A DNA stretch of 64,000 nucleotides from Carcharhinus amblyrhynchos (Eukaryota). The notes below the pieces were generated by a model, which searched no databases, was not told where the DNA came from, and saw only the letters and a list, made by a program, of their open reading frames with translations. Of the stretch, positions 1-64,000 are shown piece by piece (position 1 is the first letter of the stretch; every line of letters starts with the position of its first letter). The position numbers were made by a program, and so were the translations under genes. The DNA is taken from positions 75,578,001 through 75,642,000 of the forward strand of contig OZ336884.1 in the NCBI GenBank assembly GCA_965287045.1. Reading direction: 5' to 3'.

Positions 1-238
1 CCTACTAATCCCTCTAATTTATGCATCCTGGGACACAAAGGGGCAATTTAGAATGGCCAATCAACGTAGCCTGCATATCTTAGCACTGTGAGAGGAAACC
101 AGAGAACCCAGAAGAAACCCATGCAGGCACAGGGAGAATGTGCAAACTCCACACAAACAATGACCTGAGCCAGGATTTGAACCCAGGTCCCTGGAGCTGA
201 GAAGCAGCAGTGCTAACCATTGAGCTACCATGCCACCC
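1..238 (-). mobile_element. HE1-type tRNA-derived V-SINE (cut by window edge)
   Basis: Reverse complement gives the tRNA head GGTGGCATGGTAGCTCAATGGTTAGCACTGCTGC..GGGTTCAAATCC and V-domain TGTGTGGAGTTTGCACATTCTCCCTGTG, as in the elasmobranch HE1 family. Confidence 0.85.
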
Positions 239-1124
239 AGATCATTAGATTGTGATGAAAAACAAATTCTGCTATTATAACAGGGACTACACTTACAAAG
301 AAAACTTAACTAGACTTGGGATGTCCAATGATGATGTGAAAGATGCCACATTAATGCTAGTCTTTTTGCTTCCTTGCTGCTGTTAATGGCCCACAGCATG
401 TCATGTTGTCCAATTTTGAGCTGCTAAATCTGTTCTCAACTTCTCCCATTTAGCCATGTGGACATGCCACATAACATGAGGGTAATCATATGCAGTGGTC
501 ACTCCTAACAATGCCGATAATCAAATCTGGTTCAAATGAAGAGTGTAGAACAACATACTTGGAAGTGAACCAGACACACCTGGATGCCTTAATTTGAAAG
601 GCTACAAAATAATACTACATGCAGGAAACAGACAAAGCTAAGATCCTACAACCACAAATCAAGTTAAACCTCTGCAGACCTGCCACATCCAGTCATACCG
701 CTGAATAATTAACGGGAAGAAATATTTTTGTGAACGTCCTCTATTGAGTCAATGATGGCAGAGCCTGGACGACAATGCAAAAAGGAAGTCTGAAGTTTTA
801 GTAATCAACTTCAGCCAGAAGTGCAAAGTGGATGATTCTTTTAAGATTTCTATCTCAGGTCCATCCTTTCCCACATTTGAGTCTGTAGCAAAATCAATTC
901 ACTCTTCACTTCAACAGTTGAGAATACTGGACTTGGCAATGGATATTGGTGTAAAAGAAACCCTAGTTGTCAATGTTCTATTTAAATTGCCCAGATTTGT
1001 CCTGCTGAATGACAGAAAATTATAGTGCTTCTATACCCCAACAGTGATGCCAATATTTAGATCCAAAAGAGTTCAGCTACACAAAGCTGCTCTTACTTAC
1101 ATTATCCACGCAGTCAGAATGAAG

Positions 1125-1380
1125 GAAGGACTTGCATATCTAAATATCTCATGACATCTCAAATCAGTGTACATTGAATTACTTTGAATATCAGTGACTT
1201 GAGTAATCTAATGCAATTTTGCACACAATCATATAAACTGCAAGGGTCAAGGCAGTCCAGAGGAACATGGCTATTTTCTTCAAATGGAGTTGTAAACAAC
1301 TAATATATAGTTGAATCACTGGAATGGGCAAAGGGGTCTCGTGTCTCATCCAAAGAACTGTATCTCCAAAAATAGATGTA
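1125..1380 (-). mobile_element. Decayed Deu-domain SINE (AmnSINE/SacSINE-like)
   Basis: Minus strand has TTGAAGAAAATAGCCATG and TGTGCAAAATTGCATTAG..GTCACTG, resembling the copies at 5110-5390 and 7700-7945. Confidence 0.5.
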
Positions 1381-1769
1381 TTACAGGAAGTGACCACCTG
1401 GCCCATCCTTTCTTTTGATAAACAACTTTGTGCAAAGTATTCCATATTCCTAAACACAAAGAAATCTCTCAAGCGCTCTCCCCACTTTTCGTCGTAATTT
1501 TAAAGTGACGACTCCTTATGACCAACTCCCCGAACAGAGTCTACTATTCACTCCATTTTAAGTAAATATCCCTTTAATGATGTGTTAATTCTCAACAGGC
1601 AATCTCCGGTACAGATAATGAAACATAATATGCAAGTATTGCTGAAAGAAGAGACACATGGTCAAAGCCTTTTGTCTTACACTCACTGTGCTAACAGTGC
1701 CAAATTAAGGGTGCAATCATTTATAGCTTTCTAACCCCCAGACCTCAACACCAAACACACACCACCCTG

Positions 1770-2345
1770 GGAGTAATAACCATAAACAGAACACTGGCTA
1801 CAACAGCAGATCAGAAGCTAGGAATCCTACAGCGAGTAACTCCCACCCTGACTGCCCCAGAGCCTGTCCACCATCTACAAGGCACAAATCAGGAGCGTGG
1901 TGGAATACTCTCCACTTGCTTGGATCAGGACAGCTCCAAAAACACTCAAAGAAGCTCAACACCGCAGAACAAAGCGGCCTACTTGACTGGCAACCCATCA
2001 ACAGCAGTGTGAACTGTCTACAAGATGCACTGCAGGGACTCAAAGGTTCCAGAGACAGTATCTTACAAACCCATGACTACCACCATCTAGAAGAACAAGC
2101 AGATATATGGCAACACCATCACCTGGAAATTTCCCTCCAAGTCTCTGACCATCCTGACTTGGAAATACCACTGTTACTGGGCCAAAATCCTGAACTCCCT
2201 CCCTAATACACTGTGGATGTAGCTGCACCACAGACTGCAGCAGTTCAAGAAGAGACAGCTCGCCAACATCTTTTCAAAGGCCATTAGGGGTGGACAATAA
2301 CTGGTGACCTAGCCAATGATGCCCACATATGACAAAATGCACACC
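1770..2345 (+). mobile_element. 3' fragment of a CR1/L2-group LINE
   Basis: Translates to STIYKAQIRSVVEYSPLAW (C-terminal RT region), followed by a 3' UTR ending ATTAGGGGTGGACAATAA..GATGCCCACAT. Confidence 0.75.
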
Positions 2346-3359
2346 TTTTTTCAGAAATACTAATGTGTTTCCTTCAGGTTGTTTTCATTGTTTTGGTTAC
2401 ACTTTGCAATCCTTCAAATGGGTTGATTAGAGAAATATAGTTGCTAGCCCTGTTCGTGCAGATCCTAGATGACATGGACAGAACACAGTACCATTTCAAC
2501 CTTGCATTTCCAGTACAAAATATAAATGGGACATTAAACAGATAAGGGTTAAGTCAAACTAAACGTCATTTGTTACAGGAATGTTTGGGTCACTACTATT
2601 TCCTGTCTACTATTGCCCATCTCAAGAATATAAATCTTCTAAAGCAGTTTTGGACAGAAGTGAATCTTCTTTCACTATTTGATATGAACAAGAAATCTCC
2701 ATATTCGGCGTTGAAGTTCAGACTCTCTCTCTAAACAGCTTTAGATGTTTGTTCAGAGTTTTCTGTTTAGTCATTTATGGAGCAGTCTTAATTTTTGTGC
2801 ACAGTTGATGGCCCTTTGCGTGAACAATGTTTTTGTTTTAAATCTATGGACTCGAATCTTGCCAGTTTTTGCAAAGACAGTGGTTTAAATTTTCAGCGCA
2901 TTCAAGCTTATTATTATGAATAATCGGTTTATGACAGGATCATTTGGCACCTAGCTCAACAAGATTTGCTACTCACCCCCTATCATATGTAAGCACATAG
3001 GGTCATGACAATGAATTTCCAACTTCACTTATGCTAAGAAATTTTGGGTAGGAAGTTGGAGTGTTGGAAATTGTCATCTTCCATGATATCCCCTCCCACT
3101 AGAATGATCTGTCGTGAGCGAAAGTGCAAGGAATGAAGAAGCAAGCATGTGAATATAGTATATAGCTTATAGTTGACTATTTTTATTATGAAATCTTGAG
3201 ACTAACAATACATTTGGCAAACCATTTTAGTATTATACAACACAGATTGAAAATTAGGCTGTAGGACCAAACTAATGACAGTTACAGGAGACATTGAAAA
3301 CTGTTCACTCTTGCCTCATAGCCAAATAGGAGATGGGTTCAAGTCCCACTTGGGATCTT

Positions 3360-4833
3360 AGAACATAAGAACATAAGAAATAGGAGCAGAAGTAGGCCAT
3401 CTGGCCCTTCGAGCCTGCCCCGCCATTCAATAAGATCATGGCTGATCTGTCGTGGCTCAGTTCCACTTTCCCGCCCTCTCCCCATAACCCTTAATCCCTT
3501 CTCTTATCAAAAACCCATCAACCCGCTTCTTAAAAATATTTAGCGAGGCAGCCTCCACCACTTCAACGGGCAGAGAATTCCAGAGATTCACCACCCTTTG
3601 AGTGAAGAAGTTCCTCCTCAACTCCGTTCTGAACCGCCCCCCCTTTATCTTGAGGCTGTGCCCCCTAGTCCTACTGTCTTTTTTGAGCGGGAAGAGTCTT
3701 TCCACCTCTATCCTATCCATCCCATTCATCATCTTATACGTCTCAATGAGATCTCCCCTCATTCTTCTAAACTCTAACGAGTACAAGCCTAGTTTATTCA
3801 GCCTCTCCTCATAGCTCAACCCCCTCAACTCCGGTATCAGCCTAGTAAACCTCCTCTGCACTCCCTCCAAGGCCAAAATATCCTTGCGCAGGTGCGGCGC
3901 CCAAAACTGCACACAGTACTCCAGCTGCGGCCTCACCAATGCCCTATACAGCTGCAGCAAGACCTCCCTACTTTTATATTCAATCCCCCTCGCTATGAAG
4001 GCCAGCATCCCATTCGCCTTCCTGACCACCTGCTGCACCTGCACGCTGGGTTTTTGCGACTCATGCACAAGGACCCCGAGGTCCCTCTGCACCGTCGCCT
4101 GCTGCAGTTTTTCGCCACGTAAGTAATAGTCCTTCCTACCATTCTTCCTACCAAAGTGGACCACCTCACACTTGCCAACATTAAATTCCATTTGCCATTT
4201 CCTGGCCCATTCGCCCAGCCTATCTAGATCCTTCTGCAGACTCTCCACACCCTCCGCACAATTTGCCTTTCCCCCAATCTTGGTGTCATCAGCAAATTTC
4301 GACACCCTACACTCGGTTCCCTCCTCCAGATCATCTATATAAATGGTAAATAGCTGAGGCCCCAGCACCGACCCCTGGGGCACCCCACTAGTCACCAACC
4401 GCCAATCCGAATAGCACCCATTGACCCCCACTCTCTGCCTCCTATTTGACAACCAATCCTCTATCCACGCTAACACCCTACCCCCAACTCCATGTCCTCT
4501 GACCTTCTGCAGTAACCTCTTGTGAGGTACCTTATCAAACGCCTTCTGAAAATCCAGAAAGACCACATCCACCGGCTCTCCTCTATCCACCGCCCTAGAC
4601 ACATCCTCATAGAACTCCAGTAAATTTGTCAGACACGATTTCCCTTTAATGAAACCGTGTTGCGTCTGCCCTATCAAGCAATTCCCTTCAAGATGCCTCG
4701 CAATTTCCTCCTTAATGACGGATTCTAACATTTTACCTACCACAGACGTTAAACTAACCGGCCTGTAATTCCCCGCCTTTTGCCTGGCACCCTTCTTAAA
4801 CAACGGCGTAACATTAGCCGTTTTCCAGCACAC
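3360..4833 (-). mobile_element. Young 5'-truncated CR1 (HER1-like) LINE
   Basis: Uninterrupted RT ORF, then a 3' UTR and (TTCTTATG)n tail at 3360-3380; CpGs largely intact. Confidence 0.97.
3457..4833 (-). CDS. CR1 ORF2 reverse transcriptase, C-terminal 458 aa (no true start; 5' truncated)
   Basis: Motifs NYRPVSLTS, QHGF, FLDFQKAFDKVPH, GVPQGSVLGP, FADDTK, RDLGVLV, YCVQFWAP, RTRGHSLK. Confidence 0.9.
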   Translation of the reverse strand: MCWKTANVTPLFKKGARQKAGNYRPVSLTSVVGKMLESVIKEEIARHLEGNCLIGQTQHGFIKGKSCLTNLLEFYEDVSRAVDRGEPVDVVFLDFQKAFDKVPHKRLLQKVRGHGVGGRVLAWIEDWLSNRRQRVGVNGCYSDWRLVTSGVPQGSVLGPQLFTIYIDDLEEGTECRVSKFADDTKIGGKANCAEGVESLQKDLDRLGEWARKWQMEFNVGKCEVVHFGRKNGRKDYYLRGEKLQQATVQRDLGVLVHESQKPSVQVQQVVRKANGMLAFIARGIEYKSREVLLQLYRALVRPQLEYCVQFWAPHLRKDILALEGVQRRFTRLIPELRGLSYEERLNKLGLYSLEFRRMRGDLIETYKMMNGMDRIEVERLFPLKKDSRTRGHSLKIKGGRFRTELRRNFFTQRVVNLWNSLPVEVVEAASLNIFKKRVDGFLIREGIKGYGERAGKWN

Positions 4834-4839
4834 TATCTA

Positions 4840-5109
4840 AACTAGTAATAAGTAATGTTCTGGGTGCCCAGGTTTGAATTCTGCCAAGGCAGATGAAGTA
4901 ATTTGAATTCAATATTGTCAGGAAAAACCCATCTGGTTCACTAATGCCCTTTAGGGAAGGGACTCTGCCATTCTTATCTGGTCTGGCTCACATGCAACTC
5001 TGTAGCCATAACAATGTGAATGATTCTCAACTGCCTTCAGGCAACTTGATATGGACAATAAATGCTGGCCAGCCAGCAACACCCATGTTCCACAAATGGA
5101 TTAAAAAAA
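4840..5109 (+). mobile_element. Shark tRNA-derived SINE with LINE-type 3' tail
   Basis: GGTTTGAATTC box-B-like head, core AAAACCCATCTGGTTCACTAATGCCCTTTAGGGAAGG, tail ACAATAAATGCTGGCC..ATTAAAAAAA; related pieces at 11430-11660 (+) and 34445-34620 (-). Confidence 0.75.
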
Positions 5110-5390
5110 GTGCAGATAAGGCTTTAGCCAAGACTTTGTTTCCTTTCTCAGGTGGATGTTAAAGATCTCATGGCAGTATTTTTTTTTAAAGAGAGGAGCT
5201 GGGAAAGTGCTTTTCAGATTTCTAGGTTAAAGCATCACATACAAAAAAAACCAGGTTATCTGTGTTGTGCTTGCTATGGTTAAATTGGTCACCTTGATTC
5301 TGTACAAAATGACTATGCTTCAGAAGCACATTAATGGTAAATTTATGATGCCCCAAGAACATGAATATTGTTATATAACTGAAAACTTCT
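5110..5390 (+). mobile_element. Body of a Deu-domain SINE whose head lies at 3305-3360
   Basis: TCTCAGGTGGATGTTAAAGATCTCATGGCAGTATT matches the Deu-domain pattern; head GGGTTCAAGTCCCAC sits just before the CR1 tail. Confidence 0.6.
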
Positions 5391-5401
5391 AAATCCCTGT
5401 T

Positions 5402-5704
5402 GGCAGCACGGTGGCACAATGGTTAGCACTGCTGCCTCATAGCTCCAGGGACCTCAGGTCACTGCCTGTGCGGAGTTTGTACATTCTCCCAGTGTCTGCA
5501 TAGGGTTCCTTTAGATACTTCAGTTTCTTCCCACAGTCCAATGACATGGGGGGTTAGGCTGACTGGCCATACAAAATTGTCCCTTAGTGTCAGGAAGACG
5601 AGCAGGGTAAATACGTGGAGTCACAAGGATAGGGTCTGGAGGGATTGTTGCTTGTGCAGGCTCAGTGGGCCGAATGGCCTCCATTTGCACTGTAAAGATT
5701 CTAT
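5402..5704 (+). mobile_element. HE1-type V-SINE, near full length
   Basis: GGCAGCACGGTGGCACAATGGTTAGCACTGCTGCCTCA head, V-domain, tail GGGCCGAATGGCCTCC..CTGTAAAGATTCTAT. Confidence 0.9.
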
Positions 5705-6347
5705 AAAGGATGAAGCAAATTAATGGTGAGTCAATATGAGTGTTCCAGTTTTGCTTTAAAAGTGTTAAAAAGGCACAAAACAAAATACTTTGTTTCTTTA
5801 CTATAACCATTACTACTCCTTTTTGCCTTTTGTTCCATGATATCTTTCCCACACACTCTAAGCCATCCCCAAACTTCCTTGTTCCACCCCAGTGCAGTGA
5901 ATCTGGCCCCTCCCCCAGGGGTCAGGTGGCAGTGGGGTGGTGTTCCCTGAGCATGGGCAACCCTAGCAGTGGTTGTGTGTGCGCGCGTGTGCGTGTCAGG
6001 CCTGGCCTGGGAATGCTTGTACGGGCCATGGGGATGTCAAGAGGGACAGCACTGCAAGGGTCCAAGACTGACCAGCGATTGAGTTGGTCAGCAAACTGCA
6101 GACTGACAGTTTGGGCCACTGTGCATGCACAGAGTTCTGTAACTGTTAGACTCTTGTGTGAAAGGGCCCCGCCCCCTAGCTTTTAACAATATTCATGAAA
6201 GACTCAAATCTCCCACATTCTGAACTCCCACTGAAAAAAACCACAATTTTTTCCGCCAATTCAGCACTTGAATTTTTTTTGGAGAATCGCCCCCATAAGA
6301 TTTTATTTTAAATTTAATCTAATGTTTGTGTATCAAACATATCTCTC

Positions 6348-6610
6348 AAAAATAAAAACAGAAAATGCTGGAAAGACTCAGTATCTGCAGAGAGAGAGAG
6401 AGAGAGAGTGAGAGTCAATGTTTGAGTCTGACTTCTTCAGAGCCATCATCATTTCTAGCATCAGCAATATTTTGGTTTTATATCTCACAAAAAGGCAGGT
6501 AATGACTAGGACCCTAATAAATCAAAAATGCTGGAAATATTCAGGTTGGACAGCATCTGTAGACTGAAACAAATTTAACTCATCAAGTCAATAATGCTCT
6601 TTCATCATAA
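6348..6610 (-). mobile_element. Two Penelope-like element terminal fragments plus a (GA)n microsatellite
   Basis: AAAATGCTGGAAA..CAGCATCTG motif twice; minus strand CTGAAGAAGTCAGACTCAAAC is a degenerate hammerhead core; (GA)n at ~6388-6408. Confidence 0.6.
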
Positions 6611-6929
6611 CAGTTAGGAACTATGAGGGCATCCACAACAACACATTTTATTTCCTTTATTACTTGGACCCCTCTCCCAAACATCTTTCCAGTACGCTGA
6701 TGGCTGTATCAGTGCTATTTCTGCTCTCACCTGGAACTGAACATTTTAATTAAACAGCTAGCACAACTTTGATAACTTTACAGAACAATGCAATTTGTGA
6801 TTCAGTTGTGTTCCCCAATTGGAGTTGATTAGGGATTAACATGATACAATAAAACTGTAGTTTTTCTTAAAGACATGTAGCAAAATTATGAATCTTCAAA
6901 CATATGAAAACCATGATCTTCCCTTGGTT

Positions 6930-7303
6930 CAGTGGTGGGCAACCTGTAGCCCATCTAGGCTCTGAGTGCAGCCCATGAGGTTTTGTTGATGGTTGCCATA
7001 TTTTGCTGATTTCCATCACATAATTTTTTCCCCTATATATCTGACTGAAGTGATATGCATGTAAAGCGCGGAGAAGTGAAGCGACACACACAAAGCCAGG
7101 TGCTCCTTCTGCATCCAAAATGTGAATATTTATTTTGATTTACCCATTGAAGTTGATGATAATTCTATTAACAAATGATTACGCATTTTCTATAACTCAT
7201 TCTGAAATACTTGGGCCATGGTGAGTGAACAAGTGAAATAATTTTGTGGCTCACTGAGGGCCACCCATGCAGCCCATCCACTACCCTAGGATGTCCATCA
7301 CTG
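6930..7303. mobile_element. Non-autonomous hAT-like DNA transposon (MITE)
   Basis: Imperfect 16-bp TIRs CAGTGGTGGGCAACCT / AGGATGTCCATCACTG (13/16) and degenerate 8-bp flanks CCTTGGTT / CCTTAAAT. Confidence 0.65.
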
Positions 7304-7699
7304 CCTTAAATATTCTCTTGCATCTAAGCGGTGTACACATTTCCACAAGCAGCCTGAAAATTTTATTTAGAAGTGTGGTAGTAGTGCCAACTATTTAAAC
7401 TATACATAAATGTAATCAAAAAGGTGTTATAACAGTATGCCAGGGAGATTTGAAATTACTTGCATAGGTGTTTCTTAGAAAGGCAGACATGCAGAAGAAC
7501 AAGGTCAGATATACTTAGAAACAGGAATAAGTCATTCGGAGCTTGATCTGCTGCTTGATAAAATTATTGTTGATCTGTACATCAGCTCCATTTTCAATTG
7601 GTTTATTTACATCCCTTGGCACCATCATCAAAATTTAGTCACCAAGTCTTAGACTTCATCTTCAACCATCTAAATTCAAGGGTATAGAAGCCAACTTCA

Positions 7700-7945
7700 A
7701 GAACAAAATACCATTTCACACAGCACCTTTCACAACCACAGCGCATCCCAAGGAGTTTTACAGTCAATGAAGGACCTATGAAGTTTATTATTACATTGTG
7801 ATGTAATAATGACCAGAATTTGTTTTGTAGAGGATTAATATTGGCCTGGACATCAGGAATAGTAGTATCACAGAATCTTTTATCTATATTCAAAGATGGT
7901 GCCATGGTTTAGAATCTTCATCCTAAAGATGACATTGTTACCAAT
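7700..7945 (-). mobile_element. Deu-domain SINE
   Basis: Minus strand GATGAAGATTCTAAACCATGGCACCATCTTTGAA..CCTGATGTCCAGGCCAATATTAATCCTC..CTGGTCATTATTACATC..TGTAAAACTCCTTGGGATG. Confidence 0.65.
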
Positions 7946-7954
7946 GAAACAAAA

Positions 7955-8210
7955 AAAAAGGAGCAGGAGTAGGTCATTTGGCCCTTTAAGCCTGCTCGGC
8001 CATTCAACATGCTCATGGCTGAGCCTATGTCTCAATTCCATACTCCAGCGTTCTCCCCTATCCCTTGACACCTTTGGAGTCTACACAACTATTTCCTTCT
8101 TAAATATATTCAGTAATTTGGTCCCCACAGTTTTGTGGTAGAGAATTTCACAGGTTCACCCAGTGCAGAAACTTCTCATCTCGGTCCAAAATGGTCCACC
8201 TTGTATCTAT
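7955..8210 (-). mobile_element. CR1 3' end fragment
   Basis: GGAGCAGGAGTAGGTCATTTGGCCCTTTAAGCCTGCTC, the same 3' UTR as the CR1 at 3380-3440. Confidence 0.75.
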
Positions 8211-8748
8211 CAATTAACAAAACCTAACAATGCCTTCCCTTGCTACTTCATTATTGTGCACAAATTCATCACCATTATCCAGTGAAGTTTATCAAATTAC
8301 ATGTTTAAGTGTTAAAACAAAGCTAGTTATGCATGTTCATGTGTATTAATTCAAGCACCGATTTCTACATCTAAAGTATTAAAAGCTTTGTTCCAAATCA
8401 ACAAGTTGGTGCAGTACAAAAGCTGTGCGGAATATGCAACCATTTAAATCTTGGAAAAATTAAAAATTGTCCCATCGTCAACATTAAAGTAAAACTGGAT
8501 CTCTTTGCTCAAGTTTTGGTAGATTGGCAAGTTTGTGCATTTAATCAAATACCTCTAATAATGCCATGGAGTAACAAGCTAACAGAATTGGATCAAATGT
8601 ATTGGTGACACGTTTATCATCTTGTCCCCGCCAAGCAACCCCCAAAGAAAAATTCCACACAATGTAATTGGTTGAATACATTCATTTTGTGTGGGGCAAA
8701 ATCCTGAAAATATTTTCTTCAGAATCTAGCTGCAACACATGATCTGAC

Positions 8749-9070
8749 CCAAAGATGTGTAGGTTAGGTTGATTGGCCATGCTAAGAAATTGCCCCTTAG
8801 TGTCCAGGGATGTGTCGGTCAGAGGGATTAGTGGGTATAATATGTAGGGATATGGGGATAGGGCCTGGTTTGGGATTGTGTTCGGTGCAGACTCGATGGG
8901 CCGAAGGGCCTCTTTCTGCACTGTAGGGTTCAATGATTCTATGATCCTTATAGAATTCTATCCCATTGTGCAGGTTAGATGGAATAGCCCTGGTAAATAC
9001 AGATTTACTGGGATAGGTTGGGATGCTCTTTCGGAGAGTGTCTTTCTGCACTGTAGAGATTCCATAATTC
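8749..9070 (+). mobile_element. Two tandem 5'-truncated HE1 SINE 3' halves
   Basis: CCAAAGATGTGTAGGTTAGGTTGATTGGCCATGCT..GGGCCGAAGGGCCTCTTTCTGCACTGTAGG..ATTCTATG, then a second shorter tail. Confidence 0.75.
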
Positions 9071-10040
9071 CAGGTCTTGCCTCAACCGCTCTTACTGACA
9101 ACCCTGTTCCTCTATGGAAATACTATCATGGGTTCCCAAATGGAAAATTAGGGTTTGGGGTCACAAGCTCCCAATCCTATGAGGCAGCAATGGCAAATGT
9201 GGATAGAAGACTACCCAGCCTTGATGCTCTAGTAGGACCATGGGCCCACTGGATCAATGCTTGAAAGGGGCAGATAGTGAGCCCAAGTGATCTTTAATCT
9301 TAGAAAATACATTTGGCACAAATGCGGAGCAGGCCTGGGATGTTTGCACACCGACTTGATGCAGACAGAAACTGGCAAGTGTAACTCTGACTGACTGACA
9401 TGCCGAGAGTGCAGGAAAACCTGGGAGGTCATACAGCAGAGCTGAAAGGTTTCAAATTTTGCTGTTTCTGCTCCTGGCTGCCTGCTATACAGGTTCCTTA
9501 CCAAGAGCTAGCAACTGCTTCACAGGTTAACAGCAACTAGACCAAAGAGTGGAAGAGGAATTAATTATAATGCGCATGTGTGTTGGGTGGATGAGGAAAA
9601 GGAGGGAGGCTCAACTCAGTGGTAGTAACTGTCACACATTATATTCCATTCTTGAGAGGCATTTGATTTGATACATTTTTGGACAATGTACAGCTTCACA
9701 TTCTGGTGAATTACTAACCTTGTAAATGAAATTCAATTTAAAGCTGCATTGTGGGGAATGCACACAAACTGTAGTCTCTAGGACTATGAATTTTATTTTG
9801 TATAATTTGAAATCTTCAGTAGAAAATTGAAGTTTGTCTGTAATGTCTGGGAGTACATAAAATGTTTTATGAAGTATTTTAAAAACACAAGGTTTTTAAA
9901 GATGTATAGTATATTAGTTTTTAATATGCAAATGTTTAATAATTACATACCGAATGTGATAATGCTGCTTTATTGCTGGGATCACATTAATTTAAGTGTT
10001 ACAATTGTGGGGTTATGTTAGAAATACTTGAGAACAACTG

Positions 10041-11200
10041 CCGTATATACTTGCACAAGTCAACCCCATGACTTTTAACCCCCAGAAGTATTTGTTTACC
10101 TTTTGTAAACTGACCCATTAATTACTTAGTGGTAATTACTATACAAGTTACATGCTGGAAGCTTCAGATTTTCCCCCACCAGTCCTAATAGCAATCTAAA
10201 TCAAATCAACAAGGATATAATGTGCACCACATGATTGATCACAATGCCTTCAAGAAGGAAGAACAAGTACACAGCTCAATTTAAAATGAAAGTTGCAGCA
10301 TTCACTAGTTTAATGAGAGTTTAATATTTCCAAGAAAATGGAGACTGGAGGAAGATATACAATAAACTAGAAAAGATACTGCAGAGTAAGTGTGTTAGCA
10401 GAGCAAAACTGAGCAAGTGGCCTCATCTGAAGGGAAAAGTGGCAGACTGGGTTAACAATCACTACAAAAAGGTTCCATCATCCACAGAGCTACCTGACTC
10501 CAAACCCTCAGAAAAGCGAAGTAAAATGGGGCTGCAGAATTAAGTCAGTCCTGGGTGGTGCACAGGATTAATGCAAAAGTACAATTTAGTACTGTTAGAA
10601 AATAAATATTTGTTTGCTACCTGAATTTGATGTTAAAAGTCAAATTCTACTATTTTGTCATCCAACTTTGAGAAGAATTTATAATTGATGGGTCTGCAAT
10701 GGAAGCATGAATGAAACACCAATGAAATTTCAAATGCCAGTGTGTTACCAAAACTGGTGAAAAAAAATCCTTGTAAAGACGACTGGTCATGAGAGGATGT
10801 GGTTCACAGTACTTCAAACCAGCATGGGAATGGTCCAAAATTAAAACGATGGAGCATTCAAATCTCTTGCCAGAAATGTTTCAGAAATCTTTTGTCATCC
10901 AGTTTGAGAGATTGAATGGATGAAGGCATTTACAAGAAATTTAAGAAAGGGCAGAATTTGAGACTAGCAGGATTGAACAAAGAAGAACATTTGCTCTCCT
11001 CGGAGATGTTAAAATCCCACCTTAGTGATGATGCAGTCCAAGATACAAAATCAACCAATACCAATGTGGAGGTTATTCCTGGCAGTCTCAACCCTTGGAC
11101 GCGCATAAAATAAACTTTTGGAGAGCATCCAAAAGATGTGGTACAGTTGGATGTTGGTTACTGAATATACAGTCCTGTACAGGTCACTGAACCTCTACAA
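10041..11200 (+). mobile_element. Decayed pogo-superfamily (POGK/Tigger-like) DNA transposon with transposase pseudogene
   Basis: Terminus CCGTATATAC; frameshifted translation from ATG 10244: MPSRRKNKYTAQFKMKV, KWPHLKGKVADWV, GWCTGLMQKYNL, GSMNETPMKFQMP, KTTGHER, WMDE, VIPG..QPLD. Confidence 0.8.
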
Positions 11201-12139
11201 ACCTAGAACAATGTTCTGGGGTTCTTGGCTCAAATTCCACCACAGTGGATGGTTAAAAAAAAAACACCATCTTGTAGTAGGCATGGGTGAGTTGAAACTT
11301 TTTTGCCAATTAGCAGCAGAGGTCCCTATGGAGGAGTTCTTGCCCTTAACATCGGGGATCTGGGGTGGAGAAGGTTGCAGTGTCCACTGGCACAGAGGAC
11401 TTCATTGCCCATTGGGCACTGCAGAGTCTGGAACACCAAAGGGAATATGGAATCACATCCAAGACAGTTGGTGGAATTGAAATTCAATTAATAACCAAAG
11501 GAAAAAAAAAGCTGGAAATAATTGAAACCATCAGCTGTCATAAGTGTCTCTGGTTCACTAATGTCCTTCAGGGAAGGAAATCTGCTGGCGTTACCCGCTC
11601 TGACCAACGGGTGAATCCAGACCCATAGAATGTGGTTGATATGTAACTGCTCCATGAAATGATCTGGTATAGGGGTTCCAAAACTGGTGTCTGCAGAACC
11701 CAGAGGGTCAATGGAAGCCTGCCAGAGGGCCTGCAGCAGAACAGGCATATTTGTAAAATTTGAAAAATAATGCAGAGGCGTTAGTGAGAAGTCAGATGAG
11801 TCTGGACAGCAGAGTGATGGGAAGAATGGACTTTGGAACAGAACTTGAGTGAGCGGGTGGCCAGATATGTCTATGCATGAAAAGTGTGTGAATGAGGGAG
11901 GCACGCGAGTGTAGAGAGGGGCGGATGTGTAAGAGAGAGTGAGCTGAGTGTCTCCAATATGAGTATCAGCTTTCTGGCATCATGTCTGGTCATTAAAAAT
12001 GACAAATTGGGAACACTTTTTTTAAAAACATACAGAACTGTTTAAATAACCCATTACTACTTCTGGGGGTTAATGTTAAGTGGCCATGGGTGGGCTGCTT
12101 GGGTTAACATGAGGGGGCCATCTAGCTGTGTAATGTATT

Positions 12140-13361
12140 TGTGACTACGTGCCTCTTCTTAATATATGCACTGATATAGCTAGAAAGACTTGTTTACATT
12201 TGATTTGAATTTGCAGCTATTTTGCTTCAAAAAGGGGGGAGAGGCATCGATATTATGAGAACACTTGGGGTTCCCTGATGTAACTGGGGAGGTCACTAGG
12301 GATTCCCTGACTCAAAGTCTGGGAAAGACAACAAATGCTGGCATTACATCAACCCCAACATCCCACAAAGGAATAAAAAAGTACATGGCATCATTACAAT
12401 TGATCATCACCCTGAATTACTTATGGACATATTTCTTAAAAAAAGGACATACAAGCCAAAGGTAATTCAGTGGCTGTCTGGAAAGTTCCTGCGTGGATTA
12501 TACTTAGTCCTTCGAGACCATGAAACATTGCACCTGGAACTTCAAACAGAGACATTTCAAAAGGAAGCAATGAACACAAAAACTAAACTGTAATTTCCTC
12601 TGGTGCAGAGATAATGGAGACTAGGTTACCAACTCAGCAGAAACCATCTCATTTCAGTTATATCCCAGACTGTGGACATCATGAATGGAAGGAAAGCAGT
12701 TCTGGGCAAAACGTTTCTTTTCCCTTCCAGGAATGCACAAGAAAGTAGGGTTAAAAACCTATTGCAACCCTGGTGTGTGTGTGCACTTGTATAGTTCTAT
12801 TGTGCTAGTTGCTGTGAAGCTCATACTTCAAGAACATCCACTAGGCACCCCTGTGCTTGCAGGTAAAAAAAAGTTTCTCAGATTGCTGGAAACAAGTTAG
12901 CAAAGCCACAGTCAAAAGTGAGATAGGACTATTCCTTTCAGCTAACCTGCAGAACTAAGAAACTCCAAACCAATTGCCAAAGTCAGCGTGATCAGAATTA
13001 CCCAGCTTAATACTGCAATGTTTCACCATCTACTCCTCAAGGACGAGCCAAATATTAATTTTTGGTTTAATTTCTCATTTGCATTTGTGCATTGCATTTA
13101 ATAATTTTTCAGGTGTTTAGTTACTAATGAACTCACTTTTTTTAAAAACTCAAGTCTAGTTAAATTGGTTCCTTTTAAAATATAAATATATTTGGACTGA
13201 GAAAAGGTATCCATGCGATTTAAACTTGTTGCAACCAACCGAAGGGGTTTAATAAAGAAGGGGAGATGGATCATCCCTCTTTACATAGGAGTATAACAAT
13301 TTGGGAATATCTCATCCGGAATTATAAATTGGGAGTCCTCACCCGAGAACTGGTCACAACA
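12140..13361 (+). mobile_element. Possible LTR remnant (solo-LTR-like)
   Basis: Begins TGTGAC; AATAAA at ~13251; ..TATAACA followed by TTGGGAATATCTCATCCGGA, loosely like a tRNA-Pro PBS; no coding motifs. Confidence 0.35.
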
Positions 13362-13589
13362 ACGTCTATTCTGCAAAATTATTAAGTGCAAAAGTTAACC
13401 CTCAGAGCTTCAGCTTTAAAAAAATTGGTCTTGAAATTTTGATTTCTTCCCAAGTATACATGGTAGATATCAAATGATGTTGTTCCTAATTTTTCATTTA
13501 CAATGAGTTTCCATAAAATTCTACATGACTGAAACATCAATTTTTATCTAATTGCAGCCACAGAATCACTGTTTCTCTTCCCACTCCTG

Positions 13590-14765
13590 CATAATTACTT
13601 CTGGGGATCCCTCAAATCAATCCTTGGTTCACCCCTATTTCTCATCTACAAAAGCTGTCCCACAGGGCTGAAAATATGCCAGTCTGTGCATGTACAGCAA
13701 AGATATCCAGCTCTACCTCACCATCAGCTCTCAAACACTCCCCGCCGCTAAGTCATCAGACTGCTCGTGTGACACGCAGTACTGGATGAGCAAAAATTTT
13801 CTCCGCCCATATTATGAAAGACCAAAACCAGTGTCTTCAGTCCCTACAACAAACTTTGTTTCCTAGCCACTGACTCAATTTTTCTCCCTGCCAACAGCTG
13901 GAGGCTGCACCGGACCGTCTAACACGTCCGTGTCAGATTTGATCCTGTTATGTGCTTCCAAGCACACATCTGCTTCATCACCAGGAACCACCCCCACTCA
14001 TCTGCTGCTGAAACCCCCATTCGTGCCTTTGTTATCTCCAGGCTTGACTATTTTAATTCACTTCCAAATCAAAAAAAAAATGCTGGAAAATCTCAGCAGG
14101 TCTGGCAGCATCTGTAGAGAAGAGAGTTGATGTTGAGTCCAGCTGACCCTTTCTCAAAGTCTCTCTTTGCTCTCAAACCTTTGACAAAGGGTCATCTGGA
14201 ATTGAAACATCAGCTCTTTTCTCGCCTTACAGATGCTGCCAGACCTGCTGAGATTTTCTAGCATTTTCTCTTTTGGTTTCAGATTCCAGCTGGCATCCCA
14301 TGTTCTAGTCCTAATAAACTTGAGGTCATCCAAAACTCTGCTTCTTGTATCCTATCTCACATCAAGGCCCATTTACCCATCACCCAATGCTTACTGACCT
14401 ATGTTGACAGTTAAGTGATTTAAATTTAGATTTAAAATTCTCATCCTCAAATGTCCTCTCCCTTCCTTGTCTCTGTAATCTCTTCCAGCCTACAACTGTC
14501 AGTTATCTCTGCTCCTCTAATTCTGGCATCTTAAGCATTCTAGATTTTAATTGTTCCACTATTGGTGGCTTCAGCAGCCTGGACCACAGGCTCTGTCATT
14601 CGCTTTGTTAATCTTCTCTTCCCTCCTTTAAGACAATCCTTAAAGCCAAAAGTTCAGTCATCTGCCCTAACAGCTCCTTGCTAGGTTCCATCTCACCTTC
14701 TTAAATAATGCCCTATGAAGCTCCTCAGGACTTTAAGCTGGAGGTGCTACATAAATATAATTGAT
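13590..14765 (+). mobile_element. L2-clade LINE 3' portion (interrupted at 14067-14290)
   Basis: Degenerate GDPSNQSLV/PLFLIY (GVPQGSILGP-like), MYSKDIQLYL (YADDTQLY-like), AETPIRAFVISRLDY. Confidence 0.75.
14067..14290. mobile_element. Palindromic Penelope-derived insert with degenerate hammerhead motifs
   Basis: Arms AAAATGCTGGAAAATCTCAGCAGGTCTGGCAGCATCTGT / ACAGATGCTGCCAGACCTGCTGAGATTTTCTAGCATTTT; inner TTTGACAAAGGGTCATCTGGAATTGAAAC. Confidence 0.8.
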
Positions 14766-15217
14766 TAACAAGAAATGACATTTGTATCAGGTAAAATTTA
14801 AAATGCAAGAGGTCTTCTCCATTTATCCCAGTTAACATTTAAAACATGGACATTTTTCATAAGGCCTGATAAAAATCATAGCTCCCATGGTTTGTATGAT
14901 GGTAAAGTGTAAGGATGTGAAAAGCTGACTATATATACAGGGCAACAGACAGACAGATCATATCCATTTTGGCTTGACCATAAAAGGTGATGCTTATCTT
15001 TAGTTATATTGAATCTGATCAGTCCTGAACTTTTCTTTTGGAGCTAATAACTCCTAACAGATTTACACAAACTGAAATTATAATGTGGAAAGGAATAAGT
15101 GCATTTCTGCAATGGATGAAAGCTTTGCATTTAGAACAAGATCACAAACATTTAAATAGTTCAGTTATACTATTAAGTCAGAATCACAATTACAGGATGG
15201 CAATACTTCCTGCTTAC

Positions 15218-16268
15218 TGTTGGCTAAAATGTACAACTGGCATTAACTTTGGGTAGCAGGATCATTTGAGACATCAGGGGTTGGTTGTCCCTGCCCTTTT
15301 GCTAGTTGCTCTAGGCCTAGATCAAGGTCCTATACTTTAGGGTTACAAGCCATGGTAAATGGCAGAGTAGAACATTTTTGGTGGCGATGTAATTGCTAGA
15401 AAGTTGAGGGTCAATGGCTGCTTACAGTTGGAGGATCCTACAGTAAAAGGAGTTATCTTTCCTTTAATTACATGAGAAGCCAATGGGAAACCACCTCACA
15501 TTTTTTCCCCCTAATCATATTGCTAACTGAAGTTGAAAATAGATGTCCTTATGAATAGCTGAAGAGGAAAGACCATGGAGAAACAAACAGGAATTGCTCG
15601 CAGGCAGATGAGCGTTACTTTAACTTAACGTGATGGTGGGAGGATAACGGGAAACATGACTTTACATAAAGCTGAATGAAAATCTCTTGAAAAGGATGAG
15701 ACAATTTTTGTGATCTCTTTTGTTAGTTTGCTGACAAGTTCACATTCAGCTTGTGTTAATAGCATAAAAAAGTGTTTGCTGACAGGTCTTTAACAACAAG
15801 TCACACACTCCTTATATTAAAATAAAGCTTTCTTTACAAAAGGTGAATGCAATTTTTATGGGCCATCTATACTTTTGCTTCAAGAAATGAAGTCAGGTCG
15901 GTCAGAAATATTCAATTAAAAACAAAATCAAAGTCTTTGGATTTTTCGTGGATTGTGGAGTTTAAGAAATCTTGAATAGTGGTTCCCCACAGAAATTCCA
16001 GGTAAAGATGGTTTTAAAAAGTCAATAAAATTATAAAAATTCAGAGGCAAGAAAATTCAGACTTCCAAATGTTTTCTCTTCAGCTTTTTCTTTCTTACTG
16101 AACTTCTCAGCAATCCAGGGAATCAGAACTTGAATTCTTCACAGATTTTCTTACAGCCACAGTTATTTCTCTTCATATACTTGGCAGGCAAGATTCAAGT
16201 TAAAGCTGATATCTTGGTCTTAACACAGGGTTCCATCTAGCAACTCAGCTGATAATTGCCAATCTACA
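15218..16268 (-). other. Putative 1051-nt non-coding (5' UTR) exon of the minus-strand gene
   Basis: Acceptor tttatctgctttacag|TGTAG at 16268, donor CCAACA|gtaagc at 15218, repeat-free, no long ORF. Confidence 0.5.
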
Positions 16269-19200
16269 CTGTAAAGCAGATAAACTTGACAATAATCTTG
16301 AGACAAACTCACCTGATTGAACATTTCAATGTTACTGAACATGGCATGTTAATACGATTAATTCAATTTGCTTTTCAGCTGAAAGTCAGTACCTAACCAG
16401 AACTTATTGTAACAGAATTTTAAGACACATTTAAGTAACATTTTAATTTGAAGAAAAGCATATTCTACCACTAAACATAGTAATGAAGTAAAAGGGTGTA
16501 TATCCACACACTTAATCACTGTCCCTTATTACTGCATTTTATTGGCTTTAAAAATATTCTTTAACAATACTGAGTAACACTTTTTGAATTCTCTAAATGT
16601 AATCTTGATCAGCCTCAAAAACACAGCAAGACCAACCTGTGTAGCATACAAATCACATGACAGTCATTTGAAAGTCAGGAGGTTGTTTAAAAAAATGTTA
16701 GATGCATGGGATACCAAATGGGAAAATACACCCCTTTCCTTCACTTCTCCTGAATACAACACCTTTTACTATAGCTAGATATTTTTAATCAAATGCAAAT
16801 TTTTTTTATTTTCCTAATGTTTACTCATGTTTTGCAACACTGTGTTCAGAGGAAGGGGAAAATGGACATATGAGGTGACAAAGCACTCAGTGAAAAGAGA
16901 GAAAACGCACAAGAGCACTAAAATGTGTCAAAAAAATACTAAATCATGCCAAGAAAATTACATTACAAAAATCCTCAATACCAGACAGGGCATTTTGAAA
17001 CCCATCTCAACCAAAATGTTTTGGATTTTAATTTAAGAGCCTTTGCCACAGAATCTGATAGCTGGCATCAAGCAAGGTTTAAAATTATTTTGAAGCATCT
17101 CTTCCCCCAATTAGCACTGGATAAGCAGCGACTGTGGGGAAACAAATTTTGACTGCAATAAATGTACATTGTCAGGAATTTTGTTTTAAGGAATGAACAG
17201 TTGTTTTTGAAGAGGTGATAGGGAAGATAAGCAAGCGTTTTGCTGAGACACTGGCACCTGAATATAAATATTACATTGCTCAAGTTCAGCCAACACTACA
17301 AATTGCTTGTTTATTTGCACCCCCCCAAGTGGAGAAATACACAGGGTTTGAAAAATAATTAAAATCAACAGTAAGAATAAAATTGAGGAAGCAAAGCCCA
17401 CAAAATTAAAATCTTAAAAGTTTCAGAACCTTGAGTTTGTATTATCATCATGAGCATTCAATAAATAAATGAAACAACATTTTAAATCCTGCAACGGAAA
17501 TGGAAGATGGCAGCGCTGATGGAGAATCATTCCTAATTAACTTCTTTGCATCTGTCTGATGAAATGTTAGCAACTGGGATAAATCTCCAAGCATCTCAAT
17601 TTCTAACTCCTGGAACTGAGACAATTCAGCAGCATTCATATCTGTTCAATTTTAGTTTAAGTCCTCTTTGTTTTAATATAAAATAATGTTTTCCGGAGGA
17701 ATAAAAATAATGTTTTTATTCCTCCAGAAAACTTCCTACTAGTCACTCCTGTTATGCTCCTAAAAATTCATGTTATGCATTGGTTTTAAGAGTGTGGATA
17801 ACAATTTTAGCAAGATTGATATGTATGGAAAATTATATTTTTAAATATAGTTTATACCTGTATATCTGCACCTACACACAATATAGCAGAACTTACATAT
17901 GCACTTAATGTTCTGCTTAGTCACTGATAAGTGGGAAGCTCAATTCAGAACCCACATGTTTCAGTTTCACCCTGATCTGATACTGTTATCATAATTTTAT
18001 ATCAACTCAGAATTGATTCCTTTATGAAAGATTTCAATACATAATAATGTCACTCTTAATGACTTTTTTCATTACAAATACTTTGCCATTTGTATTCATT
18101 TGTGCATTTAGTACAATTGTTTGTCACCACTGAAGTCATTGACTGCAATTTGCATCTGCTCTGCATAATCCTGATTGCCACCTCATTTGTCATTGGAGTT
18201 TAAATACTATGTAGCCTATGGATTTATCTCTGAACATGAGTTTTACTTATAGCACAAACATGTATTGTTAAAATATCAAGAAAAGCTTCAGAACAAAGGA
18301 AATGACACTGATGTCAATGAAATGCAACCAAGGCAGAAATATCTTTCAACAATAGCTAAAGTTCTTTGACCCAGGATTGAATTATATTAGTGTTTTGCAC
18401 ACTGGATCAGATCCTCAAATTATATGGTTGAAATGTGAAGCCTCTGTCCAGCAAAGCTTTGTGATGAATATACCTTTGACGTTAGGACATTTATATACAT
18501 TCTGATTATTCACAAAAAAAAAATCAGAAGTTAAATGACTCTAGCACTTAAATGTCACTCACTTTCAAATCTGATTGCAAAGGATTTTATACCTAGATAA
18601 TGCAGTTCTCAAAAGCTATCAGTAAATTTCTTAATTTGGAAAAGGGGGGGGGCCCCAAAATTTTAAAAGCACAAATGAGTTTTGCTCATTTAAATATAAA
18701 CAAAATTGAGCTGAAAAGCCTCTAATACGGACACTTGATGTATTAATGTTCTTTTGCCTTTTATACATTGAATTACTATATTTCAAGTAGCTCTTTTGAA
18801 TTTACACAAACATACTGTCAGAAGGTAAATGAAAAATGAGCATGGAAAAATAAACTTTGGCAACAGGGAAAAGGAAACGAAAGTTTCTCATATGAATAAA
18901 GATTATTTAATCAGTTGTAATATTGCATGAACCAAAATCTGCGTGAAATAAAATGCTGGAGAATTCAGGCATAAAAACAGTCTCAATGAATACTCACAAA
19001 ACTAACAATTAGAAAAATACTGTAGCTGTTTTCACCTTTCTTTCTGGAACATCTTGCTTTAATAAAGCACAAACAGATTGACTGCCAAGCCTATCTGACC
19101 AGGCCATGCCAGCTGCCTGCTGACAGATTGCTTGTACTTCATATTATTTTCACCCACACCTGATTCTGTCTACATCACATACTGCCTTCCTACAAATTAT

Positions 19201-22200
19201 GTCAAGACTGTAGAAATAAACATTACCTTGTATCAAAAGTTGGTGCAAAACAAAAGTTTAAAGGAGATTCTATTATGGCAGCATGCCAAGAAGGCGTATG
19301 TTTCTTATTACAAATTTACACAGAACGGTTTGGTGGGGCGGGGTGGGGGAAAAGAGAAAAGAATACTATGTTCAATTTTCATGCTTTATGCACATGTTGA
19401 AGAAGAGTACCGAAGTACAATTTTTTTTTAGGGGGATGAGTCAGAAAACGTATACAAGTTTGAAACCATTCATATTGCACCTGAGTAAATAACATAAGCT
19501 GTTGAATGGGCAAGTAGAATTTCAAATACCCTAATGATATTTAATTCTGTTACAGATTGACCTTAAATCAAAATTTTAAAATATAAATTCTTAATAGCAT
19601 ATTCTAACTACCATGAAATGTAATTAAAAAATGAAATAGCACTTATAGCCCAAATAATTTTGCAACAAATGCATTTGTCGATAAGTGAAATTTTTTCTCT
19701 AAAGGAACTGGGCAGTAATATATCTTTATTACTGATAATAGAATGGATGCTTTGATGTGATACAGGTTTCATACACCAGGAATTCCAGGTTTTACACTCC
19801 AGGAAGAGTGTTGTTGCACACAGCACTAGCATCAAACTTAAACATTTTGGATCAGTTAAAACCATAACCATTTTCTTCTTTTGCAACTTGTGACTTAAAA
19901 TGCTGCTGTGCAGTAAGTACAGGATATGAAGTAAAAAGTTCCCCATCATGAAATCTCCTAATCCCAATAGAAGCAGAAATAGATTATATTTAATCCATCT
20001 ACATACCCGATTCACTGCAAAATAAGATCTGATTGAAATTTGATTTAGACACATGCACGGTTTTACATTTTTCAACTTTATTTAACACTAGTAAAATGTA
20101 ATCTGGGCAGAAATTTACAAAATCGATAACAACACTTGAGTAATACCAGTTGTTTAAAATTAGGTAAACTTAAAATATCAATTTGGATTTCATTAGAATT
20201 TAAATTTACTTTATTGATGTGTGTTCAAATTGGATGTACTGATCTGAAGTAACTCAAGTGATCAAGAATAGAAAAATAATTAAATTTATACCAGATTGTC
20301 AAGATTCTCAAAAAAATGGCAATTATTGTTTCAGTTAGATACCCATTAACTTTCCTTATGAATATCCATGTCAAATATCACATTTATCACAAATAAAAAG
20401 CTCTCATTTAATTTCCAGCCTGATGAAGCAAAATACAATGGTAACAAACAGCAATCTTTTTTTTAAAAGAACGGGTCTTCCAGCCACGAAAAGGGAATCC
20501 AGGTAGTTTTCTTTTTCTTTTTATTTTAGATCAAACTATTATGATGGTTGGTGAAGATAAACCTAAACCTGTATGCTAGGAGAATAAAACAAATGCGAGC
20601 ATTAAAAGTGCAACTCTATCATATGAAGTAAAACCAAAAAAAATCAATTCTTAGTGCAGCTAAACATAATGGAGAAAATTTTGAATTGTTTACGTTTCTT
20701 TCACTGAACCTATCACTGATGAATATTTTCACATTAATTTCAGGGAACTTGACTGCAGCTGAAGTGTGACCCCAGCCATTTAAAGCAATTTAAGTTAAAC
20801 CATAACTACTTAAGCATGTAGGTTACTCATAACCAACTGATGTCCAGAGACATAGGAAAATATTTACTTTATCCTTTTGTATATGTACTAAAATTGACAT
20901 CCCCATTTTTAACTTGATAAACAAGAAATAAAGTTTGACAGTGTAACAATTTGCACTGACTGCTTTTCTACATTTCAATTTTCTTTCTGTCCAATATTAA
21001 GGCACCATTGAGAAAATTCTCCTAAAAGAGACAACCCATTTAAAAATACTTTGGTACACTCTATTCCCTAATAATTGCAGATGTCAAGATTAAACAAAAA
21101 TCATATAGAGCAACATCAGGCCCAACATGCAATGATTTATTTTTTAATGACCCCCCCATCCCACCAATAAAAAAACTAGCAAAACTGAAATCTGGACAAA
21201 CAAGCACCAATTCAGTGTTTGAAAAAGTTTTCCGATAGCCACCACATTTGCACAGCAGAAAATTACAAACAAAATTGAATATTTTTTAAACAATTTAATC
21301 TAACAGTAAGTTAAACATTTTATTCATTTTAATGAAATCTCATTCAAACAAAAAAATCACAAGCCTTGCATTATGGAGAATTAATTTCCCTTTGATGCCT
21401 ATAAGGGAAAGTTCCACCTAGGTGTACTCTAGGTGCAACATTGACAATCTGAATGTTAGTTCAAACATTTAAAATGTAGTGTTCACAACATATTTAAGAC
21501 ACTGAAAAATCTAATTAAATGCAAAAAAGCAGGATAGATTAAAAAAACAGAAAGAACAAGCAAATCTGTAATAAACTGTCTATCATTTGTGGAAACTCCC
21601 TTGATGCAAAATGAAATGGCTATTTCATGTCCTTAAAAACCACACTGCACAGCTGCCTTCAAGAATGTCACCAAATTATACAGATTTGGCTCTAAATCTA
21701 AAATTATGCAACTTTATTTAGGTATATCAAAAGCTAGAATTAAAACAACAAACGATACAATAATCATGATGTTGTGACAAGTTAGAAACCTAAATTTAAA
21801 CTATTTTCTATCAACAGAAACCGTTAATTGTTACAACTGAGAATACACAACCTTCATTTACTAAGCTAAAGCTTATCAAATAAGTCATTTTGCAATGCAA
21901 GTAACACAAAGGTAGGAATTTTAATTTAGTCCTAAGGGAAATTTGAGATTTAAAATCAACCCTGAACTATATGTAGCTGTTATTCACTCCCATGTAAAAA
22001 AAATCCTCCAATTATGTGCTTGTGTTATATTGACAATTAATCTTGCTTTTAGATCCTCACTTTGCCTTCCCTTTAAAACAGATCCTCAAAGTTCGAGCAC
22101 CAACATATACTCCTCATCTTTGGAGTCTCCCAGAGAACTCTGTATAAAAAGAAAAATTTGGCACCTTTATACAAACCATTAACTGCAATGGAAAGAATGT

Positions 22201-25200
22201 CCATTAGCAGGTACAGCAGTGTATTAGTTAATTATAATCTTATAAATTTCAGTGAGTCACATGGGGAAATTCAGCAAGCCTATAATCTGGTTTCACAATT
22301 TCTGGATTAGGTTCCTTTGTTTAATGGGACAATAACTGAATTAATCAATTCTTACTAGCAAGCAACTTGGTAATATTCTTCCTGTACTACTTCACCAATA
22401 GCATGTAGTAACTTTAACATGATTAGTGTACCCATTACAGATCAACAAAAGGTGTGCAATGAAAAAAGGGATAATGCAATGTTTTTTGAATGATGGCTTT
22501 CATGGTGGCACTTACTTTTGATTTGCACACTTAAACTGTGAATTGCAAATTTTGTTAAAATTTGTGACCTGTAAAATCTGTATTTTTAGCTGCTTAAAAT
22601 CAGTTCATGTAATAATGTAATATGCACAAACTTTCAGCTATAACAATTTGCAATATAAATCTCTCAGGCACAGGCTTTGTATGCTCAAGTACTACTTTTC
22701 CAAAATAAATCGATTATTGGTATTCAACTTAAAGAAAATTCTAGAAAAATATTCTATTTCCAGGGTAGCAAACTTTTGTGGTCCTAAAGCTGAAGAATTT
22801 GAAAACCAATTTGTAGATCATTTATAAATCAACCCAGCTTTTCTTCAATCGACTCAAAGGACGACCCTATTTCTTCAGCATCAAGAGTCATGCTTTTGCA
22901 TATACTTGTGTACAAGTGACTTCTCATATTTCAGCTATGAAATGCTGTACTTGCATTAGTTAGCCTCAATTTTTTCACCCCGAGACACGTTTTCCTCACC
23001 TTATATTGCAAGTTGACATATGGGATCAAGCATGTGATACGAGCTGTATTGTGAAGATGTGCGGGAGTTTAGAACACATCCACACAAAGCAGACCATGCA
23101 TGACAATTGACAAACAGAAGTACAAAGCTGCTTTCAAGCCAGGAGGAGCAACCTTTGCTAATCTGTCAAAAAACTGCTGCAGTATGGAAATTTGGTGTTA
23201 GTGAGAAATTGGTGTGAAAATGGAGGAGGAATCCATCCTGAAGATGTCCAAGGCCAAATCTACAATCAAAACAGGGACCAGTCACTAGTTGGGGTCTTGA
23301 GAATCATGTTTCAGGATGAGCCCTCAAAAATTGCTGAAATAGCTACATCGTCACCAGAAATACAAGTGTATACATGCACTTCAGTACACAATATCAAATC
23401 CAGAGTCTAGCAAAAATTTCAGACCCATACCTAGTTGGTGTAGCCACTTTATGGAATGAATGGAACAGTTAGCTCGTGCTGTGGCAGACTGCAACAATTA
23501 CTCAGTGACTAAGGAATTAATGCCAAAATTCCCAGTTTCCAGCAAATTCATTATCAAACAGTGGCAAAACCTTGAATACCCATTTAGTCACATGGGCATT
23601 TATCCATGTTGCCAAGCAGCTAAACTGTGCAGTGGAAAGGGTCGAAATTAGTTTGAGAAAAACAAAAGACATGAGAAGACAAGACCCATGGTGATACTAG
23701 TCTGCAAGGCTGATAGAAAAAAATTAAAGCATATGGTAATTTAAATGTAAATCCATGCCAAACGTCAAGTTCCCTGCAGGGATACTGTGCATGTCTGTGA
23801 CAACATGTGGATGGATGAGGATGGAATGAAGTTATGAATGGATTGAGGAAATGTGGAATAGCCATCTTGGTGGCCTATGTAAGTTATGCAACTTTTAGTG
23901 CAAAGTATGTCCAGATACCATATAACTTGAGATCAAGAGGCACCTGGGAATAACACCCACAATACAGTTGCCCCAGGGGGTCTAATATCTGTAGTTCCAT
24001 CTTAGGATACATGCATCACAAGACATTCAAGTATCACATCTGCTCCAAAGGGAATGGGTGGATGATTAACAGAGAAGAAAAACCTTCACAAGAGTGAAGA
24101 TATGCATACTGACCTATCTGATATTTTGTGCAGCTTAATTAGTAAACTGTGGGATGCTATTAGTGCAACAAGTGCCAAATTGTTCAAAATAATGTTAAAC
24201 ATTCAATTTAATGGGTGGAAAAGAAGATGACAGTTGTGGAGGAATGATTTTAAAAAGCGTCAAATCGGGCATAGAGTTCCTTCCTTATGATGCAAGGTAA
24301 AGTAACTTAATTAATTGGGTGAACTTTGCGCCAGATGAAGACAATGGAGTTGACATTTTAAAAACACTTTGCTTGTGGTTAAAAAGGTATCTCTGTGCAA
24401 TTATTTAATTAACTAAATCATGCAGTTAATTTATTGTTGTGTCCACACCATCCCTCAATTCAAAATAGTGACTTCCAACACAACTGGTTCATATTTTGTA
24501 TCCTGTGTATGCATCAACCATTTTTAGAAAGAGGGTTCAAAGTTTCATTATATAGTTCTATGGGAGTCTGAAATAAGGACTTAAGGTGTGATGCTGTGAT
24601 ATTTTGATGTTTTATGTTTAAGGTGGGGCTGCTTTAAGAGGCAGTGTTTTGTCACAAGAGTCGGTTTGTCTGGGAAAACATGCAGCTCAAATGCTCAGAA
24701 AGCAAGATAATAACTGATTTTAGCACGGAATGTTTCATTGTGCATACCAAATCTAAAATCCCAGGAAAAGAGTCGTGTGAGTTTGGATTAGGTGGACTGA
24801 CAGGAACAGAGTCATGTAGTTAATGGGAGAAGCTAAGCTTGCAGGAAAGAAACAGTTTCATTCTCATTTTTAATTGCTGCCTGGAGCTGATGCACAGAGA
24901 AAACTCTCCCTCTCCCTAGAAGTTTTCTGTAAGCTCCAGGGCTGTAACTCAAGCTAAAGCAAGCATGCCTGTGTTTTGCTAACTAATTACAAAGAGGGGG
25001 TTTAAGTCTATAAGAGACATATTGCTTGATTGGAACTAATAGCAATTGGTTAGCAGTTAAGAATTGTACATTGTCATGTTTAAGTATTGTTCAACTGTTA
25101 AAGGTTAAGCTACTCCATTTGTAAGATTAAAACTGCTGTAAACTTTGATAAAAGCTGCCTAGTTTGTTAGTAGAATATCGCGAATAAAACATCCCATCCT

Positions 25201-28200
25201 CACATCAATGCCAACATATAAAAATTGTTGGGGGATAGTCTGGCTTTATAACATACCTTGGGGGTTCTGATCTGGCACCCAACAAAAAAACTGGGGGCTC
25301 TTCTCCAAGATTAAAAACTATAATTACTTGTTTGGCTTGGGGTTACTGAACAAAGATGTTGGGTTTTTTTTAGGTGTTGCATTTGGTTAGTTTAAGTAGG
25401 GAATGTCTTGTGGAAAAATGGCTCTTTCAGTGGCTAAGGTGTTCTTTGGCGTGGAAGAGGTCACTCGGAGTAGTTTACAAAAGATGATTGAAACAGAGCT
25501 TTTGGATTTATTTAACAAACTGAAGTTGACTGTATCTAAAGGGGCAAGGAGGACAGAGATAAATTCAGTGATAGCTCAGTATTTAAAATTGCTACAAATA
25601 ATTGGACTTGGAATTGGCTAAACTTCAATTACAAATGAAACAATTACAACAAGAAAAGGAATTGAGACAGCTTGATCAAGGAAGAGAATTGAGACAGTTT
25701 AAATTGCAATTAAAACCAAAGACAGCGAAAGGTAATTGCAGCAAAAAGGGAAAAAGAGAGCGCATCTGGACTTTAGGAGCAGAAAAGCAAACTTCTTGAA
25801 ATGGTAGGAGTGCAAAAGAGTAAAACTGAACAGTACCAGCAAAAAAAAAGGCAGATTATATTGAATTGCTTCATAAATCAAGGTTTGGTTTTCAACATCA
25901 ATTTCAAGCTGAGAGATTGGAGAAGGAAGAAATCCTCAGGTGATCAAGGCAAAGGAGATCTCAGTGGAGATAGTAAGGATAGTTTACGTCAGGTTAAAAA
26001 AGAAACACGGTGGTAGAGAAATAAGAAACTTTAGATATTTTCATTATATTTAAGTTGGACACATCAAATTGCAGTGTTGGTGGCTTAAGAAAAGTACCGA
26101 GAAAAGACAGATGAAAAGCCTGTTAAATTCAAAAGGAAAACATGGTTGAAGCTTAAGAGGTGCAGAAGAATGTACCAGCTGTCCACAAGTTATTTGATAA
26201 GCAAATGCCAGATTTTAATGCTTTTATTGTGTGGGTAAGGTTACTTATGTGTACCAGGAGGAGTAGGTAAAGTTAAGATCTTGAGATATAGGAACAAGTC
26301 AATCTTTAATGGTGAAAAAGGAGGATCTATGTAGTTTGAAAGGAATATTGCCAGGAAAGTTAGAAATATGTGGAAGTAATGCTTGTGTTCCATTATGTAA
26401 GGTAAAGTTGGAGATTCTGGTGAAAAATGGTGGTTGGGGCAATAGAGAAACTCTCTTTTCTAGGGATATAGTTTACCCTGAATAATGATGTAGCTGGATC
26501 ACAGGTGGCAGTGATGCCTACTGTGGTTGAAAAGCAAGTGGAAAAAAAACAAACAACTTATGTGTTGAAGGAAGAATATCCTAATATGTTTCCCCACTAT
26601 GTGATAACAAGATCACAAAACACAGGTTGAAGCAGGAGGAGGAGGAATCAAAAAGTAAAAGAAGGTTGAGGTTCAGTTATCAGAAACAATCTTTGACGAG
26701 ATGGTTGGTAAAAAACAAGAACAGGTGGAGGATGAAGTGGATATTTTAGTTGAGGAAAACTGGCAAAAATGACAACAAAAAGATGTGGAGATAAAACTGT
26801 TATATCAGAAAGCATACACAGAAGAAAAATTTGAATGTATATGGCAGTGTTATTACATTAACAATTATCTTAATGAGGAAGTGGAGACCTTTACATATTC
26901 AGGCAGATGCAAAATGGCCAGAAGTTCAACAAGTTGTATTACCAATGGGTTATAGAAAGGAGGAGGTGTTGAGGGTAGTGCACGAGGTTTCAGTAGTAGG
27001 TAATCTACGAGCAAGGAAAACTTGAGCGAAAATACAAAATCACTTATTGGCTGGGAATGCATAAATATGTAGTAGAATTTTGTCATACATGTCAGGTAAT
27101 AGGAAAACCTCAAGCAGTAATCAAGCCAGCACCCTTTAATACCCAGTCTGGCATTTGAGAAACCTTTTACGGGGGTCCAAGTAGATTTTGTGGGGGCCTG
27201 TGCCTGAAACAAAGAATGGGAAATCAATATTTGTTTACCATTATGGACATGTTTACTAGATTTTCAGATGTCATTCAATTATGTAACAATTAGGGCTAAA
27301 AGTATTGTAGAGGAATTACCTTTTTAAGAACCACATGCAGACTACCCACAGAAATCCCATGTTATGTTGAAGTTATGGACAGCTTAGAAGTAAAGCAATT
27401 TAAATCCACTGCATATCATCCAGAATTGCAGGGAGCGTTAGAACAGGGGCATCAAAATTAAGACCATGTTGAGGCCCTATAATCGGAATTATCCAGACGA
27501 TTAGGAAAAGGAATGCCATTAGTACCTTTTACAATTAGGGATGCATCTAATGATGCAACAAAATTCAGTCTCTTTGAATTGATTTTTCATCATGAGGTAA
27601 GAGGATCACTAAAAGAAATTGGTGACTCAGCATTCTGAGATTACACTGTTGGACTTTTAGGAAGACGTTAATTAGGGCTGGTGAGTTGGCTAGATAATAT
27701 TTAAAAGTGGCACAGCATGTGGTGAAAACAGAAGCAGATAAGAGATCAAAAATTGGTAATTTTATTAGTGGACAAAAAGTCTTAGGACTATTACCATTGT
27801 TAGGGGAGCCAATAAAAGCAAGGCCTTATCAAATCAAAAGAAAACTAAGTGAGGTGATTTATTTGATAAGAACAGCAGATAGAAGAAAGACTGTGCCATG
27901 TTAATCTGCTCAAACAGTATTTTGATAGGGAAGAAAATCAGAAGGGGGATGTGTTAGCTGTTACAACTCAAACAAATCCAGATTATTGAATTTGACATTC
28001 CACAAATTAGATTGAATAATGAGGAAATAATCCAAAATTGGGATAATTCACACAATTACCTTCCAGGGAAAAATCAAAAGGACATGAAAGAGTTACTTCA
28101 ATCATTTGGAGCTATATGTGGGAACAAACTTGGAAATATTTACGTAATTGTGCATGATGTAGATAATGCTGTTCCAGTTAAGCAACACCAGTATGGACTT

Positions 28201-28226
28201 AATTCAAGTTAGCACAGGTTTAGAAG

Positions 28227-28570
28227 GAGGAGAAGTTGATGTTTGCTCAGTCTGAGAAGCAGCAACTGAAAATCTTGATCAAACACTATGAAGGGCTGGT
28301 GGATACTTACAAATCTCAGTTAATGAAGACAAGAATGGAGGCAGATGAGTGCAGTGTGAAACTGGTGAAAGCAGTTAAAGATATGCTGTGAATAAGTGAG
28401 TAGGTGTGTGGAGGCAGGTGCAAGAAAAGTTGACTGATTTGGAGCCTGTTCCTGTATTGTTGAAGTTACCTGAGCATAAACTGCAGGACTGCCAACAACA
28501 GCTCATCTATGCAAAGAAAAATGTATGTCAGTTGGCAGTCACGTGATCTCAAAATTGAGATTGATGAGCA
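28227..28570 (+). pseudogene. ODF2: Intronless ODF2/cenexin (or ODF2L)-like coiled-coil fragment
   Basis: GEKLMFAQSEKQQLKILIKHYEGLVDTYKSQLMKTRMEADE..RQVQEKLTDLEPVPVLLKLPEHKLQDCQQQL..DLKIEIDEQ aligns by eye to ODF2 EDKLNQAHLEVQQLKASVKNYEGMIDNYKSQVMKTRLEADE..RQFQSQLADLQQLPDILKITEAKLAECQDQL..DLRSRIEHQ; has stops and frameshifts; paralog not resolved. Confidence 0.8.
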
Positions 28571-29391
28571 TAAGAACATAAGAAATAGGAGCAGGAGTAG
28601 GCCATCTAGCCTCTCGAGCCTGCTCCGCCATTCAGTAAGTTCATGGCTGATCTGAAGTGGCTCAGTTCCACTTTCCCGCTTTCTCCCCATAACCCTTAAT
28701 CCCCTTGCCTACCAAAAACCTATCTACCCATGTCTTAAATATATTTAGCAAGGTAGCCTTCACTACTTCAACGGGCAGAGAATTCCAGAGATTCACCACC
28801 CTTTGAGTGAAGAAGTTCCTCCTCAACTCCATTCTAAACTGCCCCCCACCCCACCCCCCCCATCTTGAGGCTGTGCCCTCTAGTCCCGCTGTCCTTTGAG
28901 CGGGAAGAACCTCTCCACCTCTACCCTATCCATCCCCTTCATCATCTTATATGTCTCAATAAGATCCCCCCCATCCTCCTAAACTCCAACAAGTACAAGC
29001 CCAGTCTATTCAGCCTCTCTTCATAGTTCAACCCCCCTCAACTCCAGTATCAGCCTAGTGAACCTCCTCTGCACTCCCTCCAAGGCCAAAATATCCTTGC
29101 GCAAGTGCGGCGACCAAAACTGCACACAGTTCTCCAGCTGCAGCCTCACCAGTGCCCTGTACAGTTGCAGCAAGACCTCCCTGCTTTTATATTCAATCCC
29201 CCTCGCTATGAAGGCCAGCATCCCATTTGCCTTCCTGATCACCTGCTGCACCTGTAGGCTGGGTTTTTGCAACTCATGCACAAGGACGCCCAGGTCCCTC
29301 TGCACCGTAGCATGCTGCAGCTTTTTGCCCTTTAAATAGTAGTCCATCCTATTATTATTCCTGCCAAAGTGGATAACCTCACACTTGCCAA
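28569..29391 (-). mobile_element. 5'-truncated CR1 inserted into the ODF2-like fragment
   Basis: GKCEVIHFGRNN..RDLGVLV..LENCVQFWSP; (TTCTTATG)n tail; AGCA repeated at both junctions. Confidence 0.95.
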
Positions 29392-29784
29392 GCAGAGGCA
29401 TTGTATAACTGCAGACAACAGAATAGGACAATGATGTGAAGTAAGACTGTTTGATGAAACTCTAACATCATTTCCAATGAACTGTTGGGACAATGAATCT
29501 ACACAGCTTGCACAGAAAGACATCAATAGCTAAAAAACTATTGTCCATAGCTGATGTTTGAGTAAATTACAGTGGTTTTTGCAACAGCATGACTGCCACA
29601 ATGATCACAAACTAAAATTACAACAAATTCTGACACCAAAGAAGTCAATGTGATACACAACTTAAATGGAGGTATAGAGCCAATATTTTGAATCTAGATG
29701 ACCCTTTGTCAGAGCTGAACAACATTGAACCAGAAAAATATAGTTTAACTTTCACAGAGATTTTCAGAATTGGGGATTGTGTTG

Positions 29785-30375
29785 TTATTGAAAATCTGAA
29801 AGTGCAGGCCTAGGATGAAGGGAAAGAAGAAAATCCTAACATGAAGCTAAAAACTGAAGTCCCTGGAAAGAATTGAGCATGCCATTTTGCATCAAAAGGA
29901 GAGTTGGACTACCTGAGGAAGTAAGACTAGTTAGCAAGACGGGGACAGGGATAAGGTGACCCTTCTGGACGGTCTTGAGCACACATATGAAGTTGAGAAA
30001 GATGCAAGGGACAGGTTCTCTGTGACAGATTCTCTGTGACAGAAACTGTAAGTCGCTCAACCTTCCGGGAAAAGACTACTTCAGGATTTTGAAAAGTAAA
30101 AGAACTGGTTGGACTCAAAGGAAATTAAAAAGCAATGAGTGGATTGTGTCAATTTTCATTCAATCTAAAGTTTTACCCTCCAGATCTCATCTAGCTCTGA
30201 GGACATTACCAGAATTAATTTACAATCAAGACAACAGAGCTGGGCTTAGTCTTAGAAGCACAGCAGGATCAAAAACAGAAGGAGGCCTCCAAAAGAGGAT
30301 GCCGTGTGTCGAGAAAAGCAGGGAGAGAGAAGTAATCGTAAATGCTTTATCACAATTTTGAAGAAGTAAAACATT
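29785..30375 (+). pseudogene. Further degraded ODF2-like fragments (more N-terminal region)
   Basis: Frameshifted KLKSLERIE..GDRDKVTL (ODF2: IKNLERS..GDRDKESL), RLLQDFEK, KEASKRGCRV..ERS (ODF2: KESLKKAIRAQKERAEKS). Confidence 0.5.
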
Positions 30376-33300
30376 CAATTTTGGAAAACATGTAGCTGAG
30401 AATACAGGATAGTAACTGACTTTAGCTTGGAATGTGTTACTTTGAAGAGTTGATGGACCTTTTGTTTACTTTCTTCTCTTCAGATTTTAGACTAGGTATG
30501 CAGTCATGTGAGTTTTGATTAGGTTGTTTGACAGGAAGAGTCAGGTGTTTAATGAGAGGAGTTAAGCTTGGAGGAAAAAACAGTTTCATTTTTTTTAATG
30601 AAGAGCAGTTGCTGCCTGAACCTGGTAGACAGAAGAACGTCTTTTTTTTGATCTGGCACCCTATTATAAAAAGGCCTCAAATATTTCAAAGCAGCATGTT
30701 AATAACTTTCCAAATATGATACCTGCATACAATAACAATCCCACTTGAAGACATTTTAAAAATGTAATTCATAAATGTACTTGAGCACTTGAATAGTAAA
30801 TGTTTGCTTGTTATTGTATACAATTTGAGCAAACTTAGTTATAAATTTATACTGCAACAGAAATACTCATCACAAATCAAGAATGAAGATCCAGGAGAGA
30901 TATGGGAGCCCCCTAAATAATAGAGTACTGTACTAAATATGTGCTGTCTTTGGATAACTGTAGAACCACTGACAATTTTAAAAAACTCAACTGTTCAACT
31001 AACCCATCATAAATGTGACACATGCTGAACTCTTAAAACACTCAAGAGGAAAATAGCATGGACAGAAATTCCCAAGAATAACAGTAATTTACAATATTCG
31101 CTTTGCAAATTGTGACACTCGCCAATCCCTCAATAGAAGACTTCAGTGTTATTTTTCACTGATCAACTCTAAATTTATCCCTAGTTTCTTGTAATGAGCA
31201 GCTAGATGAATAAACAGTACATTTTGCATCTCATTATTTCAGCTATTAAGTGAAAGGTCTGGTATTGATCAATTTAAAAAAAAATGACTCAGCAGTGCAA
31301 CTGAATAACTTAAGAACTATTACAACATGGCTAAAGTTTGCTATTCTATGGAAATTTTGCCATTATCAACACTGCTACATTAACTTGTAGGTCATTCAAT
31401 CTAAAAACGCTGATGATGCAACAGTACATTTGTTTTGTGTGCCCACCCCCCACCAAAAAAAAAGGAAACAGACTGTTTCTAACAGCAATGCTATTTCTCC
31501 ACTGCCAACAATGTTTCATGTGTGGTAAAATCTCATTTTTCAAATGATGCTATGGTATTAGATCTAAACAAATTCCTCAAAGTTTTCACTATTCTTAATA
31601 AAGTCAGTGCAGAGCATGTATGGTCATTGATGCTAACTGTGAACTGTGTAGTTTCAAAATATATCAGGACACAAAAACAAAATTAGGCTCATAGCAGGAG
31701 CAGACCATAAATTTAAGCAATTTGCCTTCTTCCTTCCTGAAGCTTAGGCTAATGATAGTCTGCTAAACTGAAACCTTTTGAACTGACAACGATTACTGCA
31801 GAAAGACTTTTAAAACATACACAGTAGCTCCATGAATCATTAGCATTATGCTCAATTGTTCTTTCCAGGGCATACAATTTCTGAATGGCTTCCACACAGA
31901 AACAAATCTAAGTACCACAAAGTTAGTTTAAAAAAAACTCCTACAAAATAATCCTACTCTCACACGAATTTGCTTTTTTTCCATTCATAAAACCACAGCA
32001 AACAACCCAAGATTCAGATCTTGCACTATTCTTGTAAGAATAAAGACCCTGTCATGGCATTCATTTGTGTACCTGCATGTACTGTTTCTGAAATTCTGTG
32101 GGTCATTATGCAAGTAGCTACTATAACTGACCAAATATTTCAATCCTGTCATTTACAAATACAAGCATCTTAATTTTCACTTTTAAAAATAAAAGATTTG
32201 TCAAATGATTTCCCACTTGCTAAGAAAGGCCAATTATTGTTTTCCTCTCTAATTTGAAACAAAATCAAAAATTGTAAGCAGTGTAGAATAAAGACATTCG
32301 CTGGCTGACTCAAAAAAAAATCACCAAAAGAACTATGATACTTGCATTTGTACCAACAGTATTAGCAAAATCCTTAAGATACTGAACAATGAGTTAAAAG
32401 CAGAAACAAATGATAATCAGCAGGCAAGCTATTTAATATGCAGTAGCACACAAAATATTTATATTTGATATTTCAAATGTGCAAGATACATTAAAAGCAT
32501 GTGAATGTTCAGCCAAGTTTTGGTTTTCTAATACAGCATCCCTCTTTTTTTCACTGCAGTAGTGGCACTACAACTGGCATCAGTGCACTGAGGTTAAGAA
32601 GGAAAAAAAGCCATGATGTCTTGAATAAAACGACTTAGATACTCGGTGACCATCTCACACATGAAAAGTGGTCATTTGGACAAAATAATTAAGATTGGAA
32701 AACAGCTTGCTGAACCCAAAAGTCAGAGCCTTCGGGAAAAAGAAGAAAATTGGCAACATAGGAGAAAAAAAACACAATACACCTGTACGGTAAAAAGGTC
32801 AATACCCCTCAAATATTCATACAATCTAATTTATATTTTCCACACTATCCTGACAGTCCTCATCAGTCTATCTTTTTGCAATTGAGAACCATGTAAAATA
32901 GGAAAACTGGATAGTACCATAAACTTCAAGACAAAAGCTTTGAACCAGCAAGACAAATTCTCCTCTTAACGAACATTAGTAAAGTTGAAAGATTGAAAGC
33001 CATAGTGGAAATGTTTTGCCCATTAAACACACTTAAATAAAATTCACAGTCAATTTGAATTAATGAGAGACACTAATTTGTTGACTTCTGATTTGACTGC
33101 CTAGCAATCTCAATTTCTATTCCTCCCAAGTGCATTTTAAAAAATATACGGCAGCATAACCTCCAAGCCAGTAGGTTTTGTCTTCTTCTCAATCATTTCA
33201 AGGTCAGCTGTAATTCATCAGTGAATCTATCATCTCAGTCCTGTTAAATGTGCTGCATGAGAAATGAAGTCATACTCTAAGTACAGGACAACCCATCTGC

Positions 33301-33399
33301 CACGTGCTCAGGTATTAAAGTTTTAAAACAGCATGCCTAGGTCAGGAATGACTCAATTAATGTGCCCATGTAAACTAAGGAATATCTGTTTACAATTAA

Positions 33400-34340
33400 G
33401 AGTTATAGAGTCATTTACAGCACAGAAGGTGGTCACTCAGCCCATCGAGATCATGCCAGCTCTCTGTGGAACAAATCAGTTACACTGGGGAGATAGGAAC
33501 TATCCCCATAGACCTGAAAGTTTATTTCCTTCAAGTGAAATCGTTGATAAATCTCTGTTTCCACCATTCTTGTAATTAGAGTTCCAGGTCATTACCACGC
33601 ACTGCGTAAAACGTTTTTCCTCACATTCTGCTTGTATCAAAACCAAACATCTGTCCCTCTAGCCCTTGCATCATTAGCCAATGGGAAGAATTCTTCTTTG
33701 TTCTAACTTACCTAAGCCCATTAATCTTGCATACCTCTATTAAATCTCTCCTCAATTCTCTCTGCTTCAAGGAGAACACCACCAGCTTGTCAACCTTAGC
33801 AAAAGTCTCTATCCCTGGAACTATTCTGATAAGTCTCCTCTGCACCATCTCAAAGACTCTTTATTTAAGTGTGGCAACCAGAACTGGACAAAATTGTGGC
33901 CTAACCAGAGCTTTATTAATGTTCGATATAACTGTAGAAGGATCTTTTAGACCCAGAATGCTAATTCTGTTTCTGTCCATAGATGCTGCCAGGCCTGCAG
34001 AGTTTATCCAGCATATTCTGCGTTTTTTTTTCCAAGCCTAATTTCCCCGTTTTTGTACTCAATTCTTCATTTACGAAGCTTAAGACCCAGTATTAAATTC
34101 CACCTGTCATTGTCTGACTATTCTGCTAATTTAAGTATTCCCTGTTGCTGTTAATTTCTATCATTCTCCTGTATCTTATTCCAAGTTTGGTATCACTGGC
34201 ATATTTTGAAATTTCACTCTATACTCCATTTACCAAGTGATTATTGTTATAAAGGAAAAGCAGTGCTCCTAGCATGACCACTGGGGAACGCCATTCCTGA
34301 TCATCCTTCAGTCTGAAAAATAATCATTTACCATGAATGC
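33400..34340 (-). mobile_element. Old CR1 fragments interrupted by a Penelope terminal fragment (~33935-34030)
   Basis: CR1 3' UTR ATAGAGTCATTTACAGCACAGAAGGTGGTC; GVPQ-like revcomp CTGGGGAACGCC; PLE motif AGATGCTGCCAGGCCTGCAGAG. Confidence 0.65.
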
Positions 34341-35707
34341 ATTAACTTAATTCATTTTTTGACTTATTGCTACCATGAAGGAGTGGAATTGGGCCCTTTA
34401 ACTCATCTGTCATGCTGCTTTACAATGCAGAGAATTACTACCTGGGACGTGGGCACTGCTGGCTGGGACCAGCATGCATTGCTCATCCCTAATTGCCCTT
34501 GAACTAAGTAGCTTGCTAGGCCATTTCAGAGTACATCACATTGTGGGTCTGAAGTCACATGTAGGTCAGACCAAGTAGGGACAGCAGATTCCCTTCCCTG
34601 AAGGACGCTAGTGAACCAGAGGCACCACTGCTTCCCCTTATGACAAACAGGTTGCAGTGATCTTCAGCTTCATTTTTGGATCAATGTTCAAAATTTAGGT
34701 GGATGGTTATCTTTTACTCTTTGAAGACAATACATAACCCAAATATGCTTCTGCACTGAATCACATTCCAAGTGGTGTGAAGTTTCAGCACTAAAGTGGA
34801 ATTCAAATGTGAGTCACAAAAGAAAAACACCTTAAAATAAACAAATGGGTAATGATAAGTGGAAATGTCCCAGAATTGCAATGTGGATATTCCTTCACAA
34901 CTGAAGGACACTGGTGATTTATGAGTGTGACTTTAATTTGTAACTATTATATTTGATTTAGGGAATACCTGGTATTAACAATAGCTATGAAACCGACTAC
35001 AGGGCCTGCAGCATTTCATCAAAACAGAAAAGCATACTGTTGGCTTTTAAATCTCTTAATTAGAAATTTATAAAAAAATGTAGATACTGCAAAATGTGAT
35101 TTAAAAATGAGGTCTTTCAGTGCTGAAGGGGTTAAGAATCTACTTTTCATGTTTCAAAAAAAATGTACACCACTTATTTTCTTCTTTCCCCATAGGGATG
35201 TCACTATTTCTTCATTCACCAAAAGGTACCCAAAGTATTCCCAGGTTTCTGAGAGGATCACGAATTTAAAGGAATGTACAGTAGCATCGAACAGTAAAAT
35301 CTAAGCTTGAATTAGGCCCAACTTGAAATCATGGTAATACAGGAAAAGATTTCTCCAAGGTCCTAGTGCTTTCAATGTGAATTCAATGTTGTAAAAGCAA
35401 TAACAAGGCCAGCTAAAATGAATCATTTGCCACAATACATATAGCAAATCTAGCAAGCAGAAATGTGTTCTGCATGCATTTCTGAAACAAAATTGTATCC
35501 AAATGTTAATCATCTAAGAATGCCTTGCATAATGTGATATTTTCTACAGCTCATGTAAATTTATAAATACACCAGTCTCCCATAACAATTTAAAAAACTA
35601 AGTAGGCATTCAACTACAATTTTCTTATATTTTTGCAATGTTATCAGGGCTGGAATGCAAAACTCGCTAAACGATTGGCCATCTCAGTTTCGAATTTATG
35701 CTCTTAC

Positions 35708-35748
35708 CTTTTTCAAACCAATGTGAATCAGGGTTTCATCAATGAACC
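35708..35748 (-). other. Putative 41-nt 5' UTR exon
   Basis: Strong acceptor tttgctttttag|GG and donor AAG|gtaaga in repeat-free sequence. Confidence 0.6.
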
Positions 35749-37099
35749 CTAAAAAGCAAATGGGTAGAAAGTGTTTTATCTTAGTTATAATTTATTAGAG
35801 CATAATTCAAGACACAATCAGAAAATAATTAAAACTTTATTATTTGCTGTTCTGTACAATTGAAATGCACATTAAAATCTGAATTTGGATGAAATTGTCC
35901 AATTTTTGCATGCAAGATATTCATTTAACACTCTCCCTCCCCCAATAAAATCTAGTTTTGAAGTTGCTGTGTTAGGTACTAAATTAAAAACAGCAAAACA
36001 GGTTGTGACACACAATTGGATTAGTGTGGGAGGAATACCAAAAAAAAGCATGACCACATGTCAGAGCAGTTGCAGATAATAACGCCTTACATTCTGTAAG
36101 ATAAAAATCAGAATTGGATTAGCTATGGCTATCAATACAGAGGCAACCTTACAAAGTAACTGATCTTTAGTGCAAATACTATTACATTGCCCTTTTGACG
36201 CCGGGAGAAAACAACTGCTTTGAAACTACACAAATTAAATTAACCCTTTCATTATCAAATTAACAGCAGCAAAAATATGTATTGCTTTAGAAAGTTGATG
36301 TTTTTTGCACCTTTTGTTTTACGGATTTTCTAAAAATATGAAAATCGATTTTCCAATACCATATTATCAGAAGTATAGCAATACCTAAAAATGTACCACA
36401 TCTGTATTCATCTTGACAAAGTAAAGCTCCATTCAAAACTATCATTTGTCTCATGCAAAATCTGTACCACCACTCAATATCTCGAGGATGCTAGATGTAA
36501 GTATACAATAATTTCAGAACCCAAGCATAAATGCTCTGAACTAATTTTTGAACTGCAAATGAACTAAAAGTAAAAAGCTCAATGGAATGTACTCTGGTTA
36601 AGAAATTACCAAAAATTAAAATAACTGAATAGGCATATAACGGCACATTTGCTGTACTACCGTGCAATGATGATAAAGTCATACTACAAGTAGTTTCCTC
36701 AATACTTAAGGAACAAAACAGGATCTTATTTTTTTCCCTAAATTCTAGCAAGCAGCACATTCACTTCATTGTTTTAATTCTATCATTGACATAATCCACA
36801 TCTCTCCCTAGTAATTTTACAGTAATAAACTGGTTGTGCCAGTAAGTCAAATTTTTCCTAAGATTATTTCTCCAAACCTCAAAAACTCAGATCTTCTCAT
36901 TATTTTTCTGGAAAGGAGTTGAAGATACAAGGAGGGCCACCTCATTATCTCCAGTTTTAGGCCACTGAGATTAAAAGATCTTCATGTGGGAAATTTTGAA
37001 GGAAACCTACATCTTCCATTTCAGAAGAATGTCATGACTAGATGATCCTGGGCTAATTATTAACATGCTAAATATTTGTATAATATAAAAAAAAGGCTT

Positions 37100-40000
37100 A
37101 TATCCTCAATAGTACAAAAACATTTTACAACCACTTTTGTTTAAACACAATTATTACTTACAGTACACACTGTATGCATTTGTGCTTTTGTTAATAGAAC
37201 GTTTAGCATTGCATACCCCAGAAAAATTTCACATCACCATTTCACATACGTATTGCAGGATCACTTTGATAAACGGCCTACAATCGCATCATTTAGTCAT
37301 CTTGACAAGTCTCAATTTGATTCAGACTAGAGCACAAGGAAAATGAAGTAACGGCTTCTCAATATAAATATATTGCGTAGGAAAAGTTATATCCACTATT
37401 ACATAACAGGCTAAAGTTTGAAACAGACATGAAATGAGAGTACAAACGTTTTACAAAAGCTTGAACATCCTTGCTGGCTATACGTTTTCAATGTTAAAAC
37501 AAAAGTTTGTTTCTAAACTGTACAATTACTAAAATATGTATCTCAAACGTTTGCCCTGCAAGCAATTGCCATTATTTCTTGCGATTCTTATTTTAGTAGT
37601 GCTCAAAAAATACGAAAAAACGAAACGCAACATAAGAATATAACTGGTTACGTTCAAATATTGATTGCACTAGTGTATCAGTTTTTCTTTGTTTTAAAGT
37701 TACTTTTTTGAAAGGCTCTTTTATTTTTGCCATCAATAGATGAAAACAAGTTCTGCAATCTTTAGAAAAGCCCGTGCGCTAATAAACGTCAAACATGCAG
37801 AAACAGGGGCTAGGGAGTCAGCAAACTGAACAGTGTTTTACAACTTCATAGTCTCATCATTTCGAGAGGTTTAACAAAAAACATTTCAATTCGTGGTCTC
37901 GACCTACTAGATAAAAGAATACATTTAGAATGTGTGGTCTCACCAACTATCCTGTAACAAGTGCAATTCCAATTTGGGATTGCTCAAGCGTTAAAACGCA
38001 GTGTATTTTACTAGGTCTAAACCATCCCAAATAGATGAATTATATTGACATTCGCTCACCAAATATATGAATACTGTAAATATATTCAACAAATAATTGT
38101 CCGGAAAACATTTTACCCATGCACAATGTTGGAATGACACCTATTTCATTCACTCGGGGCAACATTTTAAAAACCCGAGTGTAACTGACATATAATTTAT
38201 GGTGCACACCCACGTCTTTTAGCAGAACATCGTACCCATTGTTAGATGTAAAAATCAGGGTTTTCCTTCGAGTCCCAGACATTACTCAACTGTGGGAAAT
38301 AATACAAAATAGTGCATCGCATTTCCGTGCGATTAGCATACAACATTAAAGCTAAATTTGCGCAGTTTTAGATAAGACTGAGGCATCAGTTTTCAGTATC
38401 TGTCTTCTATATTTTCACGACTTGCATTTTCCCCTTAAACCTACCCTAATCCATCTCAGACATCAGCCAATAACGGTTTTTTTTTTGAGATTCAAAGATT
38501 TCATACGTACACATACTCATTTGCGCCCACGCCAGCGAGGGAGAAAAGTTTAATCAAATACCGTTATTCCCGCAATCTAAAAAGTCAATAGTATGAAATT
38601 ATTTCCGAAGACATAAAAACTCCAATTCTGGCCATTAAAAATATCTACCAATATAATTACGATAAATTAAAATGGGGGGAGGGGAAGGGAGAAAAGGACA
38701 AATATCTACAATTTGTTCATGGAGACGATTGTGTAACGTGGGGACGGGGGTGAATATTTTAGATGAGGCCATGGTACTGACATTTACAGTAATACCGAAA
38801 ATAAATGAGTTGATTTGGACAGGTATCTCGGATCGTGAACTGCCCCCACACTCAGAAACTCGCACTGCGGAGACCGATGAAAGCCACAGGATAGCGCAAA
38901 ACGTAGTTTCATTTCTTTTTTGAAACAAGTGGCTCTGGAGAATTCGATCCATACAGAAGGGAGGGAGGTGAGGGAAAGAAAAAAAAGCCGAAAGTTGTGG
39001 GCTAGAGTGAATGGAGCCTTGCAGCAACGCCAATGATCATCGTACTGTACTTACTGTAACCGGGTGGGTGGGAAAGTCAGCTCCAGACCCGCCGTCTCAA
39101 ACACCATTCAAATAAATTAGCATAACACATCACCCCAATCACTACTTATTTACAAAAAAAAATAGGGTCGACAGTCTCGAACTTGAGTTAATTTTTAAAA
39201 ACAAGTCTTAACAGAAGGAGTAGAGCGTTTCCAAGTGAAACGATAGTTTGGTTAGGGAGGGAAGCTAGACCACATTACATCAAGTGCCAGTCAGGACAAG
39301 TTCGCGATCTCTTCGCACTTGTCACTCAATTAAAAAAACCCTTTCCCCACCATTAGCGATTTTTGTGTGTGTGCGCGCATCTATCTCCCTCCTTGCCCCA
39401 TCATCGCTTTGTCAATTTTTAAATCTTGCTTTAATTACAACTCCCCGATCTTTCCTTACGACAAGACACCCATGCAACATTCAAAAAGGTTCACTTGTTT
39501 GAACCACCGCCTCCTCCCCTCCCACAAGGACTAAATTAAAAACACAATTTAACGGGGGGGGGGGGGGAGGTTGCAATCTCATCCCGCTCAAAATTATTCA
39601 AAAACTTTTATTAAAAATAAGTGACAGGAAAAGAAAAATAAAATGGGACAAACCTGCTTGCTCCGTACTGAGCGACGGATCTGCGGCTGTCTTTCATCCT
39701 TCTGCTCCTCTTGGATTTTTTTTTGGAGGGGGGGGGTAAGTTGTTGGTTGAGAGAGAGGGAGGTCACCCTGTATCCGAGCTGCATTACTTGTGTGTGAAC
39801 CAACTTCTGTCGTTGGGTTGACTTCAACCCTAACGTCTCCTTCCCTTTCCTCTGTCTGTCCCGCCTCACATTCTCTCTCTTCAACCCTGACCACTGCTGT
39901 CTTCTCTCTCTCTCTCTCTCTCTCCCTCCCTCTCCATCCTGTCTGTTGTGCTGCTGCCGCCGCTGCTGTGTTTTTTTTGCTCCAGTCGAAAATGGCGCCG

Positions 40001-40650
40001 AAAGCCGAGACTCGACTCAAATTCGTTAGTGGTGGGCCGCACGGCATGCTGGGTAACAGCAGCTCCTCGCGCTGACAGTTTGAAATTGGGCTCCAACGGC
40101 AGCGGCGCGAGCCGCCGCCACCCGGCCAACGGCTGCTCACATCAAACATCCAGCCCAGCCCCCCCCTCCCCTCTCACTGCACTCACACCATCACACGGAA
40201 TAATGATTCGGCAGCAAATGTGTCCATTTTTCATGCTGAATTAACTTAACTGGCCCACGACTTTGCAGGTCGGTTGGTTTTTATTTTGGGGGCGGGGGGG
40301 GCGAGGTTGATTTTAATGTTAACGCTTCGTTTATACAGAATATTTACAAGGACGCGGCTCTAACAGTTCACTACTCTTAGACTGGCATTTAGGGATTAGG
40401 CGATTTAAAACAGAATATCGATTGACTGTTTACTCTCACATGACCGCCCTTCAGTTGAAGAGGGTCTTGTCAAACTTTTCAGTGTGCAGTGTCTCATTCT
40501 GGAAGGATCTCGAAGCTTGCATACGGCTTCAGTGGTGGCTTCGTGAGCATAATTTGTGGGTACCGCTCAACAACCTTACCTAAAAATCCGAGTTTGTTTT
40601 GGTAGGGGAACGTTTGTACATTTTCCCCGTGTCTGCATAGATTTCCTCCG
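37100..40650. promoter_or_regulatory. CpG-retaining island / promoter of the minus-strand gene
   Basis: CpG frequency visibly much higher than the flanks; GC-rich core at 39950-40320; YY1 consensus AAAATGGCG at 39989-39997. Confidence 0.75.
39654..40200 (-). other. Putative first (non-coding) exon of the minus-strand gene
   Basis: Lies in the CpG core; GGCGCCATTTT motif, GCA/GCG and (GA)n tracts; donor CAG|gtttgt at 39654; TSS position is an estimate. Confidence 0.6.
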
Positions 40651-40825
40651 GGTGCTCCGGTTTCCTCCTACAGTCCAAAGGTGTGCGGGTTAGGTTGATT
40701 GGCCATGTTAAATTGCCCCTTAGTGTCAGGGGATTAGCAGGGTAAATTTGTGGGGTTAGGGTGGGATTGTTGTTGCTGCAGGCTCGATGGACTGAATGGC
40801 CTCCTCACTGTGGGATTCTATGATC
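40609..40825 (+). mobile_element. HE1 V-SINE, 5'-truncated
   Basis: TTCCCCGTGTCTGC..TTTCCTCCGGGTGCTCCGGTTTCCTCC..GGTTAGGTTGATTGGCCATG..GGGATTCTATGAT. Confidence 0.85.
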
Positions 40826-41150
40826 ATAGTTACGTAAAATTATCGGGGCTTCCTAAAATGATTAAAGAGGCTTGCAAGATCTATCAACTAGGATCATCAT
40901 CTCTGATACCCTTAACCTTAAAACCAGCCATTGAACTTATGAATATCCAGCTCTCAGTATCAATGTGACGCAGTCCCAAGTGATCAAACGTAAAATCTGT
41001 GAGAACCCATTACACTTTCAGATATATGTGGTCACCTTCTGAAAACAAAAATAAGACTGCAAATCTTAAAATGTTGATAATTTCAAAATGGCTGCCAAGA
41101 TGTGGGTTATTTTATTGCCAGTCTGCCACAAACCAGAAGAAGTTACCTCA

Positions 41151-41447
41151 ATTTATTTATTTGTGTCACAAGTAGACTTACATTAATACTGTAATGAAGT
41201 TACAGTGAAAATTCCCCCAGTCACCACACTCAGGCACCTGTTAAGTTGCACTGAGGGAGAATTTAGCATAACCAATGTACCTAACTAGCACATCTTTGGA
41301 CTGTGGGAGGAAACCGGAGCACCCAAAGGAAACCCACACAGACACGGGAAAACATGCAGACTTCACACAGTGACCTGAACTAGGAATCGAACCTGGATCC
41401 CTGGTGCTGAGAAGTAGCAGTACTAACCACTGTGCCACCATGCCGCC
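41151..41447 (-). mobile_element. V-SINE with HE1 head but a different 3' tail
   Basis: Head GGCGGCATGGTGGCACAGTGGTTAG and V-domain, tail ..CTTGTGACACAAATAAATAAA; same tail fragment at ~55225-55305. Confidence 0.8.
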
Positions 41448-42809
41448 TGTCAATAGTATCAACAGGCCAGATTGTTGAAATCTTTTGAGCAGAGGCCAGA
41501 ACTTCTCATTATTGTTCGCGCTAATTTTTGTAAACTCTTTCCTTGCACACTCCAGGCTAGATAAGTGTTTCCATCGATTTATGTCTATCTCAGATTGCGG
41601 GTACTATTGAATCTTGGTGTTCCAATTAGGATTTATCCAACAAGCAGACAACAGGTCTAAAGATTATCCTCTTTGCAACCTCTACATTTATCAAATTCAA
41701 AAAAAGAAACTGGAGTTTAAGAAACAAACAAATAAGATTAGATTGCCTGAGATTAGAGCCTATGCCAATACAGTACTCAAGTTTTGTGTGGTCCATATGC
41801 TGCAGTTTGGACAACTATCCCTTAAGCAGGCTGCTACAGCTCTATCTAGAGAGTTTGTGATTAACCATCAACTAAATGAAGAATTTAGTGTTGATTTAAA
41901 CCACTTCCACCCCACCTTCCCAGCAATTTGAATGGCATCTTAATCTCAGTTATGGAGCTCAAATGTTGATGCAATGATTACAAATCTATTTTTTTTCCTC
42001 ATTTGATACTTTGCTTTTTTTTTATAAATTGTCCACACCCAAAATATTTAGTCATCATCTGAGAGAGATCTTTTGTTAGAGGGCACAAAACTAAGTGTTC
42101 ACTATTGATACCTCTCCCAATTTAGATTGAAAGTTAAGATATTATTTCAGTGGGAACAGGAAATAAAGTGCTTCAAGTTGGCCCGTTCCTGCCCAGTTAT
42201 TGGTGATCATGTTATGATCTGTGTATTGGCACATGGCCTAAGAGCAAGCCCTTTTCTCTTCCAATCAGGTAATTGCTTGTTGCAAAAGGAATCTAAGAAG
42301 GTTTTATATTATTTTCAAACTTTGAGAAGCCAAGCAAACTTTCATGTAGAAGTTTAGAAAACTGATAATATTCCAGATCTTGATAAAGCAAGGAAAACTG
42401 GCTAGAAAAGCAGCAAGACAGACAACGATCCTAGGAGCTCAAATGGCTGCATTTTGCCACTCTACTACATTTGTTGTCATCTCAAGACACACATAATTGG
42501 ATCAATTGTCTCAATTGGGTCTGAGGATGAATACTGGATTAAATTTATGTGCAAACAGTTTTACTTTGGAGGTGGGTGTTATTGGAAGGGCCTCCTTTTC
42601 AAAGTTTGATTTGTATCTGGTTGGTGATTGTGGTTTAACAATCATGACAAAAATGCCCTCACAACTGATTGCTGTTTGCACTTATCAAATCATTTTTAAA
42701 AAATCTTGAAACAAATGAGCCTGGTCAGTGAAGTATAATCAGTATAGTAAGATAAGAGTTTTATCTTTTCTAACTGACAAAATGCATTAAAATTACAATA
42801 TGGTAAGTG

Positions 42810-45290
42810 GGAGTTTTAATAGGTGTTCAAAATTATGAGGGGTCTAGACTGAATAAATAGAGAGAGAACGTTCCCATGGAAAGTAGGGTCAAAAACTAGA
42901 GGACACTGATTTAAAGTGATCAGCAAAAGGACAAATGGCAATTTGAGGTAAAATATATATATTTTAAACACATAGCAAATGCTTAGATCTGGAATGCACT
43001 GCTTGTGTGGTGGAGGCAGTTTCAATTGTGGGTTTCAAAATGGAATTGGATAAACACCCAAGACCCAAAAAGGGAAAAGATTGGTATTGCTATAGGAATC
43101 GGATGTGGGAGTGGGACTAAGTTGCTGTTGCATTGAATTACATGGACATGATGACCCAGTGGCCACCTTCTGTGCTGTAACCAATTCTATGAATTCCTTA
43201 GAGAATAGTGTTAAATAGTGGAAGCATTCACATGCTAATTAACAGCATGTCAGATTGCCATATGAAGCACCTTGATTGACTATAATCATTTTTATACCAA
43301 CAGTCAATGGTTAATCCTATACCACAGACGGTTTTATAGGTTGTGCAATCTTTACAATTCTGACAGGGGCATCTAAGTTGATACCCATTAGAAATAATTA
43401 TCCTGGTGGATGTTAAACACAGAATGCCACTTGTCAGGACAGTCTGCAGCAGGTTCAAATGCTGAACCAATGTAAATGTTATCATCAAATCAGAAGCCTG
43501 CTGTTAAGTGGTAAATTCCATATAAAAATATGATTAATTGATTATTAAAATTGACTTATTCGACTCTTCATCTCAGTGAAAATATCAAGAGATTCTACTT
43601 TTCAGGAAAAGATGGGAGAGGAACTAAAGGAGGAGAGTATTCACTAGTGACACAATGGTGCTGGGAATTGGAGATCAAGGACAATCTATTTGGGTCGAGA
43701 TAAGCAACAACAGAGGTACCATTATACAACTGCCTGTATTCCATAGGTCACCAATTATTTTGAGTTAAACAATTAAACAAAATTGAATAAACTGAGGGAC
43801 AAACTAAAAAGGGGTAGCCCCTTAAGGGGGATATTTATAATATTATTTTTTCACATAACAAATCACAAATATGTTGATAATAGAGTAAAGGGCACAAAGG
43901 AGGAAGAATTTATGGAGTGCATTCAGGAATATTTTATTATATTTCCCTGAAACAAATCATAAATGAAACTTAAAACATTGAGAGTGGTGCCCAACAGGCA
44001 TGGAAAGTCTTGATGGTTCCTGTGGACACCACATGCCCCCTCTCCAGAGCCATGCAGCCCATCTGCAGTGGAGGGGCAGGCAGTCAGGTTGAACAACCTC
44101 CTTGATTGCCTGCTGCCTGGACTTATTGATGGCAAGTTTGGCCAGGTCTAGGAGTAGGTTCACGAGCAGGTCCTCCACCTTCTCTGCTCCTCTCCACACC
44201 TGGTGCCCTTAGATCAGGAAGGAGTGTGAAGCTGAAGTGCAAACAAAACTTAATAAGCCACCAAGTTGGAAAGAAATAGAGGTGCAAATTTGCAGGGGAA
44301 GTTACAGCAGCAGAACCTCTAGATATAGACTGTGTTGGTAATAAAGTAAAGGGCACAAAGGAGGAAGAATTTATGGAGTGCACTCAGGAATATTTTATTA
44401 AATTTTCAGACCAATGAGAAAGGAGGCATTGCTGAAGTTGGTTTTGGGAAATGAGGTCAGTCAAGGCATTGGGGAAATATTTAGGGAACAGTGATCACAG
44501 TATCACAAGGTGTAGATTAGCCATTGCAAAAGGACAATGGGCAAAATACTTATTGCAAGAAGGCCAATTTCAGCAGGATGAGGTCCAGATAAACTGGAAT
44601 CCAAGATTGTTTTCTTACAGTTCTGCCAGCCAATGGGCTGCCTTTAAAATGAACTTGGTTCAGATAGGATCAAGACACATTCTCACAAGAGGAAAAGTAT
44701 GGCAGCTGAAACCAGAGTTCCCTGGATAACAAAAGAGAGATAGTGAGATGGTGGAGAGTAAGGGAGTCAGTTTGACAATACAAGTGCGAACTAGGCACTT
44801 GAAATTTGAGGGGGCAAATGAAGCTAAGAGTGGCAGGAGGCAAAGAGAGAATAAGAAAAGATACTGGCAGCTGACATGAAAAGGGAATTGAAAAGTCTTT
44901 TATAGGCACATAAATAGTGAAAGGATAGTAAGAAGAGAGGTGGGACATCATGAAAGGTCTAGACAGACTAGATACAGAGAAACTGTTCTGATTAGCTAAT
45001 TTTTTTATCCTTCTGCCAATGTTGATTTAAGACAGTTAGCAAAAGAATGAATAACAAAGAGAAACCTTCCTTTATTATGCAGTGAGTGGTTAGAATCTGG
45101 AATTCATTTTAAGTGTGGTGGAAGCAGATTCAATTGTTGCTTTGAAAGGGGAATAAGCACCTGAAGAGAAAGCGGAGGGTTACATGGAAAGGACAGGGGA
45201 GTGGGAGTAGCAGAGTTGCTCAATCAGATAGCAGGCATGGATATGATCAGCTGAGTAGCCACTTTGTGCCAGAACCATTCTATGATTCTA
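42810..45290 (+). mobile_element. Old CR1 fragments (3' end at 42810-43195; endonuclease to 3' end at ~43600-45290)
   Basis: TRGH*FKV, WNAL, SIWVEI..FHRSP, YLGNSDHSI, SLL*AHK (FYRHIN-like), tails ATTCTATGA. Confidence 0.65.
43756..44312 (-). mobile_element. Tx1/L1-clade LINE 3' fragment
   Basis: DLLVNLLLDLAKLAINKSRQQAI..DCLPL and FCLHFSFTLL are typical of Tx1-type ORF2 C-termini. Confidence 0.65.
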
Positions 45291-45309
45291 GGTTATTAAA
45301 ACTAGTCAA

Positions 45310-46000
45310 TAGCAACCTGTACTTAGTGCCATTAACATTAGTAAAACATCTGAAATTGCTGTGAAGCATCACTGATAAAAATTTGACAGAGCCACATAAA
45401 GAAATATTAGGGCCAGTGATCAAAACCTTGGTTAAAGGTAGGTTTAAGGAGCATCTTATAAAGTCAGTTTGCGGGATTCCACGGCCTTGCCAGCTGAAAA
45501 CATTTCTGACGATTAGGGATCACATATATCCTAGAGTTTTGTAGGGTTCAAGGTTATTACACAGAGATAATAGAATCCTCACAATGCAGAAGGAGGCCAT
45601 TCACAACAGATTAAACCTGCACCAACTCTCCAACAGAGCATCTTACCCAGGCCTACCTCGCTCATTTACCCTACCAAATTTCCTTAACTTACATATCTTG
45701 GGACACCAACGAGCAATTTAGCACGGCCAATCCATCTAACCTGCACTGTGGGAGAAAACCCAAGCACCTGGAAGAATATGCAAACTCCACACAGTCACCC
45801 AAGGCCAGAATTGAATCTGGGTCCCTGGTGCTATGAGACAGCAGTGTTCACTGTGCCACCATGGCAATCTGACATGGAGAGTGAGAAAAGGGGATGGAGT
45901 CAAATATTAGAATTTTAATAGAGGCATTACTTAAGTGGGAGCCGATGTACATCAATGGGTATGGAGGAGGAGCGGGTGACAATGAGTTAACAGGACTTGA
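45310..46000 (-). mobile_element. L2 3' fragment with nested HE1 SINE (45570-45863, minus)
   Basis: Same L2 3' UTR as 54978-55200; HE1 head and tail inside it. Confidence 0.65.
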
Positions 46001-46940
46001 TTTTGATTTGATTTATTATTGTCACATGTATTAGCATACAGTGAAAAGTATTGTTTCTGGCATGCTATACAAACAAAACATACCATTCATAAAGGAAACA
46101 AGAGTGCAGAATGTAGTTACAGTCATAGCTAGGGAATAGAGAAAGATCAACTTAAGCTCTCTAACAATGCTTTAATGCATTAAGAGTTAGAATGAAGTTC
46201 TAGAAGCATAGAACGAGTGTAAAAGATAGAATTAGAAGGTATGCTGGGCACAGCTTGCAAGAAGTTGCCTTGCTCTGGTGCCATCTTGGATGATGATGTC
46301 TCCTTAAAACAGATAAGGACCTCAGATTGTAGTAAAGAGAGGTTGAAGATGTCTGCGAATATCTCTGCCAGCTGATCTGCGCAGGATTTGAGTGCTCATC
46401 CGGGCACCCTGTCTGGGTAGTCGCTTTCCATGGGCTCACCTTCACAAAAGCTGCTCTGACATCTGCAATGGTGACCCCAGATACTGGTTCATCAAGGGTG
46501 GAAGGCATATTCTCGCTGACCTCTTGCTCAAAATGGGCATAGAATGCATTGAGCTTGTCAGGGAGGGGTGCATTGGAGCCAGTGATTTTACATGTCTTCA
46601 TCTTGTAGGCTGTTATGTCTTGCAGACCTTGCCATAGTTGCTGGAGGTCTTTGTGGCTAGCTTGGTCTGGTATGATCTTTTGGCATCTTTGATGGATCAT
46701 CTTAGATCGTATCTGATTTTCTTGTATAGGTCAGGGTCGCCTGACTTATACACCTCAGACCTAGACTTCAGCAAGCAGTGGATATTTCTGTTCCTCCATG
46801 GTTTCTGGTTGGAGAACGTGAGGATTTGCTTCTTTGGCACACAGTCTTTTACACACTTAATGAAGTCAGTTACTGTGGTGGTGTATTATTCAGGCTGGTC
46901 GCAGAGTTCTTAAATACTGACCAGTCCACTGACTCCAGCA
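46000..46940 (-). mobile_element. Rex1/Babar-like LINE fragments
   Basis: NQKPW, LWQGLQDITAYK, LPDKLNAFYAHFEQ, VRAAFVKVSPWKAT; (TCAAA)n tail at ~46000-46015. Confidence 0.75.
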
Positions 46941-47917
46941 TCCCCACAGGAGATTGATGGGAATTAGAATGTGTGCAACAGAATTTCGAATGACAAGATT
47001 ACAGAGATAGTATTCTTTGCCAGGCTGCCAAACTCTATCTAGAAGTAGCAAAAAAGGTATGTATGAGAGTTTTGTAGCAGATGAGTTGGAAATGGGAGGA
47101 TGCAACTTGTTCATTTAGCAGTTTAGAGGTGGTACAAAAAAAAACTCCTTTTGGAATGCTTCGAAATTTCAGGTTTTACAATGAAAGAAATCAGATGAGC
47201 AGAGAATGTGTGTTAAACGAAACAAGTCAGCAAGAATAAAATACCATCTATCCAGCTTGTATTAACTTCTAAAAGTATTAAACTTAATTTCTTGTGCTAG
47301 CCACATAGTACTATTGTGCACTGGGCTAAGTGAATGTTCAGCAATTAATGGGGGATGAGTGGAAGTGTGAACACACTCACTATGGAAAATAATTGAAGTT
47401 CCAAAGTATGTTGTAAAAATGTTTCAAACAGTATTAAATAAAGTCTTCAACTTTCAGTCTTTTACAATAGTTTTTAATATTTTATGCATTGAGTTAAGGG
47501 ATTGAGTTTTAAGGATTCACAAGAAAAACATTATTTGCCTTGAAAGGAAGCAAATGAAAAGAGCTCATATGGAACCATATAAAAACTAAAAAAAAGGCAA
47601 ATCAGGCACACTGTTAAAGGTAAACCATAACTTCAAGTTAAGGAAAGAAAAGCAAATTAATGACAAAATAAAGATATATTTTCTCATGACAAGCATAATT
47701 AATACCCGGATGTTCACAGTGGGATAGTGGAGGCAAAAATGTAATTGTCCTAGAATCTGATGAGACCATAGTAGATTTCTGTAGACCTGGATGGGCTATT
47801 AGACCTCCCTTATCTCTATATGTTTTTGTGATGTTGTACTTTATTTTCAAAGAAGGGACAGACAGAAGGAGTGAATTTAAATGTTAAGTGAGAATGGAAC
47901 AGCTTTGACTCACTGCA

Positions 47918-48131
47918 CAATTAGAAGTCTCACAACATCAGGTTAAAAGTCCAACAGGTTTATTTGATAGCACGAGTTTTCAGAGCACTGCCCTTCATCA
48001 GGTGAAGGGGCACCTGATAAGGGGCAGTGCTCTGAAAGCTTGTGCTACCAAATAAACATGTTGGACTTTAACTTGGTGTTGAGAGACTTCTAACTGCGCG
48101 TACCCCAGTTCAATGCTGGCATCTCCACACC
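47918..48131. mobile_element. Palindromic Penelope-derived element with two hammerhead cores and a 13-bp TSD
   Basis: ~88-bp inverted arms around AAGGGG (48005-48010); flanking direct repeat TTGACTCACTGCA at 47905-47917 and 48132-48144. Confidence 0.9.
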
Positions 48132-48296
48132 TTGACTCACTGCAACCTATGCAAGTTGATATATATTTAAACTACCACATATTAAAGTTAAAGACTTTGT
48201 TGTGATTGAATATGTTCATTATAATGAAACATTTTTGAAAGCCAAACCTATACCATGGATTAATCTCATCAAGGTTTGGACAACTTTAACTCCTTA

Positions 48297-50855
48297 TAGA
48301 ATCAGTGGCACAGAGACAGGCCTTTGGTCCGAACTGGTCCATGCTAACAAATGCCCATCCATCTAAGCTAACTCCCATTTGCCTGCATTTGGCCCATATC
48401 CCTCTAAACCTAGCCATGTATCTGTCCAAATGTCTTAAAAGTTGTCAATGTCCCTGCCTTGACCACTTCCTCTGGCAGCTCATTTCACATACATACCATC
48501 CTCAAAAAAAAAGTTGCTCTTCAGGTGCCCATTAATTCTTTCCCCTCTTAACTTAAATCTATCTCCTCTAGCTCTTGATTTCCCAATCCTGGGAAAAAGA
48601 CTGAGTGCATTCATCTTATCCACTGCCTCATGATCTTGTACACCTCTATAAGATCAAGTCTCCTACAATCCAAAAGAAAAGGTCCTAGCCTGTCCAATCT
48701 CTCCCTCTAACTCAGTCCCTTAAGTCCTGGCAACATCCTTGTAAATCTTTTCTGCACTCCCTCCAGTTTAATAACATCTTTCCTCTAGCAAGGTGACCAA
48801 AACTGAACACAATACTCCAGATGCAGCCTCATCAACATCCTGTACAACTGCAACACAACTTCTCAACTTCTATACTCAGTGCTCTGAACTGACGAAGGCC
48901 AGCAGGCCAAAAACCTTCTACACTGCCCTGTGATTCCATTTTTAGAGAACCGTGCACCCGAACTCCCTCTGTTCCACGATACTTCCTAATGTCCTACTAT
49001 TCACTGTAAAGTCCCATCTTGATTCGACTTTCCAAAATGCAACATCTCACGCTTCTGTATGAAACTTCATTTGCCATTTCTTGGCCCACTTCACCAGCTG
49101 ATGATGATCCTGCTCCAATTTTTGATAATCTTCCTCACTGTCTACAATACCACCTATTTTAGTGTCATAAGAAATAGGAGCAGGAGTAGGCCATCTAGCC
49201 CCTCAAGCCTGCCGCATCATTCAGTAAGATCACGGGTTTCACTTACTCACCTGCTCCCCATAACCCTTAATTCCCTTATTGGTCAAAAATCTATCTGTGA
49301 CTTAAACACATTTGATGAGGTAGCCTCCACTGCTTCAATGGGCAGAGAATTCCAAAGATTCACTACCCTCTGGGAGAAGTTCCTCCTCAACTCTGTTCTA
49401 AATTGACTCCCCCTTATTGAGGCTGTGCCCTCTAGTTCTTGTTTCCATTCTAAGTGGAAATAATCTCTTTCCACCCTGTCTAGCCCCTTCATTATCATAT
49501 GTCTCTGTAAGGTCTCCCCTCAGCCTTCTAAACTCCAGTAAGTACAGGCCCAGTCTACTCAATCTCTCCTCCATAAGCTAACCCACTCATCTCCAGAATC
49601 AACCTGGTGAACCTTCTCTGCACTCCCTCCAAAGCTAATAAATATATCCTTTCTGAAATAAAGGAACCAAAATTGCACACAGTACTCCAGTTGCGGCCTC
49701 ACCAGTACCTTGTACAATTGCAGCAAGACCTCCCTGCTTTTATATTCCATCCCTCTCGTGATAAAGGCCAACATTCCATTTGCCTTCTTGATCACCTGCT
49801 GCACCTGCAAACTGAGTTTGTGATTCATGCACAAGGACCCCCCGGTCCCTCTGCACAGTAGCATGTTGTAATTTTTCACCATTTAAATAATAGTCCATTT
49901 TACTACTATTCTTTCCAAAGTGGATAACTTCACACTTGCCAACATTATACTCCATCTGCCAGATCCTTGTCCACTCACGTAGCCTATCCAAATCTCTCTG
50001 CAGACTTTCTGCATCCTCCATGCAATTTGCTTTCCCACTCATCTTTGTGTCGTCTGCAAATTTTGTTACCCTACACTCGGTCCCCTCCTCCAGATAGTCT
50101 ATGTACATGGTAAACAGTTGAGGCCACAGCACTGATCCCTGCGGCATGCCACTAGTCACCAAGTGCCAACCAGAAAAGCACCCATTTTTTCCAACTCTCT
50201 GCTTTCTGTTAGATAGCCAATCCTCAATCCATGCTAACACTTTACCCCCAACTCCGTGTACCTAAATCTTATGCAGCAACCTTTTGTGAGGCATCTTATC
50301 GAATGCCTTCTGGAAATCTAAAAACACCACATCCACCGGTTCCCCTCTCAATCGCACTCGTTACATCTTCATAAAAATCTAGTAAGTTCATCAAACGTGA
50401 CTTTCCCTTCATGAATCCATGCTGCGTCTGCTTGATTGAACCATTTTCCAGATGTCGTGCTATTTCTTCCTTAATGATAGATTCCAGCATTTTCCCAACT
50501 ACAGATGTTAAGCTAATCGGCCTGTAGTTACCCGCCTTTTGTCTACCTCCTTTTTTAAACATTGGAAAACAGCTAATGTAATGCCAATCAGCTGGCACCT
50601 CCCCAGAGTCCAGCGAATTTTGATAAATTACAAACTTACTGATAATGCCTTGTATATTCTCATCCAAATCATTGATATAGATAACAAACAGCAATGTGTC
50701 CAGCACTGATTCCTGAGGCACACCACTAGCCACAGGCTTCCAGTCTGACAAGCATCCTTTCACCATTACTCTGCTTCCTACCATCAAGCCAATTGTATGT
50801 CTAATTTGCCAGCTCTCCCTGGATTCCATGTGATCTAACTTTCCAGAGCAGCCTA
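48297..50855 (-). mobile_element. Older CR1 split by a second CR1 (inner element ~49166-50628)
   Basis: Outer RT reads GVPQESVLDTLLFVIYINDLDENIQGIISKF | DTKIG; inner element has NYRPISLTS, FADDTK, LEYCVQFW and its own 3' UTR. Confidence 0.9.
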
Positions 50856-50924
50856 ATATTTGGAACTCATTAATATTCTGTTCCTTCGCAACAAAGTCAA
50901 TTTCCACATGCAAGCTGACAATGG

Positions 50925-51635
50925 ACAGGTCTATCTCACCACTACCTCTTCTGACTGCTCCTCTGTTTCTAAATTGTCAAGATTGCTTATCTGACACCAG
51001 TAGAAAATTTCTTCTTAATAAATATTGGGAAGATCCAAAGCCAGACCAGATTGTTTGCAACCAGTGTCTGAATCAGAGATTAACTTTTTAACCACATTTC
51101 AATGTCATCACTAACATTGCCCAACTCTTCCCATGCCTCAGCTCATCTGCTACTGTGTTACCTCTCAACTCAACTATTCTAATACACTCTAACATCTCCT
51201 AATCATGAAGTTGGCTGCCAGGATCCTAACTTGCCCTGTTCACCCGTCACTCTGTGCTCACTAACCTATTGGCTCCTTTAAAAATTCTTATCTGTTTTGG
51301 AATCCTTCCCTGACCTTGCCCTCCCTATCTCTAAATCTCCTGCAGCTCTACAACTCTGTGACATCTACACTTCTCCAATTCTGGTCTCATAGCATCCCCA
51401 ATTTTAATTGCTCCATCACAGTTGGCTGCATTTTAAGCTGTCAGAACAGGCTAACCTTTGGAATTCCCTCCCTAAACCAAACCACTCCTCTTCTCGTTTC
51501 CCAATTCTAAGACACTGTAATTCCTACCTTTTGATGAAGCTTTTAGTCTCTGCCACGTTATTTGTCTAACACTCCTGTGAAGCATTTGGGAACATTTTAC
51601 GATGTTAAAGATGCCAAATGAATACAAAATTGTTG
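50925..51635 (+). mobile_element. L2-clade LINE 3' fragment
   Basis: Similar to 13590-14765 (AATATTGGGAAGA, CAGCTCATCTGCT, CCTGTGAAGCATTTGGGAACATTTTAC). Confidence 0.6.
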
Positions 51636-51649
51636 CTGAATGCAACCCC

Positions 51650-54600
51650 AATCAAGCATTATGACTGTACTTCGACTTTGTTTTCCTAGTTTTTTTTGAG
51701 AAAACTACTAATGCTTAGACATCCGTCTCAATTAATTCTTTAGCTTTTGGGACGAATTGTGACTGTTCTGTGAGGTGTTCTGTTTTGAACAGACCAATAG
51801 GAGGTGGGATTCCAATTCCACTACGATCAGCAAGTGGCTTTTTAAATGGGAAGAAATATCGCAGTTCATTGTTAACGTAAATTTTTATCTGGACCACATT
51901 AAAAGTGCTTGTGCTAAAGCAGAGTCTTAGGAACATTGACCATCCAGAAGCAAATTGTTGTATTATTCCTGCTAGATAAGCGACACAGAAAAACGCCCTT
52001 ACAATGCAGGCGAGCAAGCTGCAAACGATCCGCACGCATCTCCAAAATACATCCCGCAGTAAACAATTTTTTGCTGATCTACTATTTCAAATGTAGTCGA
52101 TAGAGGAAGAAGATTCCTGTAATAGTGGACATTAGCTGTTTTATAATGTTTTCTTACTATTGGACCTTGCATTTGTTGCACTAAACTTCAATCGGAATAC
52201 ACATTTGTAGGGAATTAAAGATTTGCTTCTAAATTACGCTTTGAGTTCGTTTAACCACGGTACTGTTCAAAATATTTAAACTTCGAGCGCCACATTTTTT
52301 TTGCGGATCTATATTGTGAAGATCATTTTCCTAACTTTTAATAAAAATCCACCCTATTATCAGAACCCGGTGAAAGCACTGACTGGAGTTATAAAACAAA
52401 CTTGATTTGTAGCGTCACTTTCCGTTCATTTCGTCAATGCATAAGCCTATTTGCCCACTTTGAATCTGTCAGTACAAAACACAAACTGCCACCCACTCCA
52501 ATCTGCAGTATTGTAAATGGCTTATTGTTTGTAACAAAGTACTCCGCTGAAGCGGAAGTCCCGCCCTCCTAGCGACTCCAAACACCGATTGGTTCCGCGA
52601 CGCTGTCACTGTTCTAATGTGGAGTTTTTCCAATTCTAGCTCGTCTATTGTGTGGAAGTCCAGGCTGTCAATCTCCTTACGCCGGAGTACCACTGTGTAT
52701 CAATGTAAATACTGTAGTATTATTGCTTCTATGCAATGTTGTCGAAGTTGCTTTATGTTACCTTAGCCAAGGTGTGCTGTTCTGCTTACACAAGCAGCAT
52801 AATCCGGCGATGTCAAATTAATAACAAGGTAAACCAAGAGAGGTTGCATTTTTATTCTCTCTTTTCCATAATTTTAAACAAAAACAGTTTTACCCGACTT
52901 CAAACAAATGTCATCATAAATAAACAACGTATCACATTCCCTTCTTCAGTAATTACGGAAGTTCTTACATCAGTTGCCCAGCATTCTCGATGGTATAGGA
53001 TATGCGGATCAAGAGTGGACAAAATATCTACACGAAAGTAAACAAACCGGGATATCATGTGCGACTATTTGCAATAATTTCGCACCAGTGATTTTAAAAT
53101 TAAAATTCTAATTGCGTCATTCCGTCGTTAAACTCAATTAGGATCAGTCAAGTTAATGTCCGATAAAGTGCAATTTAATCTATTCCGAAATATGCGTTAC
53201 GATCATGCGCTATTTCAGTTATACGCTATATTTTCGCCACCTAAGTTTAGAAGCTCCAAAACTAGGGTGTTTTGTCCCTGAATGATTTTTAATGCAGTGA
53301 ACAAAAGAAACAATAGTTGATAAAATTCATACAGGTACATGATTAAATACTTTATCCAGTTTTAATAGAAGAAAACAATATGGGACACTTACTGACTCGT
53401 GAACATCGATATCTCAAGTAATCCAACTCTTAACAATGTGTACTCTTTAGAATAAAGAATCTTCGCAAAAATCGCCGCTTATGCTTTACCCAACGACAAA
53501 GCTCACCCTTTTATGCAGTTTCAGCAAGCTTCAAGGAAGTTGTCCTTTTGTTCTACTATTTATAGATTGCGTCAACATTGCGAAAAGGGTAGGCGGGGCA
53601 GTCCCTGCAGGAAAGCGCACAACACACGCGACCTACGATCCAGTTGTAGTAAACCAGCAGGTCAAATTATCCCACGTGTTTGTGATAACCCATGTAACAG
53701 GAATCCATATCTCGCAACGGAAGAGGCTAGTAACAGGCAACGTTGTTTTAATTAACTGTTACTGTATCATGATCATATATTTTACCCGAAGATACATGTC
53801 TGTATTTACACATACGTGAATACCGAATGTGCATATGTTGTGAAAAGGACACATAGTAAGGACGCTTTAAATGTCCACTTTCACCCATCTTGTAGTACGC
53901 AACGTATGCCAACGTTAATTCAGGTATTACTAATATTCATTGATGGCAGTTTTCATTGGTTTGCAAGGCCATAAAAGAGAAAGCAAACAGCGCTTAATTA
54001 CGTTGTTGGAGTGTTGCTGTTGGATATAAATGTGAATTAAAATATAAAAGTTTAAATTTCTTGCAGTAGTTTGGTACAATAAATACTTACATTACTCGTA
54101 TGTATTGTTGGCAATGCGACCCTCTTGTCCCGTCGAACAATTTAATTATGGGAGCCTGCATTTGTTGATGAATACAAGAAAAAGTTGATAAATTGTATGG
54201 TTCTCATAACTCGTGAATGCCTTAGATACTTGTACATTTCATGGATGATAATGCACATATAGCCAGAGATTTCTAAGCCCTTGTCCTTGTGGCCACTTTG
54301 ACGAGTATACTATGAACCTTGGGAGTCCTATGAAGTTTATACATTCTTTCAGTAATCTGCATGTACAGTATTTAAAATTGCATTTCTAACCTACAATTTA
54401 ACCATCATTGAGGTAACAATGCTTAACAAAAAACAATAATTTGTATTTTTTTTACCTGCACGAAATATGAGATATAAGCACCAGTAGGAATGAGTTGCTT
54501 GAATATTCGAGCTACTTGCGACTCTCTACTGTTCAGTATGGAGATTGCATAGTATGGTACAAAGTCGTAATTACTGTTCAGGAAGCAGAGATTTGACAGC
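51650..54600. promoter_or_regulatory. Second CpG-retaining island; housekeeping-type promoter core at ~52410-52610
   Basis: ETS/GABP-like GCGGAAGT 52552-52559, GC box CCCGCCC 52560-52566, CCAAT boxes at ~52498 and 52588 (reverse), abundant CpG. Confidence 0.7.
52736..52828 (+). CDS. Candidate first coding exon of an unidentified plus-strand gene
   Basis: ATG with purine at -3 downstream of the promoter core; MLSKLLYVTLAKVCCSAYTSSIIRRCQINNK, then AAG|gtaaac; basic with no acidic residues; could instead be UTR or lncRNA. Confidence 0.25.
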
Positions 54601-54977
54601 AGCAAGAGCATTGATTTTTTGACAAACAAATGGAAAAATATTTGACACACAGTTTTACATAAATACTGCATTCTTTGACATATTTCTGGAGCCCATAAGG
54701 TGCAAATTTAAAGGGTTGCTGATGAGCACTGCATAATGAAAGCACTGACATGCACAACATCATCGTCACACACCATAGCACTGCAGCATCATGTGCCCAG
54801 TTGCTGAGACTGGGAGAAACAGTAGTGATTTGTGTTGGATAATGCCTTCATAGGAAAATGCATTTTAAATGCACAGAAACTTGCCCTGGGAGCTGTCTTC
54901 TGATTCTTCGAGCCAGATATGCTTTGTGAAGGGAATCATTTATCACAAGGATTGTTGAAAATCATTGAATTTATTGC

Positions 54978-55925
54978 AACAATAACAACTTGTATTTATA
55001 TAGCACCTTTAATGTCATAAATATCCTGAGGCATTTCACAGGAGCATTTTAAAATAAATGAGCCATATGAAGTGATGTTAGATCAGATGACCAAATTCTT
55101 GGTAAAGGGTAGGTTTTAAGAAGTGCGTTAAAGGAGTAAAATGAGGTCAAGCAGAGAGGGAGGGGATTCCAGAGCTTGGTGATTACGCAACTGAAACAGC
55201 GGCCATCAATGGTGGAGAATTATTGTTTAGTTTATTTATTAGTGTCACAAGTAGGCTTACATTAACACTGCAATGAAATTAATGTGAATATCCCCTAGTC
55301 ACCAGGGAATGCACAATAATTAGAGGAGCATCAATAACTTGGAGGGTTGAGGAGTTGGAGCAGATTACAGAGACAAGTCTATGAAAGGATTTGAAAAAAA
55401 CTGATAAGCATTTTAAAAGCAAGTCTGTGCTTGACTGATGGTAAAGGCCCCAGATGACTGTAGGCTGCTTTCCTCTTTGATTTAACCTGAGGTGAGGGGC
55501 AAGGTTGAGATAGTGGGCCTTCGTGAATAACCTCAGTCATCCAGCGAACTGAGCTAACTGACCCTCAGGAACGATAGAGGAATAGGACTTGCTGTAAGTT
55601 AAGAAATGGATAGTATAGTTTTGAATGACCTCAAGTTTACGGAAGGCAGAATGGGGAAGACTTGTCAGGAGTGCATTGCAATAGCTCTGTCCAGAAATAA
55701 TAACGGATGAGGGTTTCAGCAGCAGATAGGCTGAGACAGGGATGAAGTTGGGCGATGTTACAGATGTGGAATAGGGAAATAGAAGTTCATAGTGAAGGCA
55801 CAAATATGAGATTGGAAGTTTATCTGGCGATTGAATGTGACACCAAGGTTGCAAATCTCAGACTGTTATCAGACAAAGGGATGGAGTTCGTAGTTAGGAA
55901 ACGGAGTTTGGAGCAGGGATCAAAG
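54978..55925 (-). mobile_element. L2-clade LINE 3' fragment with small SINE inserts
   Basis: CAACAATAACAACTTGTATTTATATAGCACCTTT tail; minus strand AYLLLKPSS / YCNALLTSLP..KLEVIQN. Confidence 0.7.
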
Positions 55926-58900
55926 GTAAAACTAAGTCATCAATGGTCTTACTTTTAATTCACCAGTGTCTTAAATAATGCTGCATTTTGAGATTTATTT
56001 CATGTGAAATAAATCCAGCAAGGCTCTATTACTTGTTTAGCATATACAGGATGCACAGCAAAACTCAGTAGTTTGCCAAAATCCAGGCTTGTGACCTATG
56101 TAAGCCCAACCACTGAGTCCTATCATTTTATACTATGCACTTTAGAGTTGCATTTGAATGTTTATTGTTTGTAACTGCATATTCTTCTGCACGACAGTAT
56201 TTCTTTTGCCCACAACTGGCATTACTGTCCGTGAGTACAAGCTTTGTTTGAAGCAATGTGTAAAATACCACAGTAGAAAATTTAGAGAAGATCAGAGACA
56301 AAAGATCTTGTGGAAGAGCTGGGGGGGAAGGGATCATAGAAAAATTAGACAAAACAAAAAGAAGTAATGATGGATAACAACATAAAATAACCTTTTGAGG
56401 GGAATGAAGACAGATTGGAGAAGGAGTGTATGAAAGAAATAAAGCAAGGATAAAATAATAAAGCAAGATTGAAAGGTAATATATAGATGGTGGAATTTTA
56501 TCTGTGGCATGTTGTTCCTGATAGCAAAACTGGAAATGTGTGCCACGTTGCTCTGTTACATTTTCCTGTTTCCCATACAGTTACCATTAACATTTAAAGT
56601 GCCAGTGGCATGCAGGCAAAACATGTGCGTTTCTGGCGGCGGGGGGGAGGGGCTTTTCAGTGGTGAAACTTGCCCTCCATGGACAATAGTGTAGCTATTG
56701 GTGGGCTGTAAAAGAGTCTTTTGGTCAAATAGGCAGCAGGCTCTGCACCACAGCCAAAACCTTCCTGCCCAGCCCACAATGGTGGTATGGATGTTTTTTT
56801 CAAATTTAAATTTTGCTTGTAAATATCTCACATTACATTGGTTTCATTTTATTAATGTGTGCACCGTTGTTATTTGTTGAAACCAGCTTAGCCAGAGACC
56901 TAAATGTAGTATCATCCCCCCAGTTGGTACACATTGATGGTTACAGGGGGGTTAGGGACTTTTCCTTTATTGTGGAAGAAACAATATTGCATTTTTTGTT
57001 CAGTTTATTGAATGGCTCATGTTAAAGATTTCATTGTTGTACTCGTCACTCTGTGGGACGTTGCTGAACTTACATGCTCAGTTGGCTGTCCCTTCTATGC
57101 AATGTAAAAGACATTGTCCCAAATCACCTTCAGCAGAGATAATTGAAATCAAAAGCCTGTTAGGACTCTTAGTCAGCCAACACCCTGAGATGGACCTTTA
57201 TTTGGACAGTACTGACACCATTTTTAAGGCCTTCATTTTCTTATCTTGGTTGACTGTCACCATCACCCTCCTAACACAGCCAGAATGCTAAGCCCTTTCC
57301 ACTTCATTCCTTCATGCCCCCGACCTATGCTCTGTTGTCCTTTGAATCCCTCTTCCATTCCCCACTCCATACCACCCCTCACCATTCTTGTTGGTACTGA
57401 GCCTCCATGTAAGCCCCCATTCTCCTGCTCCCCTCCCTCTTTTGTAGAGTTCAACAAGGAAAACCACTGACCTCGCAACTAATTAGTGCACGCCCCATTT
57501 AAACCAATACAAATCGGGTGCAATAAGATTCTAATGCACTGCTGATTTAGCTTGAAGATGAGATTTTATTTTTAAACGTTTTACCTTAATGAGTATTCAT
57601 TGAATGCAAATCTGTTGCAAGGATGAACCTGCCACCGGATGGCATAAGGCCTGATACACCACCACATGCAATGTCTCCTACCCTGCAGGCTCCTTAAAAT
57701 CCCCCACAATTTCTAAATATATATGTGATATCAGCTGTAGCTCAATTGATAGTATTCTTGTCATAAGCTTCAGGTTCAAGACCCATGTAGGGACTTGAGT
57801 GGTAACCATAGTGTGAAAGCTTTCAGGCTCATTTTGTTATTCGTTATTTGTATTTGTGATTATAGTAGCTGTGAATAGTATTTACACATTTTTATTTCTG
57901 CCAACAGGATTTGGGACAACAATAAGAATGTATAATAATCTTTTCTGTAAACTATATAATTGTTTTGCAGCCAGGATAATATTAAAGATGATATCTTCTG
58001 GTGGTGTAGTGCAGACAAGAGAAATAACAGCCAGCAGCAAATCATAATGTAAGCAAAAGTCTGATAAATTTGAAAATCAGTTTTTATATTTATTACAGAA
58101 ATCACTGAACATGAGAAAGGTAACACAAATGCAGAGCTTCTCTGCAACTAAGTCAGAAACTTAAACATATTAAAAGTGGATATATATTGCTGCAAAAAAA
58201 ATTACAAAAAGAGTTTTCACCATCAACATATATTAGGATTATAGTTTCATTTTATTTCAGTACAACTTTATTTAAGAAGGTTTTAAATCAAGTATAATGC
58301 CCTTTACTTTGTCAACCAATTAAGTTTTAGATGACAGAACATTAAGAATCTTCCCATTATTTCTCCTAATATCAAAAAATGACAAAGTATTAGGATCTGA
58401 GTGAAAACCGGCCTGTTTCTCTCCAGTGAAACAGGCAGGTTTTCTCTTGGGATCTTATGGCACTTCATCAAAAAAAAAAGCAGGGGAGCATGTTTCACGG
58501 CATCTTTGGAGTCGTGTCTAAAGATGCCAGAAAGCCTGGCTCCATAGAGACCCCGTGCAGAATAAAAAAGTAACCATCTATGTCAGCTCTCCCCTCATCC
58601 CCCAAACAGTGATTCACCCTCCACAACCTGTGATCATCACTAGCACCTCCCTCCCCTGCCTCTCATCCCCACTAGTTTCTTTCCCCCACTTCATTGCATG
58701 CTCTCTCTCCCCCCCAATTACACATACATGACCACCCCACCTCATGAGGTTCCCACCAGGGTCTGCCCCTGATATTGTCCCTAGCACAGGTTGGGCCAGG
58801 GTCAGTGCCCAGGCATGTTCCTCTTCTCAGGGCTATACACACCTTTGCACCACTGGATGAATGCAATTTATTAAAATAAAATTCTCACCTGTTGTGGACC

Positions 58901-59129
58901 TGAACCTCACAATGTCACCAGCGAGGAGTGGGGAAAATCGAGAACATGATCTCTCCAGAGAGAATTGCGTTTCCTGATTCTCGCCAGACTTTCAGCCCAT
59001 GTCGCTGTTCTCTCTGATGGGAAATGTGGGCTGAAAATTGCCCCCAAGAGGTAATATTTCAGCTAGTTTGATTTCTAAATGATTGTTGGTGATGTGATAC
59101 ATAAATATGCAAAAGAACAGAAAAGACGA

Positions 59130-59265
59130 GGGGGTAAATTTTCTGCTCCTGCCCACCGTGGGAATTGTAGTAGGCAGGACAGAAAAGTTGGCAGACCATT
59201 TAAAAGGTCGATTGACCTCAGGTGGGAATTTCTGGTCTTGGAGTGTGCGGCCGGAAAATCCCACC
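59130..59265. mobile_element. Short MITE-like repeat
   Basis: Ends GGGGTAAATTTTCTG / CCGGAAAATCCCACC form imperfect TIRs; similar GC-rich ends near 6280-6295 and 59028-59046. Confidence 0.45.
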
Positions 59266-59422
59266 TAAGATCATTGTAAGAATGCAACACACATTGGACA
59301 TGAAGTAACAAACTTTTTAAGACGCACACGGCTATAGATAAATGTTTAATATTTTAGTTCTTCATTACTCGTAAATACAATGTGCAAAGAGACAAATATT
59401 TATAATTGTTGCGTACTTCACT

Positions 59423-60966
59423 CATTTCTATATAGAGTACCATTCTTAACTTAAGGTGCAATTGAATACTACTTGTACTGTTAAAGAGGAGGTCTGTGGC
59501 GCAGTGGCTGATGTCCCTGCTCCTAAGCCAGAAGCTCTGGATTCAAATCTCTCTCCATTACTTGATGGTCAAAGTAGATGAGTCCATAATGAGACCAGGT
59601 TGAATATCAACCTGTACATCTTTTTAAGGTGCCAATGGCAGGGGGTAAAAGTACCTACTACTGCTCGGATTAATGAATTCTCTGTTCTTTGGCTATGTTT
59701 TTCCTGAGAGATTGATTGCTATGAATTAACTCATGACAACTACACTTTTGAATCCTTCCAATATTTGTGTACGTTATTTTACAAAACCTAGGTCTTTTAG
59801 TTTGGTTGCTCATTATTGTTTACATTTATTTAAAGCTTAACTTTTCTCTGCACATTGATGGAGAAGAATAATTGCTTAAAATTGCTACCAAACTAGTACA
59901 TTAATATTCACTGTTGGCTGAAGTTTTATTTTGGTACAGTTAGTCAGTTTGTAAATATAACTGCAAGTTGGAACACTGGTAAAGTTTTCTTTCTTATGTA
60001 TGTTGGAAAGTGAGAATTTCAGAACAGAGCTATCTTAAATTGTTAAAAGATGGTATTAATTCTGTGCAATTATGTGGTTGTACATTCTTCATATATTGCT
60101 CACATGATGAATCCTGAACGTAACCAGGCCGGTGGGGAGAGGTGGTGCAGCATTTCTATACATGGAAAAAGAGGGAAATAGGTGATGGTCTGGGGGACTA
60201 CAGAGTTGTCTGCTGAAAGTGCTGGTCAATCTTCCCACTCTGTAAACTGCTACACATTGAAGGATTGAATTAAGAAAAACTATTTTAAAATGGCTATTAT
60301 GTCGATTGGATTTTATAACTGTGACTTCATACAGTTGACTGAGCTTCATGAGCTGTTATTAGCATTGCATCTGTTCTTGTATTCATTCAGTTCTCTGTCC
60401 CGAGGGAGGTCTGACCCACAGCGCCACTATCTCCACCATGGGTAGAGTAAGTAGGCAGGTCCCAAATCAACCCTGTGGGAATGGGGAAGATCAAAACCCA
60501 ATACTGTTGGCTCCAATCTGATCCACATCAGTCCTTCAGCTAATTAAGCCAATTGGAACGAAGGAATTCTGAGTCCCAGTTACGGCAACACGCACTTTTC
60601 TATGCATGTTTAGTCTGGAGCTATGGATAGTGATAATAGAGACTCCAATTTTCTTTCCATCATGTGGCTGACCAGGAATCTCTCCTGCTCTCACTGTTTG
60701 CCATTGGCATGTATTGAAGGGATTTGAAGGTTGATATAGAACCAGTTTTGCCATGTTATGAAAGCATCTTCCTTGACCATCAAGGTCCTGGTGTGGGACA
60801 TAAACCTGGAGCTCCTGGCTCAGAGATGAGATCATGAGCCACTGTGCTACAAGACCATGTCTTTAACAGAACTAAAGGTGTTCAATTGCACTTTAGTTCA
60901 GAAGTGTAGTCTAATAGTGTTCAATTGCACCTTAGTTAAGAAATGTTGTTTATCTATATAGAAATG
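59423..60966. repeat. Inverted repeat pair (59423-59640 vs 60699-60966), each arm made of unique-looking flank plus a SINE 5' part
   Basis: Both arms read CATTTCTATATAGA..TTCTTAACT(T)AAGGTGCAATTGAA..CTGTTAAAGA then GGTCT..GCAGTGGCT..AGCCAG(A/G)AGCTC..CTTGATGGTCAA..TATCAACCT..TGCCAATGGCA. Confidence 0.75.
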
Positions 60967-62516
60967 TATGATACACAATAAAACTTCACAAATTTGTGTT
61001 AAATATACTGTATAAATTCAGATTGTCTCAGTGATGGTAGGTGTATAGTCATAAAAAATATAGTTGTAAACTAGGAACATTGAAACCAGCAGATTATGAT
61101 AATTGTATTCAGAAAACTAATATTTGCTAATCCTGGTACTTGTACCATTATCAGTTCTAAGTTTAGTGATGCGTGTTTCAGAACTATAACTTCTCCAATG
61201 TAGAATGCATGGGACCAAGTAATTTCTGTATTTAATATTCTGGATGAGGGAATGATGTCAAATTCAAGTACACAAACAATAAAGCACCGTAGATATATTT
61301 GCTGGTGGAAGGAAATCTGTAAAATTCCTTGGGTGGCCTTCTAACTCCCACCCATCCACTCCTGGCATGACTGCAATTTTAGAGAACTGGTAAAGCCTAT
61401 GGTGGCTTGCTTGCCCTTACTGCAGTTGAGGCCTTTAAGTGGTCAATTAATGGTTGCAATTTTGAGGGTGGCAAGAGGGGAAAGCCCAACAATTTAGTTT
61501 TCATGAATATCAGGTGGGAATGGAGAGGAATGCCTCCTTTATTGGCCCCTTTTTCCAACAGGTATACCCTGACAACCTCTAATTGTTTCCTCTCTCCCGA
61601 CCTTTCCATCATGAGCCCCACTTCCCCCTGACTGCTGAGCTTTCTTTACTGTCCCCATCATGAGATCTCTATACTTAGCTCCCAAATTCCAAATGCCAGG
61701 AACCAGGGTGGAGGTAAGTGTGGACGCAGCAGTGGCCACTGCTCATGCACTATTCCACCACCTCCTCCACCACCACCACTCACACACCACCCCCTCCCCC
61801 CCCACTAACCTCTGGTGATGCTAGATTGGCTGTCAGTTCTCTAAGACAAGACTTACTTCTGAATGAGCGCTGAAAGTCCCAATTCTGCACTCCACATAGT
61901 GACTAGAGCTGTTCTGTTTATGGATTTTGTGATGGAGTTAGAAGTGGGCTATGACATCGAGGGACTCTAGTTGGAGACTGTGGAGGGAAGATCTGCAAAG
62001 AAGGTGAGGCCAGTGACAGTCCTAAACACAATGTTCAATGGTGGCGGATCATAGTCTAAGGAGAGGTTGGAGGAAGTGTTGGAGAGTTGGCATTCTGCAA
62101 GTTTGCAGAGATGGTAAGAAGCCAAAAGAAGAGTTCCAGGGACAGGAGGAATATTGAAAATGGGTAAAAAGGCTCTGAGCTGGGGTAAGACACTCGGCTA
62201 AAATGATGGAAGATGAGCTCAGCCTCATGCTAAATTCTAAACTCAGAGAGGTGGGGTTGTGAAAGAATGAATCAGAGGTCTTTGCTGAGGACAGACTGTC
62301 TGGAGGGAAAGGTCAGATGATATTGTGAATACACAGCACAATGAAAGTTGAAGAAGAGAAGGAATCAGAGCGGAGGAAAGGAGGGGAGTGTTTGTACCTT
62401 GAGTTAGTGAAACTTGTGATCCTTCACACCTGAAAGGAAGAAAAATGTTTTTTGTTAAAATGCCAAATAAGGCAAGGGATGAACTGAAAATATGGATCAG
62501 AATAGTTTTGAGGTGA

Positions 62517-63590
62517 AAGCAAAATACTGCAGATGCTGGATAAGTTCAGCAGGTCTGGCAGCATCTGTGGAGAAATGAAACAGAGTCAACGTTTTGAGTC
62601 TGTATGACTCTTCAGAGCTGAAGTGGGGTAGAAGAGTTGGAGAACAGCTGAAGGAAATGGAAGGTCAGGAATAGGTCGGAGCTGAGGAGAGTTGACAAAG
62701 ATGTCATGGATACAAAACAGAGTATTGACGGTAGTATTAAGGACCAACGAAGGTGCTAATAGTGGCAAAAAAGTAAAACATAGAATGTGTTAATAGGTGA
62801 ACAAAGATCAGTGCTCAGTGAAAGGAAAGCTAAAGAATAAGTGACAGATGGCTGTGTGTGGGGCAGGGGTGTGGTTTGCTTTGGGCAAATAAAAAAAATC
62901 AAGGTGGCTGAGATGAAAGGGAAGGTTGACAATCTGAAGTTGTTGAACTCGATGTTGAGTTCAGAAGGCTGTAACGTGTCTGATCAGAAGATTAGGTTTT
63001 GTTCCACCGATCTGCATTAGGCTTCATTACAGCATGGCAGCAGACCAAAGACGATATGTGTCCTTGAGAACATGATGTTGCAAATGTCAAGCAACAGGAA
63101 GGTAGGGGTCATACTTGTGGACTGAGTGAAGGTGTTCTGCAAAGCGGTCATCCAATCCACGTTTAGTCTCCCCAGTGTGGAGAAGCGAATACAGTAGGCC
63201 AAATTGAGGAATTAAAAGTGAAATGCTGCTTCACCTAAAAGGAGTATTTCGGTCCTTGGACAGTGGGGAGGGAGGAGGTAAAGGGGCAGATGCTGCATCT
63301 TCTGTGATTGCATAGGAAGGTGCCTTAGGAAGGGGATGAAGGGTTGGGGTGATGGAGGAGTGGACCAGAGTATCACAGAGGGGGAATGGTCCCTGTGGAA
63401 TGTTGGTGTTGGGGGTTGGGGTGATGTTTCATGATGGCATCATGCTGGAGTTGGTTGAAGTGACCGAGGATAATCCTTTGAATGTGGAGGTTGGTGGAGT
63501 GGTAAATGAGAACAAAAGGAACCCCTGGTCCTGGGAGGGAGGAGAAGGGAAGGGATAAGGACAGAGATGCAAGAAGTGAATCAGACATGG
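62517..63590 (-). mobile_element. Penelope-like retroelement 3' portion with GIY-YIG endonuclease remnant
   Basis: VKQHFT..LAYCIR..TGETKRGLDDRFAEHLHSV..LPVA..GLLPC..EQNLIF..TLQPSELNIEFNNFR, then terminal CTGAAGAGTCATACAGACTCAAAACGTT and CAGATGCTGCCAGACCTGCTG. Confidence 0.85.
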
Positions 63591-63749
63591 TTGAGATATA
63601 ATGGATCGGTGCTGCGAGAGGTCAAGAATGTGCTATTGACGGTGCATGGCACTGAATGTGAATTTTGGGTTCCAGTGAAAACAGTGGTTCAAGGAATTTA
63701 GAATGACTTGGAGATATATATACTCATGGACGGATCCAAAACACAGAGT

Positions 63750-64000
63750 GAAATTTGCTGATGACACCAAGATTGGGGGAAAGGCAAATTGTGCGGAGGG
63801 TGTGGAGAGTCTGCAGAAGGATCTAGATAGGCTGGGCGAATGGGCCAGGAAATGGCAAATGGAATTTAATGTTGGCAAGTGTGAGGTGGTCCACTTTGGT
63901 AGGAAGAATGGTAGGAAGGACTATTACTTACGTGGTGAAAAACTGCAGCAGGTGACGGTGCAGAGGGACCTCGGGGTCCTTGTGCATGAGTCGCAAAAAC
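63750..64000 (+). mobile_element. Young CR1, 5'-truncated, runs off the window
   Basis: KFADDTKIGGKANC..RDLGVLVHESQK; matches the reverse complement of 4050-4300 with 2 differences. Confidence 0.95.

Follow-up and report, generated by a model that had tools for sequence, protein, structure and literature searches.

Capture of host transcripts by LTR retrotransposons has been described in mouse, and the parts of Tan et al. 2016 (PMC5131818) drawn on here report capture of several parent genes followed by onward spread, with the mouse 'Super' retrocopy as an example. The sections of Dong et al. 2016 (PMC4897178) used here describe another group of mouse retrocopies, the 33 circRFWD2 pseudogenes, which have LTR-rich flanks, adjoin MMERVK10C-int as a family and were presented with their mechanism left open. 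A third point of comparison is human circEPB41L2 (hsa_circ_0077837), which according to the available part of PMC10858955 is made from exons 2-4.

The locus examined here lies in a stretch of 64,000 nucleotides from the shark Carcharhinus amblyrhynchos (the window; all coordinates refer to it). As in the LTR-mediated retrocopies in the available text of Tan et al. (PMC5131818), host mRNA pieces take the place of part of the element's coding region, introns are lost, there is no poly(A), and the product spread further as a non-autonomous element. As in 'Super', several parent genes and a repeat are found at one locus, whereas the shark family seems to be older and, with tens of contigs, larger. 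The shark cargo differs in having a backward exon jump in each gene, and neither 'circ' nor 'shark' occurs in the main text of that article as available. With the circRFWD2 pseudogenes, as described in the sections used of PMC4897178, the locus shares an apparent non-colinear exon-exon junction (in the shark within 4 nt of the borders, and exact only with a 2-nt loss), the lack of poly(A), LTR-element flanks and a copy number in the tens. In contrast to those pseudogenes, which derive from one gene in a mouse ERV, the shark case chains up to three genes in one Gypsy-type element with overlapping switches, and its parent circles are putative. With regard to circEPB41L2, the available parts of PMC10858955 and PMC8021265 indicate that in this band 4.1-family circle, too, an exon of the FERM N-lobe is joined back to exon 2, and its forward primer translates by eye to a KGQVL stretch that is also present in the window; the shark paralogue is, however, likely a different one, the closest solved structure being band 4.1-like 3.

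The LTR element and its interrupted coding region

The element starts with a 5' LTR (24587..25284, plus strand), whose TG...ACA ends were read from the sequence, and immediately 3' of it lies a primer-binding-site-like motif (25292..25300, plus), which we take to resemble a tRNA primer site. A decayed gag and protease region with many stops and frameshifts (25409..26500, plus) was recognised by eye only and gave no match in Pfam. Decayed integrase follows at 26860..27900 (plus), as judged by two weak Pfam matches in the expected order, Integrase_H2C2 near 27045-27095 (E = 0.0048) and Integrase_p58_C near 27824-27892 (E = 8.5e-5), both under the curated cut-off. A linker and the apparent first residues of RT, assigned by eye, occupy 27958..28226 (plus) and are interrupted by a switch into ODF2. 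The initial annotation had traced pol to the start of RT; this is plausible by eye, but the apparent RT start gave no match in PDB, Pfam, viral or metagenome contigs. Integrase before RT is a feature of Gmr1-like Ty3/Gypsy elements. Here this order is read from the weak integrase matches and from an RT start recognised by eye, and since no tool matched the latter, the Gmr1 label is a lead only. The last pol-like and the first ODF2 codons (28224-28232) share a frame by eye, and translation of the original chimera may have continued from pol into the ODF2 coiled coil.

The 3' LTR is a remnant (30343..30663, plus; firm match from 30378) that lacks 60-90 nt at its start and about 360 nt in its interior, and over its blocks the identity to the 5' LTR is 79-82%. 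Four identical bases flank the element at 24583-24586 and 30671-30674; 9 unexplained bases lie between the decayed 3' LTR tip and the right-hand copy of these four bases, and a target-site duplication is doubtful. Between the two LTRs, downstream of the integrase remnants, host sequence sits in place of RT and RNaseH. It amounts to about 1.3 kb of same-strand host RNA sequence, divided by a later, 5'-truncated CR1 LINE on the minus strand (28569..29391), which is 88% identical to the CR1 copy at 3361-4178 and agrees with the initial annotation in position. The suggestion that RT motifs are missing downstream was also borne out, as six frames of 29392-30401 gave no RT family match in Pfam, and the insert 28227-30343 has no A run of 7 or more and hence, as had been noted, no poly(A) tail. 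Neither intact relatives nor family copies were found in metagenome and viral contigs, and Rfam gave no match anywhere in the window.

Elsewhere in the window, 63750-64000 and 4050-4300 form an inverted CR1 match (251 nt, 99.2%) that is far closer than the other CR1 pairs, suggesting a young copy or conversion, and an unbroken CR1 RT frame of 459 codons lies at 3457-4836 on the minus strand. The segment 39600-40250 is GC-rich and holds a short frame opening with ATG, possibly a first exon.

Host sources of the cargo

The first ODF2 mRNA piece (28227..28568, plus) gave a significant match in tblastn: from the proposed same-strand switch at 28227, 43 of 52 residues (83%) are identical to Carcharodon ODF2 (E = 2e-19). 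In a frameshift-tolerant alignment the piece covers aa 532-653 of Mustelus ODF2 (P0006) with a score of about 350, compared to a control maximum of 48 among 116 tiles, and among the 18 cartilaginous-fish proteins compared it is closest to the lamniform ODF2 proteins P0145 and P0137. The parent exons could be mapped from exon-skipping isoforms, which place borders at aa 562, 597 and 650. The piece therefore spans four exons without introns, and as three exon joins lack an intron in the window, its source was spliced RNA, as supposed from the beginning. The stretch DLKIE|IDE, named in the initial annotation as the point where isoforms diverge by splicing, is indeed an exon join: shark isoforms skip exactly to this point (5 of 132 proteins), and short ODF2 isoforms diverge at it. 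Stops and frameshifts in the piece indicate that this copy is dead, and it consequently provides no evidence of a new gene. Proteins that fuse an ODF2 piece to other sequence gave no sign in the 7 examined of 13 representatives. The shark ODF2 models P0002, P0137, P0142 and P0143 end in a lipocalin-like domain (Pfam match for P0002, similarity by alignment for the other three), which may represent read-through or an annotation fusion with the neighbouring gene.

Two short ODF2 pieces were located beyond the CR1 with a nucleotide profile derived from the ODF2 proteins of sharks, for which the control maxima were 29.8 (120 window tiles) and 28.6 (150 shuffles). Piece 2 (29824..29870, plus) corresponds to aa 666-681, scores 34.9 and ends at an exon end, and piece 3 (29871..29963, plus) corresponds to aa 382 to about 411-415, scores 45.3, contains a GDRDK-like motif and begins at an earlier exon start. 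Neither was recovered by tblastn of 26 ODF2 proteins, and all other post-CR1 alignments to the same profile scored 19.4 or less, within the control range. Only about 140 of the roughly 950 nt after the CR1 are ODF2. The proposal that more ODF2 pieces follow out of order therefore holds for aa 666-681 and then 382-415, which score above the controls, but most of the post-CR1 sequence is MEIOB-like, repeat or band 4.1-like.

The stretch next to the CR1 (29392..29673, plus) is host-like, multi-copy in contigs and probably the middle of MEIOB; protein search, PDB, Pfam and a motif search of papers returned no gene name for it. It is followed by an unstranded, very-high-copy repeat fragment (29674..29719) that occupies the MEIOB backward jump and matches both arms of a palindrome at 14066-14279; palindromic repeats occur in the window at 14066-14279 and 47915-48099. 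This fragment had been considered as MEIOB coding sequence, a reading that was dropped on its very high contig depth. The N-terminal OB-fold of MEIOB is represented at 29720..29823 (plus), where positions 68-98 of Pfam OB_MEIOB_N match 29739-29831 (E = 6.4e-5; 22.7 bits, below the curated cut-off of 27). The MEIOB-like pieces lie within one ODF2 exon, in place of about 11 codons.

After the third ODF2 piece comes a band 4.1-family FERM N-lobe piece ending in EDITR (29953..30212, plus), with band 4.1-like protein 3 as best structure match (E = 1.5e-6; E = 0.007 for a second frame). The last piece (30213..30342, plus), reached by a backward jump, consists of a 15-nt leader and a probable band 4.1 protein start, presumably the band 4.1 N-terminus, although PDB gave no match and the Atlas matches were all 0.81 or lower. 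The piece that runs into the 3' LTR is accordingly not ODF2, as initially annotated, but probably band 4.1-like. As judged by these similarities, at least three host sources, ODF2, MEIOB-like and band 4.1-like, are combined in the cargo as a mosaic on the element's strand.

Related copies and the age of the insertion

Contigs of 4 runs out of 24 were placed, on 29368-30800 only and at 80% likeness, and three of these are DNA runs (X1, X7 and X10); the contig tables hold the best 15 of 83 joints, 40 of 319 letter rows and 32 of 6777 pieces. Tens of related contigs cover the cargo in all three DNA runs, and some bridge the cargo joins (29368-30800), while in one possible RNA run the coverage falls mainly on the repeat fragment 29674-29719. 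In X1, summed contig depth, which is not equal to copy number, was 16 in the flank, 242-715 in the MEIOB-like bins, 226-489 in the main band 4.1 bins, up to 3115 in the LTR and 54,295 in the repeat fragment, which has its own loose ends; several cargo bins, including the short ODF2 pieces, reached a depth of only 31-112, some just 2-5 times the flank. At the best-covered MEIOB and band 4.1 positions at least 13-30 separate X1 contigs differ from the window. One X1 contig (22 other letters, 2 gaps, about 84%) extends from 29762 to 29900 and thereby includes the MEIOB/ODF2 join as well as the ODF2 jump. Among the joints listed, for which end positions are shown, 29643 is connected to 29942, and 30186 to 30341, by single contigs in X1 and X7, as is 30117 to 30307 in X7 and X10.

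From the 30664 bin onwards the depth is that of single-copy sequence, so that the multi-copy signal stops at the LTR tip, which argues against a segmental duplication. Moreover, the X10 sequence (organism D) continues from the locus across the LTR and on into the flank, differing from the window in 32 letters of 1095, and in X7 (organism C) the cargo is present with 18 differences in 750; the insertion thus predates the split of those organisms. Bridging paralogous contigs together with a single-copy flank show further spread as a unit for 29392-30663, and for this interval the non-autonomous family foreseen in the initial annotation agrees with the tens of related contigs in all three DNA runs. 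That annotation had also suggested template-switch capture of a germline-abundant transcript, which is supported as regards the capture of spliced host RNA by template switching within an LTR element, but the cargo is a three-gene mosaic and not a single ODF2 transcript. We consider it highly probable that an LTR element captured host RNA and spread as a non-autonomous family.

Backward jumps and the nature of the templates

In the window, ODF2 runs from aa 532 to 681 and then back to 382 to about 411, and both ends of the jump lie at exon borders. The acceptor, aa 382, is an exon start, as pig isoform P0106 skips aa 343-381 (1 of 132 proteins). The donor, aa 681, is an exon end, as a bamboo-shark isoform (P0148) departs right after this residue; a lizard isoform (P0206) skips that exon, and when the next exon was read with one leading base, 44 of 44 codons were compatible, compared to 0 and 11 in the other phases, which makes the donor a phase-2 exon end. 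A model joining the exon end to the earlier exon start scores 70.8, against 34.6 for a colinear one. However, it should be underlined that an exact back-splice requires a 2-nt loss, and that a gap-free jump at donor +2 and acceptor +4 scores 76.5; both jump sites carry similar letters. The alignment accordingly places the jump within 4 nt of the mapped borders, with a rough chance of 0.005 (10 borders, two less firm), while exact back-splicing is not proven. All three significant ODF2 pieces fall inside the implied circle, aa 382-681.

For band 4.1, the match ends at EDITR (30212), and most family contigs have an ATG 15 nt further on, where this copy reads AAG. Position 30229 is T in at least 22 contigs of X1 and at least 16 each of X7 and X10, giving ATG ACA ACA GAG, and in 363 of 409 summed depth in X1. 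We take EDITR to be a band 4.1 exon end and the ATG stretch to be the start exon; human circEPB41L2 is arranged in a comparable way, and the shark piece presumably extends one exon beyond it. The papers searched contained no usable exon map for band 4.1 or MEIOB. A MEIOB back-splice is not visible because the repeat fragment covers the jump. The flanking matches overlap at two of the six switches, MEIOB/ODF2 (8 nt) and ODF2/band 4.1 (11 nt), as would be expected for microsimilarity at switch points. Taken together, a single backward jump from exon to exon in each gene describes the out-of-order pieces better than a scatter of separate fragments does.

We somewhat favour a non-autonomous LTR family that arose by template switching on circular RNAs. 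The setting would be the particle of a Gypsy-type element whose integrase precedes RT, and in this particle the reverse transcriptase would leave the element RNA near the 3' LTR, copy co-packaged host RNAs in turn (band 4.1, ODF2, MEIOB and ODF2 again) and return to the element at the RT start, whereby RT/RNaseH would be replaced. The chimera would keep both LTRs and could be copied onward in trans by autonomous relatives, and the present copy would afterwards have taken up the CR1 and decayed. Each backward jump would represent plain read-through of a back-splice junction, and since there is one such jump in each of three genes, circles would be the simplest template; on this evidence, their use is somewhat probable. 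The presence of MEIOB and ODF2 suggests germ cells, the setting in which any heritable insertion has to arise. That all three cargo genes were copied from circles in one shark germline LTR particle lineage, with particles preferring circles over linear mRNAs, is a broader proposal that we put forward tentatively and with some doubt.

The same capture and spread may also have started from linear mRNAs, with RT slipping backwards at short shared sequence that happened to lie near exon borders. The higher score of the gap-free ODF2 jump (76.5 vs 70.8), the AG-rich letters shared by the exon ends and the MEIOB jump without a clean junction are in line with such slips, and non-colinear junctions can, according to the sections used of Dong et al. 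2016 (PMC4897178), also form when RT traverses open RNAs with structure. We nevertheless regard this as rather unlikely, as both ODF2 ends lie 4 nt or less from independently mapped borders (rough p 0.005), a backward jump occurs once in each of three genes, and that of band 4.1 lands just 5' of a start codon. Linear templates that were scrambled beforehand, whether by trans-splicing, by exon repetition or because an earlier chimeric retrocopy was transcribed and then taken up whole by the LTR element, predict exon-border jumps equally well, and the repeat fragment in the cargo could reflect such an earlier genomic stage. Yet the ODF2 end-to-start repeat was seen in 0 of 247 aligned proteins (among the indels listed, from aa 300-330 on), and a MEIOB piece inside one ODF2 exon fits switching during one synthesis, making pre-scrambled templates very improbable.

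Separate LINE-made retrocopies in a dead LTR element, whose two LTRs might even be unrelated insertions, have in their favour that a CR1 did insert at the locus and that the 3' LTR is incomplete and differs from the 5' LTR by about 19-21%. They would not account for the lack of poly(A), for every piece lying on the element's strand with RT/RNaseH missing, or for the same joins at other loci and a multi-copy signal that stops at the LTR tip; this explanation is largely refuted, and we give it hardly any weight.

Multi-mRNA capture by LTR elements and circRNA pseudogenes linked to LTRs have each been described in mouse, and what would be new is their combination and its shark setting; the literature searched, with most subscription journals and bioRxiv supplements lying outside it, held no report of LTR multi-mRNA capture combined with circRNA pseudogenes, nor of a shark case. 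In the sections used, Dong et al. 2016 (PMC4897178) did not settle by what mechanism circRNAs are retrotransposed, noting only nearby LTRs. A chain of back-splice-like pieces from different genes with overlapping switches is what template switching on co-packaged circles would predict, which can be checked in existing shark assemblies and makes the case useful for understanding how circRNAs are retroposed. If the templates were circular, the family would date specific germline circRNAs in cartilaginous fish, and if all three genes came from circles, it would represent a fossil record of old shark gonad circRNAs.
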